Below are positions 1 to 64,000 of a stretch of DNA of 64,000 nucleotides, one piece after another. The position numbers were made by a program, and so were the translations under genes. Under the pieces are notes generated by a model. The model was not told the DNA's origin. It saw only the letters and a list, made by a program, of their open reading frames with translations, and did not search any database. The stretch lies in NCBI GenBank assembly GCA_045862915.1, contig BTVE01000011.1, positions 15,182-79,181 of the forward strand, given 5' to 3'. The stretch is from Acidimicrobiia bacterium (GTDB lineage Bacteria; Acidobacteriota; Vicinamibacteria; Vicinamibacterales; SCN-69-37). Positions within the stretch are counted from its first letter, which is position 1. Each line of letters starts with the position of its first letter.

Positions 1-885
<885 letters not shown>

Positions 886-886
886 C

Positions 887-969
887 CAGTAGGGAATAGT
901 CAGAAGGAGATCGGGTTGGTTTCTTGGGGAATCCCAAAAGCCAATGCTCCTCCTGTCTATTGCCTACTG
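887..969. terminator. Long imperfect hairpin between the convergent serS and beta-propeller genes (likely bidirectional terminator)
   Basis: Arm 887-909 (CAGTAGGGAATAGTCAGAAGGAG) pairs 20/23 with arm 947-969 (CTCCTCCTGTCTATTGCCTACTG). Nested TTGG/CCAA and TTGGG/CCCAA stems lie inside. It starts 2 nt after the serS stop, is followed by TCTTCTCTCC, and is locally AT-richer than the flanks. Confidence 0.45.
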
Positions 970-992
970 TCTTCTCTCCTGACAGGTGATCA

Positions 993-2435
993 CTACTGCA
1001 CCCGGAGATCAAACGCGGCCATTTCGCGCAGGTTGCGCACGAGCAGGCGGCCGTTCGAGAACGCAGGGTGATTCCAGGTCTTGCCTTCGATTGCAGGGAA
1101 GTTCGCGAGCTCGATGTGGCGTGACGGGTCGGCCTTGACGAGCGCCAGCTCTCCGCTCTCGGTCAGCACGATGATGTGGCCACTCGCCAGTACGATCTGG
1201 CCGTGCCCATAACGGCCGCCCTTCCATTGCAGGGCGCCGGTATTGGCGTCCACACACGCGAGGATGTTTTCGTCCAGCCCGTAGATGTAGCCTTCGTGGT
1301 GCACCGAGCTGGTGAACTGGTTCTTCATCCGGTTGTTCTTCCAGATCTCCCTGACCGTGCCGCGCTCGCCGGCCATCGCGACCTCGATCACGACCGCGCC
1401 GTGGTCGTAGCCCGACGACATGAACACGCGGTTGCTGCCAAGTACGATCGGCTGTGCCGCATTCACGTCATACATCGTCTGCCACGGAAACTCCCAGAGG
1501 AGCGCGCCGTTGGTGGGATTCAGGCCCATGATGCGTGATGCGCTCACGGTGAGGATCTGGCGAACTCCGTCAATCGTCACGAGCATCGGCGACGAATAGG
1601 ACTGCTTGTCGTCGAGTGACGACCACAGTCGCGCGCCCGTACGGTGGTTGTAGGCGACGACGGATTTGCCGCCGCGGCCACCAGGCAACGTAACGACCGC
1701 ATCATCAACAATCAGGGGTGAGGCTGACATGCCCCATTCGATGTTTGAGGCGCCGGCATCCGAGAGGATGTTGGTGCGCCAGGCGGTCGTGCCGGTGGAC
1801 GCATCGATGGACCGCAGCTCGCCCGTCCCGCCGAGCGCATAGATCCGGCCGTCGTGGTAGGTCGGCGTGGCGCGCGGACCGTCGCCGCCCATGGACTCTC
1901 TGAATTCGGCGTTCCAGGTGTTGGTCCAGAGTTCGCGTCCATTCGAGACGTCGTACGCGGCCACGACCTCGGTGCGGCCGCGTTGTTCGATTGTGAATGC
2001 GGTATCGCGGTCACCAATCCGCGCAGTAACGAAGGAGGCGTAACCCCCGCCGACCGGTTGTTTCCAGAGCGGCGTGAGCTGTCCGTTGGGCCACTCCGTG
2101 CGAACTGGCAGTCCGATGTAATGGCCGTCCCAGCGCATGCCGCGGAAGAAGCCCCAGTCGGGGGCCATCGAGATTCCGACCGCCGCGGGCGCGCTGTCTG
2201 TCGACGCCGGACTCGGTGCATCAGCGGCCGGCGTGGGGTTTGGCTCGGGCACCGCTGCCTGTGCCGCGCGGTGTTGTGCGATCGCGTCGGCCTGGGCGTC
2301 GGCCGACTGCGCAAACTCGATGCTGGGGCGGCCGCCCCCAAGCAGTACCACCCGCATTCCGAAACCGTAGAGGATGGCGACCGAGACTCCAACAACAGCG
2401 GCGGCGATGCCGACCAGACGCAGCACTTTGGGCAT
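993..2435 (-). CDS. PQQ-like beta-propeller repeat protein (BamB/YfgL-like fold) with N-terminal membrane anchor and Ala/Pro-rich linker
   Basis: 480-aa ORF. N-terminal hydrophobic helix (LVGIAAAVVGVSVAILYGF), low-complexity AP-rich segment, then repeated W/G-rich blades (RELWTNTW, GTTAWRTN, ARLWSS, GALLWEFPW, GALQWKG) ending WNHPAFSNGRLLVRN. Confidence 0.7.
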   Translation of the reverse strand: MPKVLRLVGIAAAVVGVSVAILYGFGMRVVLLGGGRPSIEFAQSADAQADAIAQHRAAQAAVPEPNPTPAADAPSPASTDSAPAAVGISMAPDWGFFRGMRWDGHYIGLPVRTEWPNGQLTPLWKQPVGGGYASFVTARIGDRDTAFTIEQRGRTEVVAAYDVSNGRELWTNTWNAEFRESMGGDGPRATPTYHDGRIYALGGTGELRSIDASTGTTAWRTNILSDAGASNIEWGMSASPLIVDDAVVTLPGGRGGKSVVAYNHRTGARLWSSLDDKQSYSSPMLVTIDGVRQILTVSASRIMGLNPTNGALLWEFPWQTMYDVNAAQPIVLGSNRVFMSSGYDHGAVVIEVAMAGERGTVREIWKNNRMKNQFTSSVHHEGYIYGLDENILACVDANTGALQWKGGRYGHGQIVLASGHIIVLTESGELALVKADPSRHIELANFPAIEGKTWNHPAFSNGRLLVRNLREMAAFDLRVQ

Positions 2436-2462
2436 ACGTCAGGCTACACTGGAGAGGCCCGC

Positions 2463-2552
2463 GGAGGGATGGCCGAGTGGTTGAAGGCGGCGGTCTTGAA
2501 AACCGCTGTACGGGGAACCGTACCGGGGGTTCGAATCCCTCTCCCTCCGCCA
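2463..2552 (+). tRNA. tRNA-Ser (anticodon UGA), with encoded CCA
   Basis: GGAGGGA acceptor pairs with TCCCTCC. D-arm is GCCGAGTGGTTGAAGGC. Anticodon stem-loop is GCGGT-CTTGAAA-ACCGC. It has a long variable arm (TGTACGGGGAACCGTACC), T-loop GGTTCGAATCC, and discriminator G plus CCA. Confidence 0.93.
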
Positions 2553-2635
2553 ACCTTCGCCAGACGCTCGCCCGGCTCGCGGCTTCGGTTGGCTTCGCCA
2601 CCGCCCCACCTCCACGCCCCCATGGTGAACGTCAG

Positions 2636-4639
2636 CTAACCCGCGCCGATCAACCGGCTCACCATCCATCCGATGGATTCGCGGACGAGCGTGGCATCAA
2701 ACGCGCCCCAGAACACGTAGCCCGCCGTCGCGGCTGCGAACACGAGAACGGCTGAACGCATTTGAGCCGAGAGGTCGCCCCATTGGCCAATCGCACTCAG
2801 GCCCAACAGCAGGAAGAGCTCATACGTGCCGCGCTGGCCGTTGCCGACGTGCTCCCAGATCTTGTTGTACGTCAGCGAAATCGAAAGCACGCCGTACGTC
2901 AGCGCCGACACGGAAAACACATCGGCTCGACGCCGAACCAGCAGCACCGCAAGCACTACTCCGGCAATCAGCAATAGCGGATACCAGACGCCGGCGACCA
3001 TGAAGGCCGGGTTCCCCGAGTAGTAGGTGCCGTTCGCGACCTGCACCCAGAGATCAACAATGCCAGCCAACGGAACTCCGAAGTCGCCGGTGCTGTGCCA
3101 GAAGGCCTCCGCACCCATCGCCGGAGCCAGCCGCCAGCCGACATAGATACGCCACAAAAAAACGGGCACCAGTGCCATACACGCCATTGACCCTGCGCGA
3201 CGCCAGTGCCCACTGAGCGCCACAGCAATCAGACAGGCGGCCACAACGATCGCACCCGTCTCACGCATCAGCAGCGACGCAGCAAAACATGCCGCCGCGA
3301 CGAGCCAGCGCTCCCGTAGAAACAACACACAACCAGCAACAAGAAAGGCCGCGGCCAGTGGTTCCGGCAAGGCAACCTGCACGGACTGCCAGAAGCCAGG
3401 GATGAGCACGACTAATCCGCCAAGCGCGAGGTCCCTCCCAACAGTTCTGGCGTACCAGCCCACTCCGGCCATCGTCGCGACGATACCCAACATCACCAGC
3501 GTCATCATGACGATGGGAAAGCGCGCAGCATCACCACCACTCATCATCGTCGTCAGCCAGCTGTGGCCGATTCGTCCGTACCGATAGGACGGCGCATCAA
3601 TGAACTGTTGATGGACCTCCGGCGTCGCCTCGAACGTCGTGAGCAGCGGGTCAAACGCCATGAAGTAGGCAAACTGCCCATCGTAGCCCGTGTCATTCGT
3701 CACGACGAGTCCGCCCGACACAGTGGGGTTGGACCGGAGCACCGGATGCCGCTCGACGTTGGCGGCAGCCAACCGCAAAAAGCCAGAGGGGTTTCGATCG
3801 AAGTGGTCGACGAGCACATGTCCCACCAGCGCGCCGTATGTCATGGCCACACACGCGAGCGCCACAGCGACGCGCCATGCGACTTGCCAACCGTGTGATC
3901 GCTCGGATACGTGTCTCAGGACCGGTGGAATGATCCGCGGCCACGTCAGGATGAACGCCGCCAGCACAAACCAGTCGACCGAGATCAGCACACGATAGGG
4001 AGTTACCCAGGGCGCAATCATCACCGCCGTCGCGCCCGCGGCAATCACCGACACCGATCCGACATACGCCGTGCGAGCCCAGGCTGGCAGGGGTGCGAAA
4101 GGCAGCAGGCCGGCGATCGCGAGGAGCCCAAACACCAGACCGGTCGATAGTGGCCCCGGAGCCACGAACCGTTCCGACGCCTCAGGGAAGACAACGAGAT
4201 CGTGTCCACGGGTTGATCCGTGATGGGTGGCGATCTCGAACGTCTCCAGCGCCCAGTCCGATGTTTCGCCGGTTACCACGATGGTTTGACGTGTGGGAAG
4301 TGAGCCGACGTCTGGCCTCCAGACACAGTCCAGTCGGTGTGTGCCGTGCGGCACAGTCCTCACACACACGACCTCGTCGTTGATCGAGACCGTGACACGG
4401 TTGTCGCGAGGCGCAGAGCTGGTGACTCTGGTGATGACCGCCCAGACACCTTGGGCGAACGAACGCTCGACTGAGAGGTCGACGCGACCGGCAACGGCTA
4501 CAAGGGCTGGACCCTTGTGGATCTTGAACCGCAGCGGCTCGAAGCCGGCGTACACCCGCGTCATCAAAAGGACGCTGCCGGCAATCGCAACCGCTAACGC
4601 ACCGACGACGTGAAGGATGCGGGTGGTGCGATGTTCCAT
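2636..4639 (-). CDS. Large polytopic membrane protein, possibly a GT-C-like glycopolymer or glycosylation enzyme (function unassigned)
   Basis: 667-aa ORF. One N-terminal TM helix is followed by a ~150-aa non-membrane domain and then >10 hydrophobic helices. It shares the motif GYDGQF..F.A.DPLL...D.PSYRYGRIGHSW with the 385-aa protein at 9860-11017. Confidence 0.6.
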   Translation of the reverse strand: MEHRTTRILHVVGALAVAIAGSVLLMTRVYAGFEPLRFKIHKGPALVAVAGRVDLSVERSFAQGVWAVITRVTSSAPRDNRVTVSINDEVVCVRTVPHGTHRLDCVWRPDVGSLPTRQTIVVTGETSDWALETFEIATHHGSTRGHDLVVFPEASERFVAPGPLSTGLVFGLLAIAGLLPFAPLPAWARTAYVGSVSVIAAGATAVMIAPWVTPYRVLISVDWFVLAAFILTWPRIIPPVLRHVSERSHGWQVAWRVAVALACVAMTYGALVGHVLVDHFDRNPSGFLRLAAANVERHPVLRSNPTVSGGLVVTNDTGYDGQFAYFMAFDPLLTTFEATPEVHQQFIDAPSYRYGRIGHSWLTTMMSGGDAARFPIVMMTLVMLGIVATMAGVGWYARTVGRDLALGGLVVLIPGFWQSVQVALPEPLAAAFLVAGCVLFLRERWLVAAACFAASLLMRETGAIVVAACLIAVALSGHWRRAGSMACMALVPVFLWRIYVGWRLAPAMGAEAFWHSTGDFGVPLAGIVDLWVQVANGTYYSGNPAFMVAGVWYPLLLIAGVVLAVLLVRRRADVFSVSALTYGVLSISLTYNKIWEHVGNGQRGTYELFLLLGLSAIGQWGDLSAQMRSAVLVFAAATAGYVFWGAFDATLVRESIGWMVSRLIGAG

Positions 4640-4691
4640 TGGTGCTGCATCCCTCGAACGGGCATACGTTCGAGGCTACCATGTAGCACCA
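4640..4691. promoter_or_regulatory. Strong nested hairpin between the nrfA stop and the start of the downstream membrane-protein gene
   Basis: A perfect 9-bp stem CCTCGAACG (4652-4660) / CGTTCGAGG (4667-4675) sits inside an outer stem TGGTGCTGCAT (4640-4650) / ATGTAGCACCA (4681-4691, 1 mismatch). On the minus strand the GAGGG Shine-Dalgarno-like element of the 4639 start is part of the stem. Confidence 0.4.
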
Positions 4692-4708
4692 TGTTTTGGC
4701 CTGGCAAC

Positions 4709-6079
4709 TCAGCGGCTGGATGACAGTGGCGTCAGTAGCGCGCGCTGCCCTCGCCGTGTGTGATCGATCGACAAGCCCAGGATCCGCATGGCTTCCTGTG
4801 GCGCATGGAAACCCATCGAGTTCTCCGCTTCAATGAAGTCCAGCAGGAACTGTGCGCGCCGCTGTGACGCCTGAGCCGCGGTGACCGCTGATGCGGACGT
4901 GCCATTGGACCGCGCCAGTTTCAAGTCGCCGATCAGCTCCACGAGCGCGTCCATTGCGACGTTCCGCATCTGGAAGGTGCGGTCCTGAATCGTGTACACA
5001 CGCTGCCGCAGCTCTTCTTCCGGCCAGTTATGGCAAACCTGACAGGAGTTGTTGATGTTGAGCAGCGGGCTGCGCACGTGGTGGTCTGACACTTTCGCCG
5101 CACCCTGCTTCACGTAGGGCATGTGGCAGTCCGCGCAGGTGACGCCGGACTTGGCATGAATCCCCTGGTTCCACATCTCGAACTCGGGATGTTGCGCCTT
5201 GAGCGCAGGCGTGCCTGTGTCGGCGTGCGTCCAGTCCTTGAAACCGTTCTCTTCGTAATAGGCGAGGATCTCGTCCGCCTTGAGCCCTTTCGTCCACGGG
5301 TAGGTCAGGCGCTTCTCGCTGCCCTTGAAGTAGTACTCGACGTGGCACTGCCCACAGACAAACGACCGCATCTCCTGGTGGCTGGCCTGCGTGTTGACGT
5401 CATAATCCGCGACACCCTGTGCCGCCTTGTATGCCCGGATGCCCTCGATGAATCCAGGTCTGGTCACCCGCAGCTGCATCGACGTCGGGTCGTGGCAATC
5501 GATACACGTCACCGGGTGTGTCACCAGCGGCCGCGCCTCCCGGTACGGCATCTGATTCATCGCCTCAAAGCCCTTGGCCAGATCCCCGCCCCCGAGCTTC
5601 TTGTAGGGCAGATACACCGACGCGTGGCAATGCATACACGTGCCCGGCTGCGTGACGACGTTCTGGCGTTCGGTGAAGGTCTGGTCTTCGAGCATGTACG
5701 CGTGACCGCGCTCTTCGCGGAAGTCCACGGCAAATGCATACCCGTTCCACATCGTCTTCAGCCGCGGATCCTCTTCAAGCCTGGACTGCGCGACGATGGA
5801 GCGCGGGTCGGCGTTGGTGGGTGTCCGAGGCGTCGCTTCGCTGCCACCGTAACGCGTGCGCACCTGATCAACCGTGCGCTTGTAGCCGTCGTACTGGAAG
5901 GGGAAGTTTTTGCCCCAGACGGCCGGATCATCGATCTCGTCGTTCAGTTCGACGACCTGCACAAACGGCGCGCGCGCTTCCTGCTTGCGCTCGACGATGT
6001 TCACCAGCAGGGCAGTGACCGAGGCGGCCGCCACGGCCGCGCCGAGCGCAGTGACAACAATCAGGCGTGAGGGCTTCAT
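4709..6079 (-). CDS. nrfA: Pentahaem cytochrome c nitrite reductase (ammonia-forming), NrfA
   Basis: Five haem c motifs: CMHCH, CIDCH, CGQCH, CADCH, CQVCH. N-terminal signal/anchor is MKPSRLIVVTALGAAVAAASV. I prefer the start at 6079 because it makes an ATGA overlap with the nrfH stop. An upstream ATG at 6106 is also open. Confidence 0.88.
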   Translation of the reverse strand: MKPSRLIVVTALGAAVAAASVTALLVNIVERKQEARAPFVQVVELNDEIDDPAVWGKNFPFQYDGYKRTVDQVRTRYGGSEATPRTPTNADPRSIVAQSRLEEDPRLKTMWNGYAFAVDFREERGHAYMLEDQTFTERQNVVTQPGTCMHCHASVYLPYKKLGGGDLAKGFEAMNQMPYREARPLVTHPVTCIDCHDPTSMQLRVTRPGFIEGIRAYKAAQGVADYDVNTQASHQEMRSFVCGQCHVEYYFKGSEKRLTYPWTKGLKADEILAYYEENGFKDWTHADTGTPALKAQHPEFEMWNQGIHAKSGVTCADCHMPYVKQGAAKVSDHHVRSPLLNINNSCQVCHNWPEEELRQRVYTIQDRTFQMRNVAMDALVELIGDLKLARSNGTSASAVTAAQASQRRAQFLLDFIEAENSMGFHAPQEAMRILGLSIDHTRRGQRALLTPLSSSR

Positions 6080-6513
6080 TGCGGATGTCCTATCTTTCCG
6101 TGGCACTTCACACAGCCGGTTGCCGCCGGATGTCCAGGAGCCATCGTCCTGGTCAGCGGTTCATGGCATTTGAGGCAGGCTTGCTCGGCAACGGTGCGAT
6201 TGCCCGGCGTGATCTGGATGTTGTCCGGGAAGTTGCCGGTCGTGAAGTAATACGAGTGCCAGAATCCGTTGTTGGCCTTGACCAGGTACTTCGGGATCGT
6301 GCCTTTTGGCGTGTGGCAGTCGTTGCAGACGGCGACCGAGCGATGGCTCGAGCGTTGCCACTTCACGTAGTAGTCCTGCATCACGTGGCAGTTCGCACAC
6401 GCAGCCGGATCATTCGTGAGGTAGGACGCGCCTCTGGCGTAGATGAACGTGTAGCCACCTACGCCGGCGAGCAGGCCGGTCAGAATTCCAATCGCAACGA
6501 CCCAGCGACTCAT
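6076..6513 (-). CDS. nrfH: Tetrahaem NapC/NirT-family quinol dehydrogenase, NrfH
   Basis: 145 aa with an N-terminal TM helix (VVAIGILTGLLAGVGGYTFIY) and four CXXCH motifs (CANCH, CNDCH, CLKCH, CVKCH). It lies immediately upstream of and overlapping nrfA. Confidence 0.88.
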   Translation of the reverse strand: MSRWVVAIGILTGLLAGVGGYTFIYARGASYLTNDPAACANCHVMQDYYVKWQRSSHRSVAVCNDCHTPKGTIPKYLVKANNGFWHSYYFTTGNFPDNIQITPGNRTVAEQACLKCHEPLTRTMAPGHPAATGCVKCHGKIGHPQ

Positions 6514-6531
6514 GTGACTTCCGGCGAAGTC

Positions 6532-9500
6532 CTAGTATGCACCACCTCCGCCTTTGCGCTGCCCCCAGTTCGGCGGAGGCGGTTCTTTCGACAGGCGATC
6601 CACCGGCTTGGCTGCGAGGAGCTTCAGGGCTTCTTCAACCGCGCGCTCGAGTTGGGGATCCCGGCCGGCAATGACGTCCTTCGGGAAGTTCTCCACCTCG
6701 ATGTCCGGCGCGACGCCTTCGTTCTCAACCGCCCACTTGCCGTCACGCGTGAAGAAGCCGCCGCGGGGCGCGATCATCGAACCGCCATCGATAAAACCAG
6801 GCGTGTCCGCCGTATGCACGAGGCCGCCCCAGGTCGTCGTGCCCACGAGTGGACCCAGGCCGCGACGCCGGAACATGTAGGGCATCAGGTCACCACCTGA
6901 GCCGGCCATCTCGTTGATGATCATGACCTTCGGGCCCCAGATGCCGGCAGACGGACTCGTGAAGGGATACCGATCGCCCGCGACATTGTTGAAGTACCCG
7001 TCGAAGTCGCGCTGCAGGACGTCGATGATGTAGTCGGCTGCAGAGCCGCCCCCATTGAAGCGTTCGTCAACAACCACACCGAGTTTGTCCTGCTGTGAGA
7101 AGTAGTAGCGATTAAAACTCTCATAGCCGCCCTGTCCGGTATTGGGCAGATAGACATACGCGAGTTTGCCCCCGGACATCTGATCAACCTTCCGGCGGTT
7201 TTCTTCGATGAAAGCGCGCGAGCGCAAGCCTTGCTCGCTGGCCACGGGCATCACCGTGATCTGCCGGGCGCCATCCATCGTGGGCTGGCTGTTCACGGTC
7301 AGCACTGTCTGGCGGCTCGCTGTGCCATCAAGGAGTCGATGGATGTTGTCCGGCGCGACCAGCGGCGCGCCATTGATCGCCAGGATGTAGTCACCCACTG
7401 AGACCGTCAGGCCCGGCGTTGCCAGCGGTGCCCGCAACTCCGGATTCCAGTTCTCCGCATCGTAGATGCGGCTGATCCGATAGCGGTTGTTCTCCACCGA
7501 GAAGTCCGCGCCGAGCAACCCACCGGACCGACCACCGTTGTTGTTCTCCGGCATGTCGCCGCCGCGTACGTAGGAGTGGCCAACCGCGAGTTCTGCGCCC
7601 ATGTTGTCGAGCAGGAAGTTGAGGTCGGCGCGATGATTCACGTGCGGCAGGAGCTGCCCGTACATCTCCTCCATCTGCGTCCACATCGAGCCGTGGGAGT
7701 TCTGCACGTAGAGGTAGTCGCGCTGCAGTCGCCACCCTTCGCGGAAGATCTGTTTGAACTCCTCCTTCGGATCCAGATACATCGTCAGTTCAACGTCAAG
7801 CCGGCCGGTGCCGGCCTGGGGCGGGTTGCGGTCGGCGTCAACGATGAACAGCGCCGGCGCGGCGGCAGCACCGCCGCCGCGTCCACCACCGCCACCGCCG
7901 CCCGCGCGGTAGAGCATCTTGTGGCCGTCAGCCGACACCACGTAGGTGTTCACACCGGTCAGGAACTGCTGGGCGCGCCGCTCGGACAGACGGTACCGCT
8001 GCAGTATGTTTCCGTCGAGGTAGTACACCGTGCCGGCCACACCCGCGCGCAGTTGTGAGTACGCGCGCTCGGGCACGCCCGGCACCGCGACGATGCGCCG
8101 CTGGAGACCCTCAGCGTCGACCTGGACGGTGACGGTCGCCGGACGGTTTGAGGAACGGCCTTCGCCCGCGGCGCCAGCAGCCGCCGGCGCACCTTCTTCG
8201 TCGCTCTCCGGCACCAGTGGTGTCGGTTCGTTCGCGCTCAGAATGGCGAAGTACAACCCAAACGACACCGGCCGGTCGTAGGACGTCATGTCCAGCCACT
8301 GCGACGCGAGGCCGAAGTCTCTGGAAGCAAAAAACCACAGGTATTTGCCGCCGGCGTCCCATGCCGGCCACACCGCGTCAGCCATCGTGTCAGTCACCTG
8401 ATGGGTGGCGCCCGTCTCAACGTTGCTGATAAAAATCGCGTGATACATCGAACGGAGTCGGCTCGAGTACGCCACCCACTTCGAATCTGGACTCCACACT
8501 GGGTTCAGTGTCCGCTCCGGCACCATCCACGGGTCGTTGCCGACGACCTTTGCCGTGCCGGACTCGATGTCCATTACCCAGACCTTGAGGTCGGTGTCGG
8601 TGTAGAGCAGCTTCTTCGAGTCGGGTGACCAGGACGGCGTGTAGTAGAACCTGGGATTCTGCAGTTCGATCTCGCGTGCAGGCGTGAGTCCATCTTGCGA
8701 CGCGATGACCAGCCGGTACTCGCCTGACTTGTCGCTGAAGTACGACACGAACTTGCCATCGGGCGACCACGCCGGCGATCGCTCCGCCGATCCGGTCGAC
8801 ATCGTGAGATTGCGCGTGTCTCCCTTGTCGGCTGGGATCGTGAAGATCTCCCCGCGCGCCTCAATCAAGGCACGTTTACCTGTCGGAGAAATCGCCATGT
8901 TGGTGATGCGCGCGTTGACGTTATCCCAGCGCGGCATCATCCACGGGAAGTCGCCGGTCGCGACGATGTCGATCGTCCGAGAACGCCCGGTGGACGCGTC
9001 AAGCTGATGGATGCGGCCCGCCTGTTCGAACACGATGGCGTCACCGCCTGCGTCGATGGCCTTGACATCGAAGTCGGTGAATCGCGTGACTTGACGGAGC
9101 TGGCGGTTGCCGGTGTCAAAAGCCCACACATTGCTGACGCCGTCGCGATCGGAGAGAAAGTACACCGAGCGGCCGACCCAGACAGGATCGGTGTCCTTCG
9201 AGTTGGTGAACGGGGGCGTGATCAGGTCGTAGGTCTTCAGGTCGACGATCCAGATGGGTTTGTTCTGGCCACCGCGGTAGTTCCGCCGTTCCTCGTCCCA
9301 CGAGTTGTTCAGCCGATACGCGATCTTCTGCCCATCCGCTGAGATCTTGCCCATGTAGGCGCGAGGCAGCGCCATCTGCTGCTCCACCCCGCCGCCGGCC
9401 GGCACAGTCCAGAAGCGCGGGGATCCACTTGGCGCCCACGTGGCCCGTGTGGACGCGAACAGAATCGACCGACCATCAGGCGTCCAGCCCTGCACGGTAT

Positions 9501-9840
9501 CCGCCCCGGGATGCCACGTCAGCCGTGTCGGCTCGCCGCCTTCGGCCGGGACGCTGTAGACATCGCTGTTGCCGCCGTACGAGGCGGTGAACGCGATCGT
9601 GCGTCCGTCGGGTGAGAACTTCGGATTTGATGCGCCGCCGGCAAAACTCGTAACCCGGCGCGCCATGCCGCCCTCGCGATCCACAACCCAGATGTTGTTG
9701 GCGTATGCAAAGGCAATCTGGGTGGTGCTGACGGTCGGCGTGCGAAGCAGGCGTGTGGGTGCCGGCGCAGTGGCGACAGGCAACGTCGAAACGGCAAGCC
9801 CCGCTCCGAACACGGCAGCAATGAACAGTCGGCGAATCAT
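6532..9840 (-). CDS. Tricorn-protease-like S41 peptidase (beta-propellers + PDZ + C-terminal peptidase)
   Basis: 1102 aa with a signal peptide. Repeated TolB-like blades are present (FSPDGRTIAF, WSPDGKFVSY, WSPDSKKLLY, WSPDSKWVAY). A PDZ-like segment (GDYILAINGAPL) and an S41 core (VMIINEMAGSGGDLMPYMF) follow. Confidence 0.85.
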   Translation of the reverse strand: MIRRLFIAAVFGAGLAVSTLPVATAPAPTRLLRTPTVSTTQIAFAYANNIWVVDREGGMARRVTSFAGGASNPKFSPDGRTIAFTASYGGNSDVYSVPAEGGEPTRLTWHPGADTVQGWTPDGRSILFASTRATWAPSGSPRFWTVPAGGGVEQQMALPRAYMGKISADGQKIAYRLNNSWDEERRNYRGGQNKPIWIVDLKTYDLITPPFTNSKDTDPVWVGRSVYFLSDRDGVSNVWAFDTGNRQLRQVTRFTDFDVKAIDAGGDAIVFEQAGRIHQLDASTGRSRTIDIVATGDFPWMMPRWDNVNARITNMAISPTGKRALIEARGEIFTIPADKGDTRNLTMSTGSAERSPAWSPDGKFVSYFSDKSGEYRLVIASQDGLTPAREIELQNPRFYYTPSWSPDSKKLLYTDTDLKVWVMDIESGTAKVVGNDPWMVPERTLNPVWSPDSKWVAYSSRLRSMYHAIFISNVETGATHQVTDTMADAVWPAWDAGGKYLWFFASRDFGLASQWLDMTSYDRPVSFGLYFAILSANEPTPLVPESDEEGAPAAAGAAGEGRSSNRPATVTVQVDAEGLQRRIVAVPGVPERAYSQLRAGVAGTVYYLDGNILQRYRLSERRAQQFLTGVNTYVVSADGHKMLYRAGGGGGGGRGGGAAAAPALFIVDADRNPPQAGTGRLDVELTMYLDPKEEFKQIFREGWRLQRDYLYVQNSHGSMWTQMEEMYGQLLPHVNHRADLNFLLDNMGAELAVGHSYVRGGDMPENNNGGRSGGLLGADFSVENNRYRISRIYDAENWNPELRAPLATPGLTVSVGDYILAINGAPLVAPDNIHRLLDGTASRQTVLTVNSQPTMDGARQITVMPVASEQGLRSRAFIEENRRKVDQMSGGKLAYVYLPNTGQGGYESFNRYYFSQQDKLGVVVDERFNGGGSAADYIIDVLQRDFDGYFNNVAGDRYPFTSPSAGIWGPKVMIINEMAGSGGDLMPYMFRRRGLGPLVGTTTWGGLVHTADTPGFIDGGSMIAPRGGFFTRDGKWAVENEGVAPDIEVENFPKDVIAGRDPQLERAVEEALKLLAAKPVDRLSKEPPPPNWGQRKGGGGAY

Positions 9841-9859
9841 GGGCCCCTCCAGGGTGGCC

Positions 9860-11017
9860 CTACAATACCGCCAAACTCACAATCGAAAGGTTCGCCAGCA
9901 CGATCAGCCACCACGGCGCGGTTCTGGAGCCGCCAAGCAGCACATTCACGCCAACCGACAGCGGCAGCAGCACCCGGGTGAACGCACCCGGCGTGCCGTC
10001 CCAGATCACACGGTGAGCCGTCAGCGCCAGGCCGGCAAAGACCCACGCGATGAGCAGCCAGTCGAGCGACAGGGTTCGATGCCGGACCCATTCCCGCGTG
10101 CACCACACGAGCGCGGCCAGCTGTCCGAACAGCGCCAGCACCGTGGCCGCCGTGATCGCGGCGGGACCGGTCAACCCGCTCCCGGCCACCAGATCAATCG
10201 TCATTCGAACCTTCCACAGCAGGCCCACCAGCGGCACGGTGATGTGTCCGCCACCGGCAAACACATGCTGGCCGTAGATCGACCGCAGGTAGTCCAGCCA
10301 CAACGCGAGTGGAAGGATGCACAGGATCAGCCGCGCGCCGACACCGAGCACGGATCTCAGATCCGCCCGCATCTTCCGCAGCAGCACCACACCCGCGGCG
10401 ATGTTGGTCTCACGCGCAAGCCCCGAGATGCCAATCACCAGCGCCGACCACCACGATCGCCGTCGTTCGACCAGGGCAATCGCGACTGCCATCAGCAACA
10501 CGCTTGGTCCATCGGTCAGCGCGTGGCGGATGGACATGACCCACCCGTGGCCGACAAGCACCCCTGCCCACAACACGAACATCCGTGCATCGGTGGGTGG
10601 CAGCCACCGCGTCAGGAGCCACGCCATTACCAGCCACGCGACGATGTTGATCCAGGCAAAGGCCTCGAGTCGCGCGGCCGCGCCGCCCCCGGGAGTGATC
10701 GCCCAGGCGATCCACGACAGCAATACCCGATGGGCGCGGTACCCGGGATTGTCGAGCGCGCGATCGATGTCGGGATCCCGCAGCAGCGGATCCACCGCCA
10801 TCTGCGCATAGAACTGGCCGTCGTAGCCGACATCCTCCTCGTTATGCGCGTGGTCGGTGGCACGCACGGCCGGCAGCTCCCAGTCATGACTGTTGGCCGG
10901 CAGGCTCAGCAGCACCGTCAGGCCCGTGCGCTGGTCGTAATATGAACCGACGATGGCGAGGACGCAGAGGATGACCAGGGCGTACGCCGCCTTCCACCGA
11001 TTCGCGCCCGGCATCAC
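9860..11017 (-). CDS. Polytopic membrane protein, shorter paralogue of the 2636-4639 product
   Basis: 385 aa with ~9-10 hydrophobic helices. It has the motif GYDGQFYAQMAVDPLLRDPDIDRALDNPGYRAHRVLLSW, which aligns with the same motif in the 667-aa protein. Confidence 0.6.
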   Translation of the reverse strand: MMPGANRWKAAYALVILCVLAIVGSYYDQRTGLTVLLSLPANSHDWELPAVRATDHAHNEEDVGYDGQFYAQMAVDPLLRDPDIDRALDNPGYRAHRVLLSWIAWAITPGGGAAARLEAFAWINIVAWLVMAWLLTRWLPPTDARMFVLWAGVLVGHGWVMSIRHALTDGPSVLLMAVAIALVERRRSWWSALVIGISGLARETNIAAGVVLLRKMRADLRSVLGVGARLILCILPLALWLDYLRSIYGQHVFAGGGHITVPLVGLLWKVRMTIDLVAGSGLTGPAAITAATVLALFGQLAALVWCTREWVRHRTLSLDWLLIAWVFAGLALTAHRVIWDGTPGAFTRVLLPLSVGVNVLLGGSRTAPWWLIVLANLSIVSLAVL

Positions 11018-11531
11018 CCCGACATGCTACCTCGCCGGCCTCTGGCTGCTCGTGTCGGTGTCGGCCTGTGCACCACAGGCGGAACGCCGGCCGGACGTCG
11101 ACCTGCTCACCACATTGGAAGGCGCCGAGAAGCGCGCCGGTGGCAACCCTGATGTGGCCATTCGTATGGAACTGGCCGGACCGGAGGGCGACCTTCGGCC
11201 ATCCCTGACTCTGCGCGCGCCGGCACGCGTCACCTGGACGCTGTATCTGCCCGAGCACTCCAGGTGGCAGTCCGCGGTGTGGGGAGCCGGCCGGCTCCGC
11301 GTCGGACTGTCCAACGGCCGGTCATACCACGAGCTGGCGCGTCGCACGGCGACCGAACGTTGGGACGAGCTCGATGTGGACCTGCGCGAGTATTCCGAGT
11401 GGAAACTCAGCGTGTTCTACCAGCCGCTGCGGACCGAATGGCGGCTGATCATCAATGCCGACGCGTTAACGCCAGACGGCGAGAGCCGCCTGGCGCTTGA
11501 TCGACCACGCCTGATCTCGGCGCCCCGCTGA
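10953..11531 (+). CDS. Hypothetical protein, possible lipoprotein (start uncertain)
   Basis: 192-aa ORF with a lipobox-like LLVSVSAC after a basic N-region. It has no recognisable domain. Its 5' end overlaps the divergent gene's 5' end by 47-65 bp, depending on the start chosen. Confidence 0.4.
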   Translation: MARTQRMTRAYAAFHRFAPGITPTCYLAGLWLLVSVSACAPQAERRPDVDLLTTLEGAEKRAGGNPDVAIRMELAGPEGDLRPSLTLRAPARVTWTLYLPEHSRWQSAVWGAGRLRVGLSNGRSYHELARRTATERWDELDVDLREYSEWKLSVFYQPLRTEWRLIINADALTPDGESRLALDRPRLISAPR

Positions 11532-11537
11532 CGCCGA

Positions 11538-13571
11538 CTACCAGATGCGGACGCGTTTATCGGGCGCGACGTAGAGCTTGTCGCCGGGCTTGACGCCAAA
11601 CGCCTCGTAGAACGCGTCAATGTTCGACAGCGGTGCGTTGGCGCGGAACTCCGCCGGCGCGTGGGGATCCGCCATCACCTGATTGCGCAGGTACTCGTCG
11701 CGTGCCTTCGTGCGCCACGCCTGCGCCCACCCCATGAAGAAGCGCTGGTCACCGGTCAGGCCATCGATGACCGGCGACGGCTTACCCGCCAGGGAGATCT
11801 TCCACGCCTTGTAGGCGATCGACAGGCCGCCGAGATCGCCGATGTTCTCTCCCAGCGTGAGCTCGCCGTTGACCTTGACGCCGGGCAGCGGGCTCAACGC
11901 GTTGAACTGCTCGACCAGCATCTTCGCGCGCTTCTGGAACTCGGTTTCATCGGCGGGTGTCCACCAGTCGCGCAGCGCGCCCGTGCCATCGAAGCGCCGG
12001 CCCTGGTCGTCGAAGCCATGCCCGATTTCATGGCCGATCACGGCGCCAATTGCGCCGTAGTTCACGGCATCGTCGGCAGCCATGTCGAAGAACGGAGCCT
12101 GCAGGATGGCGGCGGGGAACACAATCTCGTTCTTGACCGGGTTGTAGTACGCATTCACCGTCTGCGGCGACATCAACCACTCTTCACGGTCGACCGGCCG
12201 GCTGAGTTTGCCGATCTGGTACTCGTGTTCGAGCTGGGCCGCGCGCTGCAGATTGCCCAGCAGATCATCGGCAGACACCTTCAGCGAGCTGTAGTCGCGC
12301 CACTGGTTCGGGTAGCCGATCTTGCCCGTGAACTTCGAGAGTTTGACCAGCGCTTCCTTGCGTGTGGCCTCGGTCATCCAGTCCAGCGACGTGATGGACT
12401 GCCGGTACGCCTCGATGAGGTTGTTGATCATCGATTCCATGCGCGCCTTGGCGGCCGCCGGAAAATGACGCTCCACGTAGAGCTGCCCCAGCGCCTCGCT
12501 CATGCTGCCGTTGACCACCTGCACGCCGCGCTTCCAGCGCGCGCGCTGCGCCTGCTGACCGTTGAGCGTGCGGCCAAAGAAGTCAAAGCGCGCCTCCACA
12601 AACGCGTCGCTCAGATACGGCGCCGACATCGTGATGTACTGCGCCGCCACCCATGCCTTCCACGTGGACATCGGCACGGTGGGCACCATCGCGGCGAAAC
12701 TCTTGAAGAACGACGGCTGACCGACGATCACTTCGGGGGTCTTGTCGATGCCCTGCGCCGTGGCCCAGCCCATCCAGTCGAAACCCGGCATCTCGGTCAC
12801 GAGTTTGCCGAGCGCCATCTTGTTGTACGTCTTCACCGCATCGCGGCTCTCGACGTTGGTCCACTGAATCTTTGCGAGCTGCGTTTCGAGATCGAGCACG
12901 GCCTTGGCCGATGCCGCAGGCTCGGGCCGGCCTGCCAGCGTGAAGATCTTCTCCAGGTAGGCCGCGTACTTGGATCGGATCTCCACGAACTTGGGATCGT
13001 CGAGCAGGTAAAAGTCGCGATCGGGCAACGCCGTGCCGCCCTGGAAGAGATACAACGCGACCTTGTTGGGGTCACCGGCGTCGGCGTCGATGAAGCCGCC
13101 CACAGGCCCTGGCAGTCCCATGACCGACAGCTCGCCGATCACGCGCGCCAGTTCCGCCGGCGTACCAATCGCGTCAATCTGCGCCAGCGCCGGAGTCAGA
13201 GGCTTGGCCCCGAGTTCATTCAGGCGCGCTTCGTTCGAGAAGCTGGCAAACAGGTCGCCTACCTGCTGGGCAATGGATCCGGGCGACTTGTTGGGATCAC
13301 CCGAGAGCCGTTCGATGATGGCGTAGAGATCCGCTTCGGCCTTGTCGGCCAGCTGGACGAACGTGCCGGCAATGGGGCGATCCGCGGGAATCTCGGTGGC
13401 CGCGAGCCAGCCACCGTTGACATGCCTGAACAGGTCATCCTGCGGACGCACGCTCTTGTCGAACGTGGTCATGTCCAAGCCCGACCTGACGCCGGTGGCC
13501 GGAGCCTGCTGGGCGGAGACCGCCGCAATCAACCCGCAGAAAATGAACGCCGTGATCCATCGCTGAGCCAT
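11538..13571 (-). CDS. M13 family zinc metallopeptidase (PepO / endothelin-converting-enzyme-like)
   Basis: 677 aa with a signal peptide. Motifs: NAYYNP, HEXXH as VIGHEIGHGFDD, GENIGDLGG, and C-terminal RVRIW. Confidence 0.88.
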   Translation of the reverse strand: MAQRWITAFIFCGLIAAVSAQQAPATGVRSGLDMTTFDKSVRPQDDLFRHVNGGWLAATEIPADRPIAGTFVQLADKAEADLYAIIERLSGDPNKSPGSIAQQVGDLFASFSNEARLNELGAKPLTPALAQIDAIGTPAELARVIGELSVMGLPGPVGGFIDADAGDPNKVALYLFQGGTALPDRDFYLLDDPKFVEIRSKYAAYLEKIFTLAGRPEPAASAKAVLDLETQLAKIQWTNVESRDAVKTYNKMALGKLVTEMPGFDWMGWATAQGIDKTPEVIVGQPSFFKSFAAMVPTVPMSTWKAWVAAQYITMSAPYLSDAFVEARFDFFGRTLNGQQAQRARWKRGVQVVNGSMSEALGQLYVERHFPAAAKARMESMINNLIEAYRQSITSLDWMTEATRKEALVKLSKFTGKIGYPNQWRDYSSLKVSADDLLGNLQRAAQLEHEYQIGKLSRPVDREEWLMSPQTVNAYYNPVKNEIVFPAAILQAPFFDMAADDAVNYGAIGAVIGHEIGHGFDDQGRRFDGTGALRDWWTPADETEFQKRAKMLVEQFNALSPLPGVKVNGELTLGENIGDLGGLSIAYKAWKISLAGKPSPVIDGLTGDQRFFMGWAQAWRTKARDEYLRNQVMADPHAPAEFRANAPLSNIDAFYEAFGVKPGDKLYVAPDKRVRIW

Positions 13572-13580
13572 GGATCGAGT

Positions 13581-14885
13581 CTAGCTGTTCTCTGGCGCCT
13601 CACGGAACTCTGCCAGGACCTCCCTGGCGCCATGCCCCCGCACTGCCGTGACCGTCAGGCGAAACGGCCCGTACTCGACCGAGTCACCCACAACCGGGGG
13701 CCGGTCCAGGATGGCCATCACGAGGCCGCTCACGCTGTCCACCTCTTCGTGCTGGAGCTCGACGTCGAAGTGCTGCCCGAGCTCGTCAAGGCGCAAGGTG
13801 CCGGCGACCCGGGCGCTGGCGGCATCCACCGGCACGATGCTCGGCGACGCAGGGACGCCTTCATCAATTTCGCCGACCACCTCTTCGGCGAGGTCTTCAA
13901 GACTGAGCACACCCGCCGTGCCGCCGTGTTCATCCACGACCAGCGCCATATGTGCATGCGCCCGCTGCATCGTCGTCAGCACATCGTCGAGAGCGGCTGT
14001 TTCGGGGACAACGGGCATCGTGCGGACGTCAGACGGACCGATGCGCTCCTCGAGCATCAGCCGGCGCAGCAGGTCTTTCACGTGCAACATGCCGACGATG
14101 TGATCGAGATCGCCGTCGAAGACCGGATACCGCGTGTGGCGATGCGTCAGCACAAGCCTGCGGATCTCCGCGGGACCAGCGCCGACCGGAATGCCGACGA
14201 CGCGCACGCGAGGCACCATGACTTCGCCCGCGGACCGATCGCCAAACTCGAACAACTCACGCACGAGGCGTCCAGCTTCCTTGCCCAACGCGCCACCGGC
14301 CTGACTTTCCTCCACGATGAGCTGCAGCTCTTCAGGAGAGTACGACTCTTCGCGTGTGTGCGTCTGCCTGCGGATGCCCACCATTCGGAGCAGCAGCGCG
14401 CCCAGCGAGTCGAGGCCGACGACAAACGGATAGCCCAGGCGCAGCAGCCACTGCATCGGCCAGAAGACGGCGCGTGCGGTGCCTTCCGAGTGGCTGAGCG
14501 CGAGCGCCTTCGGGATCATCTCTCCCAGAAAGATGTGGAGGTAGGTGAGCGCACCGACCGCGAGCACGCTGGCGCCGACGTGTGCAGAGATGGGGCCGGC
14601 CTCGCCAAGGAACGTGAGCCGCGGCTCGAGCCATTCCGCCAGCGAGTGTTCGCCGTACATGCCGAGGCCCAGGCTGGCCACCGTGATGCCCAGTTGTGCT
14701 GTAGCGATGAAGCGGTCGCGTCCCTGGGCAGACTGCAGCAGGGACAACAGCCGGGCTGACAGCCCGTCGCCCTGATTGGCACGCGCCTCGACGGACGTGC
14801 GCGGGACCGCAACGATGGCAAACTCCGCGGCGACAAACAGCGCGTTCGCGAGCAGCAGAAGCGCGACGACGACCACGACGGTCAT
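13581..14885 (-). CDS. CNNM (DUF21)-CBS-CorC_HlyC family transporter-associated protein (hemolysin/TlyC-like)
   Basis: 434 aa. N-terminal 4-TM DUF21 region (AEFAIVAV...LGITVASLGLG), a tandem CBS pair (VMVPRVRVVGI, YPVFDGDLDHIVGMLHVKDL), and a C-terminal CorC/HlyC-like domain (GTLRLDELGQHF). Confidence 0.85.
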   Translation of the reverse strand: MTVVVVVALLLLANALFVAAEFAIVAVPRTSVEARANQGDGLSARLLSLLQSAQGRDRFIATAQLGITVASLGLGMYGEHSLAEWLEPRLTFLGEAGPISAHVGASVLAVGALTYLHIFLGEMIPKALALSHSEGTARAVFWPMQWLLRLGYPFVVGLDSLGALLLRMVGIRRQTHTREESYSPEELQLIVEESQAGGALGKEAGRLVRELFEFGDRSAGEVMVPRVRVVGIPVGAGPAEIRRLVLTHRHTRYPVFDGDLDHIVGMLHVKDLLRRLMLEERIGPSDVRTMPVVPETAALDDVLTTMQRAHAHMALVVDEHGGTAGVLSLEDLAEEVVGEIDEGVPASPSIVPVDAASARVAGTLRLDELGQHFDVELQHEEVDSVSGLVMAILDRPPVVGDSVEYGPFRLTVTAVRGHGAREVLAEFREAPENS

Positions 14886-15916
14886 GCGCCACCTCCGCCG
14901 AGGAATTCGGCCAGCACGTCCTGGATGGTGATGAGGCCCAGCGGCGCGTTGTGGTCGTCAACCACGATGGCCTGGTGCGCGCGCCGTTCACGCAGGAGCG
15001 CAATGATGCGATCGGCGGCGAGGGTCGCGGGAATGCGCACCAGCGGACGCGTGAGAGCCGGCAACTCCGGCGGTTCACCTTCAAGGACGAACTGTCGCAG
15101 CAGGTCCTTCACGCGCAGCGTGCCGAGGATGTTGTCTGGTGTATCTCGATAAACCGGCAGGCGACTGTAGGGGCTCGCCGCCACCACGCGCACGACTTCC
15201 GGCCAGGGCGTATCGGCCCGCAGCATCGTCAGTTGTCCGAGCGGCACCATCAGGTCCCGGGCCGACCGCACGCCCAGCCGCAGCGCTCGATGCAGGCGCT
15301 GCTGTTCGTCGGGTTCGAGAAGACCGCCGTCACGGCTTTCGACCAGCAACATCTCGATTTCTTCGGGCGAGTGGATGTGGCGATGGCCGCCGCCGCCCAG
15401 ACCGAACAGGCGCAGCAGGGCCGTCGCCGAGCCGTTGACCAGTGCCAGGAACGGGCGGAAGGCCGCCAGTGACCACCGCATCGGCAGCACCGTGGCCAGA
15501 GCGACCTGGGTGGGGAACTGAAGGGCGAGAGACTTGGGGACCAGTTCGCCGACCACGACCTGCGCGACGGTCAATGTGAGCAGGACGGCGATGGCCGTTG
15601 CCGAGGCGGCCGCTTCGGCGTCGAGGCCAAACCGGGCGGCGACTGTTGGCGCCAGTGCCACGGCAATCGTGGCCTGGGCAAACGCGCCGAGCACCAGGCT
15701 CGAGAGTGTGATGCCGATTTGTGAGACGCCGACGTACCGGTCGAGCTGCTGGGCGTCGTCGACCACCGGCAGCAGGTGACGCGCGAACCAGTTGCCCTCT
15801 TCGACCAGCTGGCGGATGCGGCTGCGACGGACGCCGACGGCGGCGAACTCGCCGGCCACATAAAGGGCGTTGATCAGGATGAGCAGCAGGATGACTGCCC
15901 ACACGGCCGCAGACAT
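14882..15916 (-). CDS. CNNM (DUF21)-CBS domain protein, paralogue of the downstream gene and lacking the CorC_HlyC tail
   Basis: 344 aa with the same DUF21 membrane core (GEFAAVGVRRSRI...QIGITLSSLVLG) plus a CBS pair. It has a 4-bp overlap with the next gene. Confidence 0.8.
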   Translation of the reverse strand: MSAAVWAVILLLILINALYVAGEFAAVGVRRSRIRQLVEEGNWFARHLLPVVDDAQQLDRYVGVSQIGITLSSLVLGAFAQATIAVALAPTVAARFGLDAEAAASATAIAVLLTLTVAQVVVGELVPKSLALQFPTQVALATVLPMRWSLAAFRPFLALVNGSATALLRLFGLGGGGHRHIHSPEEIEMLLVESRDGGLLEPDEQQRLHRALRLGVRSARDLMVPLGQLTMLRADTPWPEVVRVVAASPYSRLPVYRDTPDNILGTLRVKDLLRQFVLEGEPPELPALTRPLVRIPATLAADRIIALLRERRAHQAIVVDDHNAPLGLITIQDVLAEFLGGGGA

Positions 15917-15952
15917 GCAGGAACTAGTCTATAGTCCGCGGACGGGGGCTCG

Positions 15953-16008
15953 AAGTTCCGGGGTGCCGGAGTTCCGGGGTGCCGAAGTCCCGAAGTTCCG
16001 AAGTGCCG
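15953..16008 (+). repeat. Tandem array of seven 8-bp units, consensus RRGTKCCG
   Basis: Units: aagttccg gggtgccg gagttccg gggtgccg aagtcccg aagttccg aagtgccg. The array lies in the divergent intergenic region between the CNNM operon start (15916) and mscL (16028), ending ~10 nt before the GGAGGGGGAG ribosome-binding region. Confidence 0.85.
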
Positions 16009-16027
16009 GCGTGCTGGAGGGGGAGAG

Positions 16028-16375
16028 ATGTTCAGCGAGTTCAAGACGTTCATTGACAAGGGGAACGCCATCGACCTGGCGGTGGGTGTGGTGATTGGCG
16101 CGGCGTTCGGCAAGATCGTGAACTCGCTGGTGGCCGACGTGATCATGCCGCTGGTGGGGCTGTTGACGGGCGGCGTGGATTTCTCCAACCGGTTTGTCGT
16201 GCTGGGCGAAGGCCAATTTGCCACGCTGGCCGATGCCCGGGCGGCAAACGTGCCCGTGCTGGCCTATGGGTCGTTCATCAACACGGTTGTGGAGTTTGCG
16301 ATCGTGGCGTTTGCGATCTTCCTGGTCGTGCGGCAGATCAACAAGCTCCGCGGGGCCAAGGCCGAAGCGGCGTGA
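16028..16375 (+). CDS. mscL: Large-conductance mechanosensitive channel
   Basis: 115 aa. N-terminus is [44 protein letters not shown], followed by a second TM helix and a basic tail. Confidence 0.93.
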
Positions 16376-16378
16376 ACC

Positions 16379-16403
16379 CGTGGGGCGGACCTTCAGGTCC
16401 GCC
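16379..16403 (+). repeat. REP-like hairpin element (also a plausible mscL terminator stem)
   Basis: GTGGGGCGGACC-TTCA-GGTCCGCC has a perfect 8-bp stem (16384-16391 / 16396-16403), 4 nt after the mscL stop. It belongs to the same family as the elements at 16409, 55024, 61072 and 61521. Confidence 0.6.
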
Positions 16404-16408
16404 GAGAC

Positions 16409-16432
16409 GGCGGGTCTAACCACCCGCCCTAC
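16409..16432 (-). repeat. REP-like hairpin element, inverted relative to the 16379 copy
   Basis: GGCGGGT-CTAACC-ACCCGCC-CTAC. The reverse complement reads GTAGGGCGGGT...ACCCGCC, matching the family head GTAGGGCGG. Confidence 0.55.
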
Positions 16433-16502
16433 ATCTGTCTGCGAGTGTGCCGCGTCTGCTGGCTTGCCAGCCGAAGCGCCGAGCAAAGCGAGGCGCGAAG
16501 GC

Positions 16503-16596
16503 TGGCGGTGAGGCAGGGATTCGAACCCTGGGTACGGGTTTAAGCCCGTACAACGGTTTAGCAAACCGCCGCTTTCGGCCACTCAGCCACCTCACC
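16503..16596 (-). tRNA. tRNA-Ser (anticodon GCU), with encoded CCA
   Basis: The reverse complement reads GGTGAGGTGGCTGAGTGGCCGAAAGCGGCGGTTTGCTAAACCGTTGTACGGGCTTAAACCCGTACCCAGGGTTCGAATCCCTGCCTCACCGCCA. It has a 7-bp acceptor, anticodon loop TTGCTAA, a long variable arm, and a GGTTCGAATCC T-loop. Confidence 0.92.
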
Positions 16597-16656
16597 CGGC
16601 GGGCGAACCCGTAGTGTACTTCAGTTCCGGCGCGGGCCGGCCGCTACAATGCGGTC

Positions 16657-18099
16657 ATGCGTCCGCGCGTCCGTTTTGCGCCATCCCCTACCGGTTACCT
16701 GCATGTTGGCGGGGCCCGTACGGCCCTGTTCAACTGGCTCTACGCCCGGCGTCACAACGGCACGTTCATCCTGCGCATCGAAGATACCGACGTCGCCCGG
16801 TCGTCGGACGACATGGTCAGCGGCATCCTCAGCAGCATGACCTGGCTGGGCCTGACCTGGGACGAGGGGCCCGGCGTCGGCGGTCCACATGCGCCCTACT
16901 TTCAGACCGAGCGCCTCGACAAATACCGCGCGGCGGCCGACCGGCTGGTTGAGTCCGGCCACGCCTACTACTGCTACTGCAGCCCGGACGAGTTGAAAGC
17001 CAAACGCGAAGCCGCCGAAGCTGCCGGCACGGCGTGGAAGTACGACCGCGCCTGCCTGGAACTGTCGGCCGACGAGATTGCCGGCCGTGAGGCCGCCGGT
17101 CAGCCCCGCGCCATCCGCTTCCAGGTGCCCGCCGGGTTCACGGCCTTCAACGACGAGGTGCGCGGCCACATCGAGTTCGCGCGCGAACACATCGACGACT
17201 TCGTCATCGTCCGCTCCGACGGCTTTCCGACGTATCACCTCTCGGTCGTGGTTGATGACGTCGAGATGGAGATCACCCATGTCGTGCGCGGCGACGATCA
17301 CATCTCGAACACGCCGAAGCAGGTGCTGCTGTACGAGGCGCTGGGCGCGGCGGTGCCCCACTTCGCGCATGTGCCGCTGATCCTGGGCACCGACAAAAAG
17401 CGCCTCAGCAAACGCCACGGTGCGACGTCGGTCGGTGAATACGAGGCGCAGGGCTATCTGCCGGAAGCCATGATCAACTTCCTCGCGATGCTGGGATGGT
17501 CACCCGGGGGGAACGACGAACTCTTCTCGCGCCAGGAACTGATCGAACGCTTCACGCTGGACGGCATCTCCGGCGGCAACGCAGTCTTCAACCCCGACAA
17601 GCTCGACTGGTTCAACCAGCAGCACATCATCCGGCTTGCCAATGACGAGGTGTTACACCGGATTCAGACGGAATTGCGCCAGGCTGGACTGTGGCGCGAC
17701 ACGTTGCTCAACGCTGAGCTGGAATGGTGCGGCCGTGTGCTCGACCTGCTGAAGCCTCGGGCTCGCAAACTTGCGGACCTCGTGCCGGCACTGCAGCCAT
17801 TTCTGGGCGACGTCGGCACGTACGACGAGGCGGCGGTCGCGAAGCACCTTTCGGCAGAGGCGCGTCCGCACCTCGCTGCGTGGGCTGATGTGGTCGCGCT
17901 GTTGCCGTCGCTTGATCCTGCGCCGACCGAAGCGGCGCTGCGCTCACTGGCCGAGCAACGCGGCATCAAGCCGGGCATCCTCATCCATGGCACACGGGTC
18001 GCCGTGGTGGGGCAGAGCGTCAGTCCGGGATTATTCGAAGTCCTCGAGCTCATCGGTCGTGACACGGTCATCGAACGCCTGCGCCGTTTCGCCACGTAG
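16657..18099 (+). CDS. gltX: Glutamyl-tRNA synthetase
   Basis: 480 aa. Motifs: RVRFAPSPTGYLHVGGARTALFNWLYAR (HIGH-type), KLSKRHG (KMSKS-type as RLSKRHG), and DDVEMEITHVVRGDDH. Confidence 0.93.
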   Translation: MRPRVRFAPSPTGYLHVGGARTALFNWLYARRHNGTFILRIEDTDVARSSDDMVSGILSSMTWLGLTWDEGPGVGGPHAPYFQTERLDKYRAAADRLVESGHAYYCYCSPDELKAKREAAEAAGTAWKYDRACLELSADEIAGREAAGQPRAIRFQVPAGFTAFNDEVRGHIEFAREHIDDFVIVRSDGFPTYHLSVVVDDVEMEITHVVRGDDHISNTPKQVLLYEALGAAVPHFAHVPLILGTDKKRLSKRHGATSVGEYEAQGYLPEAMINFLAMLGWSPGGNDELFSRQELIERFTLDGISGGNAVFNPDKLDWFNQQHIIRLANDEVLHRIQTELRQAGLWRDTLLNAELEWCGRVLDLLKPRARKLADLVPALQPFLGDVGTYDEAAVAKHLSAEARPHLAAWADVVALLPSLDPAPTEAALRSLAEQRGIKPGILIHGTRVAVVGQSVSPGLFEVLELIGRDTVIERLRRFAT

Positions 18100-18107
18100 T
18101 GGCCCAC

Positions 18108-18164
18108 CATGAAGGCGTGGAGCACATGGAGCCTCAAGAAAGGAGCTTCTCCATGACCTTCATG
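18108..18164 (+). terminator. Long hairpin downstream of gltX, followed by a T-rich tract
   Basis: Outer stem CATGAAGG (18108-18115) / CCTTCATG (18157-18164) and inner stem TGGAG (18118-18122) / CTCCA (18149-18153). It is followed by TCTTGTATGTTGTGATTCTC. Confidence 0.4.
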
Positions 18165-18221
18165 TCTTGTATGTTGTGATTCTCATCGACGGATGAGGAC
18201 GGCCCGCTCAGAGACTGGTCC

Positions 18222-19451
18222 ATGCGTCACGGCTTCGAGCCTGTCATGGAGATGAAGCCTGAGCGGGCCACCAACGCTGCCTCGACAGGTCGGACGGTAT
18301 CCGAAGATTTCTGGCGGGAGGTGCAGGAAGGATTCACCCTCGACCGCACCATCATCAACCTCAACAACGGCGGCGTGTGCCCCAGTCCCCGCGTCGTGCA
18401 CGAAGCGCTGAAGCGCTATCTCGACATTTCCAACCAGTCGCCCGTGTATCACATGTGGCAGGTGCTGGAGCCGAACATCGAGTCGGTGCGTCGTGAGCTC
18501 GCGCGCGACATCGGCGCGGATCCGTCAACGATTGCGATTACGCGGAATGCGAGTGAGTCCCTCCAGACGGCCCAGCTGGGCATCGATCTGAAGCCGGGTG
18601 ACGAAGTTCTGACGACCAATCAGGATTATGGCCGGATGCTGCAGACCTGGGAGCAGCGGGTCACGCGCGACGGCATCAAACTCACCAAAATCCCCTTCCC
18701 TGTACCGCCAACACAGGCCGACCTCGTGCGGCGATTCGAGCAGGCGATCACGCCGGCGACGAAGGTCATTCACTTCTGCCACATCACGAACCTCACGGGA
18801 CACATCTTCCCGGCGAAGGAAATCTGTGACCTCGCACGGCGGCGGGGCATTCTGACGATCGTGGACGGGGCCCATGCCTATGCACATTTCCCGTTCAAGA
18901 TCACGGACTTCGACTGTGACTACTACGGCAGCAGTCTGCACAAGTGGCTGCTGGCGCCCATCGGCACTGGGCTGCTGTACGTCCGGCCCGATCGCATCGA
19001 GAAGACCTGGGCGCTGCAGCCGCCACCGGTCGGCCTGAATACGTCGATCAAGAAGTTTGAGGAGATCGGCACCCACCCGGCGGCCAACCACAATGCCATT
19101 GCCGAGGCACTGGTGTTCCATAGGGGCATTGGGGCCGAACGCAAGGCGGCGCGTCTGCGCTACCTGAAGGCGCGCTGGGCCGAGGCGCTGCGGACACTGC
19201 CGAAGATCCAGCTGCACACCAGCCTGGATCCCGCGCTGTCATGCGCCATCGGCACTGTGGGTATCGAAGGGATGAAGCCGGGTGACATCGCGTCGAAGTT
19301 GTGGGCCGACCACCGCATCATCGTGACGCCGATTACCGTGGGGCCGGCCGAGTCGCCCGAGTACGCCGGTGTCCGGGTGACACCCAACGTCTACACCACG
19401 CTGGATGAAGTGGACACCTTTATCGGGGCGATGCAGAAGCTCGCGCGATAG
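18222..19451 (+). CDS. Class V PLP-dependent aminotransferase-fold enzyme (cysteine desulfurase / isopenicillin-N-epimerase-like)
   Basis: 409 aa. Motifs: INLNNGGVCPSP, ITRNASESL, VDGAHAYAH, YYGSSLHKWLLAP (PLP-lysine context). An alternative start at 18249 (MEMKPE) is possible. Confidence 0.8.
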   Translation: MRHGFEPVMEMKPERATNAASTGRTVSEDFWREVQEGFTLDRTIINLNNGGVCPSPRVVHEALKRYLDISNQSPVYHMWQVLEPNIESVRRELARDIGADPSTIAITRNASESLQTAQLGIDLKPGDEVLTTNQDYGRMLQTWEQRVTRDGIKLTKIPFPVPPTQADLVRRFEQAITPATKVIHFCHITNLTGHIFPAKEICDLARRRGILTIVDGAHAYAHFPFKITDFDCDYYGSSLHKWLLAPIGTGLLYVRPDRIEKTWALQPPPVGLNTSIKKFEEIGTHPAANHNAIAEALVFHRGIGAERKAARLRYLKARWAEALRTLPKIQLHTSLDPALSCAIGTVGIEGMKPGDIASKLWADHRIIVTPITVGPAESPEYAGVRVTPNVYTTLDEVDTFIGAMQKLAR

Positions 19452-19481
19452 CATCGCTGTGGACTGGTAAAATCAGACGCC

Positions 19482-20690
19482 ATGTCGACCGAGACACACA
19501 TCCGGGTGGCCGCCCGCGTTCACGGGTTCACCTACGCCATTCGGAACGTCGTCGCTGAGGCGCGCAAGGTCGAGGCGGCAGGACGCACGGTGCGGTACCT
19601 CAACATCGGGGACCCGATCCCGTTCGGATTTCAGCCGCCGCCGCACCTGGTGGAAGCCGTTGAACGAGCCATGCGGGACGGACACAACGGCTACACCGCC
19701 TCGGTCGGTGTCACGCCCGCACGGGAAGCCGTGGCAGCCGAATACGAACGGCGCGGCATGCCGGTGGGTGTTGATCGGGTCATCCTGACGTCGGGCACAT
19801 CGGAAGGCATCGAGCTGGCGCTTGGCGCACTGGCCGACGCGGGCGATGAGGTGCTGGTGCCCACGCCCACCTATCCGCTCTACACGGCGGTGCTCGCCAA
19901 ACTTGGCGCGCGCGCGGTCTACTACCGCACCGATCCCACCAATGGCTGGTTGCCGGATCTCGACGACATCCGGTCCAAGGTCAGCAACCTCACGCGTGCG
20001 CTCGTGGTGATCGATCCCAACAATCCGACCGGCGCGGTGTACCCGGAAGCCACCCGGCGTGAACTGATTGCGCTGGCCGAACGGACGGGCGTGCCGATTC
20101 TTGCCGACGAGGTGTACGGCGACCTCGGCTTTGATGGTCCATCGCCGCTGCTGGGCAGCCTCGCACCCGACGCGCCCATCCTGTCGTTTTCGTCCCTGTC
20201 CAAGGCGTATGTGGCGCCGGGGTGGCGTGCTGGCTGGCTCACCGTTGGTCGATCAGAACGGCTCAACGACGTACTCGCGGCCATCAAGAAACTCGCGGAT
20301 GGCCGCCTCTGCAGCACCGGCCCGATGCAGTTTGCGATTGCGGCGGCCCTCAATGGCGATCGCACGCACCAGCAGGAGTTCGTCAAGGCCCTGAGCCTGC
20401 GTGCGCAGATCACCATGGAGCACTTCTCGCGGATACCAGGCATGTCGTGTGTCGCACCGCAGGCCGCGTTTTACGCGATGCCCAAGGTCGACCTGCCCGC
20501 CGGTGTCACCGATGAGGACTACGTGCTGGCCCTGCTGCGCGAGACCGGCATTCTCTGTGTGTACGGCTCGGGGTTCGGGCTGCCTGCCGACCAGGGCTAC
20601 TTCCGCGTCGTCTTTCTGGCGACGCCGGATGTGCTGGCGTCCATCTATGCCGACATCGCGTCGTTCACCCAGGCGTTCCTCAGTCGATAA
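19482..20690 (+). CDS. Class I/II PLP-dependent aminotransferase (AlaA/AspC-like)
   Basis: 402 aa. Motifs: YLNIGDP, GYTASVG, NPNNPTGAVY, SFSSLSKAYVAPGWRAGW (PLP lysine), and FRVVFL. Confidence 0.85.
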   Translation: MSTETHIRVAARVHGFTYAIRNVVAEARKVEAAGRTVRYLNIGDPIPFGFQPPPHLVEAVERAMRDGHNGYTASVGVTPAREAVAAEYERRGMPVGVDRVILTSGTSEGIELALGALADAGDEVLVPTPTYPLYTAVLAKLGARAVYYRTDPTNGWLPDLDDIRSKVSNLTRALVVIDPNNPTGAVYPEATRRELIALAERTGVPILADEVYGDLGFDGPSPLLGSLAPDAPILSFSSLSKAYVAPGWRAGWLTVGRSERLNDVLAAIKKLADGRLCSTGPMQFAIAAALNGDRTHQQEFVKALSLRAQITMEHFSRIPGMSCVAPQAAFYAMPKVDLPAGVTDEDYVLALLRETGILCVYGSGFGLPADQGYFRVVFLATPDVLASIYADIASFTQAFLSR

Positions 20691-20693
20691 GCC

Positions 20694-21404
20694 GTGAAGC
20701 TCTCGATCATCATGCCCGCCTACAACGAACGGCGGACCATCGAGACGATTGTCAATCGGGTGCTCGCCGTCGAGCTGCCGGGACTCACGCGCGAGATCGT
20801 CATCGTCAACGATGCGTCTACGGACGGGACGGCGGACATCCTGGCCACGATGGCTGCACGTGACGGCATCCGCGTGTTCACGCAGAACCCGAATCAGGGC
20901 AAGGGCGCGGCTGTGGCGCGCGGCATCCGCGAGGCGACCGGCGACATCCTGCTCATTCAGGACGCCGACCTCGAGTACGACCCGGCCGAGTACCCGAATC
21001 TGCTGCGCCACATCCTGCGCGGAGACGCCGACGTGGTGTACGGATCGAGGTTCCTCGGCTCTCCGCATGGACATCGCGTTCTGTATTTCTGGCACTCGGT
21101 CGGCAACCGATTGCTCACGCTGCTCTCCAATGCCGTCACCGACTTGAACCTGACCGACATGGAGACCTGCTACAAGGTCTTCACGAAGGACGTGGCGAAG
21201 CGGCTCGACCTCCAATCGAAGCGGTTCGGCATGGAGCCGGAAATGACCTGCAAGTTTGCCCGCATGCGTGTGCGCATCTACGAGGTGCCCATCTCGTACC
21301 ACGGGCGCACGTACGCCGAAGGCAAGAAGATCGGCCTGAAGGACGCATTCGAGGCGTTCTGGACGATCATGCGTTACGCCCGCTGGTCCCCGCCCGCGCA
21401 ATGA
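20694..21404 (+). CDS. Family 2 glycosyltransferase (polyprenol-phosphate sugar synthase-like)
   Basis: 236 aa with a GTG start. Motifs: LSIIMPAYNE, VNDASTDGT, and IQDADLEYDP (DXD). Confidence 0.85.
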   Translation: MKLSIIMPAYNERRTIETIVNRVLAVELPGLTREIVIVNDASTDGTADILATMAARDGIRVFTQNPNQGKGAAVARGIREATGDILLIQDADLEYDPAEYPNLLRHILRGDADVVYGSRFLGSPHGHRVLYFWHSVGNRLLTLLSNAVTDLNLTDMETCYKVFTKDVAKRLDLQSKRFGMEPEMTCKFARMRVRIYEVPISYHGRTYAEGKKIGLKDAFEAFWTIMRYARWSPPAQ

Positions 21405-23356
21405 CGCGCAGATCTGCTGCAGTCGCCGCCGCGCTGTATCTCGCTGCGGCACTGCTGATGACGTGGCCGCTGGCGCGCGTCATCGATCAGGAGATCGCCT
21501 GGGATCTGGGCGACCCCCTCTTCAACGCCTGGGTGCTCCTCTGGACGAGTGGCCAGGTGCTCGCGTTTCTCGGCGGCGACTGGTCGGCACTCAGCCGGTT
21601 CTGGCACGGCAACATCTTTCATCCCGAACGGCTGACGATTGCGTATTCGGAGCACCTGTTCCCGCAGATGCTGCAGGCGCTTCCCGTCCTTGGCCTGACC
21701 GACAACGCAGTACTGGCCTACAACCTGCTGTTCCTGTCGACGTTTGTGCTGTCGGGCCTTGGCACCTTCCTCTTCGTGCGCGAGCTCACAAAGAACCCGC
21801 TGGCCGCATTCATCGCGGGATTGGCGTTTGCGTTCACGCCGTACCGGGTGTCTCAGCTCTCGCACCTGCAGGTGCTGTCGGTGCAGTGGATGCCGCTGGT
21901 GTTGTTCGCATTTCGTCGTTACTTCGAAACCAGGCGCCTGACGCCACTGGCCTGGGGCTCGGCGGCGCTGGTCGTGCAGAACCTGTCCTGCGGCTACTAC
22001 CTGCTGTTTTTTGCGCCGTTTGTCGGCCTCTACGTGATCTTCGAGATGGCGACGCGTGGACTGCTGCTGCAGTGGCAGGAGTGGCGACGCTGGATCATTG
22101 CGGCACTAATCGCCCTGGCGTGTACGTTCCCGTTCCTGCGCCCCTATCTCGAGGTGCGCGAGGGCACCAGCGCGGTCGGCGTCCGCACCGCCGGCGAGAT
22201 CGCCCTGTTCTCTGCCGACGTACACGCGCTCGCAACGGCGCCGCCGGCGCTCTGGATCTGGGGGGAACGCCTGCAGGCCTTCCCACGCGGCGAGGGCGAA
22301 GGATTCCTGGGTTTCACGATCCTGCTCCTGGCAGTCATTGGATGGGCCGCAGGACTTCTCAACGTCTGGAGGTCAACCGCCCGCACGGTGCCACGGCCGC
22401 CATGGCAGCAGGTGCTGATCGGGTTGGCCGCCGTGTTCCTCATCGGACAACTCATCGCCAGCGCCAGTTACCTCATCGCCGGGAGTTTCTCCCTGCACAT
22501 CGGTGACACACGCGTCACACACAGGGACGCGTCCGAGACGTTCACCGTGACGTTGGTGCTGATGGTTGCGGCTCTTTCGATCAGGCGCGTGCGGCGCCTG
22601 GTCTTCGGTACGACACACGTCATCACGGGATTTGTCGCGTGCTGCGCAATCCTGAGCACGGTGCTGGCCTTCGGACCATCCATCTCGGTTGGGGGCGACG
22701 TCATCGCACGTGGTCCGTACGACTGGTTCGTGGGTTTCGTCCCGGGCTTTGACGGCGTGCGTGTGCCGGCGCGCTTCTTGATGTTGACGGCACTGTTTCT
22801 CGCCGTCCTGTCCGGGTTCGGGATGGCGGTCCTGTTGCGCGCCGTGCCACGCCTGCGTGTCGTCACGGTCGCCACAATGGCGCTGATGATTCTCGCGGAG
22901 GCGTGGCCAGGACCGTTCCGCACGAACGTCAGGCTGGCCGCCGAGGGGTATTTGCCAACACCTCGTGAGATCGCGACCGGCGCCGACCTGCCGGCGGTGT
23001 ATCGCTACCTCAGGGACACACAGGAGCCCCTCATCCTCATTGAGCTGCCATTCGGCAGCCACGCATGGGATCTCCAGTCGGTCTACTACGCGGGGTATCA
23101 CAGGCGTCCGCTTGTGAACGGTTATTCCGGGTTTTTCCCCGAATCACAGCGCCACATGGTTACCGTGATGGACCTCGTGGGACAAAACCCCGATGCCGCG
23201 TGGCGAGGACTCGTCGCCTCTGGCGCCACACACGCCATCGTGCACGAAGACGCATTCATCGACAGTCAGAAGGGCCTCTACACCCAGTGGCTGCTCTCCC
23301 ATGGCGCGTCCGAAATCATGACGGACGGCGACATGCGCCTCTTCCGCATCCGGTAG
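21401..23356 (+). CDS. Large polytopic membrane protein coupled to the GT2 gene (GT-C-like candidate, function unassigned)
   Basis: 651 aa with a 4-bp overlap with the GT2 stop. It has >10 hydrophobic helices followed by a ~190-aa soluble C-terminal domain. Confidence 0.65.
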   Translation: MTRRSAAVAAALYLAAALLMTWPLARVIDQEIAWDLGDPLFNAWVLLWTSGQVLAFLGGDWSALSRFWHGNIFHPERLTIAYSEHLFPQMLQALPVLGLTDNAVLAYNLLFLSTFVLSGLGTFLFVRELTKNPLAAFIAGLAFAFTPYRVSQLSHLQVLSVQWMPLVLFAFRRYFETRRLTPLAWGSAALVVQNLSCGYYLLFFAPFVGLYVIFEMATRGLLLQWQEWRRWIIAALIALACTFPFLRPYLEVREGTSAVGVRTAGEIALFSADVHALATAPPALWIWGERLQAFPRGEGEGFLGFTILLLAVIGWAAGLLNVWRSTARTVPRPPWQQVLIGLAAVFLIGQLIASASYLIAGSFSLHIGDTRVTHRDASETFTVTLVLMVAALSIRRVRRLVFGTTHVITGFVACCAILSTVLAFGPSISVGGDVIARGPYDWFVGFVPGFDGVRVPARFLMLTALFLAVLSGFGMAVLLRAVPRLRVVTVATMALMILAEAWPGPFRTNVRLAAEGYLPTPREIATGADLPAVYRYLRDTQEPLILIELPFGSHAWDLQSVYYAGYHRRPLVNGYSGFFPESQRHMVTVMDLVGQNPDAAWRGLVASGATHAIVHEDAFIDSQKGLYTQWLLSHGASEIMTDGDMRLFRIR

Positions 23357-23366
23357 ACTTGGCGTC

Positions 23367-24533
23367 ATGCGCCAGGATCGGCGAAGCGGTCCGGAACGAT
23401 TCTTCGACGAATACACACGGGGATTCGACCGTACCGAGTTCCAGCGGCTCTTCACGCGTGACACCGCGGAGACATGGCGGTACTTCTCGCGCGGCATCGA
23501 TCAGCAGGCGCTTGCCAAGGAGCCCTGGTATCGACGCTGGGCGATCCATGGACGCCTCTTCCTCAAAGCCTTTGCGATGCGGCTCTCCCCGGGACGCCGC
23601 GTGTTGTACGGCTTCGGCATCGTCGCCCTCCTGTTCGGACTCCTGGATCTGTTTGCGGGATTCGGACCCGTGCATGTCCTGCTGTTCCCCTTCGACGTCA
23701 CGTTCTGGTTGCCGCAGTGGGAAGAAGGTACGTCGTGGATGATTCTTGCGTTTGTCGCGATTCATCTGCTCGTGCTGATGGAAGTCGCCGATCGGTTGTC
23801 ACTCAAGAGTGACCTCGAGATCGCGCGTGACATCCAGATCGCCATGTTGCCGCGCGGACAGCACACGACGGGCGACGCGCGGGTGTTCGGTACGACACGG
23901 CCGGCCAACACGGTGGGTGGGGACTTCTACGACGTCTTGCCGCTGTCGGACGGTCGCGTGATGGTGGCCATTGGCGACGTCGCAGGCAAGGGCAGCCCGG
24001 CAGCGTTGCTCATGGCCCTGCTGCTCGCGATGCTGCGCACGCTTGTGGACGAAGGCCTCGACGCGCGTCGGTTGATGACACGCCTCAACGTGCAGATCTG
24101 CCGGCACAGCCCGGGCTCGCGCTTCATCACGTTTTTCTACGGTCTGTACGAACCCACCACCGGCGCACTCGAGTTCGTCAACGCCGGCCATCTGCCTCCG
24201 ATGGTGCGACGCGCGTCAGGCGACCTGGAGCGGCTGGAAGGCGGCGGCATGGCGCTGGGCATGTTCGATCACGCAACGTTTGAGCCGCATCACACCGTCA
24301 TCCGTCCAGGCGATGCGCTGGTGCTGTTCACCGACGGCATCACCGAGGCGGAGAATCGCGAGGGGCGCGCGTTTGAAGATGACGGTCTCGCCCTCATCCT
24401 GCGCCATCGCCAGGACGAACGTGACCCGGAGGCCCTCGCGCGTGCCGTCATCAGCGCGGTCGAGGCGCACGCAGGTGATGTGCGGCTCAGCGACGACCTG
24501 ACCATCGCCGTGTTGAGCAGGAGCGCTGTGTGA
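23367..24533 (+). CDS. Membrane-anchored SpoIIE/PP2C-family phosphatase
   Basis: 388 aa with two or three TM helices, then the PPM core: GGDFYDV, IGDVAGKGSPAALLMA, FVNAGHLPP, TDGITEA, DDLTIAVL. Confidence 0.8.
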   Translation: MRQDRRSGPERFFDEYTRGFDRTEFQRLFTRDTAETWRYFSRGIDQQALAKEPWYRRWAIHGRLFLKAFAMRLSPGRRVLYGFGIVALLFGLLDLFAGFGPVHVLLFPFDVTFWLPQWEEGTSWMILAFVAIHLLVLMEVADRLSLKSDLEIARDIQIAMLPRGQHTTGDARVFGTTRPANTVGGDFYDVLPLSDGRVMVAIGDVAGKGSPAALLMALLLAMLRTLVDEGLDARRLMTRLNVQICRHSPGSRFITFFYGLYEPTTGALEFVNAGHLPPMVRRASGDLERLEGGGMALGMFDHATFEPHHTVIRPGDALVLFTDGITEAENREGRAFEDDGLALILRHRQDERDPEALARAVISAVEAHAGDVRLSDDLTIAVLSRSAV

Positions 24534-27247
24534 GGCGGGCTGGACTGACGCTGGCCACCGTGGTCGTCCTTGCCACGGCGGCCGTCGCGCAACAGTCGTC
24601 CGCGCCTCAGCGCCCCATGCAGGCCGACGGCATCGTTCGCCTGCTGACGGAACTTGAAAGCGCAATGGCCGGCAACAATCCGGATGAATTCCGCCGGCTC
24701 ACCGCTGCCTCGATGCCTGCGCTTGAGCAGGCCCAGTTCGTCACGTCCGCATTTGGCGACGGCCAGACCACGGCCTCGGTGCGCGAGCGTGATCGCCGCC
24801 CGAGCGACAACGGCTCACTCGTGCTCGTCGAGATGTTGACGGGCCGCGGCCGCCGCGGACGGATCGCCACATGGCAACTGCTGCTCACACCTGACGCCAA
24901 CGGCGCGTACACCATCGCCGGCGCCACGCCGGTCGCCGCGGTCGACGGCCTCGTGCAGGTCGACCTCGATACGACCCGCCAATACGAGGTGCACGACCTC
25001 GTCATGTCCGCGCCCGGCCTCACGGTGCGACTCGAGTCAGGCAAGGTCTTTCTGGCCACCGTCGAGGACGGACCCACGGGCCTCATCTTCCGTGGCAAGG
25101 GGACGATGGTGTTCACACCGCCGGATGCGGCCGAACAGGTGCAGGTGCGCGCGTTCAGCGGCCGGCCTACCCTCGAGTCGCAGCTTGAAACGGTGTTCCT
25201 GCGGCTGAGTCCGTTTGAATGGAGTTCGCGAATCCCGGCAGGCCACCTGACGCCTGTGGATGTGCATCCCGGCGATCTCGCCAGGGCGAAGCAGCTCTTC
25301 GAGCAATTCGGCAGGCGCAGCTACACGCTCAATCTGGGCGACCTGACCAGTGACCGGTGGTCGCTGCTGCCTCCGGTTGGCGACTCGTTGATCGAACTCG
25401 GCACTCGCCGGCACGGCAATCTGACGTACGTCCGGTCAGCCGACGATGCCGAAGACGTGTCCCTGTTTGATCGTCAGCGCGGCCGCAACATTTCCGTCTA
25501 CGCCTCCCCGGAGCGTCTGCTCACACGCGGGCCGGACTACTCGGAAGACGACGCAACGGCCTATGACGTGGAACACTACGCCGTTGACGTGCGCCTTGAT
25601 CCGGAACGCGACTGGATCAGCGGTCGCGGCTCGTTGCGCCTTCGCACGAAGGTGGACGGCCTCGCAACGTTGTCCCTGAAGCTCGCGGAGTCCCTGGCGG
25701 TCTCGTCCATCTCGTCACCCGATCTGGGCCGAGTGCTTGCGCTGCGCGTGCAGGGCCAGAGCGGCGTGCTCGTGAGCCTGCCCAGGGCCATGCCCATCGG
25801 CAGCATCATCGTGCTGGACGTGTACTACTCCGGACGACTGCCACCACAGGCCATCGAGCGCGAAGCGATCACCGTCGAGGCGGCAGCACAGCTGCAGAGT
25901 GTTCCCGATCCCCGTGGTCAGGACATCGTCATTCCGCCCGAGCCCCGGTTTCTGTACAGCAATCGCACCTACTGGTATCCGCAGGCGACCGTGACCGACT
26001 TTGCGACCGCAGCGATTCAGGTCACGGTGCCTGCACAGTTTCAGGTGGTGGCCAGCGGCAGCCTGATCAACTCCACCGTGACGCCTGCGCCTGAAGGTGA
26101 AGGGCGGAGCGGTGACTCGCGCGCCGAGCGGGTCGTGCAGTTCCTGGCCGATCGCCCCCTGCGTTACATCGCCTGCATCGTCAGCCGGTTTGTGCCGGTT
26201 GGCAGCGCCCCCGTGGCGGTGCCGGCGGTGGCGGCGCCGCGCCTGACGCTCGAGGGCCGGCCGGGTCAGGCTGACGCGGCGGTCGTGGCGGTGGATGTGG
26301 TGGCGACGCCCCGCCTGCTGCGATCGAACCGATCGCTGCCGGAACGTGTGGCGGACATCCTGTCGTTTTTCGCCAACACGATCGGGGAGGCGCCGTATCC
26401 CAACATGACGCTCGCGACGCTGGACGCCGAAATCCCGAGCGGCCACAGTCCGGCGTTTTTTGCCGTGTGGAATCAACCGACGCTGCCGACGACCCTCAGC
26501 TGGCGCGACGACCCCGTGGCCCTGAATGGGCACCAGTTCTTTTTCCTGGCGCATGAAATTGCGCACCAGTGGTTCGGCCAGGCCATCGGCTGGAAGAACT
26601 ACCACGAGCAATGGCTGAGCGAAGGCCTGTCCCAGTACTTTGCGGCGATGTATGCCGCTCGGGATCGTGGTGAGGACATTGAACGGCAGCTCTTCAAGCA
26701 GATGCGCGACAGCGCCATGGACCTCTCGAAACATGGGCCGGTCCACCTGGGATACCGGCTGGGACACATTCAGGGGGACGGCCGGATTTTCCGGGGGCTG
26801 GTCTACAACAAATCCGCCGTCGTCCTGCACATGCTCCGCCGCATGATTGGCGGCGATGCCTTTGACCGGGGCATCCGCCGGTTTTACCGGGAACACCGCT
26901 TCAGCAAAGCCGGGACACGCGACCTGCAGGCCGCGTTTGAAGCTGAGGCAGGGGTCTCGCTCGACCGGTTCTTTGCCAGGTGGATTCTCGGCTATACCCT
27001 GCCTGACGCCCGGCTGACCTGGCGGATGGACGGCGACACGGGATACGTGACGGTACAAGTGGAGCAGTCGGGGGAGGTCTTCGACTTTCCCCTGACCGTG
27101 ACCCTGCAGTTACGTGACGGCCACCCGGACCAGACGGTGACCATGCTGATCACCAGCGCCGTGCACGAGGTCCGGCTGCCTGTGCCTGCCGCGGTCCGCC
27201 AGGTGGACCCGCGCGATGAACTGACGTTGGCCAACGTCAGGCGCTGA
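24530..27247 (+). CDS. M1-family (gluzincin) metallopeptidase-like protein, secreted
   Basis: 905 aa with a GTGA overlap with the upstream stop and a signal peptide. It has HEIAHQWFG...WLSEGLSQYF (HEXXH-X18-E). Confidence 0.8.
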   Translation: MRRAGLTLATVVVLATAAVAQQSSAPQRPMQADGIVRLLTELESAMAGNNPDEFRRLTAASMPALEQAQFVTSAFGDGQTTASVRERDRRPSDNGSLVLVEMLTGRGRRGRIATWQLLLTPDANGAYTIAGATPVAAVDGLVQVDLDTTRQYEVHDLVMSAPGLTVRLESGKVFLATVEDGPTGLIFRGKGTMVFTPPDAAEQVQVRAFSGRPTLESQLETVFLRLSPFEWSSRIPAGHLTPVDVHPGDLARAKQLFEQFGRRSYTLNLGDLTSDRWSLLPPVGDSLIELGTRRHGNLTYVRSADDAEDVSLFDRQRGRNISVYASPERLLTRGPDYSEDDATAYDVEHYAVDVRLDPERDWISGRGSLRLRTKVDGLATLSLKLAESLAVSSISSPDLGRVLALRVQGQSGVLVSLPRAMPIGSIIVLDVYYSGRLPPQAIEREAITVEAAAQLQSVPDPRGQDIVIPPEPRFLYSNRTYWYPQATVTDFATAAIQVTVPAQFQVVASGSLINSTVTPAPEGEGRSGDSRAERVVQFLADRPLRYIACIVSRFVPVGSAPVAVPAVAAPRLTLEGRPGQADAAVVAVDVVATPRLLRSNRSLPERVADILSFFANTIGEAPYPNMTLATLDAEIPSGHSPAFFAVWNQPTLPTTLSWRDDPVALNGHQFFFLAHEIAHQWFGQAIGWKNYHEQWLSEGLSQYFAAMYAARDRGEDIERQLFKQMRDSAMDLSKHGPVHLGYRLGHIQGDGRIFRGLVYNKSAVVLHMLRRMIGGDAFDRGIRRFYREHRFSKAGTRDLQAAFEAEAGVSLDRFFARWILGYTLPDARLTWRMDGDTGYVTVQVEQSGEVFDFPLTVTLQLRDGHPDQTVTMLITSAVHEVRLPVPAAVRQVDPRDELTLANVRR

Positions 27248-27262
27248 TAGAATTCAGGGGTT

Positions 27263-29032
27263 ATGGAAACGGTCACGCTCACGATTGACGGCCGGTCGGT
27301 CACGGTTCCCAAGGGCAAGACGGTGCTGGAAGCCATCATGGCCAGCGGCGGGCACGTCCCGTATTACTGCTATCACCCGGGCCTCGGGATCGACGCCTCC
27401 TGTCGCGTCTGCCTCGTCAAGATCGAGAAGATGCCCAAACTGCAGACGTCGTGTTCGACGCCGTGCGGTGAAGGCATGGTGGTGACCACCAATACGCCGG
27501 ACGTCGAAGAAGCCCGCGCGTCGGTCTTCGAGTTCCTGCTCGTCAATCACCCGCTCGACTGCCCCGTCTGCGACAAGGGTGGCGAGTGCCCGCTGCAGGA
27601 CTACTCGTACACGTATGGCAACGAACGCAGCCGCATGGACTTCCCCCGCCGCACGTTTGACGGCGAGGGCGTGAAAGCGGACGTCGACTTCGGCCCGACA
27701 CTGATGCTCAACCGCAACCGGTGCATCATGTGCACCCGCTGCGTGCGTTTCATGGAAGAGGTCGACGGGGATGCGCAGATCGGCGTGTTCCAGCGGGGCG
27801 TCCACAGCGAAATCGCGACGTTCGAAGAGAAGGGCGTCGTGTCGCTCCTGTCGGGCAACCTGATGGATGTCTGCCCGGTGGGCGCCATCACGACACGCGA
27901 CTACCGCTTCAAGTCACGGCCGTGGGACAACCCGATGGCCGTCGACACGATCTGCACGAGCTGCGAAAAGGGCTGCAACGTCACGGCGTGGATCAAAGCC
28001 AAGCCGGAGTGGGCCAAGGGCGCGCAGCTCATCCGTCTCACGCCCCGGTTTAATCCGGATGTGAATCAGTACTGGATGTGTGACATCGGCCGCTTCGACT
28101 ATCACTGGATCGAAGGGGATCGTCGCCTCCGCCAGCCGATGCAGCGCTCGCCGCAGGGTCTCCATGTCCTGCCGTGGGCCGACGCGCTGGTCAATGTGAA
28201 GTCGGCGGTGGATGCCGCGGGTGCTGCGCAATCACGCGTGCTGGTGTCGGGTCATGCCTCGCTTGAAGAGCTCTACATGCTCAAGCAGTTTGCGGGGCGG
28301 ACCGGCGGCGTCACGTTCAGCTGGCGTCACCGCGTGAAGCCGCAGCCGGCGAACACGAAGTTCCCGATTCCGGCGGTGGATGCGCCGAACCTGCGCGGCG
28401 CTCGTGATCTCGGATTCAAGCTGCCCGCCATCGATGGCCCCGCGGACGTCACGGGATTGCGCGCGGCGGTCGAGACCGGCGCCGTGTCCCTGCTGTATGT
28501 CATCGACAACGGCCCCGACGGCTCGCTGGGTGACGTGGACTGGATCGTCGCGGCGCGACAGTCCGGCAAACTCAAGACGCTCATCGTGCAGGGTGTGCTC
28601 AAGTCAGCGCTCACGGAAGCGGCCGACCTGGTGCTGCCGGGCTCCGCGTTTGTCGAAAAAGACGCCACCTACACCAACGGCACCGGGCACGTGCAGCCGG
28701 TGTCGCGCGTCATCCCGCCGCCGGGAGATGCCGCGGAAGACTGGCAGATTCTCTCGAAGGTCGCCGTGGCCTTCGGCGCGACTGTGGAACAGACCACGTC
28801 AAGCGCCGTGCGCGCGGCGCTGGCCCTCGAACTCGGGTCGATTGCGGGTTACGCGGCCCTCGCCGACATGGCGTTCTCGCGCCCCGTGTCGGCGCGCCAG
28901 TACCTGCAGGCCTCCAATCCGATGGAACGTGGCAAGTGGGATTCGCTGTTCCAGGATCTGCCGCCTGTGAAGTTCGGCGGTGAGTTCGGCCCGATTCCCC
29001 GCGCCGACGTCATTCCGCTCCGCCCGGTCTAG
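27263..29032 (+). CDS. NuoG/Nqo3-like Fe-S subunit (2Fe-2S + 4Fe-4S + molybdopterin-like domain), orphan
   Basis: 589 aa. Motifs: CYHPGLGIDASCRVCLV, HPLDCPVCDKGGECPLQD, RCIMCTRCVRF, and CPVGAITT. No other nuo genes are adjacent. Confidence 0.8.
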   Translation: METVTLTIDGRSVTVPKGKTVLEAIMASGGHVPYYCYHPGLGIDASCRVCLVKIEKMPKLQTSCSTPCGEGMVVTTNTPDVEEARASVFEFLLVNHPLDCPVCDKGGECPLQDYSYTYGNERSRMDFPRRTFDGEGVKADVDFGPTLMLNRNRCIMCTRCVRFMEEVDGDAQIGVFQRGVHSEIATFEEKGVVSLLSGNLMDVCPVGAITTRDYRFKSRPWDNPMAVDTICTSCEKGCNVTAWIKAKPEWAKGAQLIRLTPRFNPDVNQYWMCDIGRFDYHWIEGDRRLRQPMQRSPQGLHVLPWADALVNVKSAVDAAGAAQSRVLVSGHASLEELYMLKQFAGRTGGVTFSWRHRVKPQPANTKFPIPAVDAPNLRGARDLGFKLPAIDGPADVTGLRAAVETGAVSLLYVIDNGPDGSLGDVDWIVAARQSGKLKTLIVQGVLKSALTEAADLVLPGSAFVEKDATYTNGTGHVQPVSRVIPPPGDAAEDWQILSKVAVAFGATVEQTTSSAVRAALALELGSIAGYAALADMAFSRPVSARQYLQASNPMERGKWDSLFQDLPPVKFGGEFGPIPRADVIPLRPV

Positions 29033-29052
29033 TCGGGCCACCACACAACTGC

Positions 29053-29946
29053 CTACGGCACCCTGACTGCCAACGCCCCCGGATCCACACGGATCCGGGC
29101 CGGCGACGGCACACGCCACACTTCGCCATCGAGGTGCACAAGCAGCGCCTCGGCCGAAACGGTCGCGCTGCGCACCCGGAAACGACGGAGTCCAGCCACG
29201 GGCGCCAGAGGACGCCAATACAGGCGTCGCGCCCGCCAGATTTGCCGCCACGGCGAGTCCGCGTCCGCAATCAGCACGTCGAGCAACCCGTCGGCAGGAT
29301 CCGCATGGGGCGCCAGCGTGGCGCCGTTCCCGTATTGGGGAGCGTTGGCAAACCCGACGAGGAACCGCGGCCCGTCCAGGGCGGGATACCCCTCCAGTTC
29401 AATCGCGTACTCAGGCGGTTGGTACCGCCAGACCAGACGTGCGGCGTTGACGAAATACCCTCGTGGACCCCGCACGGTGCTCCGCGAAAACGCGTCACCC
29501 ACGGCGGCGTCGAAACCGAAACCCGCGACATTCAGAAACACCCGGTCGTTGACCCTCCCGACGTCCATGCGGATGGTGCGCCCCATCATCGCCACATCAA
29601 GTGCGGAGGCCATGCGCCGGGGAATGCCGAGACCACGCGCGAGCCCGTCTCCCGATCCACACGGGACGATGCCGAGTGCTGCCGCCGAACCAAGAAGGCC
29701 CTGCCCCACTTCATTGACGGTGCCGTCGCCCCCGACAGCGATGACGACCTCACACCCGTCTTCAACGCATGCCTTCGCAAGTTCGCGTGCATGCTGCGGA
29801 CCGTTGGTCAGGTGGATGACGGTGTCCATCGACCGGCGCTGCGCTGCTGCGCGCGCCAGAGCCACACGTCGCTCGGCTTCGCCTGAGTGGTGGCCGCGAC
29901 GTCCGGAGATCGGATTGATGATGACTCCGATTCGCGTGGGCATCAT
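29053..29946 (-). CDS. Diacylglycerol-kinase-family lipid kinase (YegS/BmrU-like)
   Basis: The core starts at MMPTRIGVIINPISG. Motifs: VIAVGGDGTVNEV and PCGSGDGLA. The ORF is open up to 30087, but that extension overlaps the divergent gene and is not kinase-like. Confidence 0.8.
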   Translation of the reverse strand: MMPTRIGVIINPISGRRGHHSGEAERRVALARAAAQRRSMDTVIHLTNGPQHARELAKACVEDGCEVVIAVGGDGTVNEVGQGLLGSAAALGIVPCGSGDGLARGLGIPRRMASALDVAMMGRTIRMDVGRVNDRVFLNVAGFGFDAAVGDAFSRSTVRGPRGYFVNAARLVWRYQPPEYAIELEGYPALDGPRFLVGFANAPQYGNGATLAPHADPADGLLDVLIADADSPWRQIWRARRLYWRPLAPVAGLRRFRVRSATVSAEALLVHLDGEVWRVPSPARIRVDPGALAVRVP

Positions 29947-29971
29947 GTCGGCAGTGTTATAGTAACGTTCC

Positions 29972-31126
29972 ATGCCGAACTCACGTCGCGGCCTGGTGCT
30001 CCTGCTGATTGCCGTCCTGATGATCGGAGGAGCCACATGGCTCACGTGGCAGTTCGAACAACAGGCCATCAGCCTTCGCGCCGACAACGATCGGCTTTCC
30101 CGACAATACGGCGTCCTCGAAGTGACCGTCGCCGACCTGCGTACGGCGCAGGCCGGTTACGTGGCAGTCGGCCAGGGCGCCTCGTTCTGGATGCAGCGCG
30201 TCGACGACCTCACGCTGCAGCTCGAACAACTTTTGGGGGAACGTCGCCGGGTGGCGGCGGCTGGAGCCGCGGGTCCGCTCGACGCCGCGCTCAACCAGGT
30301 TGAACCACTGCGCACGTCCGATGCGCGCGCGCGACGCTACGTCGGCAACGACCAGCGATTGATGGCGTCCGATGTGGTCTACGTCGAAAGTCTCGACATC
30401 CTGAACCGGATCAACACGGAGATCACCACGGCACGAGAAGTTGATCTGTCGGCGGCCACCACGGCGCTGATGGTCATCCGCCGCAACCAGGCGGCCGCGG
30501 CAGGAAGTCTCGCGGTGCTCCTGCTCATTCTGCTGGTCATCGCCACGCGGCCGGCAGCAGCGGCGGCCAGTGACGTGGAGCGCGTCTCCATCGCACCGGC
30601 GCCGGCGGCGTCGGCGCCGCCGGTGGCCGCCCCGGCCGTCACATCGTCAACCCCGGCGTCCCCCGTCGCCCTCGAAACCGCGGCGGACGTGTGTGTGGAC
30701 ATTGCACGCCTGCTTGATGGGCGCGACCTCCCCGGTATCCTCAGCCGGGCTGCCGGCGCCGTCAAGGCGCGTGGCCTGGTTCTGTGGGTCATCGATCAGT
30801 CGGCCGAGACCCTGCGGCCCACGCTGGCCCACGGATACTCGGAGCGCACGATGCAGAAACTCGGCACGCTCGCGGTGTCGGCCGACAATGTCACGGCGTT
30901 GGCCTGCCGCACGCTCCAGCCGCAGCAGGTGCCCGGCGCCCTGGCCGTTCCCCTGATCGGCACCAACGGCTGTGTGGGTGTGCTCGCCGCGGAAGTCGCA
31001 CACGCCGACGGGTCGACATTGCCGATTGCACGCGTCATTGCGGCCCAACTGGCGTCTGTCATCACGCCGCTGCCGCCAGCAACCGCCGGGGAATCACCCG
31101 TCGAATCTGCAGCCGCCGGACAGTAG
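29972..31126 (+). CDS. Two-TM sensor-like protein with an extracytoplasmic helical domain and a C-terminal GAF-like domain, no output domain
   Basis: 384 aa. TM1 (LVLLLIAVLMIGGATWL), a ~150-aa helical region, TM2 (LAVLLLILLVIA), an Ala/Pro linker, then a GAF-like segment (LVLWVIDQSAETLRPTLAHGYS...AVPLIGTNGCVGVLAAEV). Confidence 0.55.
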   Translation: MPNSRRGLVLLLIAVLMIGGATWLTWQFEQQAISLRADNDRLSRQYGVLEVTVADLRTAQAGYVAVGQGASFWMQRVDDLTLQLEQLLGERRRVAAAGAAGPLDAALNQVEPLRTSDARARRYVGNDQRLMASDVVYVESLDILNRINTEITTAREVDLSAATTALMVIRRNQAAAAGSLAVLLLILLVIATRPAAAAASDVERVSIAPAPAASAPPVAAPAVTSSTPASPVALETAADVCVDIARLLDGRDLPGILSRAAGAVKARGLVLWVIDQSAETLRPTLAHGYSERTMQKLGTLAVSADNVTALACRTLQPQQVPGALAVPLIGTNGCVGVLAAEVAHADGSTLPIARVIAAQLASVITPLPPATAGESPVESAAAGQ

Positions 31127-31409
31127 GTCCTGCCGCCTGCCGAGGTCAGCTGCGGGTGTCAGGTGACACCTCTAACGTCCACTCAGTAAGTCACTTCGCC
31201 TGGAAGTGGTGTGTTTACGGGCGAATTCGGCATCAGAACACCCGGCACGGGTCTTGATTACCTGAGGATGAAGCCGCCCGGCGTCACGTGGGGTGTGTCT
31301 ATCAGTTCCGGGGAAGTCCCCGGGACATTAACGACAGGCAGGCGCTGGCATCGCAAACATTCCACGGCACGTGGGCTGATGACCGGGCGGCTTCTTTCTT
31401 CCTGAACAA

Positions 31410-33200
31410 CTACATCCCCGGCAGCGGCGGGAGTGTGAACTTCAGCGCAACGATGGTCGTGTCGTCGTTGGGAGGAAATCCGGCACGATGCGCGTCGACG
31501 GCCCCGGTAATCGAGTGCACGATCTCGCGTGCGCTCAGGTGGCGCGTCTCCGACACCACCTCCAGCAGCCGGGTGGATCCAAACTCCTCACTGCGACGGT
31601 TCATCGCCTCAGAGACGCCGTCCGAGCAAAACACGAACACGTCATCTGACTGAAGTGGGAACGTCACCTCGTCGTACGTCATGCCGTGGAACGACCCGAG
31701 CGGCACACCCTGCGCTTCGATCAACGCACAGCCCGAGCCGGACGCACGCACCGGGTACGGCACGCCGGAGTTGGCCAGTGTCACTGTTCGCCGCTTGAGG
31801 TCGAAGATGGCGTAGCAGAGCGTGCAGTAGTACTCCTCGAGCTGACGTTCATGCAGGATCGTATTGATCGAGGTCAACACGGCCGCAGGGGATGATCGCT
31901 CCGGCACGTAGCGTCGCCTGAACGTGCGGCCCCGCACGAGTTCGCCGGCAAACACGCTGTAGAGTGCGGCGGGCACCCCCTTGCCGGACACATCACCCAG
32001 CGCGATGATCAGCGTGTTGGATTCAGGCACCAGGTAGTCGTAGAAGTCGCCGCCGAGCTCACGCGCGGCCGAGAACGACGCTGCCACGTCAACACCCTTC
32101 AGGCGTTTGGGCAGTTGCGCCGGCAGCAGGGCCGCCTGCACACGACGCGCGAACTTGAGTTCCTTTTCCAGACGCGCTTCGGTCGCGGAGACCTCTTCGT
32201 AAAGCCGCGCGTTTTCGATCGCGACCGCCGCCTGGTTGGCCAGCAGCGTCAGGATTTCAACGTCCCGCTTGGTGAAGGCGTCCAGCTCCGGGCTTTCAAG
32301 GTCGAAGACCCCGACACAGCGATCTTTCAGGAGCATCGGCACCGCAAGTTCCGATCGCACATCGTCCACGACGCGGATGTATCGAGGGTCCTTCGAGACG
32401 TCGGGCACCACCACGGGCTCACGATGCAGTGCGGCATACCCGACAAGTCCCTGGCCGAGCGGCACCTTGGGCAGCTCCACGCGATCGCCGAACTGCACCG
32501 CGACCTTGATCTCCAACTCCTGGGTCGCCTCATTGAGCAGCAGGATGCCAAACGTCCGGTAATCGACCACCCGCCGCGCCAGCTGGACGATGCGCGCCAG
32601 CAGGTCGTCGAGATCCATCAGCGCCGCCACGTCACGACCGATTTCCGCAAGCGTCTCGAACGTCTCGGCGTCCAGCCGCTGCTGCTCGAAGAGGCGTGCG
32701 TTCACCAGAGCCAGTGCGACATGGGCCCCGAACTGCCGCAGAATCGTGGCGTCGCGCTCGGAATACATGTCCCGTGAGCGGCTCAGGACGTTGAGGGCAC
32801 CAATCGACCGGTTCTGATGGACGAGCGGGATGGCCACCGTGGACGCCATGCCCGACACGACCTCGACGTAGTTCGGGTCTGTCGTGACGTCCCCGACGAC
32901 GATCGCTTCCTGTTGCGCGATGACCTGCCCCACCAGGCCCTCGCCCGTCTTGGGGTGGTAATGGGAGGTATCCGGATACCCGACCGCGTAGGCGATGCGC
33001 AGCTCGTTCCGCTTCTCGTCAAGCAGATACACGGCAAACGCATCAAACGGAATCAGCCGGCCAATCAGCTTCGGGATCTGCTCAAGCAGTTCATCGAGGT
33101 CGATGACAGAGACGACCTGCCGGCCCAGGTCGAACAGGGTCAGCAGAATGTCTCGCTCGTGCGAACCGACGGACAATGGCTGGGAGGAGCGGACGGTCAA
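31410..33200 (-). CDS. GAF-GAF-SpoIIE (PP2C-type) phosphatase
   Basis: 596 aa with two GAF modules (AIPLVHQNRSIGALNV; AVPMLLKDRCVGVFDL). The PPM core follows: GGDFYDY, LGDVSGKGVPAALY, LANSGVPYP, SDGVSEA, DDTTIVALKF. Confidence 0.85.
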   Translation of the reverse strand: MTVRSSQPLSVGSHERDILLTLFDLGRQVVSVIDLDELLEQIPKLIGRLIPFDAFAVYLLDEKRNELRIAYAVGYPDTSHYHPKTGEGLVGQVIAQQEAIVVGDVTTDPNYVEVVSGMASTVAIPLVHQNRSIGALNVLSRSRDMYSERDATILRQFGAHVALALVNARLFEQQRLDAETFETLAEIGRDVAALMDLDDLLARIVQLARRVVDYRTFGILLLNEATQELEIKVAVQFGDRVELPKVPLGQGLVGYAALHREPVVVPDVSKDPRYIRVVDDVRSELAVPMLLKDRCVGVFDLESPELDAFTKRDVEILTLLANQAAVAIENARLYEEVSATEARLEKELKFARRVQAALLPAQLPKRLKGVDVAASFSAARELGGDFYDYLVPESNTLIIALGDVSGKGVPAALYSVFAGELVRGRTFRRRYVPERSSPAAVLTSINTILHERQLEEYYCTLCYAIFDLKRRTVTLANSGVPYPVRASGSGCALIEAQGVPLGSFHGMTYDEVTFPLQSDDVFVFCSDGVSEAMNRRSEEFGSTRLLEVVSETRHLSAREIVHSITGAVDAHRAGFPPNDDTTIVALKFTLPPLPGM

Positions 33201-33230
33201 TCCATTGGAATTATACTTGGTTCCCCGGCA

Positions 33231-33695
33231 ATGACCGACATCACGCTACCGCTCGACTACACGGCCATCGAACGCGTCCTGCCCCACCGCTTCCCCTTTC
33301 TGTTGGTGGATCGCGTGACGGAGTTCGAACCCGACGTCCGGATCGTCGGAATCAAGAACATCACGGCGGACGAAACCGCGTTGGCGGTCGGTCCGGATCA
33401 GCGGAAGGCGCTGCCGCCGACCCTGCTGACGGAAGCGGTGGCCCAGGTCGGCGCCATCCTCATCCTGTCCAAGCCGGAGAACCAGGACAAGCTGATCTTC
33501 TTCATGGGGATCGAACGGGTGCGCTTCACCGGTGTCGTGCAGCCGGGAGACGTCGTCCGCATCGAGGCTGTGGTCAAGCGGTTGCGCACGCGCATGGGCG
33601 TACTCAGCGGGCACGCAGAGGTGAACGGCCGCCGCGTGCTGCACGGCACCATGACCTTTGCGCTCGGTCCGCGCGAATCGTCGGACGCGCGTTAA
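33231..33695 (+). CDS. fabZ: 3-hydroxyacyl-ACP dehydratase
   Basis: 154 aa. Motifs: LPHRFPFLLVDRV, the hot-dog fold GVVQPGD, and a GHAEVNGRRV-type tail. The start was chosen at the internal ATG of the 292-aa ORF-track entry. Confidence 0.92.
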   Translation: MTDITLPLDYTAIERVLPHRFPFLLVDRVTEFEPDVRIVGIKNITADETALAVGPDQRKALPPTLLTEAVAQVGAILILSKPENQDKLIFFMGIERVRFTGVVQPGDVVRIEAVVKRLRTRMGVLSGHAEVNGRRVLHGTMTFALGPRESSDAR

Positions 33696-34867
33696 GCAAT
33701 CACCCGGACCATCACCACACCAGGGATCGCCAGCACTGCTTCAACGACGGCTGGGTCGAGCGCGTCGGCCGTATCGACGGTGCCGTAGGTCAGGTCATTG
33801 CGCATGGCGTGACCTGCCGCCGTCACAGCGACGCCGGCCTTCGCGAGCATGTCCCCGACCATAGCGGCCGTGCCCGTGGTGCCCCCGGCATACACCAGCC
33901 GGTGCTGAAAGCCACCGGGGGCTCGATACGCCGGGAAGTTGACGGAGTTGCTGATGTCTCCCCGCAGGAGGAAGTCACGCACCTGGTCGGCCACCATCAC
34001 GGCACAGTTGTCTTCGGCTTCGGCAGTGGAGGCGCCCAGATGCGGCAGGGTCACACAGCGCGGATGTGCCACCGTCGCTGCGGTTGGAAAGTCGCTGACG
34101 TACGCACGCAGCGCACCGCTGTGGAGCGCCTGAATCACGGCGGCCTCGTCAATCACGCCTTCGCGCGCAAAGTTGATCAGCACACCGCCCTTGGGCATGA
34201 GCGCGAGCCGTTCGGCGTTGACCAGGCCCCGCGTGCCGGGCGTCAACGGCGCATGGATACTGAGAAACTGCGCGGCCGCAAACACGTCATCGAGCGCCGA
34301 CGCAGACTGCACGCGGGGATCGAGCTGCCACGCCCCCTCAACCGACAGGCCGGGATCAAATCCCACGACGCGCATCCCGAGCGCGACACCCGCTGACGCG
34401 ACGCGGCCGCCGATCGCGCCAAGGCCAATGACACCAAGTGTGCGTCCCGCAATCTCGATCCCGGCATACGCCTTCTTGCCGGCTTCCACGGCCTTGTGCA
34501 ACGAGGCATCGTCTCCCTCGAGCGTGCGCGCGAACTGCCAGCCGGCGCCGAGAGAACGGGCGCCGATGATCATGGCGGCGATCACGAGTTCCTTGACCGC
34601 GTTGGCGTTCGCCCCGGGCGCGTTGAATACCGGCACACCACGTGTGGTCATGTCGGCAACCGGGATGTTGTTGGTGCCCGAGCCTGCGCGGCCGATGGCC
34701 TTGACCGAGTGCGGGATCGGCGTCGCGTGCAGATCCGCCGAACGCAGCAGAATCGCGTCGGGATCAGTCAGTGCAGCGCCGGTCTCGAACCGGGAAGCGT
34801 CAAGCCGCGCCAGTCCGGCGGCCGAGATGTTGTTGAGCGTCTGGATGCGAAGGCGAGGAGCGGTCAT
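33692..34867 (-). CDS. serA: D-3-phosphoglycerate dehydrogenase-like 2-hydroxyacid dehydrogenase
   Basis: 391 aa. Motifs: RIQTLNNISAAGL, NAPGANANAVKELV, the Rossmann motif GVIGLGAIGGRVA, and HLGASTAEAEDN. Confidence 0.8.
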   Translation of the reverse strand: MTAPRLRIQTLNNISAAGLARLDASRFETGAALTDPDAILLRSADLHATPIPHSVKAIGRAGSGTNNIPVADMTTRGVPVFNAPGANANAVKELVIAAMIIGARSLGAGWQFARTLEGDDASLHKAVEAGKKAYAGIEIAGRTLGVIGLGAIGGRVASAGVALGMRVVGFDPGLSVEGAWQLDPRVQSASALDDVFAAAQFLSIHAPLTPGTRGLVNAERLALMPKGGVLINFAREGVIDEAAVIQALHSGALRAYVSDFPTAATVAHPRCVTLPHLGASTAEAEDNCAVMVADQVRDFLLRGDISNSVNFPAYRAPGGFQHRLVYAGGTTGTAAMVGDMLAKAGVAVTAAGHAMRNDLTYGTVDTADALDPAVVEAVLAIPGVVMVRVIA

Positions 34868-35759
34868 GCCGCTCCACAGGATATCGGACGATGGTGATGC
34901 CGGTCACGATGATTGCCGCAGCCACCAGCATCGAGAGCCGGAAGGGTTCACCCAGCAGCAGCGTGCCCAGGGCCACCGCAATGACCGGGTTCACATAGGT
35001 GTAGAGCGAGACGGTGGACACCGGCAGGTGACGCAGGGCATACGAATACGCTGCGAAGGCGACCAATGAGCCGGCAAACGTGAGGTAGCCGAGCGCCAGG
35101 CCGGTTTTTGGCGTGAAGCTGAGGTGCGACCACTCGCCGGTGAGTGTGCCTGCCAGCAACATGAACACGCCGCCGAAGAACATCTGAACCGCAGCGACGA
35201 CCAGGACGGAATGGCCCAGCGCGTGCCGTTTCGTGTAGGACGAGGCAATGGACCATCCGGCACACGCAATCTGCAGGGCGAGAATGCCCAGCAGCACCGT
35301 GCCGGCCTGCGCGCCTTCGAAGGACACGTCGGGCCAGACGAGCAGGACGATCCCCGCAAAACCCACGAGGAGACCGAACCACTGCCGCGGCACCAGGCGT
35401 TCCCCGCCAGGGAACATGGCGTCCACCGCCACCATCCAGAAAGGTGAGGTGGCAATCACCACAGCGGTGATCCCGCTGGCCAGATATTGTTCACCCCAGT
35501 TCACGCCACCATTGCCGAGACCAATCATCAGAAAGCCGAGCAAGGCCAGCGGACCCCATTCCCGCGGGCGCGGCATCGCCACACCGCGCGCAACGAGGAT
35601 CCCCATCAGCAGGGAACCTGCCGCGGTATACCGGAGGCCACCCATGAGGAACGGCGGAACCGTCTCGAGCGCAACTTTGATCGCGAGATACGTGGTGCCC
35701 CAGATCAGGCACACGGCAATGAACGCGAGCCACGCGCTGCGCCGCACCGCGGGACTCAT
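34800..35759 (-). CDS. EamA/DMT-family transporter
   Basis: 319 aa with ten hydrophobic helices in a 5+5 arrangement (LIWGTTYLAIK...). The non-conserved tail overlaps the serA-like start by 68 bp. Confidence 0.8.
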   Translation of the reverse strand: MSPAVRRSAWLAFIAVCLIWGTTYLAIKVALETVPPFLMGGLRYTAAGSLLMGILVARGVAMPRPREWGPLALLGFLMIGLGNGGVNWGEQYLASGITAVVIATSPFWMVAVDAMFPGGERLVPRQWFGLLVGFAGIVLLVWPDVSFEGAQAGTVLLGILALQIACAGWSIASSYTKRHALGHSVLVVAAVQMFFGGVFMLLAGTLTGEWSHLSFTPKTGLALGYLTFAGSLVAFAAYSYALRHLPVSTVSLYTYVNPVIAVALGTLLLGEPFRLSMLVAAAIIVTGITIVRYPVERHDRSSPSHPDAQQHLGRRTGAA

Positions 35760-36241
35760 GCGTGCACCGGCGTCACGCCGTCCAGAGGCAACGCTCCGGA
35801 TTCCTTGTGCGTGCCAAGCACGATGGTCGTGCGGGTCGAACGGACGCCCTTGATCAGGCCGACGTCGTACTTGAGGAGCTGCCCGAGATGTTCGGTGTCA
35901 CGAGCGCGAATCTTGACGAGAAAACAGTCGTCGCCGGCGACGTGATGCACCTCCAGGACGCCGGGCACCGCCGCAAGTGCATTGCCCACACGGTCTTCTT
36001 CTTCGCCCACCTCGGCGGTCCGCACCGCGATGAAGGCCAGCAGCGGACAGCCGGCCGCGTGGGGATCGACCCGTGCGGCGTACCCCTGGATGATCTGACG
36101 GGCTTCGAGTTTCCGGAGGCGCTCCAGCACCGCTGACGGAGCGAGGCTGACAGCCTTGGCGATGTCGACCTGCGCCATCCGGCCATCCTGCTGGAGCAGG
36201 GTCAGGATTTTGACATCAATGGGGTCTTTGATCGCTTCCAC
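35756..36241 (-). CDS. Lrp/AsnC-family transcriptional regulator
   Basis: 161 aa with an N-terminal HTH (DVKILTLLQQDGRMAQVDIAKAVSLAPSAVLERLRKLE) and a C-terminal RAM/AsnC_trans_reg domain. An AT-rich upstream region lies at 36242-36313. Confidence 0.88.
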   Translation of the reverse strand: MEAIKDPIDVKILTLLQQDGRMAQVDIAKAVSLAPSAVLERLRKLEARQIIQGYAARVDPHAAGCPLLAFIAVRTAEVGEEEDRVGNALAAVPGVLEVHHVAGDDCFLVKIRARDTEHLGQLLKYDVGLIKGVRSTRTTIVLGTHKESGALPLDGVTPVHA

Positions 36242-36313
36242 ACAAGTATTCTCACACCATGCAGATTCACATGGAAGTAAATTGTGTGTTCAGGCCAAAT
36301 ATCTGAATTAACT

Positions 36314-37261
36314 TCAGCCCTTAAACAGGACCCGCTCCAGCCGTCGGTGGTAACTGGTGAAGGGCCCTGAACCTTCATCGGCGTCGATGTGTTTGCGGAC
36401 CTGGTGGATCTTGGCATCCAGGTCGTCGACCGCCGCGAGGATGAACGCCTCGACGGTCATCGGCTCAACGGGTGAACCCAGGGCTTTGTTGCCGTGGTGC
36501 GAGAGGATGAGGTGCTCGATGTGTGTCCTGACGTCCGCCGGGAAATCGGGGATGCCGGCCGTTGTGTCGCGGACAAGCAACACCCCCATCGTGATGTGGC
36601 CGAGCAGGTTACCCTCGACGGAGTAATCCGTCGTCACGCCGTACGACAACTCCTGGAGTTTGCCGATGTCGTGCAGCACGGCGCCCGCGATCAGCAGGTC
36701 GCGGTTGGCCTGGTACGACGTGGCCAGATACGAGACGCCGTCGATGATCTTGAGCACGTGTTCAAGGAGGCCACCGCGATACGCGTGGTGCACGGCCTGT
36801 GCCGCCGGCCAGATGCGCAGCTGCTCGCCGTGCGCGTCAAGCACACGCTGCAGCAGCTCGCGGACGAAAGGTGACTCCACGCTAGCCACGTGTTGCTGCA
36901 GCTGCCGCCACATGTCGTCGATCGGCACGGGCGCACACGGAATGCAGTCTTCCTCACGAAAGCCGTCCAACGCGTCGCGCAGGGCGTCCACCCGGCGGAT
37001 GCGCTCCAGCACGAGTTCAAGTTTCTGGTTGAACAGGTTGCCGCGACCCTGGACCTTGACGAACTCGCCGGCGTCGAACTCATCCTTGAGCAACTCAACG
37101 TCCTGGAAGACCTTGGCCTTGATGTCGCCGGACGTGTCCTGCAATTCCAGCGCGAGGTAGACGCCGCTCTTGCCGGTTCGCACCTCCTTGCGCGCACACA
37201 AGAAAAATCCCCAGCCTGATGAGGCCGGACCAATATCGGCAATCCTGGGCAACGTCGCCAT
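36314..37261 (-). CDS. OB-fold + HD-domain phosphohydrolase (YhaM-like 3'-5' exoribonuclease family)
   Basis: The start is at the internal ATG (MATLPRIADIG). It has an OB-fold (ALELQDTSGDIKAKVF...FVKVQG) and HD motifs (LLEHVLK, AVLHDIGK, LILSHHG). The 100-codon upstream extension in the ORF track is not homologous-looking. Confidence 0.75.
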   Translation of the reverse strand: MATLPRIADIGPASSGWGFFLCARKEVRTGKSGVYLALELQDTSGDIKAKVFQDVELLKDEFDAGEFVKVQGRGNLFNQKLELVLERIRRVDALRDALDGFREEDCIPCAPVPIDDMWRQLQQHVASVESPFVRELLQRVLDAHGEQLRIWPAAQAVHHAYRGGLLEHVLKIIDGVSYLATSYQANRDLLIAGAVLHDIGKLQELSYGVTTDYSVEGNLLGHITMGVLLVRDTTAGIPDFPADVRTHIEHLILSHHGNKALGSPVEPMTVEAFILAAVDDLDAKIHQVRKHIDADEGSGPFTSYHRRLERVLFKG

Positions 37262-37282
37262 GCTCTGCGAGTGTAATGCGGG

Positions 37283-38836
37283 ATGGTAAGGTGTACTCGG
37301 TTTTCCGTGACTGGCACCCTCGGCAACAACGCCTTCCTGAACTACTTCACCGGAGTGCGGGCCGGCGTGTACATCGGTCTGCTCGGCGATGAGGAGACCG
37401 CAACGCTTGCGGCCAATCCGTTTCTCCGGCTGATGTTTGGGTGGGACGAACACGTGGACTCTGCCGTCGTCCGACCGTTTGATGCGGATCGTTTTGTGGA
37501 CCCGCAGGCGCGTGAAGGCTTCCTGGCTCGCCTGCGCCGCGACGGTGCCGCGCAGGATCACCTGTTGCGTCTGCGCCGTGTCGACGGCACGGGATTCTGG
37601 CTGGAAGTCACCGCACGCGCGGAAGTGATCTCGAGTGAAGGTGGCGTGCTGCGCGTCGAAGCGCTGATGCGCGACGTCACCGAGCGCAAGAAGCTTGAAG
37701 ATCAGTCACGCGACGTCCTTCACGAACTCTCGCAGGCCGAAAAACTCGCGGCACTGGGCCAGACGATGAGCGGTGTCGCGCACGAGCTCAACAATCCACT
37801 CGCGACCATCCTCGCCTGCGCGGAACGCCTCGCCGGTCGGAGGCATGACGACTCGACCAGGCGCGATCTCGATGCGATTCACAACGCCGCAGAACGCGCC
37901 GCGCGCATCGTGCGTAACCTGCAGACGTTCGCGCGCAAGCGGCATACGACCCGCACGATGGTCGACGTCAACCAGGTCGTCCGCGACACACTCGCACTGC
38001 GATCCTACGAACAACGTGTCTCGAACGTCACGATCATCGAGGCGCTGGCGGCCGGTCTGCCGCCGGTCTTCGCCGACCCGCACCAGATTCAACAGGTGCT
38101 CCTCAATCTGATCATCAACGCCGAACACGCGATGATTGGCGCGCACGGCCGCGGCCTGCTGGTACTGCGGTCGTGGCACGAACCCGACCGCGACGCCGTC
38201 CTGCTCGAGGTCTGTGATGACGGCCCGGGGATCCCGGACGAGGTGCAGCAGAAGATCTTCGATCCCTTCTTCACGACAAAAGCCGTCGGCAAGGGCACGG
38301 GCCTGGGCCTCACGGTGGCGTACGCGATCGTGCAGGAACATGGGGGCCGGATCTCGGTGAGTTCCCCCGCCGGCGGTGGCGCGGCGTTTGTCCTCGAGTT
38401 GCCATCCGGAGGTTCACCGGTGCGTGCAGCCGCCCCGGCGTCGACGCTCGCGCCCGCCGCTGCCGTCCCAGTGGGGACACGCGCGCTGGTGGTCGAAGAC
38501 GAGGAGGCGCTGGGCGAAGCGGTGGCCGACGCGTTGCGCGATGCGGGGTTTGATGTGGACCGCGCGCGTGACGGCGAAGAGGCGATCGAACGCGTGCAGT
38601 CACGCGCCTACGATGTGATCGTGTGCGACCTGAAGATGCCGCGTGTGGATGGCATGGCGTTTTTTGCGCACCTGGCCGGCACGGCGCCGGCGCTGACCAG
38701 GCGCCTGGTCTTTGTCACCGGCGATGTCGCCGGGACGGAGGCCGAACAGTTCCTCGAACGCAGCGGATGTCGATGGCTCGCCAAGCCATTTCGACTGCGC
38801 GACCTCGTGCACGCGGCGCGCGAAACGATCCGTTAG
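37283..38836 (+). CDS. Hybrid sensor histidine kinase (PAS-HisKA-HATPase-REC), no HPt domain
   Basis: 517 aa. H-box is GVAHELNNPLATI. N/G boxes are LLNLIINAEHAM, DDGPGIP and GTGLGLTVAY. The receiver is LVVEDEEA...DVIVCDLKMPRVDG...KPF. Confidence 0.85.
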   Translation: MVRCTRFSVTGTLGNNAFLNYFTGVRAGVYIGLLGDEETATLAANPFLRLMFGWDEHVDSAVVRPFDADRFVDPQAREGFLARLRRDGAAQDHLLRLRRVDGTGFWLEVTARAEVISSEGGVLRVEALMRDVTERKKLEDQSRDVLHELSQAEKLAALGQTMSGVAHELNNPLATILACAERLAGRRHDDSTRRDLDAIHNAAERAARIVRNLQTFARKRHTTRTMVDVNQVVRDTLALRSYEQRVSNVTIIEALAAGLPPVFADPHQIQQVLLNLIINAEHAMIGAHGRGLLVLRSWHEPDRDAVLLEVCDDGPGIPDEVQQKIFDPFFTTKAVGKGTGLGLTVAYAIVQEHGGRISVSSPAGGGAAFVLELPSGGSPVRAAAPASTLAPAAAVPVGTRALVVEDEEALGEAVADALRDAGFDVDRARDGEEAIERVQSRAYDVIVCDLKMPRVDGMAFFAHLAGTAPALTRRLVFVTGDVAGTEAEQFLERSGCRWLAKPFRLRDLVHAARETIR

Positions 38837-38843
38837 CGGGCCT

Positions 38844-39599
38844 TCAGGCGACCGCCTGGCGGCGGAACGGCACGACGTCGGCGGTCGAGGGTTTCGGTTC
38901 CATCGCCTTGCGCAATCGGGAAACCGCGCGGGCATGCAACTGCGACACGCGTGATTCGTTCACGCCGATCTCCTTGCCGATCTCCTTCATCGTGGCGCCG
39001 CGGAAGTAGTACATCGTGATCAGCTTGCGCTCGCGTGCGGGCAGTGTGGCCAGGGCTGCGCGAATCCTGTCTTTGAGTTCGCGCTGTTCAAACTCCTGAT
39101 CCGGCGCGGGCGGCTCGCTGGGCACCAGCACGGCAGGCAACGTGGCACTGTCGATGGTGTCGAGATTCGCCAGCGGGGACGTGGACTCGATCGTGTTGAT
39201 GCGGAGAATCGTGCGTTCAAGCCTCGCCTGATCCGTACCGACACGTTTCGCCAGGTCGGCGAGCGTGGGTTCGGCGCCAAGTTCACGGCGCAAGGCTTCA
39301 CGCGCGGCTTCCAGCTCGCGGCGGACGCGGCGCACACCGCGCGGCCAGGCGTCCCGGCGCAACGCGTCGATCATGGCGCCTCTGACGCGGCGCTCGGCAA
39401 ACGTCTCGAACTTGATGCCGCGTTCGGCCTCAAAGCGATTGGCGGCGTCGATGAGCCCAATGACACCGTCCTGCACGAGGTCAGACACATCAATCGAATG
39501 GGGCATCGTCGATGCCATTCGTCGTGCGAGAGACTCGACAAAGGGCAGGGTCGCGACGACCCGATCGTGCTGATGACTGGCCAACTGCGCGCGCGCCAT
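38844..39599 (-). CDS. FliA/WhiG-family (sigma-28-type) RNA polymerase sigma factor
   Basis: 251 aa from the internal ATG (MARAQLAS). Region 2 is DLVQDGVIGLIDAANRFEAERGIKFETFAERRVRGAMIDALRRDAWPRGVRR. Region 4.2 is TMKEIGKEIGVNESRVSQLHARAV. A GGAGG lies 4 nt upstream of the ATG. Confidence 0.85.
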   Translation of the reverse strand: MARAQLASHQHDRVVATLPFVESLARRMASTMPHSIDVSDLVQDGVIGLIDAANRFEAERGIKFETFAERRVRGAMIDALRRDAWPRGVRRVRRELEAAREALRRELGAEPTLADLAKRVGTDQARLERTILRINTIESTSPLANLDTIDSATLPAVLVPSEPPAPDQEFEQRELKDRIRAALATLPARERKLITMYYFRGATMKEIGKEIGVNESRVSQLHARAVSRLRKAMEPKPSTADVVPFRRQAVA

Positions 39600-39648
39600 G
39601 AAACCTCCAGGACGCCAACAGCCAAGTGCTGCGGCACTACCTGTAAAG

Positions 39649-39664
39649 GCAACTCGGATGCCAA
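39649..39664 (-). promoter_or_regulatory. Candidate sigma54 (-24/-12) promoter for the FliA-family sigma gene
   Basis: The minus strand reads TGGCAT-CCGAG-TTGCC (consensus TGGCAC-N5-TTGCW), with correct GG/GC spacing. The -12 element lies ~50 nt upstream of the ATG at 39599. Confidence 0.45.
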
Positions 39665-39740
39665 GTCTTGGCACACGCACACCTTCGGCGGCTCTGACGG
39701 ACTAAGCCTCTATTTTTCAGTTATTTACAGGCAATGTCAT

Positions 39741-39777
39741 GGTGTGCAACCGTGTGCAATCGCGTGTGGGATCGTGT
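39741..39777. promoter_or_regulatory. Phased direct repeats (possible upstream activator sites)
   Basis: GGTGTGCAAC CGTGTGCAAT CGCGTGTGGGAT CGTGTCGA. The SGTGT cores occur at 39741, 39751, 39762 and 39773 (10-11 bp phasing), 80-125 bp upstream of the putative -24/-12 element. Confidence 0.3.
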
Positions 39778-39816
39778 CGAAATGGTCAGTTCCGTGACGT
39801 TTTGACAGGCTCCAAG

Positions 39817-40059
39817 TCAAACGCTTGACACTCCACCTCGGGTTGCCATCGCCGCGTTTTGCCGAATCTGGTGGGACGTCTGGATGGCCTCAAGTGCACT
39901 GGCCACCACTTGCCCGGCTCGCGCGCGATGCTGCGGCTCTTCGAGCCGGTGTTCCAGCAGTTCGGCGTTGGCCAGGATGATCCCGAGGTGATTGTTGAGC
40001 TGATGAAACAGGAGGGCAAGGTCCTGTTCGGCCCGCGACACGGCCGGCGGGGTCGTCAT
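39817..40059 (-). CDS. ~80-aa stand-alone DHp/H-box-like protein (histidine-kinase dimerisation-helix only)
   Basis: MTTPPAVSRAEQDLALLFHQLNNHLGIILANAELLEHRL... mimics the H-box helix of HisKA domains (compare AHELNNPLATILACAERL in the kinase at 37283). It has high GC3 and AAGGTG 6 nt upstream of the ATG at 40059. The ORF track starts 9 nt earlier, at a GTG. Confidence 0.5.
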   Translation of the reverse strand: MTTPPAVSRAEQDLALLFHQLNNHLGIILANAELLEHRLEEPQHRARAGQVVASALEAIQTSHQIRQNAAMATRGGVSSV

Positions 40060-40069
40060 GGAAAACACC

Positions 40070-40285
40070 TTAGGCGCTCTTGTGCAATTCGTATGGCGCG
40101 TGCGCGGATTCCGTCATGGGTGGCGGCACGTCCCGCCACAAGGTATCGACAAAGATGCGGACCGAGCCGCCGGCTGTCCTGACGTATTGCACCTTGCCGC
40201 TCGACATCCAGTTATAAATCGTGCGCCGGCTGACGCCGACCACATCACACGCGCGGGGAATTGATACGGTCTTCCGCTCAAGCAT
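40070..40285 (-). CDS. Excisionase/MerR-superfamily helix-turn-helix DNA-binding protein (~71 aa)
   Basis: MLERKTVSIPRACDVVGVSRRTIYNWMSSGKVQYVRTAGGSVRIF is the typical Xis-type HTH_17 pattern. The start was taken at the internal ATG. Confidence 0.65.
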   Translation of the reverse strand: MLERKTVSIPRACDVVGVSRRTIYNWMSSGKVQYVRTAGGSVRIFVDTLWRDVPPPMTESAHAPYELHKSA

Positions 40286-40353
40286 ACGTCGGGAACTATC
40301 GGCGCCCCTTGAGCGGAACTGTAGTGTGATGTCAAGATACCGGCGCCAAAGAA

Positions 40354-41748
<1,395 letters not shown>

Positions 41749-41750
41749 TC

Positions 41751-42113
41751 ATGGCCACCCCTACCGCCTGCTGGATCATTCTGGTTGGGACGGTCCCCAC
41801 CGCGTTCCGCGCGAAGACCCGCGACGAGTTGCTGCCGACGTTCCGTCAACTGCAGCGCAGACAGCCGGATGTCATGCTGCGGTGGTTTGAACACGGCAAG
41901 GTGTGGGAATCGCCCGACGCGGCGAAGGCGGCGATCCTGCTGGCACGCACGGAGGCGCGCGAGAAACGGCGGCCCGCCGAACCGCGCGGGAAGGAGTGGC
42001 GGCCCGGCGGATCACACAGGGATCCGAATGCGCGGCCCACAGTGCCGCGCGACGTCAAACGTGCGCGGTTCAAGAGCAATCTCATCCGCCGCAAAACCAG
42101 CGGCAGAGGTTAG
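41751..42113 (+). CDS. Hypothetical small protein with a highly basic C-terminal tail, coupled to the sigma54 activator
   Basis: 120 aa, with the ATG 2 nt after the activator stop. It has an N-terminal compact region (CWIILVGTVPTAFRAKTRDELLPTFRQLQ) and an Arg/Lys-rich tail. Its end overlaps the convergent dusB stop by 4 bp. Confidence 0.5.
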   Translation: MATPTACWIILVGTVPTAFRAKTRDELLPTFRQLQRRQPDVMLRWFEHGKVWESPDAAKAAILLARTEAREKRRPAEPRGKEWRPGGSHRDPNARPTVPRDVKRARFKSNLIRRKTSGRG

Positions 42114-43147
42114 ATTCGGAAGAAGTCCTGCAACAGCTGCCGCAGCTCGGGGATGGACTTCGCCGAGTTGATCGACACGCGCAACTGCGCACCGCCGTCC
42201 AGTCCCTTCGTGTACCACGCCCCAAGCGCCCGCAGCTTGTTGATCACCCAGCGCTCGCGCCCTTTGGCTTCGGGTGGCGGACCGGCATCATGCCCGGGCG
42301 CCGTATGCCGGAATCCGGCAGCCTCGTCCACACGGTCATCGAGCAGCAGCTGCATGTAGTCGAGCAGGAACTGCCCGCGGGCTTCCAGTGAGACGTCTAC
42401 GGGATGGTGGCCAGCGGCGGCATCAGCCGACTGCTTGAAGATCCAGGGATTCCGCAGGGCTCCGCGACCAACAAGTACGCCGCCAACACCGGTCGAGCGC
42501 AGGCGCTCGACCACCTGATCGGGCTCGACACAGTCGCCCGAGCCGAGCACGGGAATGGTCACTTCACGCGAGACCCGGTCGATCAACGACCAGTCTGACT
42601 CGCCGGAATAACTCTGCGCGGCAGTCCGACCGTGTACGGCGACGGCAGCCGCGCCCGCATCCTGCGCCATACGCGCCAGCGTCGGCGCATTGATCTGCTG
42701 TTCGTTCCAGCCGGCGCGCATCTTGACGGTGACCGGAATCTTCACCGCCTTGGCCATGGCGCTGATGATGGACGCGGCGTGTGACGGCTCGCGCATCAGG
42801 CTGCAGCCCGCGTTGTGTTTGGCGATCTTCGGCACCGGACATCCCATGTTGATGTCGACAATGTCGGCGCCCATGCCTTCGACAATCTGCGCAGCGTCGG
42901 CCATCTTCGCGGGATCACCGCCGAAGATCTGAATCGAGACGGGCCGCTCTTCTTCGGTGTATTCGGCGTACTCAAGCGTGCGGTCAATGCCGCGCACGAG
43001 GCCTTCCGAACTCACCATCTCGGTGACCACGAGCCCGCAGCCGCCTTGACGTTTGACCAGGCGCCGAAACGCGGTGTCGGTCATGCCGGCCATTGGAGCC
43101 ATGGCGACCGGGTGGTCCAGTGAAACGGATCCGATTTTTACAGGCAT
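42110..43147 (-). CDS. dusB: tRNA-dihydrouridine synthase
   Basis: 345 aa. Motifs: VAMAPMAGMTDTAFRRL, DINMGCPVPKI, AVAVHGRT, and IPVLGSGD. Confidence 0.88.
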   Translation of the reverse strand: MPVKIGSVSLDHPVAMAPMAGMTDTAFRRLVKRQGGCGLVVTEMVSSEGLVRGIDRTLEYAEYTEEERPVSIQIFGGDPAKMADAAQIVEGMGADIVDINMGCPVPKIAKHNAGCSLMREPSHAASIISAMAKAVKIPVTVKMRAGWNEQQINAPTLARMAQDAGAAAVAVHGRTAAQSYSGESDWSLIDRVSREVTIPVLGSGDCVEPDQVVERLRSTGVGGVLVGRGALRNPWIFKQSADAAAGHHPVDVSLEARGQFLLDYMQLLLDDRVDEAAGFRHTAPGHDAGPPPEAKGRERWVINKLRALGAWYTKGLDGGAQLRVSINSAKSIPELRQLLQDFFRI

Positions 43148-43156
43148 GGCATTCCG

Positions 43157-43660
43157 TCAATACGCGCGCACATCGGCCGCATCCACTTCCACCGACACAC
43201 CCTGACCGATCAAGTCGACCGACAGGACCAGGCGCGCGTGCGCGCCCTTTCTGACGAGACGGCCGTTCACCCCTTTGAGCGGGCCGTGCACCACTTCGAC
43301 GCGATCACCCTCGTTGATGAGCGGGCACGGGTCGTACTGCAGGTCGGTCTCCACCAGCTGGCGAATCCCGGCGAGTTCGTGTTCGGGAATCGGTGCCGGT
43401 GCGCCGTTGAAGGACACGATGCTGACCGCACCGGTGCACTTCAGTACGGGCACACGTTGGTCAGACGTGAACTTCGCAAAGCAGTAACCCGGGAACAACG
43501 GCCAGACCACCTGCTTCTTCCGGTCCTTCCAACGGCTCCACTTGGTGATCGTCGGGAGGAAAACGTCGATGCCTTTTTGCTCGAGCTGCTGTCGGACGAC
43601 CTGTTCGTGGCGCGAACGGGTCCAGATGGCGTACCACGCCGCAGGGTCAGGACCGTGCAC
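43157..43660 (-). CDS. NusG-paralogue (RfaH/UpxY-like) transcription antitermination protein
   Basis: 167 aa with an NGN domain (WYAIWTRSRHEQVVRQQLEQKGIDVFLP...LFPGYCFAKF) and a KOW motif (GDRVEVVHGPLKGVNGRLV). Confidence 0.8.
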   Translation of the reverse strand: MHGPDPAAWYAIWTRSRHEQVVRQQLEQKGIDVFLPTITKWSRWKDRKKQVVWPLFPGYCFAKFTSDQRVPVLKCTGAVSIVSFNGAPAPIPEHELAGIRQLVETDLQYDPCPLINEGDRVEVVHGPLKGVNGRLVRKGAHARLVLSVDLIGQGVSVEVDAADVRAY

Positions 43661-43669
43661 GATGCGCCC

Positions 43670-44803
43670 TCAGTTCTGGGCTTTCTTCTTCGACGCGCGA
43701 TACTGCTCGTACATCTGCTTCAGCTCATCATCTTTCCACTCGATGATGGCCTGCTCGCGCATGTCGTCAAGATACGCGGCCATCATGACCTCGCCGCGCT
43801 CCTGGTAGATCTTGCCCGCGATTTCATTGCGCACCTGATCAAAAGGCCGCGGTTCCGAATCCGTGCGTGACTCCACCTTCAACAGCTGGTACCCCTTTGC
43901 TGTGCGGAGCGGCTGATCGATTTCGCCCGTCTTCAGGCCGGAGAGACGTTGCCGCAGCGACTCTGCCAGCTCGTTGAGGTTGATAGGGCCAATGAGGCCA
44001 CCGTTGGCCTTTGAGCCGGACTCGGAGTATTCGTTCACCAGCGCGGCGAAGTCTTCGCCCTTGAGCGCCCTCTCGCGCGCCTGTGTGATCTTTGCGAGCG
44101 CCGCTTCGTCCGCGGCGACTGTCGAACCTGTCGCACCGTCGCGCACTTCCGTCGGAACCGCCACAAAAATCTCGCGCAACGTGACCATGGGCGCAGTCAG
44201 GAACTCATCGGGGTGCGCGCGGTAGTACTGACGCGCTTCTTCCTCGGTGAGCGTCATGTTGCGCATGATCTCGTTCTGCTGAATGGCCTGCACCAGGAAG
44301 GTGCGCTCGATCTGCGCCCGCAACGTCTCCATGGTCAGGCCCTGCTGTCCCATGGCGACCTTGAGCTGTTCGTCGGTGAGCTGATTTTCTTTCTTGATGT
44401 TCTCGACGTACGAGTTGAACTGCTCGTCGGACATCTTGTAGCCGAGGTCGCGCGCGCGCTGAATGATGATCAGCTGGTCGACTGCGGTGTCGAGGATCTG
44501 CGGCGTGACTTCGATGAGGATCCCGCGCAGGGACTCGTCGTTCTGCAGATCCAGCTGCGACAACGTCTTCTGATTGCGCGCCTGCAGGGCTTCGATCTGC
44601 AGCTCCTCAAGCTCGGTCTTGGTGAACACCGCGCCGTTGACCTTGACCAGCACGCGCTGCAGTACTACCGGGCGACTTGATCTCGGCGCCTGCTCCTGCT
44701 GCCGCGCCGACACGACGCCGGACAACAGCACGACCATTGCCACACCACCCGCAATCCACTGCCTCATAGATCTGATCCTACCCTTCTTGCCCTTCGTGCT
44801 CAC
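43670..44803 (-). CDS. SurA-like periplasmic chaperone / parvulin-type peptidyl-prolyl isomerase
   Basis: 377 aa with a signal peptide, a SurA_N-like helical region, and a PpiC domain (GEDFAALVNEYSESGSKANGGLIGPI...GYQLLKVESR). Confidence 0.8.
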   Translation of the reverse strand: MSTKGKKGRIRSMRQWIAGGVAMVVLLSGVVSARQQEQAPRSSRPVVLQRVLVKVNGAVFTKTELEELQIEALQARNQKTLSQLDLQNDESLRGILIEVTPQILDTAVDQLIIIQRARDLGYKMSDEQFNSYVENIKKENQLTDEQLKVAMGQQGLTMETLRAQIERTFLVQAIQQNEIMRNMTLTEEEARQYYRAHPDEFLTAPMVTLREIFVAVPTEVRDGATGSTVAADEAALAKITQARERALKGEDFAALVNEYSESGSKANGGLIGPINLNELAESLRQRLSGLKTGEIDQPLRTAKGYQLLKVESRTDSEPRPFDQVRNEIAGKIYQERGEVMMAAYLDDMREQAIIEWKDDELKQMYEQYRASKKKAQN

Positions 44804-47800
44804 TGCCCCTTGCCGCTCCCTGCGATTCCCTCCAACACCTGCCGCAGCCGCTCGAACAAGCCGCCGGGCTGGCGGGGGTCGAACGGCGCTTCAGCGAGCA
44901 CCTCCTGGCGGGTGAAGCCGCTGGTCACCTCGGAACTGGTCGCCCGGGTGGCCCACCAGGACTCGCGACCTGGTTGGTCGACCGGTTTGGCGGGTTTCAG
45001 ATAACGTTGCGCCCGTGTGTCTTCAGACTTAGGACGCAGCTTGCCGGGCGGGGGTGTCGCCGGCTTTTCTGGCGCGGCTGGAGCCGGCCGTTCCGCCGGC
45101 TGAGCCAGATCCAGCCGAAGGGTGGCGGGTGGCAGCAAGGTGAGGTCCCCCCGCTCTCGAACGACCCGCATCAGCTGGACGGGGTCTACTTTGGCGTCTT
45201 GGCGGAACTTCAGGACCACCACTGAACCGTCTCGGTCAATGGAATCAACGCCAATCCTATCGGCAATTACACGTATTCTCGTGTATTCACCAATGTTGAG
45301 CACCGATTCTGTTGATTGACCATATCTATCAGAAAGTTCGGCGATTATTGAATTAACCTCTTCAACGCTGCGGGAGCTGGCCAATCGACGGTATGCCGCG
45401 AGACGCTGGTTCATATCCGTGATGTAGGTTTCATCAATTCTGAAGTTCAGCTTCAAATTGACGGCTGCGCGTCGGTCATCTTCCAGTTCTTCGCCCTTGA
45501 GCTCGCGAATCGTCTCCTCAAGGAGCTTGTTGTACATGTCGAAGCCGACGGCTTCGATGTGGCCGCTCTGCTGCCCGCCCAGGAGATTGCCGGCGCCGCG
45601 AATTTCCAGGTCCAGGGCGGCGATCCGGAAGCCCGAGCCCAGATCGCTGAACTCCCGAATCGCGGCCAGGCGTTTGCGGGCAATCGGAGACAACGCTTGT
45701 TCGGGCGGAATCAGCAGATAGGCGTACGCGCGGCGGTCTGACCGGCCAACGCGGCCACGGAGCTGATACAGCTGGGACAGCCCGTAACGGTCAGCCCGAT
45801 TGATGATGATCGTGTTGGCATTCGAGATGTCTAGCCCATTTTCGACGATGGTGGTGGCGACAAGCACGTCGAACTTGTGCGCGACAAAGTCGACCATCAC
45901 CCTCTCGAGCTCGCCTTCTCCCATCTGTCCGTGGCCAATGCCAATCCGCACTTCCGGCACCAGGCGCTGCACAAGGTTCGCGATCGAGAAGATCGACTCA
46001 ACGCGGTTGTGCACGAAGTAGACCTGGCCCCCGCGTTCGGTCTCTGTGCGAATCGCCCGCGCGATCACGTCCTGATCGAACTTGACGACCTGGGTCTGAA
46101 TCGCCAGACGGTCGCGAGGTGGCGTCTCGATGACCGACATGTCGCGGATGCCCACCAGCGACATGTTGAGCGTCCGAGGGATCGGTGTGGCCGTCATGGT
46201 CAACACGTCGACACGTTTGCGCATCTGTTTGATGCGTTCCTTGTGCGCGACGCCAAACCGCTGTTCCTCGTCCACGACCAGCAGGCCCAGGTCGCGGAAC
46301 ACCACGTCCTTCGACAATAGACGGTGCGTGCCGACGATGATGTCGAGCTGGCCATTGGCAAGCCGTTCGAGCGCATCCTGCTGCTCGGTCTTGGTGCGAA
46401 AGCGGCTGACCATGTCGATGCGGACAGGGAAGCCCGCGAACCGCTCTTTCAGAGTGCGTTCATGCTGGAAGGCGAGCACGGTCGTCGGTGCCAGCACGGC
46501 CACCTGTTTGCCGTCCATCACTGCCTTGAAGGCGGCACGCATCGCCACTTCCGTCTTGCCGAACCCGACGTCGCCGCACAACAGGCGATCCATCGGCGTC
46601 GTCGATTCCATGTCTCTGGCGATGTCGTTGATCGCGGACTGCTGATCGGCCGTCAGGTCGAACGGGAACGCATCGTCAAACTCCTGCTGCCAATGTGAGT
46701 CGGCGGTGAACGCGTGCCCGACGACGGCTTTGCGCGCAGCGTAGAGCTTCAGGAGCTCCTCGGCCATGTCGCGCATGGCCTTCTTGACGCGGGTTTTGGC
46801 CTTTTCCCAGGTCGTGCCGCCCAACTTGTCCAGGTTGGGAGCCGCACCGCCGGTGTACTTCTGGACAAGATCGAGGCGATCGAGCGGGACGAAGAGTTTG
46901 TCGTCGCCGGCGTAGTGGAGTTCCATGAACTCCGTGGCGTCGCCGACACCGACCGCCATTTTTTTCAGGCCGACGAACCGGCCGATGCCGTTGTCGACGT
47001 GAACGACGAGGTCTCCGACCTTCAGGTCGCGGAAATCCGACATGAAGGTGCGCGCAGCGGACTTGCGGCGCTCACCACTGCGACGTTCTTCCTCGAAGAG
47101 ATCCGTCTCGGTGAAAACGAGGAGTGTGCCCGTGGGCAGATGGAAGCCGCGTGAGAGATGGCCGGTGGTGACGAGGACCGACGCGCGCGCCAGGTCTTCG
47201 TTGTCGCCAATCGCGCGTGCCCGAACGCCGTAGTCGGCGAGCAGCTCGATTGTCCGTTCCGCGCGACCAGCCGACGCGGCGACAAACACCGTCGTCTCTC
47301 CGCGGGTCTGCGCCTGCTTCAGTTCTTCCACCCAGTCGCCAAGCCGGCCTCGATATTCGAGCACGGGCTGGCAGGGCACATGCACTTCGTCGGCGCTGTC
47401 GAAAGTCAGCTGACTGATGCGGCGCGCACGCGACAACCACTGCGACACGTCGTCCCACGGCAGAGCAACGTGTTCGTACGGCAGCGAGTTCGGCGCGCGA
47501 TGCACGGCGTCTTCCGCAGCGGCACGCCATTGCTGCTCGAGACTCACGCCTCGTTCGGTGACATCGTCCAGCTCATAAACGAGGGTGGTGGCGCCCGCCT
47601 GGCGGACGTAGTCAAGGAACGTCGCCGAGCGATCGGACTCATCGTCGTGCGAGAGCAGGTCGCGCTGGGGACTGATCGTGAAAGTGTCCAGTGCAGCCAG
47701 TGAGCGCTGCGTTGCCGCATCGTAGCGCCGGAGCGATTCCACAACGTCGCCGATGAACTCGAGACGGATCGGCTGATCTTCCGAGGCGGGATAGAAGTCG

Positions 47801-48372
47801 ACAACGCCCCCTCGCACGCAGAACTCGGCATGTTGATCGACCGGATCCTCCGGCATGAAGCCGGCATCAACCAAGCGCTCGCGCAGATCTTGCGGATCGA
47901 TTTCTGTGCCGGGCTTGATGACCACACTGGCAGCTAAGAAGCGCGCGGGGTCGCTCAAGCGGGGAGGCAGCGATCGCGCAGAGGCGACCACCAGGCGCGC
48001 AGTACCCGTCACCAGGCCGGTGAGCGCACGGGCACGCGCTGAAGCGACCGCCAGGTGAGGCGCGAGTCCTCGATAAGGATCTACTTCCTGCGAAGGAAAG
48101 GGCAGTACGGTCTGGGCGGCCTGCGCATCAGACAGCCCAAGCATGGCGCCGAGAAAAAATCGCGCATCAGCCGTCATCTGCTCGACATCCGCGTCGGTCG
48201 GCACGACGAGCACAACACGGGTGTCCTGCGCGAGGGCAGCGGCGTGGAACGCTGTCGCGCCAGGGCCGAGCCCGGCCAGGCGTGGCAATGCCCGCGTCAG
48301 GCCCGCACGGGTGGCGGCTGACTTCAGGAGCGAGCGAAAGGCGAGAGAGGCGGACGGGTGGAGCACGGCCAA
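44800..48372 (-). CDS. mfd: Transcription-repair coupling factor
   Basis: 1190 aa. Features: a UvrB-homology N-terminus, the RNAP-interaction domain (GDLVVHVDNGIGRF), superfamily-2 helicase motifs (GDVGFGKTEVA, VVDEEQRFGV, TATPIPRT), and a TRG/CarD-like C-terminus. Confidence 0.93.
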   Translation of the reverse strand: MAVLHPSASLAFRSLLKSAATRAGLTRALPRLAGLGPGATAFHAAALAQDTRVVLVVPTDADVEQMTADARFFLGAMLGLSDAQAAQTVLPFPSQEVDPYRGLAPHLAVASARARALTGLVTGTARLVVASARSLPPRLSDPARFLAASVVIKPGTEIDPQDLRERLVDAGFMPEDPVDQHAEFCVRGGVVDFYPASEDQPIRLEFIGDVVESLRRYDAATQRSLAALDTFTISPQRDLLSHDDESDRSATFLDYVRQAGATTLVYELDDVTERGVSLEQQWRAAAEDAVHRAPNSLPYEHVALPWDDVSQWLSRARRISQLTFDSADEVHVPCQPVLEYRGRLGDWVEELKQAQTRGETTVFVAASAGRAERTIELLADYGVRARAIGDNEDLARASVLVTTGHLSRGFHLPTGTLLVFTETDLFEEERRSGERRKSAARTFMSDFRDLKVGDLVVHVDNGIGRFVGLKKMAVGVGDATEFMELHYAGDDKLFVPLDRLDLVQKYTGGAAPNLDKLGGTTWEKAKTRVKKAMRDMAEELLKLYAARKAVVGHAFTADSHWQQEFDDAFPFDLTADQQSAINDIARDMESTTPMDRLLCGDVGFGKTEVAMRAAFKAVMDGKQVAVLAPTTVLAFQHERTLKERFAGFPVRIDMVSRFRTKTEQQDALERLANGQLDIIVGTHRLLSKDVVFRDLGLLVVDEEQRFGVAHKERIKQMRKRVDVLTMTATPIPRTLNMSLVGIRDMSVIETPPRDRLAIQTQVVKFDQDVIARAIRTETERGGQVYFVHNRVESIFSIANLVQRLVPEVRIGIGHGQMGEGELERVMVDFVAHKFDVLVATTIVENGLDISNANTIIINRADRYGLSQLYQLRGRVGRSDRRAYAYLLIPPEQALSPIARKRLAAIREFSDLGSGFRIAALDLEIRGAGNLLGGQQSGHIEAVGFDMYNKLLEETIRELKGEELEDDRRAAVNLKLNFRIDETYITDMNQRLAAYRRLASSRSVEEVNSIIAELSDRYGQSTESVLNIGEYTRIRVIADRIGVDSIDRDGSVVVLKFRQDAKVDPVQLMRVVRERGDLTLLPPATLRLDLAQPAERPAPAAPEKPATPPPGKLRPKSEDTRAQRYLKPAKPVDQPGRESWWATRATSSEVTSGFTRQEVLAEAPFDPRQPGGLFERLRQVLEGIAGSGKGQ

Positions 48373-48384
48373 CAGTCGATCGTA

Positions 48385-48861
48385 TCAGGCGCCGGTTCCA
48401 CCCGAGACTTTCTCAATCAGCGAGGTCGTCGACCAGCCGTCTTCAATCCTCATCCGCACGACGCGGCCACCGCGCGCTTCGACGGTGTCTCGACCGACGA
48501 TGCGATCGGCAGCCCAGTCGGCGCCTTTGACGAGGACGTCGGGCTGCACGGCGGCAATGATGTCCGCAGGTGTCTCCTCGTCGAAGACCACCACGGCATC
48601 AACGCAGGCGAGGGCCCCAAGGACCTCCGCGCGTTCGTGCTCGGGATTGACCGGCCGAGTCGGCCCCTTGATGGCACGGACTGACCGATCGGAGTTGACG
48701 GCAATGATGAGGCGGTCGCCTTCGCGGCGCGCGGCCTGCAGGTACCGGACGTGACCGGGATGAAGGATGTCGAAGACGCCGTTGGTGAAGACAACCCTGG
48801 CGCCGGCATTCTGCTGCTCTCGCGACCACCGGGCAGCGGCCGCGCGGTCGGTCAGGATCAC
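48385..48861 (-). CDS. D-glycero-beta-D-manno-heptose-1-phosphate adenylyltransferase (RfaE/HldE domain II type cytidylyltransferase)
   Basis: 158 aa. Motifs: [19 protein letters not shown] (HxGH), [11 protein letters not shown], and VLVKGADW. Confidence 0.85.
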
Positions 48862-49091
48862 TCCAACCCTATCCGGCGGCGGAACGATCTGGCTCGGCTG
48901 AACTCATCGTCGCGCCAGGCGAGGTCGTACTTCTCAGCCCAGCGGAACACGAACTCCCGCGGGCTTTCGCAGAACATGTACGCCGCCTGCAGTGGCGGCA
49001 GTTCACCGCAGACCTCGGCCCAGCTCCTCGACAGGTGGATGCGGCACAGCGCGTCAACCTTGAACGCCCATTCATCAAAGGTAGTGGTCAT
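48858..49091 (-). CDS. Hypothetical 77-aa protein, translationally coupled to the heptose adenylyltransferase gene
   Basis: It has an ATG start and a 4-bp ATGA overlap with the downstream gene. It is Trp/Cys/Phe-rich ([55 protein letters not shown]). No family is recognised. Confidence 0.4.
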
Positions 49092-49130
49092 CGACTTGGC
49101 CCCGGTACGCCGAGGATAGCACTTGCCGTG

Positions 49131-49154
49131 GCGTCAATACGCTAGTATTGACGC
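49131..49154. promoter_or_regulatory. Perfect 10-bp inverted repeat (candidate operator) immediately upstream of the RHH gene
   Basis: GCGTCAATAC-gcta-GTATTGACGC, ending 6 nt before the TTG start at 49161. It lies in the 69-bp divergent intergenic region. Confidence 0.5.
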
Positions 49155-49160
49155 AAATAA

Positions 49161-49649
49161 TTGGCTAAGACTCAGCAGCTCCAGATTCGTGTGTCAGCCG
49201 CCCAAAAGGCGTTGCTCAAGCGGCGAGCGGCGGCCGCTGGCCTCGATGTCTCCACCTTCGTGTTACGTCGAGTGCTGGTGGACACCGAGGCGCAGCTGGA
49301 GGATCTGCTGGTCGCTCTGGCCGCAGAACGTGAGCCACGCGCTACCCTGGCCAGGGTTGGCGGGCTGCTGGCGAGCCTTGATTCCGCGTCCTTCCGCGAT
49401 CTCACGATGGCGCTGGATGTGTCCAGGTTGACCGCGTTTCACCAGAACTACCTGGCGGCGATGATCGAGCACCGCTCCAGTCAACTGGGAATGGCGGCTC
49501 CGGCGTGGACCCGGCGGGTGCCCGTGCCGGACGAGCCGTATTTCCCTGCGGGCACGGACCGGCTGCGGCCGTACCTGATGCGCGAGGCGCCGGTCGTCTA
49601 CAAACGCCGCAACCTGTTTGTGGATGCCGGCGTGGGAGATCACCTCTGA
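49161..49649 (+). CDS. Ribbon-helix-helix (TacA/MobC-like N-terminus) protein with an uncharacterised ~110-aa C-terminal domain; candidate antitoxin/regulator
   Basis: 162 aa with a TTG start directly after an in-frame TAA. QLQIRVSAAQKALLKRRAAAAGLDVSTFVLRRVL matches the beta-strand/helix/helix pattern of DUF1778/MobC-type RHH domains. The C-terminus is unassigned. Confidence 0.6.
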   Translation: MAKTQQLQIRVSAAQKALLKRRAAAAGLDVSTFVLRRVLVDTEAQLEDLLVALAAEREPRATLARVGGLLASLDSASFRDLTMALDVSRLTAFHQNYLAAMIEHRSSQLGMAAPAWTRRVPVPDEPYFPAGTDRLRPYLMREAPVVYKRRNLFVDAGVGDHL

Positions 49650-50233
49650 TGGCTGCCGCCCGACTGACCCGCTCCGATATCTCCCGGCTCTTCGAGCTGC
49701 TCAACGACGACCTGGCCGCCCGCGGCGTCACCGGCGAGGTCTACGTCGTCGGCGGGGCGGTCATGTGTCTGGCCTTTGGCGCGCGGGACGTCACACAGGG
49801 GGTCGACGCATTGCTCGAGCCATCTGGTCTCGTGCGGGAAGCGGCGGCGCGCGTTGCAACCGCGTCGAGTGTGGACCCGGCGTGGCTCAATGATGCGGTG
49901 AAGACGTTCCTCAGCGCGAAAGGGCAGTACGACCCCTACCTCGAGCTGAGCCATCTCAAGGTGTTCACGGCGCACCCGCACTATCTGCTGGCGCTCAAGT
50001 GCGTTGGCTTGCGGCTGGCTGAGGAGTTTCACGATCTGGACGATCTGCGGTACTTGCTTCGGCACCTGGATATCAAATCAGCCGAAGAAGCGCTCGCAAT
50101 TGTAGGGCGCTACGTCGACCTCGGTCGCGTCCCACGCAAAACACACGTGTTGCTGGATTCACTTGTGGAAGGCGGCACACCGCGCGTGCGGGATCTCATC
50201 CGCCGCTTCGCGACCCCAAAACCACGCGCGTAG
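49649..50233 (+). CDS. Minimal nucleotidyltransferase-fold protein (DUF6036 / AbiEii-like), candidate toxin or effector
   Basis: 194 aa from the internal ATG, which overlaps the upstream TGA by 1 nt (cTGATGg). Motifs: VYVVGGAVMCLAFGARDVTQGVDALL (NTase G-G...D pattern), WLNDAV, YLLALKCVGLR, and DLDDLRYLLRHL. Confidence 0.6.
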   Translation: MAAARLTRSDISRLFELLNDDLAARGVTGEVYVVGGAVMCLAFGARDVTQGVDALLEPSGLVREAAARVATASSVDPAWLNDAVKTFLSAKGQYDPYLELSHLKVFTAHPHYLLALKCVGLRLAEEFHDLDDLRYLLRHLDIKSAEEALAIVGRYVDLGRVPRKTHVLLDSLVEGGTPRVRDLIRRFATPKPRA

Positions 50234-50246
50234 AAACTCGCGCGCG

Positions 50247-51581
50247 CTACTTTGGCGGCTTGAACCTGATCGTGCTTGAGAAGTTCCAGCTGTGTTTGGG
50301 CCGGTAGATGCCGACGTCTTTGATGCGCGACTTCACGCGGAACGTGTGGAGGAGGCGGTGGTAGTCGTAGGGCGCGCCGTCACGTTTGTGCACGGCCACG
50401 TCGAGTTTGTAGGTGCCTTCGACCAAATCGAGCGACTCGATGTTCAGCCCGACCAGCGCGTCGCCTTCGAGACGGTCGGCCTCCAACTCCTCGATGTCGG
50501 TGTTGGTCCCGTAGACGGGGACCCCGTCGGCCGTGAAGATGCCGATGCCAAAGACAAAATCTCGCACGGGGGCTGCGGCCTTGACGGCGAGCTGAATCTG
50601 CATTGCCTCACCGGTGTGAAACACCTGCGTGGGCTGCCCGTCTGCGGTGCGGAACTCCACGGACGAGATCTCAACACCGCCCGATCCCCACCGGCCTTCG
50701 CCGGCCATGTTCATGTCGGCGGCCACTTCGGTCGCGTCGACGGGTCGCGAGGCCTCGCTCGCAGTCGAGTCCTCGCCGAGGCCGGCGGCTTCGCGGGCCT
50801 TCGCGTCTGCCTGGCGTAGGAACTGTTCCTCCTGCCTCGCGACGTCCGTGACATAGATGCCAACGACGCGTTTGGGATCCCCTTCGGCCTTCTTCTCGCC
50901 CGAGTCCAGCCAGACGGCTTCGTCGCAGAAACGTTCAACGAGTCCAAGTGAGTGGGTCACGAGCAGGATCGTCTTGCCCCGTCGCTTGAACTCCCCGAAC
51001 TTGTCGAGGCACTTGTGCGTAAATCCCTCGTCACCGACCGCGAGTACCTCGTCGACCAGCAACACGTCGGGATCGACGTGAATGGCCACGGCGAATCCCA
51101 GACGCATGTACATACCGGACGAATACGTCTTGACCGGCGCGTCGATGAAATCCTGCAGTTCCGCAAACTCGACGATCTCGTCGAAGCGTCTCTGAATCTC
51201 CCGCTTCGACAGGCCGAGCATGATGCCGTTGATGAAGACATTCTCCCGACCGGAGATCTCCGGGTGGAATCCGGCGCCAAGCTCGATCAGTGCAGAGATC
51301 CGTCCTCGCACGTGCACCTGGCCGTCTGTCGGCTTGGTGATGCCGGCAACCAGCTTGAGCGTCGTGCTTTTGCCCGATCCGTTGCGCCCCACAACACCGT
51401 AGGTGCACCCCTTGGGCACCTCAAACGACACGTGTTTGAGCGCCTCAAAGGTCTCCTCGGGTCGAAGCTTCTTGACGAGGTCTCCTGAGAGCAGCGCGCT
51501 CTTGAGTGTCGAGAACTGCCTGCCGCCATAACGACGATAGATCTTCGAGACGTTGATGAGCTCAATTGCCGGAGTGCTCAT
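50247..51581 (-). CDS. wzt: Polysaccharide/O-antigen ABC exporter ATP-binding protein with a C-terminal carbohydrate-binding-type domain (Wzt/TagH-like)
   Basis: The start is at the internal ATG (MSTPAIELINVSKIY), making an ATGA overlap with the permease stop. It has Walker A GRNGSGKST, the signature YSSGM, Walker B LLVDE, and a ~190-aa beta-rich C-terminal extension. Confidence 0.85.
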   Translation of the reverse strand: MSTPAIELINVSKIYRRYGGRQFSTLKSALLSGDLVKKLRPEETFEALKHVSFEVPKGCTYGVVGRNGSGKSTTLKLVAGITKPTDGQVHVRGRISALIELGAGFHPEISGRENVFINGIMLGLSKREIQRRFDEIVEFAELQDFIDAPVKTYSSGMYMRLGFAVAIHVDPDVLLVDEVLAVGDEGFTHKCLDKFGEFKRRGKTILLVTHSLGLVERFCDEAVWLDSGEKKAEGDPKRVVGIYVTDVARQEEQFLRQADAKAREAAGLGEDSTASEASRPVDATEVAADMNMAGEGRWGSGGVEISSVEFRTADGQPTQVFHTGEAMQIQLAVKAAAPVRDFVFGIGIFTADGVPVYGTNTDIEELEADRLEGDALVGLNIESLDLVEGTYKLDVAVHKRDGAPYDYHRLLHTFRVKSRIKDVGIYRPKHSWNFSSTIRFKPPK

Positions 51582-52372
51582 ACCGCCTCCGCAAACGAGT
51601 CGCGCAGCCGATCGAACACCCAGTACGCACCGAGGAACAGCACGACAGACGCGGCGCCCAGGGCGAGCAGCCACCACTTGTGGCCGAACGGCCCGTCAAA
51701 GAACAGAATTTCCTGATACGAGATCGCAAGGTGCGAGAACGGATTCAGATCGAAGTAGAACTTGTACTTCTGGAAGTCCGGGTCGTTGTACCAGTAGATG
51801 ATCGGCGTGGCGAAGAACCAGAAGGTCAGCAGGTTCGCCACCAGATCCTTGACGTCACGAAAGTGCACCGCAAGGGCGGACAACAGCAACGCCAGCGCCG
51901 CCGTGAAGATGAACTGGACACCCACCACCGCGATGAACCAGGGGAGTTCGATCCAGTCCGGCGTGACCTGGTAATACGCCATGAACGCAATGAGGATGGG
52001 CAGGCCAAACAGGAAGTGCACCATGTTGGCGATGATTGTCACCAGCGGCAACACTTCGGCAGGGAAGAGTACCTTCTTGATCAGGTTGCCGCCGGAGATC
52101 AAGGAGCCGGTGGCCTCGTTGATCGACGACTGAAACCAGGTCCACGGCAGCAGCGCTGTGAACATGAACACAGCGTACGGCTGCACGCCCTCGGCCCGGT
52201 TCTTCAACAGGTACGTGAAGACAAAGCTGTAGATCGACAGGAGCAGGAGGGGGTTGACGAACGACCAGAAGAACCCGAGCACCGACCCGCGATACCGCGC
52301 CTTGAGATCACGCGCCACCAGGGTCTGAATCAGACCTCGGTAACGAAGCAACTTTTGCAGACTCTCAAACAT
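51578..52372 (-). CDS. wzm: ABC-2 type polysaccharide exporter permease (Wzm/TagG-like)
   Basis: The start is at the internal ATG (MFESLQKLLRYRGLIQTLVARDLKARYRGSVLGFFWSF), followed by six hydrophobic helices. Confidence 0.85.
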   Translation of the reverse strand: MFESLQKLLRYRGLIQTLVARDLKARYRGSVLGFFWSFVNPLLLLSIYSFVFTYLLKNRAEGVQPYAVFMFTALLPWTWFQSSINEATGSLISGGNLIKKVLFPAEVLPLVTIIANMVHFLFGLPILIAFMAYYQVTPDWIELPWFIAVVGVQFIFTAALALLLSALAVHFRDVKDLVANLLTFWFFATPIIYWYNDPDFQKYKFYFDLNPFSHLAISYQEILFFDGPFGHKWWLLALGAASVVLFLGAYWVFDRLRDSFAEAV

Positions 52373-53150
52373 CGATGCGCACCAGCACCACGGTGATGTT
52401 GTCCGGACCGCCGGCGGCATTGGCCGCGCTCACGAGCGCTGATGCCGCGGCCTCCAAATCGGCGCCTCGGGTGCCGGCGCTGCTGAGCGCGGTCTGCATG
52501 TCGTCGAGGCTGACCACCGAGGACAGTCCGTCCGAACAGACCAGCAGGACGTCGCCGGGCATCACCGGCAGTTCCCGAACGTCCACGTCGGGATCGTCAC
52601 CGCCGGAAATCGCGCGCGTGACCACGTTGCGCCACGGATGGCGGTGGGCATCGTCGTCGGACAACAGCCCGGCGCGCACCTGCTCGGTGACCCACGAGTG
52701 ATCCTGCGTCATCTGCTGCAGTACACGGTCGCGCATCCGGTACACACGACTGTCGCCCACGTGCGCGATGCACGCGGTGGCGGCGTCCCGATTGATCAGC
52801 ACGGCAGCCACCGTGGTGGCCATGCCCTTGAGCGCGGGATTGTCGGCCATCGCCGATGCGACGCGACGATTGGCGAGCCGGTACGCCGCGATCAGGCGAT
52901 TGGCATCAAGTGTCTTCGTGGTGTCGAACGGGAAGGGCCACGTCTGGTTGAGGTCCGCGTCACGCGATTCGTAGACGAATGACTCGACGACCTCGACGGT
53001 GAGACCGGATGCAACCTCGCCGGCTTCGTGGCCGCCCATCCCATCGGCCACGATGAACAGGCCGATGTCAGGACGCGCGCGGAAGGCGTCTTCATTGCTC
53101 TCCCGTCGCAACCCCGGATGGGTGACGGCAGCCGCCGAGACCTGCGTCAT
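52365..53150 (-). CDS. PP2C-family Ser/Thr protein phosphatase (Stp/PrpC-like)
   Basis: 261 aa. Motifs: THPGLRRESNEDAF, VADGMGGHEAGEVAS, HVGDSRVY, CSDGL, and GGPDNITVV. Confidence 0.85.
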   Translation of the reverse strand: MTQVSAAAVTHPGLRRESNEDAFRARPDIGLFIVADGMGGHEAGEVASGLTVEVVESFVYESRDADLNQTWPFPFDTTKTLDANRLIAAYRLANRRVASAMADNPALKGMATTVAAVLINRDAATACIAHVGDSRVYRMRDRVLQQMTQDHSWVTEQVRAGLLSDDDAHRHPWRNVVTRAISGGDDPDVDVRELPVMPGDVLLVCSDGLSSVVSLDDMQTALSSAGTRGADLEAAASALVSAANAAGGPDNITVVLVRIDV

Positions 53151-53156
53151 CAGGAA

Positions 53157-53566
53157 TCAGCGACGCCTGGCGTGTTGCGAGACCTGCAGGCGGGTGATGG
53201 CGCGCAGCAGCGAGAGACGCGCGCGTTCGTAGTCGGCCGCAGAGCCGCTCCGCCCCGCTTCGGCCAGGCGTTCCTCGGCGCGGCGCTTGGCGGCCTCGGC
53301 GCGCTGCTGATCGATGTCGTCGCCCTTTTCAGCAATGCGGGCCAGGATCGTCACGCGATCAGGCAGCACTTCCGCGAAGCCAAAACCCACGAAGCCGTAG
53401 AACTTCTCGGAACCCTTGCGGTACCACATCTCGCCGACCTTCAGGCCGATGAGCATCGGCGTGTGGCCGGGAAGGATACCGACGTACCCTTCCTCGCCAG
53501 GCAGCTGGATCTCGTCCACTTCCTCGTGGGCGATGAGACGTTCCGGGGTGACGAATTCGAGTCGCA

Positions 53567-53567
<1 letters not shown>
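53157..53567 (-). CDS. atpC: ATP synthase F1 epsilon subunit
   Basis: 136 aa (LEFVTPERLIAHEEVDEIQLPGEEGYVGILPGHTPM...). The start overlaps the atpD stop. Confidence 0.9.
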
Positions 53568-55018
<1,451 letters not shown>

Positions 55019-55023
55019 TCATT

Positions 55024-55047
55024 GGCAGGGCTGAAGCCCTGCCCTAC
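55024..55047 (-). repeat. REP-like hairpin element in the atpG-atpD spacer
   Basis: GGCAGGGC-TGAA-GCCCTGCC-CTAC. The reverse complement is GTAGGGCAGGGCTTCAGCCCTGCC, with the same head and TTCA loop as the other copies. Confidence 0.55.
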
Positions 55048-55062
55048 GAACAGCTTTGCCTT

Positions 55063-55929
55063 TTACGTACTTTGAGCGCCCGACACGACTTCGATAATTT
55101 CGCGCGTGATCGCCGCCTGCCGAACCTTGTTCATCGTGAGGGTCAACCCCTCGATCATCTCCGCCGAATTGCGCGTGGCGGCATCCATGGCGGTCATGCG
55201 CGCTGCGTGCTCGGCCGCTGACGACTCGAGCAACGCGCGCAGCACCTGCGCCTCGACCAGTCGCGGCAGCAGTTCATCGAAGATGCGCTGCGGCGACGGT
55301 TCGTAGAGATAGTCAACACCGGTGGCGGGAGCGTCCCCCGCTTCAATCGGCTGCATCGGGAGCAGCTGCTCGACGACGAGTTTCTGTGCGATGACGGACT
55401 TGAACTCGTTGTAGACCAGGTGCACGCTGTCGACCTTGCCGGCCACAAAGTCATCAATCGCCGGCTGCGCGATGGCCTCGGCTTCGGCGAAGCTGATGAC
55501 CTTGGGCAACGAGGTGTATTCAAAACGAATCGGGAATCCCCGCCGGCCCAGGGCCTCGCGCCCCTTCTTGCCGACCAACCCGAGCACCACTTCACGTCCG
55601 GGGTTGGCCCGCAGGAACTGTCCCACCGCTTTCACGATGTTCGTGTTGAAGCTGCCGCAGAGGCCGCGGTCGCTCGTCAGCACAATCAGCATCGTGGCGC
55701 CCGTCTTGACGCCGGGCCGCTGCTGCAGCAGAGGATGCTTCGACTGATCCACACGAGCCGCGATGCTCGACAACACGTGTCGCGCCTGCGCCGCAAACGG
55801 GCGCGTGCCCACGACGCGCTCCTGCGCGCGACGCAGCTTCGACGCGGCGACCATCTTCATCGCCTTCGTGATCTGCTGCGTGTTCTTGACGGCGCGAATG
55901 CGCCGTCGCATGTCAATCAGTGACGGCAT
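55063..55929 (-). CDS. atpG: ATP synthase F1 gamma subunit
   Basis: 288 aa. Motifs: IRAVKNTQQITKAMKMVAASKLRRAQ, and a C-terminus NKVRQAAITREIIEVVSGA. Confidence 0.93.
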   Translation of the reverse strand: MPSLIDMRRRIRAVKNTQQITKAMKMVAASKLRRAQERVVGTRPFAAQARHVLSSIAARVDQSKHPLLQQRPGVKTGATMLIVLTSDRGLCGSFNTNIVKAVGQFLRANPGREVVLGLVGKKGREALGRRGFPIRFEYTSLPKVISFAEAEAIAQPAIDDFVAGKVDSVHLVYNEFKSVIAQKLVVEQLLPMQPIEAGDAPATGVDYLYEPSPQRIFDELLPRLVEAQVLRALLESSAAEHAARMTAMDAATRNSAEMIEGLTLTMNKVRQAAITREIIEVVSGAQST

Positions 55930-55932
55930 CGC

Positions 55933-57447
<1,515 letters not shown>

Positions 57448-57468
57448 CGGTCGGTCCTGCGGGTGAGA

Positions 57469-58017
57469 CTATGCCTGCGACAGCAGCTGCTGCCGCATCT
57501 TCTCGAGCTGATGGGTGAGGCTCGCGTCGAAGATGACGCTGCCAACACGGGCGACAAGGCCGCCCATGATCTCGGGGTCAACGGATTCCTTCACGCGCAC
57601 CTGGGCGCCGGACGCCTCACTGAGCGCCTTGGCCAGCGCATCGCGGCGATCGTCAGCCAATGGTGCGGCGGTCACGATCTCGGCGTCGACAATCTTTCTG
57701 TGGGCCATCAACCGCGCATCGTAGGCGGCCACGATCTCGGTCAGGATCGTGAGGCGATCCCGGTCGGCCAGCATGAGCAGCAGACGCTGCACTTCGCCGC
57801 TGATGTCTCCAGCAGCCTGAAGCACCTGTTCGACGACCGCGCGCTTGCGCGCCGCGGGGATGGCGGGGGAGGTCAGTACCTGTTCCAGCTGCGAGTGTCC
57901 CGCAACCAGATCGGCAAACGCCTTCAGGTCGCGCTCCGCGCGACTGACATCACCGGTCTTGCTGACCACTTCAAAGAGGACCGCGGCGTACCGCCGGGCG
58001 GCCGATCGTGCGCTCAT
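57469..58017 (-). CDS. atpH: ATP synthase F1 delta (OSCP) subunit
   Basis: 182 aa. Motifs: ARRYAAVLFEV and IMGGLVARVGSVIFDASL. It lies directly upstream of atpA. Confidence 0.88.
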   Translation of the reverse strand: MSARSAARRYAAVLFEVVSKTGDVSRAERDLKAFADLVAGHSQLEQVLTSPAIPAARKRAVVEQVLQAAGDISGEVQRLLLMLADRDRLTILTEIVAAYDARLMAHRKIVDAEIVTAAPLADDRRDALAKALSEASGAQVRVKESVDPEIMGGLVARVGSVIFDASLTHQLEKMRQQLLSQA

Positions 58018-58120
58018 GAGCGTTGTGAGCCCTCCGCCGGGGTCGTTACTGTCCCCGGCAAACGGACATTTATACCACGGCGTGCGTGTACACGTCGCCC
58101 CCCTCCAGGCGCGACGACGG

Positions 58121-59173
58121 TCAAATCAGTCGGACCAGCGCTCCATCGTCGGCACGGGCCTCGACGGTCCCCACCGGTGTCGCGGTCACACCCGCACTCG
58201 TGAGCGCGTCGACAAACCCGGACGCGTCCTGCGCTTTCACCGCAAACAGAAGTCCACCGGCGGTCTGAGGATCGCAGGCGACCAGGAGGTGCTCGGGGGC
58301 GACGCCCGCTTCAACGACGATGCGGTCGTAGTGCCGCTGGTTCGACCGCCCTCCACACGGCAAATTCTTTGGAGCGAGTTCCAGGGCACCGGGCAGGACT
58401 GGCAAGGCTTCAGCTGAGAACGTCAGCGTCGTGTTGCTGGCCATGGCTATTTCTGTTGCATGACCTACAAGACCAAAACCTGTGATATCCGTGCAGGCGT
58501 TTACTGATCCGCCCCAGCGTTCCCTGGCCACCGAAGACGCGTCTGCGTTCAAAGACAGCATGGAAGCCACCGCTCCGGCGAGTTGCTGTTCTGTTGAACG
58601 GCCAAATTTTGTCGCTCTGACAATGATTCCGGTCCCGAGTGGCTTGGTCAGCACGAGCACATCACCCACTTGGGCCGTGCTGTTCTTCCAGATCCGGTCC
58701 GGGTGGACTTCCCCGGTCACCGAATACCCGAACTTGATTTCCGGGTCTGTGACCGTGTGTCCGCCAAGAAGGGCGACCCTGGCCTCGCGAAGCTTGTCGC
58801 TGCCGCCGCGAAAGATGTCCCGCACCACGGCGGGATCAGGGCCATCAACTTTCGGGAGCGAGGCGATCGCCAGTGCGGTGCGGGGGATGCCGCCCATCGC
58901 GTACACATCACTCAGCGCGTTCACGGCCGCGATCTGGCCGAAGACGTACGGGTCGTCCACGATGGGCGTGAAGAAGTCGACCGTCTGCACCCACGCCAGG
59001 TCGTTCGACCACCGGTACACACCGGCATCGTCCGCAGTGTGAAAGTCGACGATGACCCGTTCATCAAGCCAAGCCGTCGGAAGGCCGTGCATGACGGCGT
59101 CGAGTTCTGCAGGCCCCAACTTGCTCGCGCAGCCGGCACACTCCGCATATTCGGTCAGTCGCTTGGAAGCCAT
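58121..59173 (-). CDS. selD: Selenide, water dikinase (Cys-type)
   Basis: 350 aa. Motifs: LTEYAECAGCASKLGP (Cys rather than Sec at the active-site position, Lys retained), DDAGVY, and a PurM-like AIR-synthase fold (GGHTV, TKPLGTG). Confidence 0.88.
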   Translation of the reverse strand: MASKRLTEYAECAGCASKLGPAELDAVMHGLPTAWLDERVIVDFHTADDAGVYRWSNDLAWVQTVDFFTPIVDDPYVFGQIAAVNALSDVYAMGGIPRTALAIASLPKVDGPDPAVVRDIFRGGSDKLREARVALLGGHTVTDPEIKFGYSVTGEVHPDRIWKNSTAQVGDVLVLTKPLGTGIIVRATKFGRSTEQQLAGAVASMLSLNADASSVARERWGGSVNACTDITGFGLVGHATEIAMASNTTLTFSAEALPVLPGALELAPKNLPCGGRSNQRHYDRIVVEAGVAPEHLLVACDPQTAGGLLFAVKAQDASGFVDALTSAGVTATPVGTVEARADDGALVRLI

Positions 59174-59180
59174 CGGTGCC

Positions 59181-60059
59181 TCACTCGCCGGTCAGCGCCT
59201 CGTAGAGGCGCTGCAACTCGTCCTCATTCGTGAAGTCAATTTCGATGCGGCCGCGTTTGCCTCTGCGGACGATGCGCACGCGTGTGCCAAGAGCAAGCTT
59301 GAGCTGATCTTCGGCAGCGCGCGTATTCGGATCAACCTTCTGAGGCTCGGCGGGCGCGGCTGGTGATTTGGCGTCAACCTCGCGCCGCACGAGCGCTTCC
59401 GTATCGCGCACGGACAAGCCACGGGCGATCACGTCGCGGCCAAGGCGCCGCTGCGTGTTCTCATCCGGGAGCGACAACAACGCGCGCGCATGGCCCATCG
59501 ACAATGCGCCTTCGTCGAGTGCGGCGCGGACTTCCGCCGGCAGGCGGAGCAGTCGCATGTAGTTGGCCACGGTCGCGCGGTCCTTGCCGACCTGCGTGGC
59601 GATGGCCTCCTGCGACATCTGCAGTTCGTCTGTCAGTCGACGATACGCCTGGGCTTCTTCGATCGGCGAGAGGTTTTCGCGCTGGATGTTTTCGATCAGC
59701 GCGACTTCAAGCAGCTTGTCGTCGGGCACCTCCCGGACGGCGACAGGCACCTTGAGCAGACCGGCGCGTTGCGATGCGCGCCAGCGACGTTCGCCGGCCA
59801 CGATCTCATAGTGGTCCTCAACGCGGCGCACCACGATTGGCTGAATGACGCCGTTGGCGCGGATCGACTGCGCCAGTTCCTCCAGGCGCGTGTCGTCCAT
59901 GTGCACGCGGGGCTGGCGAGGGTTGGGAACCAGCAGGTCGATGTCGAGTTCCTGCGTGCGCGGCCGATCGGGCGTCGCCTGGGCGGCGGGTTGTGGTGGA
60001 GGAGCCGACGGAATCAGGGCGCTGAGGCCTCGTCCAAGCGCGGGTCGTTTGGCAGCCAT
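59181..60059 (-). CDS. parB: Chromosome partitioning protein ParB/Spo0J
   Basis: 292 aa. Motifs: LGRGLSALI, NPRQPR, QPIVVR, IVAGERRWRAS (ParB box II), an HTH region, and a C-terminal dimerisation segment. Confidence 0.92.
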   Translation of the reverse strand: MAAKRPALGRGLSALIPSAPPPQPAAQATPDRPRTQELDIDLLVPNPRQPRVHMDDTRLEELAQSIRANGVIQPIVVRRVEDHYEIVAGERRWRASQRAGLLKVPVAVREVPDDKLLEVALIENIQRENLSPIEEAQAYRRLTDELQMSQEAIATQVGKDRATVANYMRLLRLPAEVRAALDEGALSMGHARALLSLPDENTQRRLGRDVIARGLSVRDTEALVRREVDAKSPAAPAEPQKVDPNTRAAEDQLKLALGTRVRIVRRGKRGRIEIDFTNEDELQRLYEALTGE

Positions 60060-60070
60060 GGTCGGTCCTC

Positions 60071-60883
60071 TCAGGAGACTGTCGCGGGCGCGGCGGTCCG
60101 GGCCGCATCGCGGGCGAGGAATTCGCGGGCGAGTGACAGGTACGCCTCTGCGCCCCGTGAACGGGGATCGTGCAGGATGACCGGCACACCAAAGCTGGGA
60201 GCTTCACCAAGGCGGATGTTTCGCGGAATCACCGTCGAGAAGACTTTGTCGCCGAAGTACTCGCGGATGTTGCTGCCCACCTGCTGGCCCAGATTTGTTC
60301 GATCGTCATACATCGTCAACAACACGCCTTCGATCGAAAGTCCCGGATTGAGCGACTCGCGTACGCGCTCAAGCGTGCTCGTGAGCTCAGCGATGCCTTC
60401 AAGCGCGAAGTACTCGCAGTTGAGGGGAATCAGTACGGTGTCAGCGGCCACGAGTGCATTGAGCGTGAGCAGCCCCAACGAGGGCGGCGAGTCGATGAAC
60501 ACAAAATCAAACTCACCGCGGAGTTGGTCGATGAACCGTTTCAGGCGTTTGTCACGGTCCGGCAGATTCACCAGTTCGATTTCGGCGCCGGTGAGGTGTC
60601 GATCTGCGGGCACAAGAAACAGGTTGTCGACAGCAGTCGGCAGGACGAAGTCTTTGGCGGTGACGGGTTCACTCGCGGTCAGCGCGTCGTAAACCGTCCC
60701 GGCATCGGCTGCCTGGTCCTTCAGTCCCACGCCAGAGGTCAGATTGGCTTGCGGATCCATGTCGATCAGCAACACGCGCTGGTCGGCGAGGGCCAGTGAC
60801 GCTGGCAGGTTGATGGCGGTCGTGGTCTTGGCGACGCCGCCTTTCTGATTGGCGACGGCGATGACCCTTGTATTTTTGGTCAT
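60071..60883 (-). CDS. parA: Chromosome partitioning ATPase ParA/Soj
   Basis: 270 aa. Motifs: the deviant Walker A VANQKGGVAKTTT, IDMDPQAN, and FIDSPPSLG. Confidence 0.92.
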   Translation of the reverse strand: MTKNTRVIAVANQKGGVAKTTTAINLPASLALADQRVLLIDMDPQANLTSGVGLKDQAADAGTVYDALTASEPVTAKDFVLPTAVDNLFLVPADRHLTGAEIELVNLPDRDKRLKRFIDQLRGEFDFVFIDSPPSLGLLTLNALVAADTVLIPLNCEYFALEGIAELTSTLERVRESLNPGLSIEGVLLTMYDDRTNLGQQVGSNIREYFGDKVFSTVIPRNIRLGEAPSFGVPVILHDPRSRGAEAYLSLAREFLARDAARTAAPATVS

Positions 60884-60916
60884 ATAGGATAAACCAACAT
60901 CACTCTGGGCTCAGTG

Positions 60917-60925
60917 ATTATAGCA
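60917..60925 (-). promoter_or_regulatory. Candidate extended -10 promoter element for parAB
   Basis: The minus strand reads TGCTATAAT (TGn + perfect TATAAT), ending ~33 nt upstream of the parA ATG. No convincing -35 is present; that position falls in the 8-mer array. Confidence 0.3.
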
Positions 60926-60932
60926 GGGGGCG

Positions 60933-61037
60933 GGGTTCCGGAGTTTCCGGCGTTCCGAGGTGCCGAGGTTTCGGAGTTCCGAAGTGCCGGAGTTCCGAGG
61001 TTCCGAAGTTCCGAGGTTCCGGGGTTCCGGGGTTCCG
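60933..61037 (+). repeat. Tandem array of 13 units of the 8-bp repeat RRGTTCCG
   Basis: Units: gggttccg gagtttccg gcgttccg aggtgccg aggtttcg gagttccg aagtgccg gagttccg aggttccg aagttccg aggttccg gggttccg gggttccg. The unit family is the same as at 15953-16008. Confidence 0.9.
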
Positions 61038-61071
61038 GGGCGAGATAGCTAGGTAACTAGGTACGGCGGGC

Positions 61072-61095
61072 GTAGGGCGGAGCTTCAGCTCCGCC
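61072..61095 (+). repeat. REP-like hairpin element
   Basis: GTAGGGCGGAGC-TTCA-GCTCCGCC with a perfect 8-bp stem. It is followed by the GATC-containing palindrome GATCTTgAAGATC (61096-61108). Confidence 0.6.
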
Positions 61096-61107
61096 GATCT
61101 TGAAGAT

Positions 61108-61123
61108 CGTTCCACGTGGAACA
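61108..61123. other. parS centromere-like site 1
   Basis: CGTTCCACGTGGAACA has 14/16 identity to the Bacillus-type parS TGTTCCACGTGAAACA. The inner 14 bp, GTTCCACGTGGAAC, are perfectly palindromic. Confidence 0.75.
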
Positions 61124-61411
61124 CCGCTCTTCACGAAAGCCGCCGGGGCGCCCCTCAGGCCTTCGGCGGCAGCCGACAGATGCGGCCTGCGGATCGTCAG
61201 GTTTCTTCGGAGTTCTCGGAACGCAGTCGATCGCAGTTGTCTGCCGAGACCACCCAGACGCGGAACGCCGGAAGGCACCATGCTTGGCTCTGAATAGCCG
61301 GATCGTTTGGTTTGAAGGAGATCCGACCTTCACCAAGCGTGTATTCGCAGAAGAGAAGGCGCAGTAGAAGCCCGCAGCCGCCATTCGCCTCTGAGCCAAC
61401 ACATGACGACA

Positions 61412-61491
61412 CGAACTTCAGGGCCCCGGGAACTTCACAACTTCGGGACCACCGAACTTCGGAACTTCTGGAACCTCGGAACTGCGGAACC
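61412..61491 (-). repeat. Degenerate tandem array (~10 units) of the same 8-bp repeat in inverted orientation (CGGAACYY)
   Basis: Units: cgaacttc agggcccc gggaactt cacaactt cgggacca ccgaactt cggaactt ctggaacc tcggaact gcggaacc. The unit boundaries are approximate. Confidence 0.6.
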
Positions 61492-61498
61492 AAACCCA

Positions 61499-61514
61499 TG
61501 TTCCACGTGGAACA
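61499..61514. other. parS centromere-like site 2
   Basis: TGTTCCACGTGGAACA is a perfect 16-bp palindrome with 15/16 identity to TGTTCCACGTGAAACA. Confidence 0.8.
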
Positions 61515-61520
61515 CGGCGT

Positions 61521-61544
61521 CGGCGGGGCTGACGCCCGCCCTAC
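61521..61544 (-). repeat. REP-like hairpin element, inverted relative to the 61072 copy
   Basis: CGGCGGGgctgacgCCCGCC-CTAC. The reverse complement begins GTAGGGCGGGCGTCAGCCCCGCC. Confidence 0.55.
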
Positions 61545-61545
61545 C

Positions 61546-61583
61546 TCGGAACCTCGGAACTTCGGAACTTCGGAACCTAGAAC
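61546..61583 (-). repeat. Tandem array (4-5 units) of the 8-bp repeat in inverted orientation
   Basis: Units: tcggaacc tcggaact tcggaact tcggaacc tagaacaa. The array runs into the rsmG stop codon (61577-61579). Confidence 0.75.
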
Positions 61584-62233
61584 AACCTCGTGCTCTTGTT
61601 CAGCACCACGAGATGGCTGCCGATCGACGGTAGCAGGACATCGGAGGAACTCGACGTGAAGGGCGGAAAGAAGTCGAGCTTCGAGGACGACTCGGCTCCA
61701 AACATCAAGAGCCGGCCCCCCGGCTTGAGGAACGCCTGGATGGCAGTCAGCAGCTTTTTGTCCGGCCGGACGGCGCGCACCGTCACGACATCACAGGACT
61801 CGTGCATGTCGGTCCGCGTCAGCAACTCTTCAAGCCGGCAGTTCTCGACCGCGCCGCGCTCAAGCGAGAGCTGCCGGAGAACCTCTCGAAGGAAGGCACA
61901 TTTGCGCACCTTCACCTCCACCATGGTGAGGCGCAGCGAGGGGCTGGCGAGCAGGAGGGGAATGGCTGGCGAGCCGCCGCCGCTGCCAACGTCCATCGCC
62001 ACCCGCTCACCAGGCTCAATCCGGCCCGCCGCGAGGACTGGCTCCACAATGAGCCGGTCCACCGCATCGTCAGACATCGGATCGAGGGGTAGGGAAGTGA
62101 GGTTGATCTTCCGGTTCCACTTCGCCAGCAACTCGACGTACGCCGCCAAGTCGGTGACAAGCTCTGGTGCCGGATCCTCCCCAGCCTTCTGAAGTCGCCG
62201 GGTAATCCGGTGGATGGTATCCCGCTCTGCCAC
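61577..62233 (-). CDS. rsmG: 16S rRNA (guanine527-N7)-methyltransferase
   Basis: Motifs: LAKWNRKINLTSL and the SAM motif DVGSGGGSPAIPL. A GTG start at 62233 gives 218 aa. The 306-aa ORF-track version extends back into mnmG and is not credible. Confidence 0.85.
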   Translation of the reverse strand: MAERDTIHRITRRLQKAGEDPAPELVTDLAAYVELLAKWNRKINLTSLPLDPMSDDAVDRLIVEPVLAAGRIEPGERVAMDVGSGGGSPAIPLLLASPSLRLTMVEVKVRKCAFLREVLRQLSLERGAVENCRLEELLTRTDMHESCDVVTVRAVRPDKKLLTAIQAFLKPGGRLLMFGAESSSKLDFFPPFTSSSSDVLLPSIGSHLVVLNKSTRLF

Positions 62234-62265
62234 ACGGACATTGTCGGCTGAAATGGCCGGAAGAG

Positions 62266-64000
62266 TTATCGACGAAGTCGTGAGGCGATGATGGCGACCG
62301 CAGCAGGCGTCACTCCGGGCACCCGTCCCGCCTGACCGAGTGTCTCCGGCCGGACCTGGGTCAGCCGTTCGACCACCTCTCGAGACAGACCAGGAACACC
62401 CAGATATGAGAACGAGACCGGAATCGGCGTGTCTTGCTGGCGCGCAAGGCGCTCCCGTTGCTGCGCCGATCGCATCAGATATCCGCGATACTTGCACTCC
62501 GCTTCAAGCGTCGCCCGGTCCACCTCACGCATGTCATCCAGTTGGAGCGCACATCCGGCCGACACGACATCGTCAACCGTGACCAGTGGACGTGCAAGAG
62601 CTTCCGCGGCGGAGGAATGGAGTCCAGCGAGATGCACCTTAGTCTGTGACAGAGTGTCACGGTTTGATTCGAGCCGGGCGCGTCGAGCCTCAAACTCGTG
62701 CCACCGCGCGTCTGACACGAGTCCGATCTCACGGCCCACGGGCGTCAGGCGCAGGTCAGCATTGTCGATGCGCAATTCAAGCCGGTTCTCTGCACGCGAC
62801 GTGAACATCCGATACGGCTCGAGGCACCCGCGTGTCACGAGATCGTCCACGAGGATCCCGACGTAACTCGCCTGACGATCAAAGACCACCGGTGCGAGGC
62901 CCTGGACGCCGCGCGCCGCATTGATGCCCGCCACAATCCCCTGCGCCGCAGCCTCCTCGTACCCGGACGTCCCGTTGATCTGCCCCGCGAGGAACAATCC
63001 CGGCACCCGTTTGGTTTCCAGTGCGCGGGACAACTCCGTCGGCTGAATGAAGTCGTACTCGACGGCGTACGCGTGCCGGAGGAGCCGCGCGTGCTCGAGA
63101 CCAGGCAACGCGTGGACCACCTGCTCCTGCACCGAGGCAGGCAGACTCATCGACAGCCCGTTCACGTAGATCTCGTCCACGTCCACACCTTCCGGCTCCA
63201 GGAAGATCTGATGCCGTTCCTTGTCGGGAAACCGCATGACCTTGTCTTCCAGTGACGGACAGTAACGGGGACCAATGCCGGTAATCCGCCCGTTGTACAG
63301 CGGAGATTGATCGATGTGCTCGCGCACCAGGCGATGCACGGCATCACCGGTATGGACGATGTGGCAGTCGATCTGTGGAGCCGTAATCGCACGCGTGAGA
63401 TAGGAAAACGGCACAGGCGGAGAGTCGCCACGATCGACCACAAACTTTGAGAAGTCGATCGAATTCCGATCCAGGCGAGGCGGGGTGCCGGTCTTGAGAC
63501 GCCCCATCTCGAACCCGAAACCACGGAGCGACTCGGCGAGGTTGGTGGTCGGAGGCTCGTCGGCACGTCCTGCGGGGCGATGCACATCACCAATGTGCAC
63601 GACGCCATTCAGAAAGGTGCCGGTTGTGACGATCAGCGCGCGACACAACGCCACCGCGCCGTTCTCGAAGGCCAGTCCACTGACGCGCCCCGACTCCGTG
63701 ACCACGGCACCGGCGCGCTCGAAGATCCAGGTGATGTTCGGCGTCGCCTCCAGCGTGCGCCGCACCCAGGTGCTATAACGTCGCTTGTCGGCCTGCGCGC
63801 GAGGCGACCACACCGCCGGCCCGCGGCTGCGATTGAGCAGCTTGAACTGGATGCCCGTCGCGTCAATGGCCAGCCCCATCAAGCCGCCCAACGCATCAAT
63901 CTCGCGCACCAGGTGACCCTTCGCCGTTCCGCCGATCGCCGGATTACACGGCATCAGCGCGACGGTGTCCGCCGACAGCGTACACAGACCCACACGACAG
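62266..64000 (-). CDS. mnmG: tRNA uridine-5-carboxymethylaminomethyl modification enzyme (5' end outside the window)
   Basis: The frame stays open to the window edge. Motifs: [54 protein letters not shown], and the C-terminal GVTPAAVAI. Confidence 0.93.

Follow-up and report, generated by a model that had tools for sequence, protein, structure and literature searches.

Two short genes in the window, as we call the whole 64,000-nt stretch of DNA analyzed here, make up a widespread, autonomous two-gene unit (the cassette), in which a ribbon-helix-helix (RHH) protein with an additional C-terminal domain (CTD) is encoded directly upstream of a small nucleotidyltransferase (NTase)-fold protein. 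The reading that we favor, and regard as probable rather than firm, is that the cassette is a MenAT/AbiE-type NTase toxin–antitoxin (TA), or abortive-infection, module whose antitoxin would be of a new kind. An initial annotation of the window had proposed a genuine, self-contained TA-like or defense-like module at this position, and our analysis supports such a module.

Organization of the locus

Gene 1 (49161-49649, plus strand) has a TTG start and encodes 162 aa. The ATG of gene 2 (49649-50233, plus strand; 194 aa) uses the A of the gene 1 TGA stop in a TGATG overlap, and GGGAGA at 49634-49639, in the last codons of gene 1, probably serves gene 2 as its Shine-Dalgarno sequence. The coordinates of both ORFs had been assigned correctly in the initial annotation, which was also right that these are the only plus-strand genes between wzt and the operon of a CTP_transf_like gene and a 77-aa ORF (orf77). 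The stop of orf77 overlaps the start of the CTP_transf_like gene. Orf77 is divergent from gene 1, and the two have a common intergenic region of 69 bp that holds the operator. The features discussed below are:

48858-49091, minus strand: orf77, a neighboring 77-aa ORF outside the cassette, conserved and genus-restricted
49131-49154, no strand: palindrome GCGTCAATAC-gcta-GTATTGACGC, perfect 10+10, predicted operator of the RHH protein
49133-49140 and 49145-49152, no strand: family-wide conserved operator core, GTCAATAC and GTATTGAC, from homologous loci
49161-49292, plus strand: N-terminal RHH DNA-binding domain of gene 1, aa 1-44, from Pfam and Foldseek
49293-49649, plus strand: C-terminal helical domain (CTD) of gene 1, ~118 aa, from invariant columns, profile search, and model
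49649-50233, plus strand: gene 2, DUF6036/AbiEii/MenT-like NTase-fold protein, 194 aa, from alignment, Pfam matches of homologs, and Foldseek

Orf77 was considered as a third component (dN/dS = 0.01-0.12) and dropped as a family feature of the cassette because it is absent from every locus outside the genus. Metatranscriptome contigs contained a few 151-191-nt pieces within both genes, too few to locate where transcription begins or to rule out carried-over DNA.

Linkage and distribution of the cassette

Linkage of the two gene families, which had been named beforehand as a point on which the module idea could fail, was complete. The two genes were adjacent in 80 of 80 loci, with the gene 1 homolog immediately upstream on the same strand in every one, and the partner was an NTase in all 80 and never a GNAT. 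The linked loci span the Acidobacteriota, Gemmatimonadota, Gamma-, Beta-, and Deltaproteobacteria, Planctomycetota, Omnitrophota, Nitrospirota, and Cloacimonadota. The two proteins have also diverged together, as measured by the correlation of their pairwise identities (r = 0.80; maximum of 500 label permutations, 0.21), and RHH, CTD, and NTase also occur in nature fused into one chain (P0308, P0389). A "recombined" pairing, as once suggested, does not describe this fixed architecture, which co-diverges across phyla and is no one-off recombinant.

The cassette has the generic features of an autoregulated, type II-style TA system: small, co-oriented genes that overlap or lie close together, a DNA-binding first gene product, a palindrome (the putative operator) overlapping the promoter, and a patchy, horizontal distribution. 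The patchiness extends into the genus, where the cassette was found in the window's own genome and 5 of 19 relatives, falls into two lineages, and includes one decayed copy with an internal deletion. One MAG carries two copies (L057 and L067). Cassette neighbors are often PIN/Phd pairs or defense genes. Related DUF6036 genes also lie among TA pairs on mycobacterial plasmids, where one relative (39% identity) is annotated as DUF6036 and scores 29.1 bits against that family; the upstream partner of these plasmid genes is different and shorter, and for one of them the comparison of this partner with the CTD profile was not significant (hhalign probability 17%). Scans with PADLOC and PHROGs gave no match for gene 1, gene 2, or orf77, and no relative of gene 2 was found in phage genomes. 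Our literature searches on DUF6036, PF19502, and DUF2204 returned nothing relevant, nor did we find a paper on an RHH-CTD/NTase cassette.

The RHH protein and its C-terminal domain

The N-terminus of the gene 1 protein had been recognized as an RHH segment, and Pfam confirmed this with matches past the cut-offs to NikA-like (1e-8; 35.6 bits, cut-off 27) and TacA1 (PF08681; 1.7e-5; 25.1 bits, cut-off 21). Foldseek matched the structural model (pLDDT 85) to NikA, Arc, AtaR, KacA, and VapB12 over the RHH part only, and a sequence search of solved structures likewise returned RHH proteins only.

The CTD had no match in Pfam, PDB, or BFVD, by sequence or fold; the BFVD fold search returned matches for the RHH part and none for the CTD. 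A profile search collected 1172 representative clusters, nearly all of ~163 aa and the same architecture, and the homolog alignment showed an invariant tail, P-x4-[FY]-K-R-R-N-L-F-V-D-x3-G-D. The initial annotation had pointed, as a hint of a HEPN domain, to an R-x4-H string in this region. The string itself (RLTAFH) can be seen in the window's protein, but across 37 sequences its Arg (R88) and its His (H93) both lack conservation. The HEPN reading of the CTD fails because R-x4-H is not conserved, and no HEPN protein was among the fold matches of the model.

A conserved predicted operator and promoter

The perfect GCGTCAATAC-N4-GTATTGACGC inverted repeat at 49131-49154, 6 nt ahead of the gene 1 TTG, is as the initial annotation had described it, and the role proposed there, an autoregulatory operator for gene 1, is supported by a conserved core and a fixed promoter geometry across loci. 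The core GTCAATAC-N3/4-GTATTGAC was found upstream of gene 1 homologs in 71 of 74 loci (at most 2 mismatches), its right arm being nearly invariant, and perfect arms of at least 8 nt occurred in 51 of 88 upstream regions compared with 1.6% of shuffles. Across the 4.5-Mb genome, the pattern GTCAATAC-N0-6-GTATTGAC with 1 mismatch allowed matched once, at the gene 1 site, and the reversed control pattern gave zero matches. The palindrome is almost certainly the operator of the cassette, as predicted from these sequence comparisons.

Within the family operator lies a TTGACA -35 box, 30±1 nt ahead of the start codon. In 68 loci, TTGAC stood at a distance of 26-33 nt from the start, and every one of these loci (68/68, compared with 16% in shuffles) had an xAxxxT hexamer at a 16-18-nt spacer; in 62 of the 68 this hexamer ended 5-7 nt before the start codon. 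Such a position of the -10 box implies that the family promoter would yield a leaderless mRNA. In the window, the right operator arm holds the -35-like hexamer TTGACG (49148-49153), and the window and its closest relative (L001) have both lost the ancestral -10 box, together with the start codon, to a deletion of ~25-31 nt. The distance from operator to start is 6-8 nt in these two loci, the window keeping its TTG start 6 nt past the operator. A sigma70 promoter scan of the window's own locus found none. On inspection by eye, TAGTAT in the center of the window's operator could be a -10 box, without a convincing -35 box.

The nucleotidyltransferase-fold protein

An affinity of gene 2 to AbiEii and DUF6036 had been suspected from its motifs, and Pfam matches among its homologs bear this out. 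Among 36 close homologs, 17 matched DUF6036 (PF19502) at E <= 0.01 (best 1.2e-5), 11 matched DUF2204, and 2 matched AbiEii; the AbiEii match of homolog P0077 reached 25.6 bits (cut-off 22.5) and lay on the motif III/IV region. The window's own gene 2 protein gave no match to DUF6036 at E <= 1 (gathering score 23.6 bits), no match to PF08843, and no significant match to any NTase family in Pfam (DUF2204, E = 0.075 only), and a profile/sequence search of PDB sequences returned only noise (Bcl-2, E > 1). Foldseek searches with its structural model (pLDDT 84.9) found NTase folds only, all at E-values of at least 0.016. These included MenT1 (8an4_B; prob 0.92, E = 0.035, TM 0.39) and ANT(2'')-Ia, a non-toxin that modifies antibiotics; the TM to the latter, 0.44-0.51, is above the ~0.4 to MenT1.

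The active-site consensus of the family is GG, T-x-D-x-D, K...R, and HDxxD, and the residues G35, G36, T49, D53, D82 (of N81-D82), K117, R122, D129, and D132 are invariant in the gene 2 alignment. Motif I, hG[G/S], is present as V33-V34-G35-G36, with both glycines invariant in 36 sequences. The initial annotation had read G-V-D in place of the usual D-x-D, and indeed the window has T49-Q50-G51-V52-D53 (T49 at 49793-49795, G51 at 49799-49801, D53 at 49805-49807) where the family has T-R-D-V-D; the D-h-D of motif II is carried by the family but not by the window copy. Position 51 is Asp in 109 of 118 motif-matched relatives (119 sequences with the window), and four other homologs (P0028, P0081, P0105, P0123) are independent losses of this first catalytic Asp. 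The Ser/Thr expected two residues before it is present in the window as T49. Motif III, K117-C-x-x-L-R122, has K-x4-R spacing compared with K-x6-R in DUF1814, and motif IV, H128-D129-L-D-D132, fits +DxxD if His counts as the positive residue; the residues of both motifs are invariant. A basic C-terminal tail (aa ~175-194) is specific to the clade.

Fixation and losses in the window lineage

The cassette keeps its synteny in five genomes, the window clade. Its earlier description as an inserted islet stands in so far as the site is a variable accessory-gene hotspot at the genus level, occupied by TA and defense genes, but not as an account of the window copy itself. The comparison with the flanks that the initial annotation had asked for gave the same GC3 as in the flanking genes, and inheritance of the cassette at this site goes back far enough for synonymous divergence to be saturated. 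Flank-like GC3 and synteny across saturated dS rule out a recent horizontal insertion of the window copy.

Within the clade, gene 2 is under housekeeping-level purifying selection (dN/dS of 0.03-0.13, with 0.07-0.39 for gene 1 and 0.03-0.15 for mfd). Purifying selection still acts on both genes, so the window copy does not qualify as a decaying remnant. The first catalytic Asp is nevertheless lost in all five clade members, where position 51 is G, G, G, S, and T. Given the loss of this residue, the long fixation, and the promoter deletion, we regard the window copy as probably attenuated or re-purposed and not fully toxic. Retention in synteny for so long, under housekeeping-level constraint and with the key Asp gone, is unlike a classical addictive toxin, and poisoning the cell may not be what the cassette does.

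Proposed function and alternatives

If the cassette is an NTase TA module, the gene 2 protein would be the effector, a small Pol-beta-fold NTase with a DUF1814-type active site, which, by analogy with MenT and AbiEii, we infer to be toxic by adding nucleotides to tRNA 3' ends, so that translation stops. The gene 1 protein would serve as the antitoxin and also repress its own operon. For the latter role, a probable dimer of dimers of its RHH domain would bind the 20-bp palindrome GTCAATAC-N4-GTATTGAC, which in the family overlaps the -35 box of the promoter for the putative leaderless mRNA. The CTD, with its invariant RRNLFVD tail, is predicted to be the domain that binds and neutralizes the NTase, which it might do by occlusion or, in a MenA/AbiEi-like manner, by causing the enzyme to auto-phosphorylate its invariant Thr, two positions ahead of the first catalytic Asp. 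A more far-reaching version is possible, and we hold it only tentatively: the cassette may represent a new, very abundant branch of type VII-like NTase TA systems in which the CTD tail P-x4-F-K-R-R-N-L-F-V-D triggers Thr49 auto-phosphorylation and half of the operator doubles as the -35 box of a leaderless promoter, the window lineage being a natural "toxin-dead" derivative kept under strong selection. Loss of an Asp that abstracts protons and binds metal, yet long and strong selection, would imply a second, non-toxic function of the NTase-partner complex, such as nucleotide sensing or transcriptional control of the neighboring envelope genes.

The cassette could instead encode a regulated, non-toxic NTase, with gene 2 modifying a small molecule (such as an antibiotic or metabolite, in the way of ANT(2'')-Ia and the Lnu enzymes) or a cellular substrate and gene 1 acting as a dedicated repressor whose CTD is a ligand sensor. 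We consider this unlikely. The best global structural matches of gene 2 are to ANT(2'')-Ia, and the long syntenic retention and housekeeping-level purifying selection in the window clade, as well as the PADLOC scan without a match, are consistent with such a role. The active site, however, is of the DUF1814 type (Thr-x-Asp-x-Asp, Lys helix, HDxxD), some family members exceed the AbiEii Pfam threshold, and the cassette is spread patchily and horizontally, some copies having decayed and TA or defense genes lying nearby. Moreover, the genes are invariably coupled, overlapping or close, and sometimes fused, which suggests control by protein-protein contact and not by ligand sensing. A domestication restricted to the window lineage, in which the NTase would be a catalytically dead pseudo-enzyme and the RHH protein would chiefly regulate the divergent orf77-heptose adenylyltransferase operon through the common operator, seems to us distinctly unlikely. 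It would account for the missing Asp in 5/5 clade members, the promoter deletion that leaves 6-8 nt between operator and start codon in the window and L001, the position of the operator in the divergent 69-bp region, and the identity of orf77 proteins, 88-99% among module-bearing genomes and 46-58% in others. This last difference may be purely phylogenetic, as module-bearing genomes are also closer in mfd, and the invariance of all remaining active-site residues of gene 2 speaks for nucleotide chemistry that has been kept.

In HEPN-MNT systems the NTase is a known antitoxin, and this, together with the R-x4-H string in the window's gene 1 protein, raises the idea of a type VII-like module of reversed polarity, where the CTD is the toxin and the NTase the antitoxin that nucleotidylates it. 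With the string unconserved, a confident gene 1 model that matches neither HEPN nor any other nuclease fold, active-site motifs of the DUF1814 and not the MNT type, and an NTase in the downstream position with stronger conservation than gene 1, the usual pattern for toxins, this arrangement is highly improbable. We give almost no credence to a remnant of a mobilizable element, with gene 1 as a NikA/MobC-type relaxosome accessory protein and the palindrome as an oriT-like site, even with NikA-like as the top Pfam match of gene 1 and a structural match to a NikA N-terminal fragment: no relaxase or transfer gene lies beside any inspected locus, the partner is always an NTase, and the geometry of the palindrome is fixed relative to the promoter and start codon, which points to an operator and not an oriT.

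Implications

NTase toxins of the MenT/AbiEii type modify tRNA ends and so block translation, and they are studied in tuberculosis persistence and phage defense. To our knowledge, the systems of this type characterized to date have antitoxins that are either winged-HTH proteins (AbiEi, MenA3) or very small (MenA1). The cassette would add an environmental branch that is very common (thousands of sequences in many phyla), an antitoxin that joins an RHH to a new partner domain, and an unusually well-conserved operator and leaderless promoter that travel with the genes. This conservation of operator and promoter would make it an easy system in which to test the control of NTase toxins by antitoxin binding. 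The window clade, where the key Asp and part of the promoter are lost and selection persists, would be a natural experiment bearing on the role of chromosomal TA modules once they are no longer toxic.

Comparison with known systems

The pairing had been described as unlike TacAT, AbiE, or HEPN-MNT, and our comparisons agree. AbiE (Streptococcus agalactiae, Lactococcus) was first classified as type IV and was moved to type VII in a 2026 preprint (PMC3985639; bioRxiv 10.64898/2026.01.19.700257). Like AbiE, the cassette is bicistronic, with an upstream two-domain DNA-binding protein and a downstream Pol-beta-fold NTase (PMC3985639), and has an inverted repeat over the promoter; autorepression is known in AbiE and predicted for the cassette. 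In AbiEi, the antitoxic activity resides in the C-terminal domain. The motifs of AbiEii are hG[GS]x15DhD, K...R, and +DxxD (PMC3985639), and those of the cassette NTase appear to correspond (GG...T-x-D-x-D, a Lys/Arg helix, and, with His taken as the positive residue, +DxxD). The phosphoacceptor and Asp positions are T39/D41 in MenT1, S78 in MenT3, and T65/D67 in AbiEii (PMC11375011; bioRxiv 10.64898/2026.01.19.700257), and the active site of the gene 2 family corresponds to this phosphoacceptor-x-Asp arrangement as well. D67 is essential for the toxicity of AbiEii, and D41 for the NTase activity and auto-phosphorylation of MenT1. The window copy, unlike AbiEii, is without the Asp equivalent to D67. 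Other differences from AbiE are an NTase of ~175-195 aa compared with ~290 aa, K-x4-R in place of K-x6-R in motif III, and a single 20-bp palindrome in place of 23-3-23 repeats. Compared with AbiEi/MenA3-type antitoxins (COG5340), the gene 1 protein has an RHH N-terminus, where AbiEi has a winged-HTH domain, and a CTD that is unmatched in Pfam, PDB, and BFVD and has no detectable sequence or fold similarity to that of AbiEi.

The MenAT1 system of Mycobacterium tuberculosis (Rv0078B-Rv0078A) has a similarly small NTase, MenT1 being ~190 aa (PMC10435456, PMC11375011), and the T-R-D active-site loop is found in the cassette NTase family as well. MenA-style control by Thr auto-phosphorylation could apply to the cassette because T49 is invariant. 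MenT1 is, however, matched at a TM of only ~0.4 with no significant sequence match, and MenA1 is an antitoxin of one helix (68 aa) that lacks a DNA-binding domain, unlike the gene 1 protein, and does not autoregulate (PMC10435456, PMC11375011). The closest sequence family of the NTase is DUF6036 (PF19502; "DUF6036 family nucleotidyltransferase" at NCBI) together with DUF2204 (PF09970).

On the antitoxin side, the gene 1 RHH domain resembles those of TacA/TacT, AtaR/AtaT, and KacA/KacT, passing the TacA1 threshold and matching AtaR and KacA structurally, and gene 1 homologs are annotated as "DUF1778 family" in the sources. These systems pair their RHH protein with a GNAT acetyltransferase, whereas the cassette pairs it with an NTase, and the region behind the RHH domain, compared with that of DUF1778 antitoxins, is an unrelated domain of 118 aa.

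Organization of the cassette

The cassette comprises two plus-strand genes, gene 1 for a ribbon-helix-helix (RHH) protein with an additional C-terminal domain (CTD) and gene 2 for a nucleotidyltransferase-fold (NTase) protein, between flanks that lie entirely on the minus strand. One flank runs from orf77 through ctp, a heptose adenylyltransferase-like gene (CTP_transf_like), to mfd, and the other holds wzt-wzm-PP2C-atpC. The initial annotation had described this layout accurately, including the A shared by the gene 2 ATG and the TGA stop of gene 1 and the palindrome next to the TTG start.

Features of the cassette and its surroundings
48858-49091, minus strand: orf77, 77 aa, Trp/Cys-rich, divergent from gene 1; its stop overlaps the ctp start (ATGA)
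49131-49154: perfect inverted repeat GCGTCAATAC-gcta-GTATTGACGC, 6 nt 5' of the gene 1 TTG
49161-49649, plus strand: gene 1, TTG start, 162 aa
49634-49639: putative ribosome-binding site GGGAGA in the last codons of gene 1, read from the sequence
49649-50233, plus strand: gene 2, 194 aa
52365-53150, minus strand: PP2C-type Ser/Thr phosphatase gene in the wzm-wzt block, 2 kb from the cassette

GGGAGA, 9 nt 5' of the gene 2 ATG, is a plausible ribosome-binding site. The orf77 product gave no match in a family search. This ORF is confined to the window's genus and translationally coupled to ctp, and purifying selection on it is very strong (dN/dS 0.01-0.12). It shows 88-99% identity among cassette-bearing genomes versus only 46-58% in cassette-free ones; it shares with gene 1 the 69-bp intergenic region that contains the putative operator.

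Linkage of the two genes

Gene 1 and gene 2 are one unit. In every one of the 80 genome loci found by searching with gene 2, the gene directly upstream on the same strand was a gene 1 homologue; these loci belong to Acidobacteriota, Gemmatimonadota, several proteobacterial classes, Planctomycetota, Omnitrophota, Nitrospirota, and Cloacimonadota, so the linkage within the window extends to other organisms. The two proteins co-diverge, their pairwise identities being correlated (r = 0.80; permutation maximum 0.21), which shows that partners were not swapped and argues against the suggestion of a recombined pairing. Gene 2 is the more conserved (mean identity 62% vs. 50% for gene 1). Two single-chain RHH-CTD-NTase fusions in the representative protein library hint, as a Rosetta-stone sign, at physical coupling, with sequencing artefacts possible: P0308 (344 aa) has a short, direct junction, and the Arg-rich linker of about 60 aa in P0389 (391 aa) might be a read-through artefact. 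Contexts varied between loci, and no third conserved gene was found in the neighborhoods inspected.

The gene 1 protein

Residues 1-44 of gene 1 form the RHH domain, as first proposed, with Pfam matches above the cut-offs to NikA-like (35.6 bits) and TacA1 (25.1 bits). The AlphaFold model is confident (pLDDT 85.3), and its structural relatives (NikA, Arc, AtaR, KacA, VapB12, and phage RHH repressors) are confined to the RHH part. Beyond it the model has a helical domain of about 118 residues, for which searches of Pfam and of PDB sequences, and fold searches of PDB and BFVD, gave no relative, in keeping with the earlier description of a domain of unknown type. The R-x4-H string taken as a hint of HEPN is present but is not conserved among homologues, and we rejected this reading for that reason. 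Conserved CTD positions are N96, Y97, A100, and M101, P114-x-W116, and P126-x-F128, with the strongest conservation in the C-terminal tail, P144-x4-R149-R150-N151-L152-F153-V154-D155-x3-G159. A profile of the CTD alone retrieved 1172 representative clusters (50% identity), nearly all of about 163 aa with the domain at the same position.

Putative operator and promoter

The core GTCAATAC-N3/4-GTATTGAC precedes gene 1 homologues in 71 of 74 loci, 36 of them without mismatch, 24 with one mismatch, and 11 with two. Perfect arms of at least 8 nt were present in 51 of 88 upstream regions compared to 1.6% of shuffles, and the site is unique within the window's own genome. The predicted operator travels with the cassette. 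Its right arm is nearly invariant and includes TTGAC(A), a -35 hexamer. Among the 71 loci that have at most two mismatches, 56 have the end of this hexamer 30±1 nt before the start codon. Each of the 68 loci so arranged has an xAxxxT hexamer downstream of the -35 at a 16-18-nt spacer (16% in shuffles), and in 62 of them it ends 5-7 nt before the start codon. The bases between this hexamer and the start codon are C-rich and contain no Shine-Dalgarno sequence. This geometry suggests a family promoter in which the -35 box is half of the predicted operator and transcription would start at or beside the start codon, giving a leaderless mRNA.

The gene 2 protein and its active site

Window gene 2 has no significant Pfam match (best DUF2204, E = 0.075). 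Its relatives fall into 3840 clusters (90% identity, E <= 0.001), and among 36 aligned family members 17 matched DUF6036, 11 DUF2204, and two AbiEii, one of the latter above the gathering score and located on the C-terminal motif region. The model (pLDDT 84.9) matched only NTase folds, all weakly, among them Pol mu, Pol lambda, TUTase, the MenT1 toxin (prob 0.92, TM ~0.4), and ANT(2'')-Ia (TM 0.44-0.51); together with the homologue matches, this supports the resemblance to DUF6036/AbiEii noted initially. Invariant residues are G35-G36, R46, T49, D53, N81-D82, K117, R122, D129, and D132, and the family consensus reads T49-R-D51-V-D53.

AbiEii/DUF1814 proteins are defined by hG[G/S]x15DhD together with Lys/Arg as motif III and +DxxD as motif IV; AbiEii toxicity is abolished by D67A or D67E (Dy et al., PMC3985639). 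MenT1 T39, MenT3 S78, and AbiEii T65 are phosphoacceptors, each placed two residues N-terminal of the first catalytic Asp. The toxin is turned off when its antitoxin induces auto-phosphorylation at the phosphoacceptor, and MenT1 D41A is no longer phosphorylated (PMC11375011; bioRxiv 10.64898/2026.01.19.700257). The T-x-D-x-D of AbiEii/MenT is matched exactly by the gene 2 consensus and motif IV fits as H-D-x-x-D, whereas motif III is spaced K-x4-R rather than K-x6-R. From motif and fold resemblance, with no significant sequence match, we read the family as probably a compact branch of DUF6036 with kinship to DUF1814 toxins. Phospho-AbiEii of S. agalactiae is dephosphorylated by a Ser/Thr phosphatase (2026 preprint, bioRxiv 10.64898/2026.01.19.700257). 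The closeness of PP2C to our cassette is probably coincidental, because the PP2C-wzm-wzt block is also kept in relatives without the cassette.

A resident clade without the first catalytic Asp

Five loci carry the cassette at the same site, between ctp/orf77 and wzt: the window, G012/L001, L100, G008/L085, and L098. Eight other same-genus genomes have the site without the cassette, at least six of them with other cargo, including a FitA-RHH/PIN pair, an HNH_2 nuclease, and a 660-aa Schlafen-group-3 helicase matching PADLOC candidate PDC-S41 (E = 1.5e-275). The site (L114 9468-10411, L115 1710-3586, L116 1668-5650, L117 1764-4317, L120 1787-3971, L121 9989-11481, L001 6582-8718) is thus an accessory-gene hotspot. 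The cassette is an old resident there, given its GC3 of 0.76-0.77, equal to the flanks, saturated synonymous divergence within the clade (dS ~1-2), and low dN/dS (gene 2 0.03-0.13, gene 1 0.07-0.39, vs. mfd 0.03-0.15). The GC comparison once proposed gave no foreign signal, and the description of an inserted islet fits this copy poorly, variable as the site itself is within the genus.

In all five members the first Asp of D-x-D has given way to another residue (G, G, G, S, T), and gene 2 has acquired a basic C-terminal tail. The window's G-V-D noted earlier places G at position 51, where the consensus has D; among best hits, Asp is kept in 109 of 118 motif-matched sequences (119 with the window). 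A stretch of about 25-31 nt that in L100, L085, and L098 bears the -10 box and the original start codon is also missing from the window and L001; their TTG start lies 6-8 nt 3' of the putative operator, and a sigma70 scan of the window locus recognized no promoter. By likeness to AbiEii D67 and MenT1 D41, the window NTase is expected to be severely impaired in toxicity and auto-phosphorylation alike. Its other active-site residues are nonetheless all intact and the gene remains under strong constraint, and we judge this copy to be probably attenuated or re-purposed, not decaying. In two sludge metatranscriptome runs, a few contigs of read length fell within both genes, compatible with low-level transcription of both but not proof of it, because DNA carry-over is possible and transcript ends are unreadable in contigs.

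Distribution

Besides the window's genome, 5 of the 19 other genomes of the genus gave a match: in two, a window-type copy occupies the same site; two more have a canonical D-V-D copy at another location; and the fifth contains a wreck (G014; L097, G014:C19, about 1504-1856). In the wreck, a decayed canonical copy, gene 1 residues 1-50 run directly into residues 90-157 of gene 2; the partner domain and the active site of the NTase have been lost through an internal deletion. The same-genus genomes L001 and L002 are publicly labelled 'Acidimicrobiia' and 'Solibacteraceae'; as a genome search places them in one genus, at least one label is likely wrong. DNA runs with the window were mostly activated-sludge and wastewater metagenomes.

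One MAG holds two cassette copies (L057 and L067), and neighbors of cassettes include PIN/PhdYeFM pairs and a PIN with a Schlafen-type helicase. No relative was found in the phage genomes searched. Mycobacterial plasmids carry distant 'DUF6036 family nucleotidyltransferase' genes, 30-39% identical to gene 2. In the one plasmid inspected, from Mycobacterium intracellulare (L131, NZ_CP012886.2 152791-158303), the 39% identical NTase adjoins RES/Xre and PIN toxin-antitoxin (TA) pairs and follows a 114-aa hypothetical protein with a non-significant resemblance to the C-terminal half of the CTD (P-x-W-T, S-P-x-x-F; hhalign probability 17%). Distribution and neighbors of the cassette are thus TA-like.

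Comparison with known systems

We lean toward regarding the family as a putative NTase TA-type cassette. New here are a predicted cross-phylum architecture of operator and leaderless promoter, now quantified, and a vertically fixed clade without the Asp and part of the promoter. The closest named sequence family is DUF6036, on which we found no literature, and the closest functional models are AbiE and MenAT. The pairing was rightly called non-standard, as an antitoxin architecture of RHH plus a new domain is unlike those of AbiEi, MenA1/MenA3, TacA, and HEPN-MNT.

What the first reader, a model, noticed from the sequence alone, without database searches (positions are those of the whole stretch)
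60884..61583. Two parS palindromes embedded in a mirror-symmetric scaffold of 8-bp GTTCCG arrays and REP hairpins, splitting rsmG from parA
Seen in sequence. The usually contiguous mnmG-rsmG-parA-parB cluster is interrupted by a 690-bp non-coding gap.

The gap contains CGTTCCACGTGGAACA (61108-61123) and the perfect palindrome TGTTCCACGTGGAACA (61499-61514). These differ from the canonical parS TGTTCCACGTGAAACA at 2 and 1 positions.

The two sites are organised as a large imperfect mirror:
- Left arm: 13-unit array RRGTTCCG (60933-61037), then a REP hairpin (61072-61095), then parS1.
- Centre: a ~375-bp lower-GC spacer with no credible ORF.
- Right arm: a degenerate inverted array (61412-61491), then parS2, then an inverted REP (61521-61544), then an inverted array (61546-61583).

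The repeat unit shares GTTCC with the parS half-site TGTTCCAC.

Inference: the arrays could act as low-affinity ParB half-site landing pads, as a loading or roadblock structure for ParB-CTP clamps, or as cruciform-forming DNA. I know of no described parS locus with this architecture. The arrays may equally be an unrelated dispersed repeat that happens to sit here (see the mscL copy).
Basis: partly seen in the sequence, partly recalled or inferred. Interest (0 to 1): 0.7.

Follow-up and report, generated by a model that had tools for sequence, protein, structure and literature searches.

The report
Ordinary parS sites amid dispersed repeats
The gap between rsmG and parA holds two genuine chromosome-partition (parS) sites, but the mirror-image 8-bp arrays and hairpins around them belong to repeat families found at many gene ends in related soil bacteria without any parS, so they are probably not ParB-binding architecture.

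Summary
A 693-bp non-coding spacer (60884-61576) separates rsmG from parA. It holds two parS palindromes, three 8-bp tandem arrays and two GC-rich hairpins in mirror order.

The ParB-scaffold interpretation is not supported.
- The 16-mer TGTTCCACGTGGAACA sits in this same spacer in every Vicinamibacterales relative examined (1-4 copies). The sites are ancestral, ordinary centromere sites.
- The (GTTCCGRR)n arrays are a dispersed repeat. At least 120 metagenome loci carry them and none has a parS.
- They usually start a few bp after a stop codon and often form convergent pairs (38 convergent, 1 divergent). Mirror symmetry is therefore a property of the repeat family.
- Close relatives carry arrays at the same position with units that lack GTTCC (GTCCCGAA, CACYYCG, CAGATTCC, CCACCCACG). 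More distant relatives with the same parS have no arrays there.
- The arrays contain no half-parS heptamers.

One oddity remains. Within the close clade, 8 of 11 loci carry arrays in this spacer, against about 1-2 of 45 other long spacers. The unit sequences are related by small steps, so one old, inherited array is the likelier cause.

The closest analogues are cyanobacterial STRR repeats and REP/REPIN elements.

The parts
61577..62233 (-). rsmG (GidB methyltransferase). The start codon is uncertain; the stop codon is at 61577-61579.
   Evidence: Pfam PF02527, E = 2.9e-29. ORF list. Start trimmed.
61543..61578 (-). Array A1: (GTTCCGAR) x4.5, read in the rsmG/parA sense. It begins on the rsmG stop codon.
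   Evidence: TRF period 8, 92% matches. Its position and orientation follow the family rule: 44 of 54 arms next to a gene 3' end read GTTCCG in the gene's sense.
61522..61544 (-). REP-like hairpin: GTAGGGCGGGCGTCAGCCCCGCC on the minus strand.
   Evidence: Motif scan and fold. Conserved in the 97% ParA relative L214.
61499..61514 (.). parS2: perfect palindrome TGTTCCACGTGGAACA. This is the rsmG-proximal site, at the position where most relatives keep their parS.
   Evidence: Identical to the P. aeruginosa parS (PMC4368675). Together with the following GGGTTTGGTT it also scores as a terminator-like hairpin on the minus strand.
61412..61491 (-). Array A2: about 8-10 degenerate GTTCCGNN units, in the same orientation as A1.
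   Evidence: TRF 61429-61490, period 8, 7.6 copies, 69% matches. Present in L214 and L216.
61124..61411 (.). Centre: 288 bp, non-coding and fast-evolving. It contains decayed array remnants at 61205-61222 and 61244-61273.
   Evidence: No coding signal and no Rfam family. Only about 55% identical to L214 although ParA is 97% identical. Remnants from the repeat finder D3 and I17.
61108..61123 (.). parS1: CGTTCCACGTGGAACA, one mismatch at the outermost base.
   Evidence: The orthologous site in L214/L216 reads TGTTCCACGTGGAACG.
61061..61095 (+). REP-like hairpin GTAGGGCGGAGCTTCAGCTCCGCC (61072-61095), preceded by a partial second copy GTACGGCGGGCGT (61061-61073).
   Evidence: Inverted repeat I24. 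Arm alignment scores 25.5 against a shuffle mean of 0.45, sd 6.8.
60931..61040 (-). Array A3: (CGGAACYY) x13.6, read in the parA sense. It ends 5 bp upstream of the parA -10 element.
   Evidence: TRF. Short-read Logan contigs of the same organism break inside it. 22 of 24 arms next to a gene 5' end have this orientation.
60917..60925 (-). Putative parA promoter: extended -10 element TGCTATAAT, with no recognisable -35.
   Evidence: Read from the sequence. Conserved in L214/L216. Relatives have TAGAAT at the same place. The canonical two-hexamer scan found nothing. The promoter assignment is an inference.
60071..60883 (-). parA (Soj-type Walker ATPase).
   Evidence: Pfam PF13614 and PF01656. 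NCBI names it 'MAG: ParA family protein [Vicinamibacterales bacterium]'.
59181..60059 (-). parB: ParB_N, HTH_ParB and ParB_C domains, with a GERRWRA motif.
   Evidence: Pfam. Translation.
15951..16019 (+). Second copy of the array family in the window, upstream of mscL and with no parS nearby.
   Evidence: TRF. Sequence.
16380..16432 (.). Convergent doublet of the same REP-like hairpin family, 5 bp apart, downstream of mscL.

Best explanation
The rsmG-parA spacer is the ordinary origin-proximal centromere region of a Vicinamibacterales (Acidobacteriota) chromosome.

The two 16-bp palindromes are ancestral parS sites. ParB is inferred to load on them as a CTP-dependent clamp.

The rest of the 'scaffold' consists of two lineage-specific families of non-coding repeats that have colonised this spacer and expanded it from the usual roughly 70-440 bp to 693 bp.
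1. STRR-like tandem arrays of an 8-bp unit. Across related genomes they sit a few bp after stop codons, and about a third of elements form convergent inverted pairs that fold into long hairpins.
2. REP-like GC-rich hairpins, which also occur as convergent doublets.

The mirror symmetry follows from the palindromic organisation of these families and from their orientation rule. The arm next to an upstream gene's stop codon reads GTTCCG. The arm next to the downstream gene reads CGGAAC. Here the two arms bracket the spacer, and the parS sites lie in what is normally a 10-100 bp loop.

The arrays are not ParB half-sites. If they have a function, it is most likely at the transcript or DNA-structure level, as intercistronic or 3'-end hairpins that insulate or stabilise transcripts, as proposed for STRR and REP elements.

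Shown: the repeat families, their distribution and their orientation rule; conservation of parS; absence of arrays from this spacer in distant relatives. Inferred: ParB loading at parS; any RNA-level role; the order of insertion events.
For: parS
- Exact match to TGTTNCACGTGNAACA, significant in the window, and identical to the validated P. aeruginosa parS (PMC4368675).
- 1-4 copies in the same spacer in 13 of 14 distant relatives and in all 10 close relatives whose contig spans the spacer.
- parAB adjacent; ParB has the N-terminal, HTH and C-terminal domains and GERRWRA.
- dnaA lies about 8 kb away in syntenic relatives.

Arrays are dispersed and independent of parS
- A second copy lies upstream of mscL.
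107 of them have 60% GC or more. None has a parS within 1 mismatch in 575 kb.

Symmetry is intrinsic to the family
- 38 convergent pairs against 1 divergent. Median loop is about 28 bp.
- Pairs fold at -76 to -97 kcal/mol, z about -8.

Position rule
- Median 9 bp from a stop codon.
- 44 of 54 arms at a 3' end read GTTCCG in the gene's sense. 22 of 24 arms at a 5' end read CGGAAC.
- Flanking genes are convergent in 18 cases, tandem in 27 and divergent in 1.
- The window obeys this rule on both sides.

The unit is not tied to parS
- Arrays at the same position in relatives have units GTCCCGAA, CACYYCG, CAGATTCC, CCACCCACG and AACTTCCC.
- There are no half-parS heptamers in the arrays.
- Distant relatives with the identical parS have no arrays in this spacer, although they carry 7-bp arrays elsewhere.
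- L223, whose ParB is 94% identical to that of array-rich L220, has essentially lost them.

REP family: four copies in two convergent doublets in the window.
Against: - Within the close clade (ParA 79% identical or more), arrays lie in this spacer in 8 of 11 loci, against about 1-2 of 45 other spacers of 100 bp or more.
- Some arrangements look intimate. In L222 an array exactly bridges two parS. In L221 a parS-plus-array module is tandemly repeated to give four parS. In L224 each parS sits beside a plus arm of a convergent pair.
- The window's 'loop' of 390-510 bp is an outlier against the 41 other pairs, whose maximum is 303 bp.
- Each parS has a REP hairpin on its outer side, in mirror orientation. 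Independent insertion does not predict this.
- The rest of the source genome could not be scanned. 'Dispersed' therefore rests on one other copy in the window plus metagenome contigs from related organisms.
- No function of the arrays has been tested.
Confidence: 0.7

Rival explanations
1. The arrays are a functional, fast-evolving part of the centromere region in this clade. Examples would be a sequence-independent structural buffer or roadblock that limits ParB clamp sliding into rsmG or the parA promoter, or binding sites for an unknown array-binding factor. They would be kept at this locus by selection even though the unit sequence turns over.
For: - Arrays lie in the rsmG-parA spacer in 8 of 11 close-clade loci, against about 1-2 of 45 other spacers of 100 bp or more.
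- A minus-orientation array sits immediately upstream of the parA -10 or -35 in the window, L214, L218, L220, L221, L224 and L227.
- In L222 an array bridges two parS. In L221 parS-plus-array modules are amplified. In L224 arrays flank each parS.
- Both arms always share the genome's own unit.
Against: - The units differ by small steps only: AACYYCGG, CACYYCGG, CACCTCGC, CACYYCG, GACTTCGG, AACTTCCC. The 8 of 11 loci may therefore descend from a single old colonisation. They are not independent observations.
- L223, L225 and L226 have lost the arrays or lack them, yet retain parS and parAB.
- Relatives outside the clade manage without arrays.
- The same family sits at many ordinary gene ends and even in-frame inside a PP2C gene.
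- No candidate binding protein is known.
Confidence: 0.13
2. The mirror layout arose from an inverted duplication of an ancestral [array-REP-parS] module. The second parS and its REP would then be copies, not independent insertions.
For: - Each parS has a REP hairpin on its outer side, then an array, in mirror order.
- The left arm carries a partial copy (GTACGGCGGGCGT, 61061-61073) of the right-arm REP type (I24).
- The arm alignment scores 25.5 against a shuffle mean of 0.45, sd 6.8, maximum 21 of 500.
- The architecture was already present in the 97% ParA relative.
Against: - The similarity is confined to the REP consensus and the palindromic parS. The REP loops and the REP-parS spacings differ (12 bp against 6 bp).
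- Two parS in this spacer are common in relatives that have neither REPs nor arrays: L011, L013, L016, L223.
- Both repeat families are intrinsically convergent elsewhere, which gives the same picture without any duplication.
Confidence: 0.12
3. The arrays are a mutational by-product of the site. ParB-bound palindromes stall replication or transcription and provoke slippage and template switching, generating tandem and inverted short-unit repeats locally.
For: - Arrays are enriched and turn over rapidly in this spacer within the clade.
- Tandem amplification of whole parS modules in L221.
- Arrays directly abut parS in L222.
Against: - Most arrays lie at gene ends with no parS.
- Distant relatives with the same parS and ParB show no such instability.
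- The array unit matches arrays elsewhere in the same genome (mscL in the window; the parB-purM spacer in L218). This points to a genome-wide repeat family, not to local de novo generation.
Confidence: 0.05

Closest known systems
Chromosomal ParABS centromere sites (parS, consensus TGTTNCACGTGNAACA), such as the four oriC-proximal parS of Pseudomonas aeruginosa
   Same: - Identical 16-mer TGTTCCACGTGGAACA (PMC4368675; PMC7022226 Table 1).
- Next to parAB.
- Origin-proximal synteny: dnaA-rpmH-rnpA-yidC-mnmE-mnmG-rsmG-parAB in relatives.
- A few clustered copies.
   Different: Nothing essential. Only the repeat-rich surroundings and the long distance (about 185 bp) between the promoter-proximal parS and the parA -10 element differ. 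In array-free relatives parS directly abuts a TTGAC -35.
STRR (short tandemly repeated repetitive) sequences of filamentous cyanobacteria
   Same: - Dispersed intergenic tandem arrays of a 7-9 bp unit.
- Able to form hairpins between genes.
- Function unknown; proposed roles are transcript stability or translational coupling (PMC2670836).
   Different: - Different phylum (Acidobacteriota, Vicinamibacterales).
- Mostly 8-bp units (GTTCCGRR and variants).
- A strict convergent-pair organisation and orientation rule relative to stop codons. To my knowledge STRR are not described in these terms.
- The unit sequence differs between related genomes.
REP / BIME / REPIN elements (with RAYT transposases)
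   Same: - Short GC-rich extragenic palindromes with a conserved 5' motif (GTAGGGCGG).
- Occur as inverted doublets, as in a REPIN (PMC3116915, PMC3337134).
- Located after gene 3' ends.
   Different: - Only four copies were seen, all in this window.
- No RAYT gene was looked for.
- The doublet in the parS spacer is 426 bp apart, not tens of bp.
Iteron-type centromeres of RHH-ParB plasmid systems, such as the pSM19035 heptad arrays
   Same: Four or more contiguous 7-8 bp repeats in direct or inverted orientation, immediately upstream of a parA promoter (PMC9499535).
   Different: - The ParB here is the HTH/CTPase type with its own canonical parS.
- No RHH protein is encoded in the operon.
- The arrays are dispersed at unrelated gene ends and are not confined to par or regulated promoters.
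Half-parS sites bound by P. aeruginosa ParB
   Same: This is a documented precedent for ParB binding to partial parS motifs scattered in a genome (PMC7022226).
   Different: Those sites are the heptamers GTTCCAC or GTTTCAC. The arrays contain none and match only 5 of the 8 half-site positions. In relatives even that pentamer is lost.

Membership tests
Chromosomal parS (type Ia ParABS centromere) | 16-bp inverted repeat matching TGTTNCACGTGNAACA | tested here: met
   61499-61514 matches with 0 mismatches and 61108-61123 with 1 mismatch. Chance expectation is 0.38 sites at 3 mismatches or fewer. Identical to the P. aeruginosa parS.
Chromosomal parS (type Ia ParABS centromere) | Located next to parAB and near the replication origin | tested here: met
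   parA and parB lie immediately downstream. In syntenic relatives dnaA and dnaN lie about 8 kb upstream of parA. The window itself ends inside mnmG, so origin proximity is inferred from synteny.
Chromosomal parS (type Ia ParABS centromere) | Conserved at the orthologous position in relatives | tested here: met
   13 of 14 distant relatives and all 10 close relatives whose contig spans the spacer have 1-4 parS between rsmG and parA.
Chromosomal parS (type Ia ParABS centromere) | Bound by the cognate ParB, with CTP-dependent clamp loading | not testable with these tools
   Only indirect support: ParB has the ParB_N, HTH and C-terminal domains and a GERRWRA motif.
Half-parS ParB sites (applied to the arrays) | Heptamer GTTCCAC or GTTTCAC | tested here: not met
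   In the spacer these heptamers occur only inside the two parS and never in the arrays. Array units in relatives lack even GTTCC.
STRR-like dispersed short tandem repeats (applied to the arrays) | Tandem arrays of a 7-9 bp unit at many intergenic sites in a genome or lineage | tested here: met
   Two loci in the window. At least 120 metagenome loci. Arrays with 7-, 8- and 9-bp units in relatives. The rest of the source genome was not available.
STRR-like dispersed short tandem repeats (applied to the arrays) | Hairpin-forming potential between genes | tested here: met
   Convergent pairs fold at -76 to -97 kcal/mol, z about -8. 38 convergent pairs against 1 divergent.
STRR-like dispersed short tandem repeats (applied to the arrays) | Cyanobacterial heptamer unit sequences (STRR1-3) and cyanobacterial host | tested here: not met
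   The host is a Vicinamibacterales MAG and the units are unrelated 8-mers. This is an analogue, not a member. The STRR unit sequences are recalled from memory.
REP/REPIN (applied to the GC-rich hairpins) | Short imperfect palindrome with a conserved head, repeated at extragenic sites, often as inverted doublets | tested here: met
   Four copies of G[TC][AG]GGGCGG-N6-16-CCGCC in two convergent doublets. Hairpins confirmed by folding. The sample is small.
REP/REPIN (applied to the GC-rich hairpins) | Cognate RAYT (Y1 transposase) in the genome | not tested
   The window's other genes were not screened and the rest of the genome is unavailable.
Iteron centromere of RHH-ParB (type Ib/II) systems | Partner centromere-binding protein of the RHH type encoded with parA | tested here: not met
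   The operon encodes an HTH-type ParB (PF17762, PF02195). No small RHH ORF is present, and the spacer shows no coding signal.
Intrinsic (rho-independent) terminator | GC-rich hairpin followed by a U-tract | tested here: inconclusive
   The scan flags the parS2 hairpin plus GGGTTTGGTT on the minus strand. However, 2 sites were found against 1.0 expected by chance. Array pairs lack U-tracts and often sit 8-18 bp before the next start codon, which makes them intercistronic.

The most novel reading that the evidence does not exclude
In one Vicinamibacterales clade the chromosomal centromere has acquired a second, sequence-flexible layer. Short-unit tandem arrays are kept between parS and the flanking genes, above all just upstream of the parA promoter. 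There they act as a structural buffer, a roadblock for ParB-CTP clamps or a docking array for an unknown factor. The unit sequence co-evolves genome-wide with a dispersed repeat family.
Probability: 0.1. Interest if true: 0.75.

Novelty: new variant of a known kind. Interest (0 to 1): 0.33.

Why it matters
For partition biology the result is mostly negative but useful. The striking scaffold around these parS sites is explained by dispersed repeats, so it should not be read as new centromere architecture without experiments.

The by-product is a reasonably well-characterised repeat family in Acidobacteriota that I could not find described in the literature. Its features are:
- 7-9 bp tandem arrays forming convergent, hairpin-capable pairs;
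- placement a few bp from stop codons, with a strict orientation rule;
- units that differ between related genomes.

The family matters in three practical ways:
- It breaks short-read assemblies exactly here.
- It creates spurious ORFs and N-terminal extensions in annotation.
- It raises the same unanswered questions as STRR and REP elements about how such repeats spread and homogenise.

The persistence of arrays in the centromere spacer across a clade offers a tractable test of whether the DNA flanking parS influences ParB loading or spreading.

Tried and rejected
- **Hidden gene in the gap.** Nine ORFs of 62-115 aa all have flat GC across codon positions, against 0.73-0.86 at position 3 in neighbouring genes. 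Rejected.
- **Known RNA family.** Rfam at gathering threshold and at E up to 10 gave only chance-level hits. The centre is poorly conserved even in the 97% ParA relative. Rejected.
- **Canonical sigma-70 promoter scan.** No hit. The extended -10 element TGCTATAAT was found by eye and by conservation.
- **Exact look-up of the window's ParA.** Returned only 1.1-1.3 kb Logan contigs that break inside array A3. They confirm the sequence but give no comparison.
- **Viral-contig scan with a looser array pattern.** Returned 8 loci; most are other simple 8-bp tandem arrays (GTGCCG/CGGCAC units) and none was followed up, so it is uninformative.
- **Literature search** for the array sequence and for repeats in Vicinamibacteria. 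Nothing relevant.
- **'Independent recurrent gain' of arrays at this spacer.** This looked strong while the units seemed unrelated. I downgraded it after seeing that the units differ by one or two steps.
- **Cruciform DNA.** Rejected by inference, because the arms are 390-510 bp apart.
- **Intrinsic curvature.** An 8-bp period is out of phase with the DNA helix (inference).
- **My GC3-based gene caller.** It is crude. It missed the ABC2_membrane gene at 51578-52420 and called ORFs across about a quarter of the arrays. Context counts are therefore approximate.
Full report
**1. What is in the sequence**

All genes around the finding lie on the minus strand (Pfam):
- mnmG: 62266 to beyond 63993
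- rsmG: stop codon at 61577-61579
- parA: 60071-60883
- parB: 59181-60059
- then a purM-like gene and the atp genes

Between rsmG and parA lies a 693-bp spacer (60884-61576). It shows no coding signature: GC content is flat across the three codon positions in every ORF. It has no Rfam match near threshold.

Read in the direction of transcription (minus strand), the spacer contains, in order:
- the rsmG stop codon
- (GTTCCGAR) x4.5
- a GC-rich hairpin, GTAGGGCGGGCGTCAGCCCCGCC
- parS2, TGTTCCACGTGGAACA
- about 8-10 degenerate GTTCCGNN units
- a 288-bp centre
- parS1 (CGTTCCACGTGGAACA on the plus strand)
- a second hairpin of the same family in the opposite orientation
- (CGGAACYY) x13.6
- 5 bp of G/C
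- TGCTATAAT
- 33 nt
- the parA ATG

TRF, the repeat finder and the mismatch search confirm each element and show that it exceeds chance.

**2. The parS sites are ordinary and ancestral**

The organism is a Vicinamibacterales (Acidobacteriota) MAG.

Fourteen species-level relatives have ParB 53-73% identical to the window's. In these, the rsmG-parA spacer is 67-440 bp. It carries one or two parS sites, mostly the identical 16-mer. The site typically lies 10-60 bp after rsmG and directly abuts a TTGAC -35 box.

Ten closer relatives whose contig spans the spacer (ParA 78-97% identical) have one to four parS sites in the same spacer. In those loci dnaA and dnaN lie about 8 kb upstream, so the region is origin-proximal.

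The 16-mer is the experimentally validated parS of Pseudomonas aeruginosa (PMC4368675). ParB has the N-terminal, HTH and dimerisation domains and a GERRWRA motif. Loading of ParB-CTP clamps at these sites is inferred from established knowledge of the family. It was not tested here.

**3. The arrays are a dispersed repeat family with built-in mirror symmetry**

- A second array sits upstream of mscL at 15951-16019 with no parS nearby.
Of these, 107 have 60% GC or more, and many come from JGI samples that recur in the list (sample types were not looked up).
- In the 575 kb recovered there is no parS within one mismatch.
- The 114 elements comprise 75 single arrays, 38 convergent pairs of the form (GGTTCCGR)n-loop-(YCGGAACC)n, and only one divergent pair.
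- Loops have a median of about 28 bp.
- Pairs fold into hairpins of -76 to -97 kcal/mol.
- Using a rough GC3-based gene caller, arrays lie a median of 9 bp from a stop codon.
- An arm beside a gene's 3' end reads GTTCCG in that gene's sense in 44 of 54 cases. An arm beside a 5' end reads CGGAAC in 22 of 24 cases.
- Flanking genes are convergent (18 cases) or tandem (27 cases). They are almost never divergent (1 case).
- Many pairs end only 8-18 bp before the next start codon. These are intercistronic hairpins, not terminators.

The window's spacer obeys both orientation rules. The array on the rsmG stop codon reads GTTCCG, and the array in front of parA reads CGGAAC.

The GC-rich hairpins are likewise a small family (G[TC][AG]GGGCGG-N6-16-CCGCC). 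A convergent doublet lies 5 bp apart after mscL, and the two copies in the spacer also face each other.

Mirror symmetry is thus what both families do everywhere.

**4. The arrays are not parS-related in sequence**

- Half-parS binding by ParB is a documented phenomenon, but it concerns the heptamers GTTCCAC and GTTTCAC (PMC7022226). In the spacer these occur only inside the two parS.
- In relatives, the arrays occupying the same position have different units:

| Locus | Array unit |
|---|---|
| L220, L222 | GTCCCGAA |
| L218 | 7-mer CACYYCG |
| L221 | CAGATTCC |
| L224 | 9-mer CCACCCACG |
| L227 | AACTTCCC |
| L214 | extra CACCTCGC units |

- The pentamer shared with parS in this genome is therefore a coincidence of one unit variant.
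- Relatives outside the clade have the same parS and no arrays in this spacer, although they carry a few 7-bp arrays elsewhere.
- L223, whose ParB is 94% identical to that of array-rich L220, has only degenerate traces.

**5. What remains odd**

- Within the close clade, 8 of 11 loci have arrays in this spacer. By comparison, roughly 1-2 of 45 other spacers of 100 bp or more in the same loci have them.
- Some arrangements are intimate:
  - An array exactly bridges two parS in L222.
  - A parS-plus-array module of about 200 bp is repeated in L221, giving four parS.
  - Two convergent pairs each adjoin a parS in L224.
- The window's arms are 390-510 bp apart, which is outside the range seen elsewhere.
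- When the spacer is folded as a read-through RNA, the two GTTCCG arrays (about 4 + 8 units) jointly pair with the 13-unit CGGAAC array. REP-parS2 then forms a side branch.

I first read the differing units as independent gains. That reading would imply a locus-specific attraction.

On closer inspection the units form a chain of one- or two-step variants: AACYYCGG, CACYYCGG, CACCTCGC, CACYYCG, GACTTCGG, AACTTCCC. Several of these variants coexist inside the window's own arrays.

The simpler reading is one old array at the parA-proximal position. It would be inherited and remodelled by slippage, and it shares its unit with the genome's other arrays. In L218 the same 7-mer recurs between parB and purM.

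The counts are therefore not independent. The enrichment cannot be taken at face value, but a locus-specific role is not excluded.

**6. Most likely mechanism and confidence**

- About 0.7: ordinary parS sites, plus passenger or RNA-level repeat elements that expanded the spacer. The arrays resemble cyanobacterial STRR repeats, which are 7-bp, hairpin-forming and of unknown function, possibly transcript stability (PMC2670836). The hairpins resemble REP/REPIN elements.
- About 0.13: the arrays have a centromere-related structural role in this clade.
- About 0.12: the mirror arose by inverted duplication of an array-REP-parS module. The support is the partial REP at 61061-61073 and the arm alignment, which scores 25.5 against 0.45 ± 6.8 for shuffles.
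- About 0.05: the arrays are a mutational by-product of ParB-bound palindromes.

An iteron-type centromere like the pSM19035 heptads (PMC9499535) is a formal look-alike. It fails on the defining partner, because no RHH protein is present and the ParB here is the HTH type. It also fails on distribution.

**7. Novelty and score**

The parS sites are already known biology. The array family is, as far as my searches show, an undescribed acidobacterial variant of a known kind of element. The finding as framed, a new parS architecture, is not supported, so I score interest at 0.33. The most novel reading still open is that the arrays form a functional, sequence-flexible layer of the centromere. I give it about 10% probability. 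It is testable with ParB ChIP-seq and array deletions.

Noticed in passing
window 15917-16027 and 16376-16656: mscL (16028-16375) is bracketed by both repeat families. An 8-unit array (GTTCCG and GTGCCG variants) fills the 111-bp divergent spacer upstream. A convergent REP doublet (16380-16432, copies 5 bp apart) lies downstream, just before a tRNA gene (16506-16596, minus strand).
   Followed up: partly
L221 18416-18514; L222 18281-18319; L220 about 18330-18370: In three relatives a (GGRACYYC)n array lies inside the coding region of a PP2C phosphatase, near its C-terminus. In L221 TRF reports a period of 24, which is 3 x 8 and so preserves the reading frame. L224 and the window's PP2C (52365-53150) lack the insert. 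The arrays can therefore expand in-frame in a coding linker.
   Followed up: partly
L221 9010-10000: This relative has four parS sites in a 992-bp spacer. Three lie in a module of about 200 bp that is tandemly duplicated: parS, then about 60 conserved bp, then (CAGATTCC)n. The public gene call places a 176-aa ORF with no Pfam hit across it, probably spuriously.
   Followed up: partly
L001, L002, L211-L217 (5' ends); P0002: Short-read (Logan) contigs of this species and its 97% relative start or end inside the arrays. The relative's ParA is called with a 32-aa N-terminal extension that runs through an array. The repeats thus break assemblies and distort gene calls at this locus.
   Followed up: partly
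L015 10860-10946; L218 11709-11759: Two relatives carry 7-bp-unit arrays immediately after the parB stop codon. L015 has a convergent pair, CGGGATT / CGAATCC. L218 has CGCACTC, the same unit as in its parS spacer. These arrays are absent at that position in the window and the other loci.
   Followed up: no
L003-L016, about 10-40 bp downstream of parS: In array-free relatives the promoter-proximal parS is followed almost at once by a TTGAC -35 box, suggesting direct ParB occlusion of the parA promoter. In the window parS1 lies about 185 bp from the -10 element, and the promoter appears to rely on an extended -10 (TGCTATAAT) with no recognisable -35.
   Followed up: partly
window 14074-14089: A parS-like 16-mer, TCTTTCACGTGCAACA, lies inside an ORF. 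It has 3 mismatches to the perfect site and 1 mismatch to the degenerate consensus. The count of such sites is within chance expectation.
   Followed up: no
L226 9345-10000: This relative (ParA 78% identical) has no short-unit array. Instead its single parS is flanked by two direct copies of a ~40-nt GC-rich segment (CAGCGCGAAGCGCGAGCAGCCTGCGAAGCAGGCCAGCAGG), with an inverted, partly matching copy near rsmG. This is a different repeat in a similar bracketing layout.
   Followed up: no
L084, L088 (viral contigs): Some IMG/VR contigs carry perfect 8-bp arrays (CGGCACTC x6, CGGCACCC x8) next to other short tandem repeats. These may be phage or plasmid iterons, and no link to the family studied here was established.
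   Followed up: no
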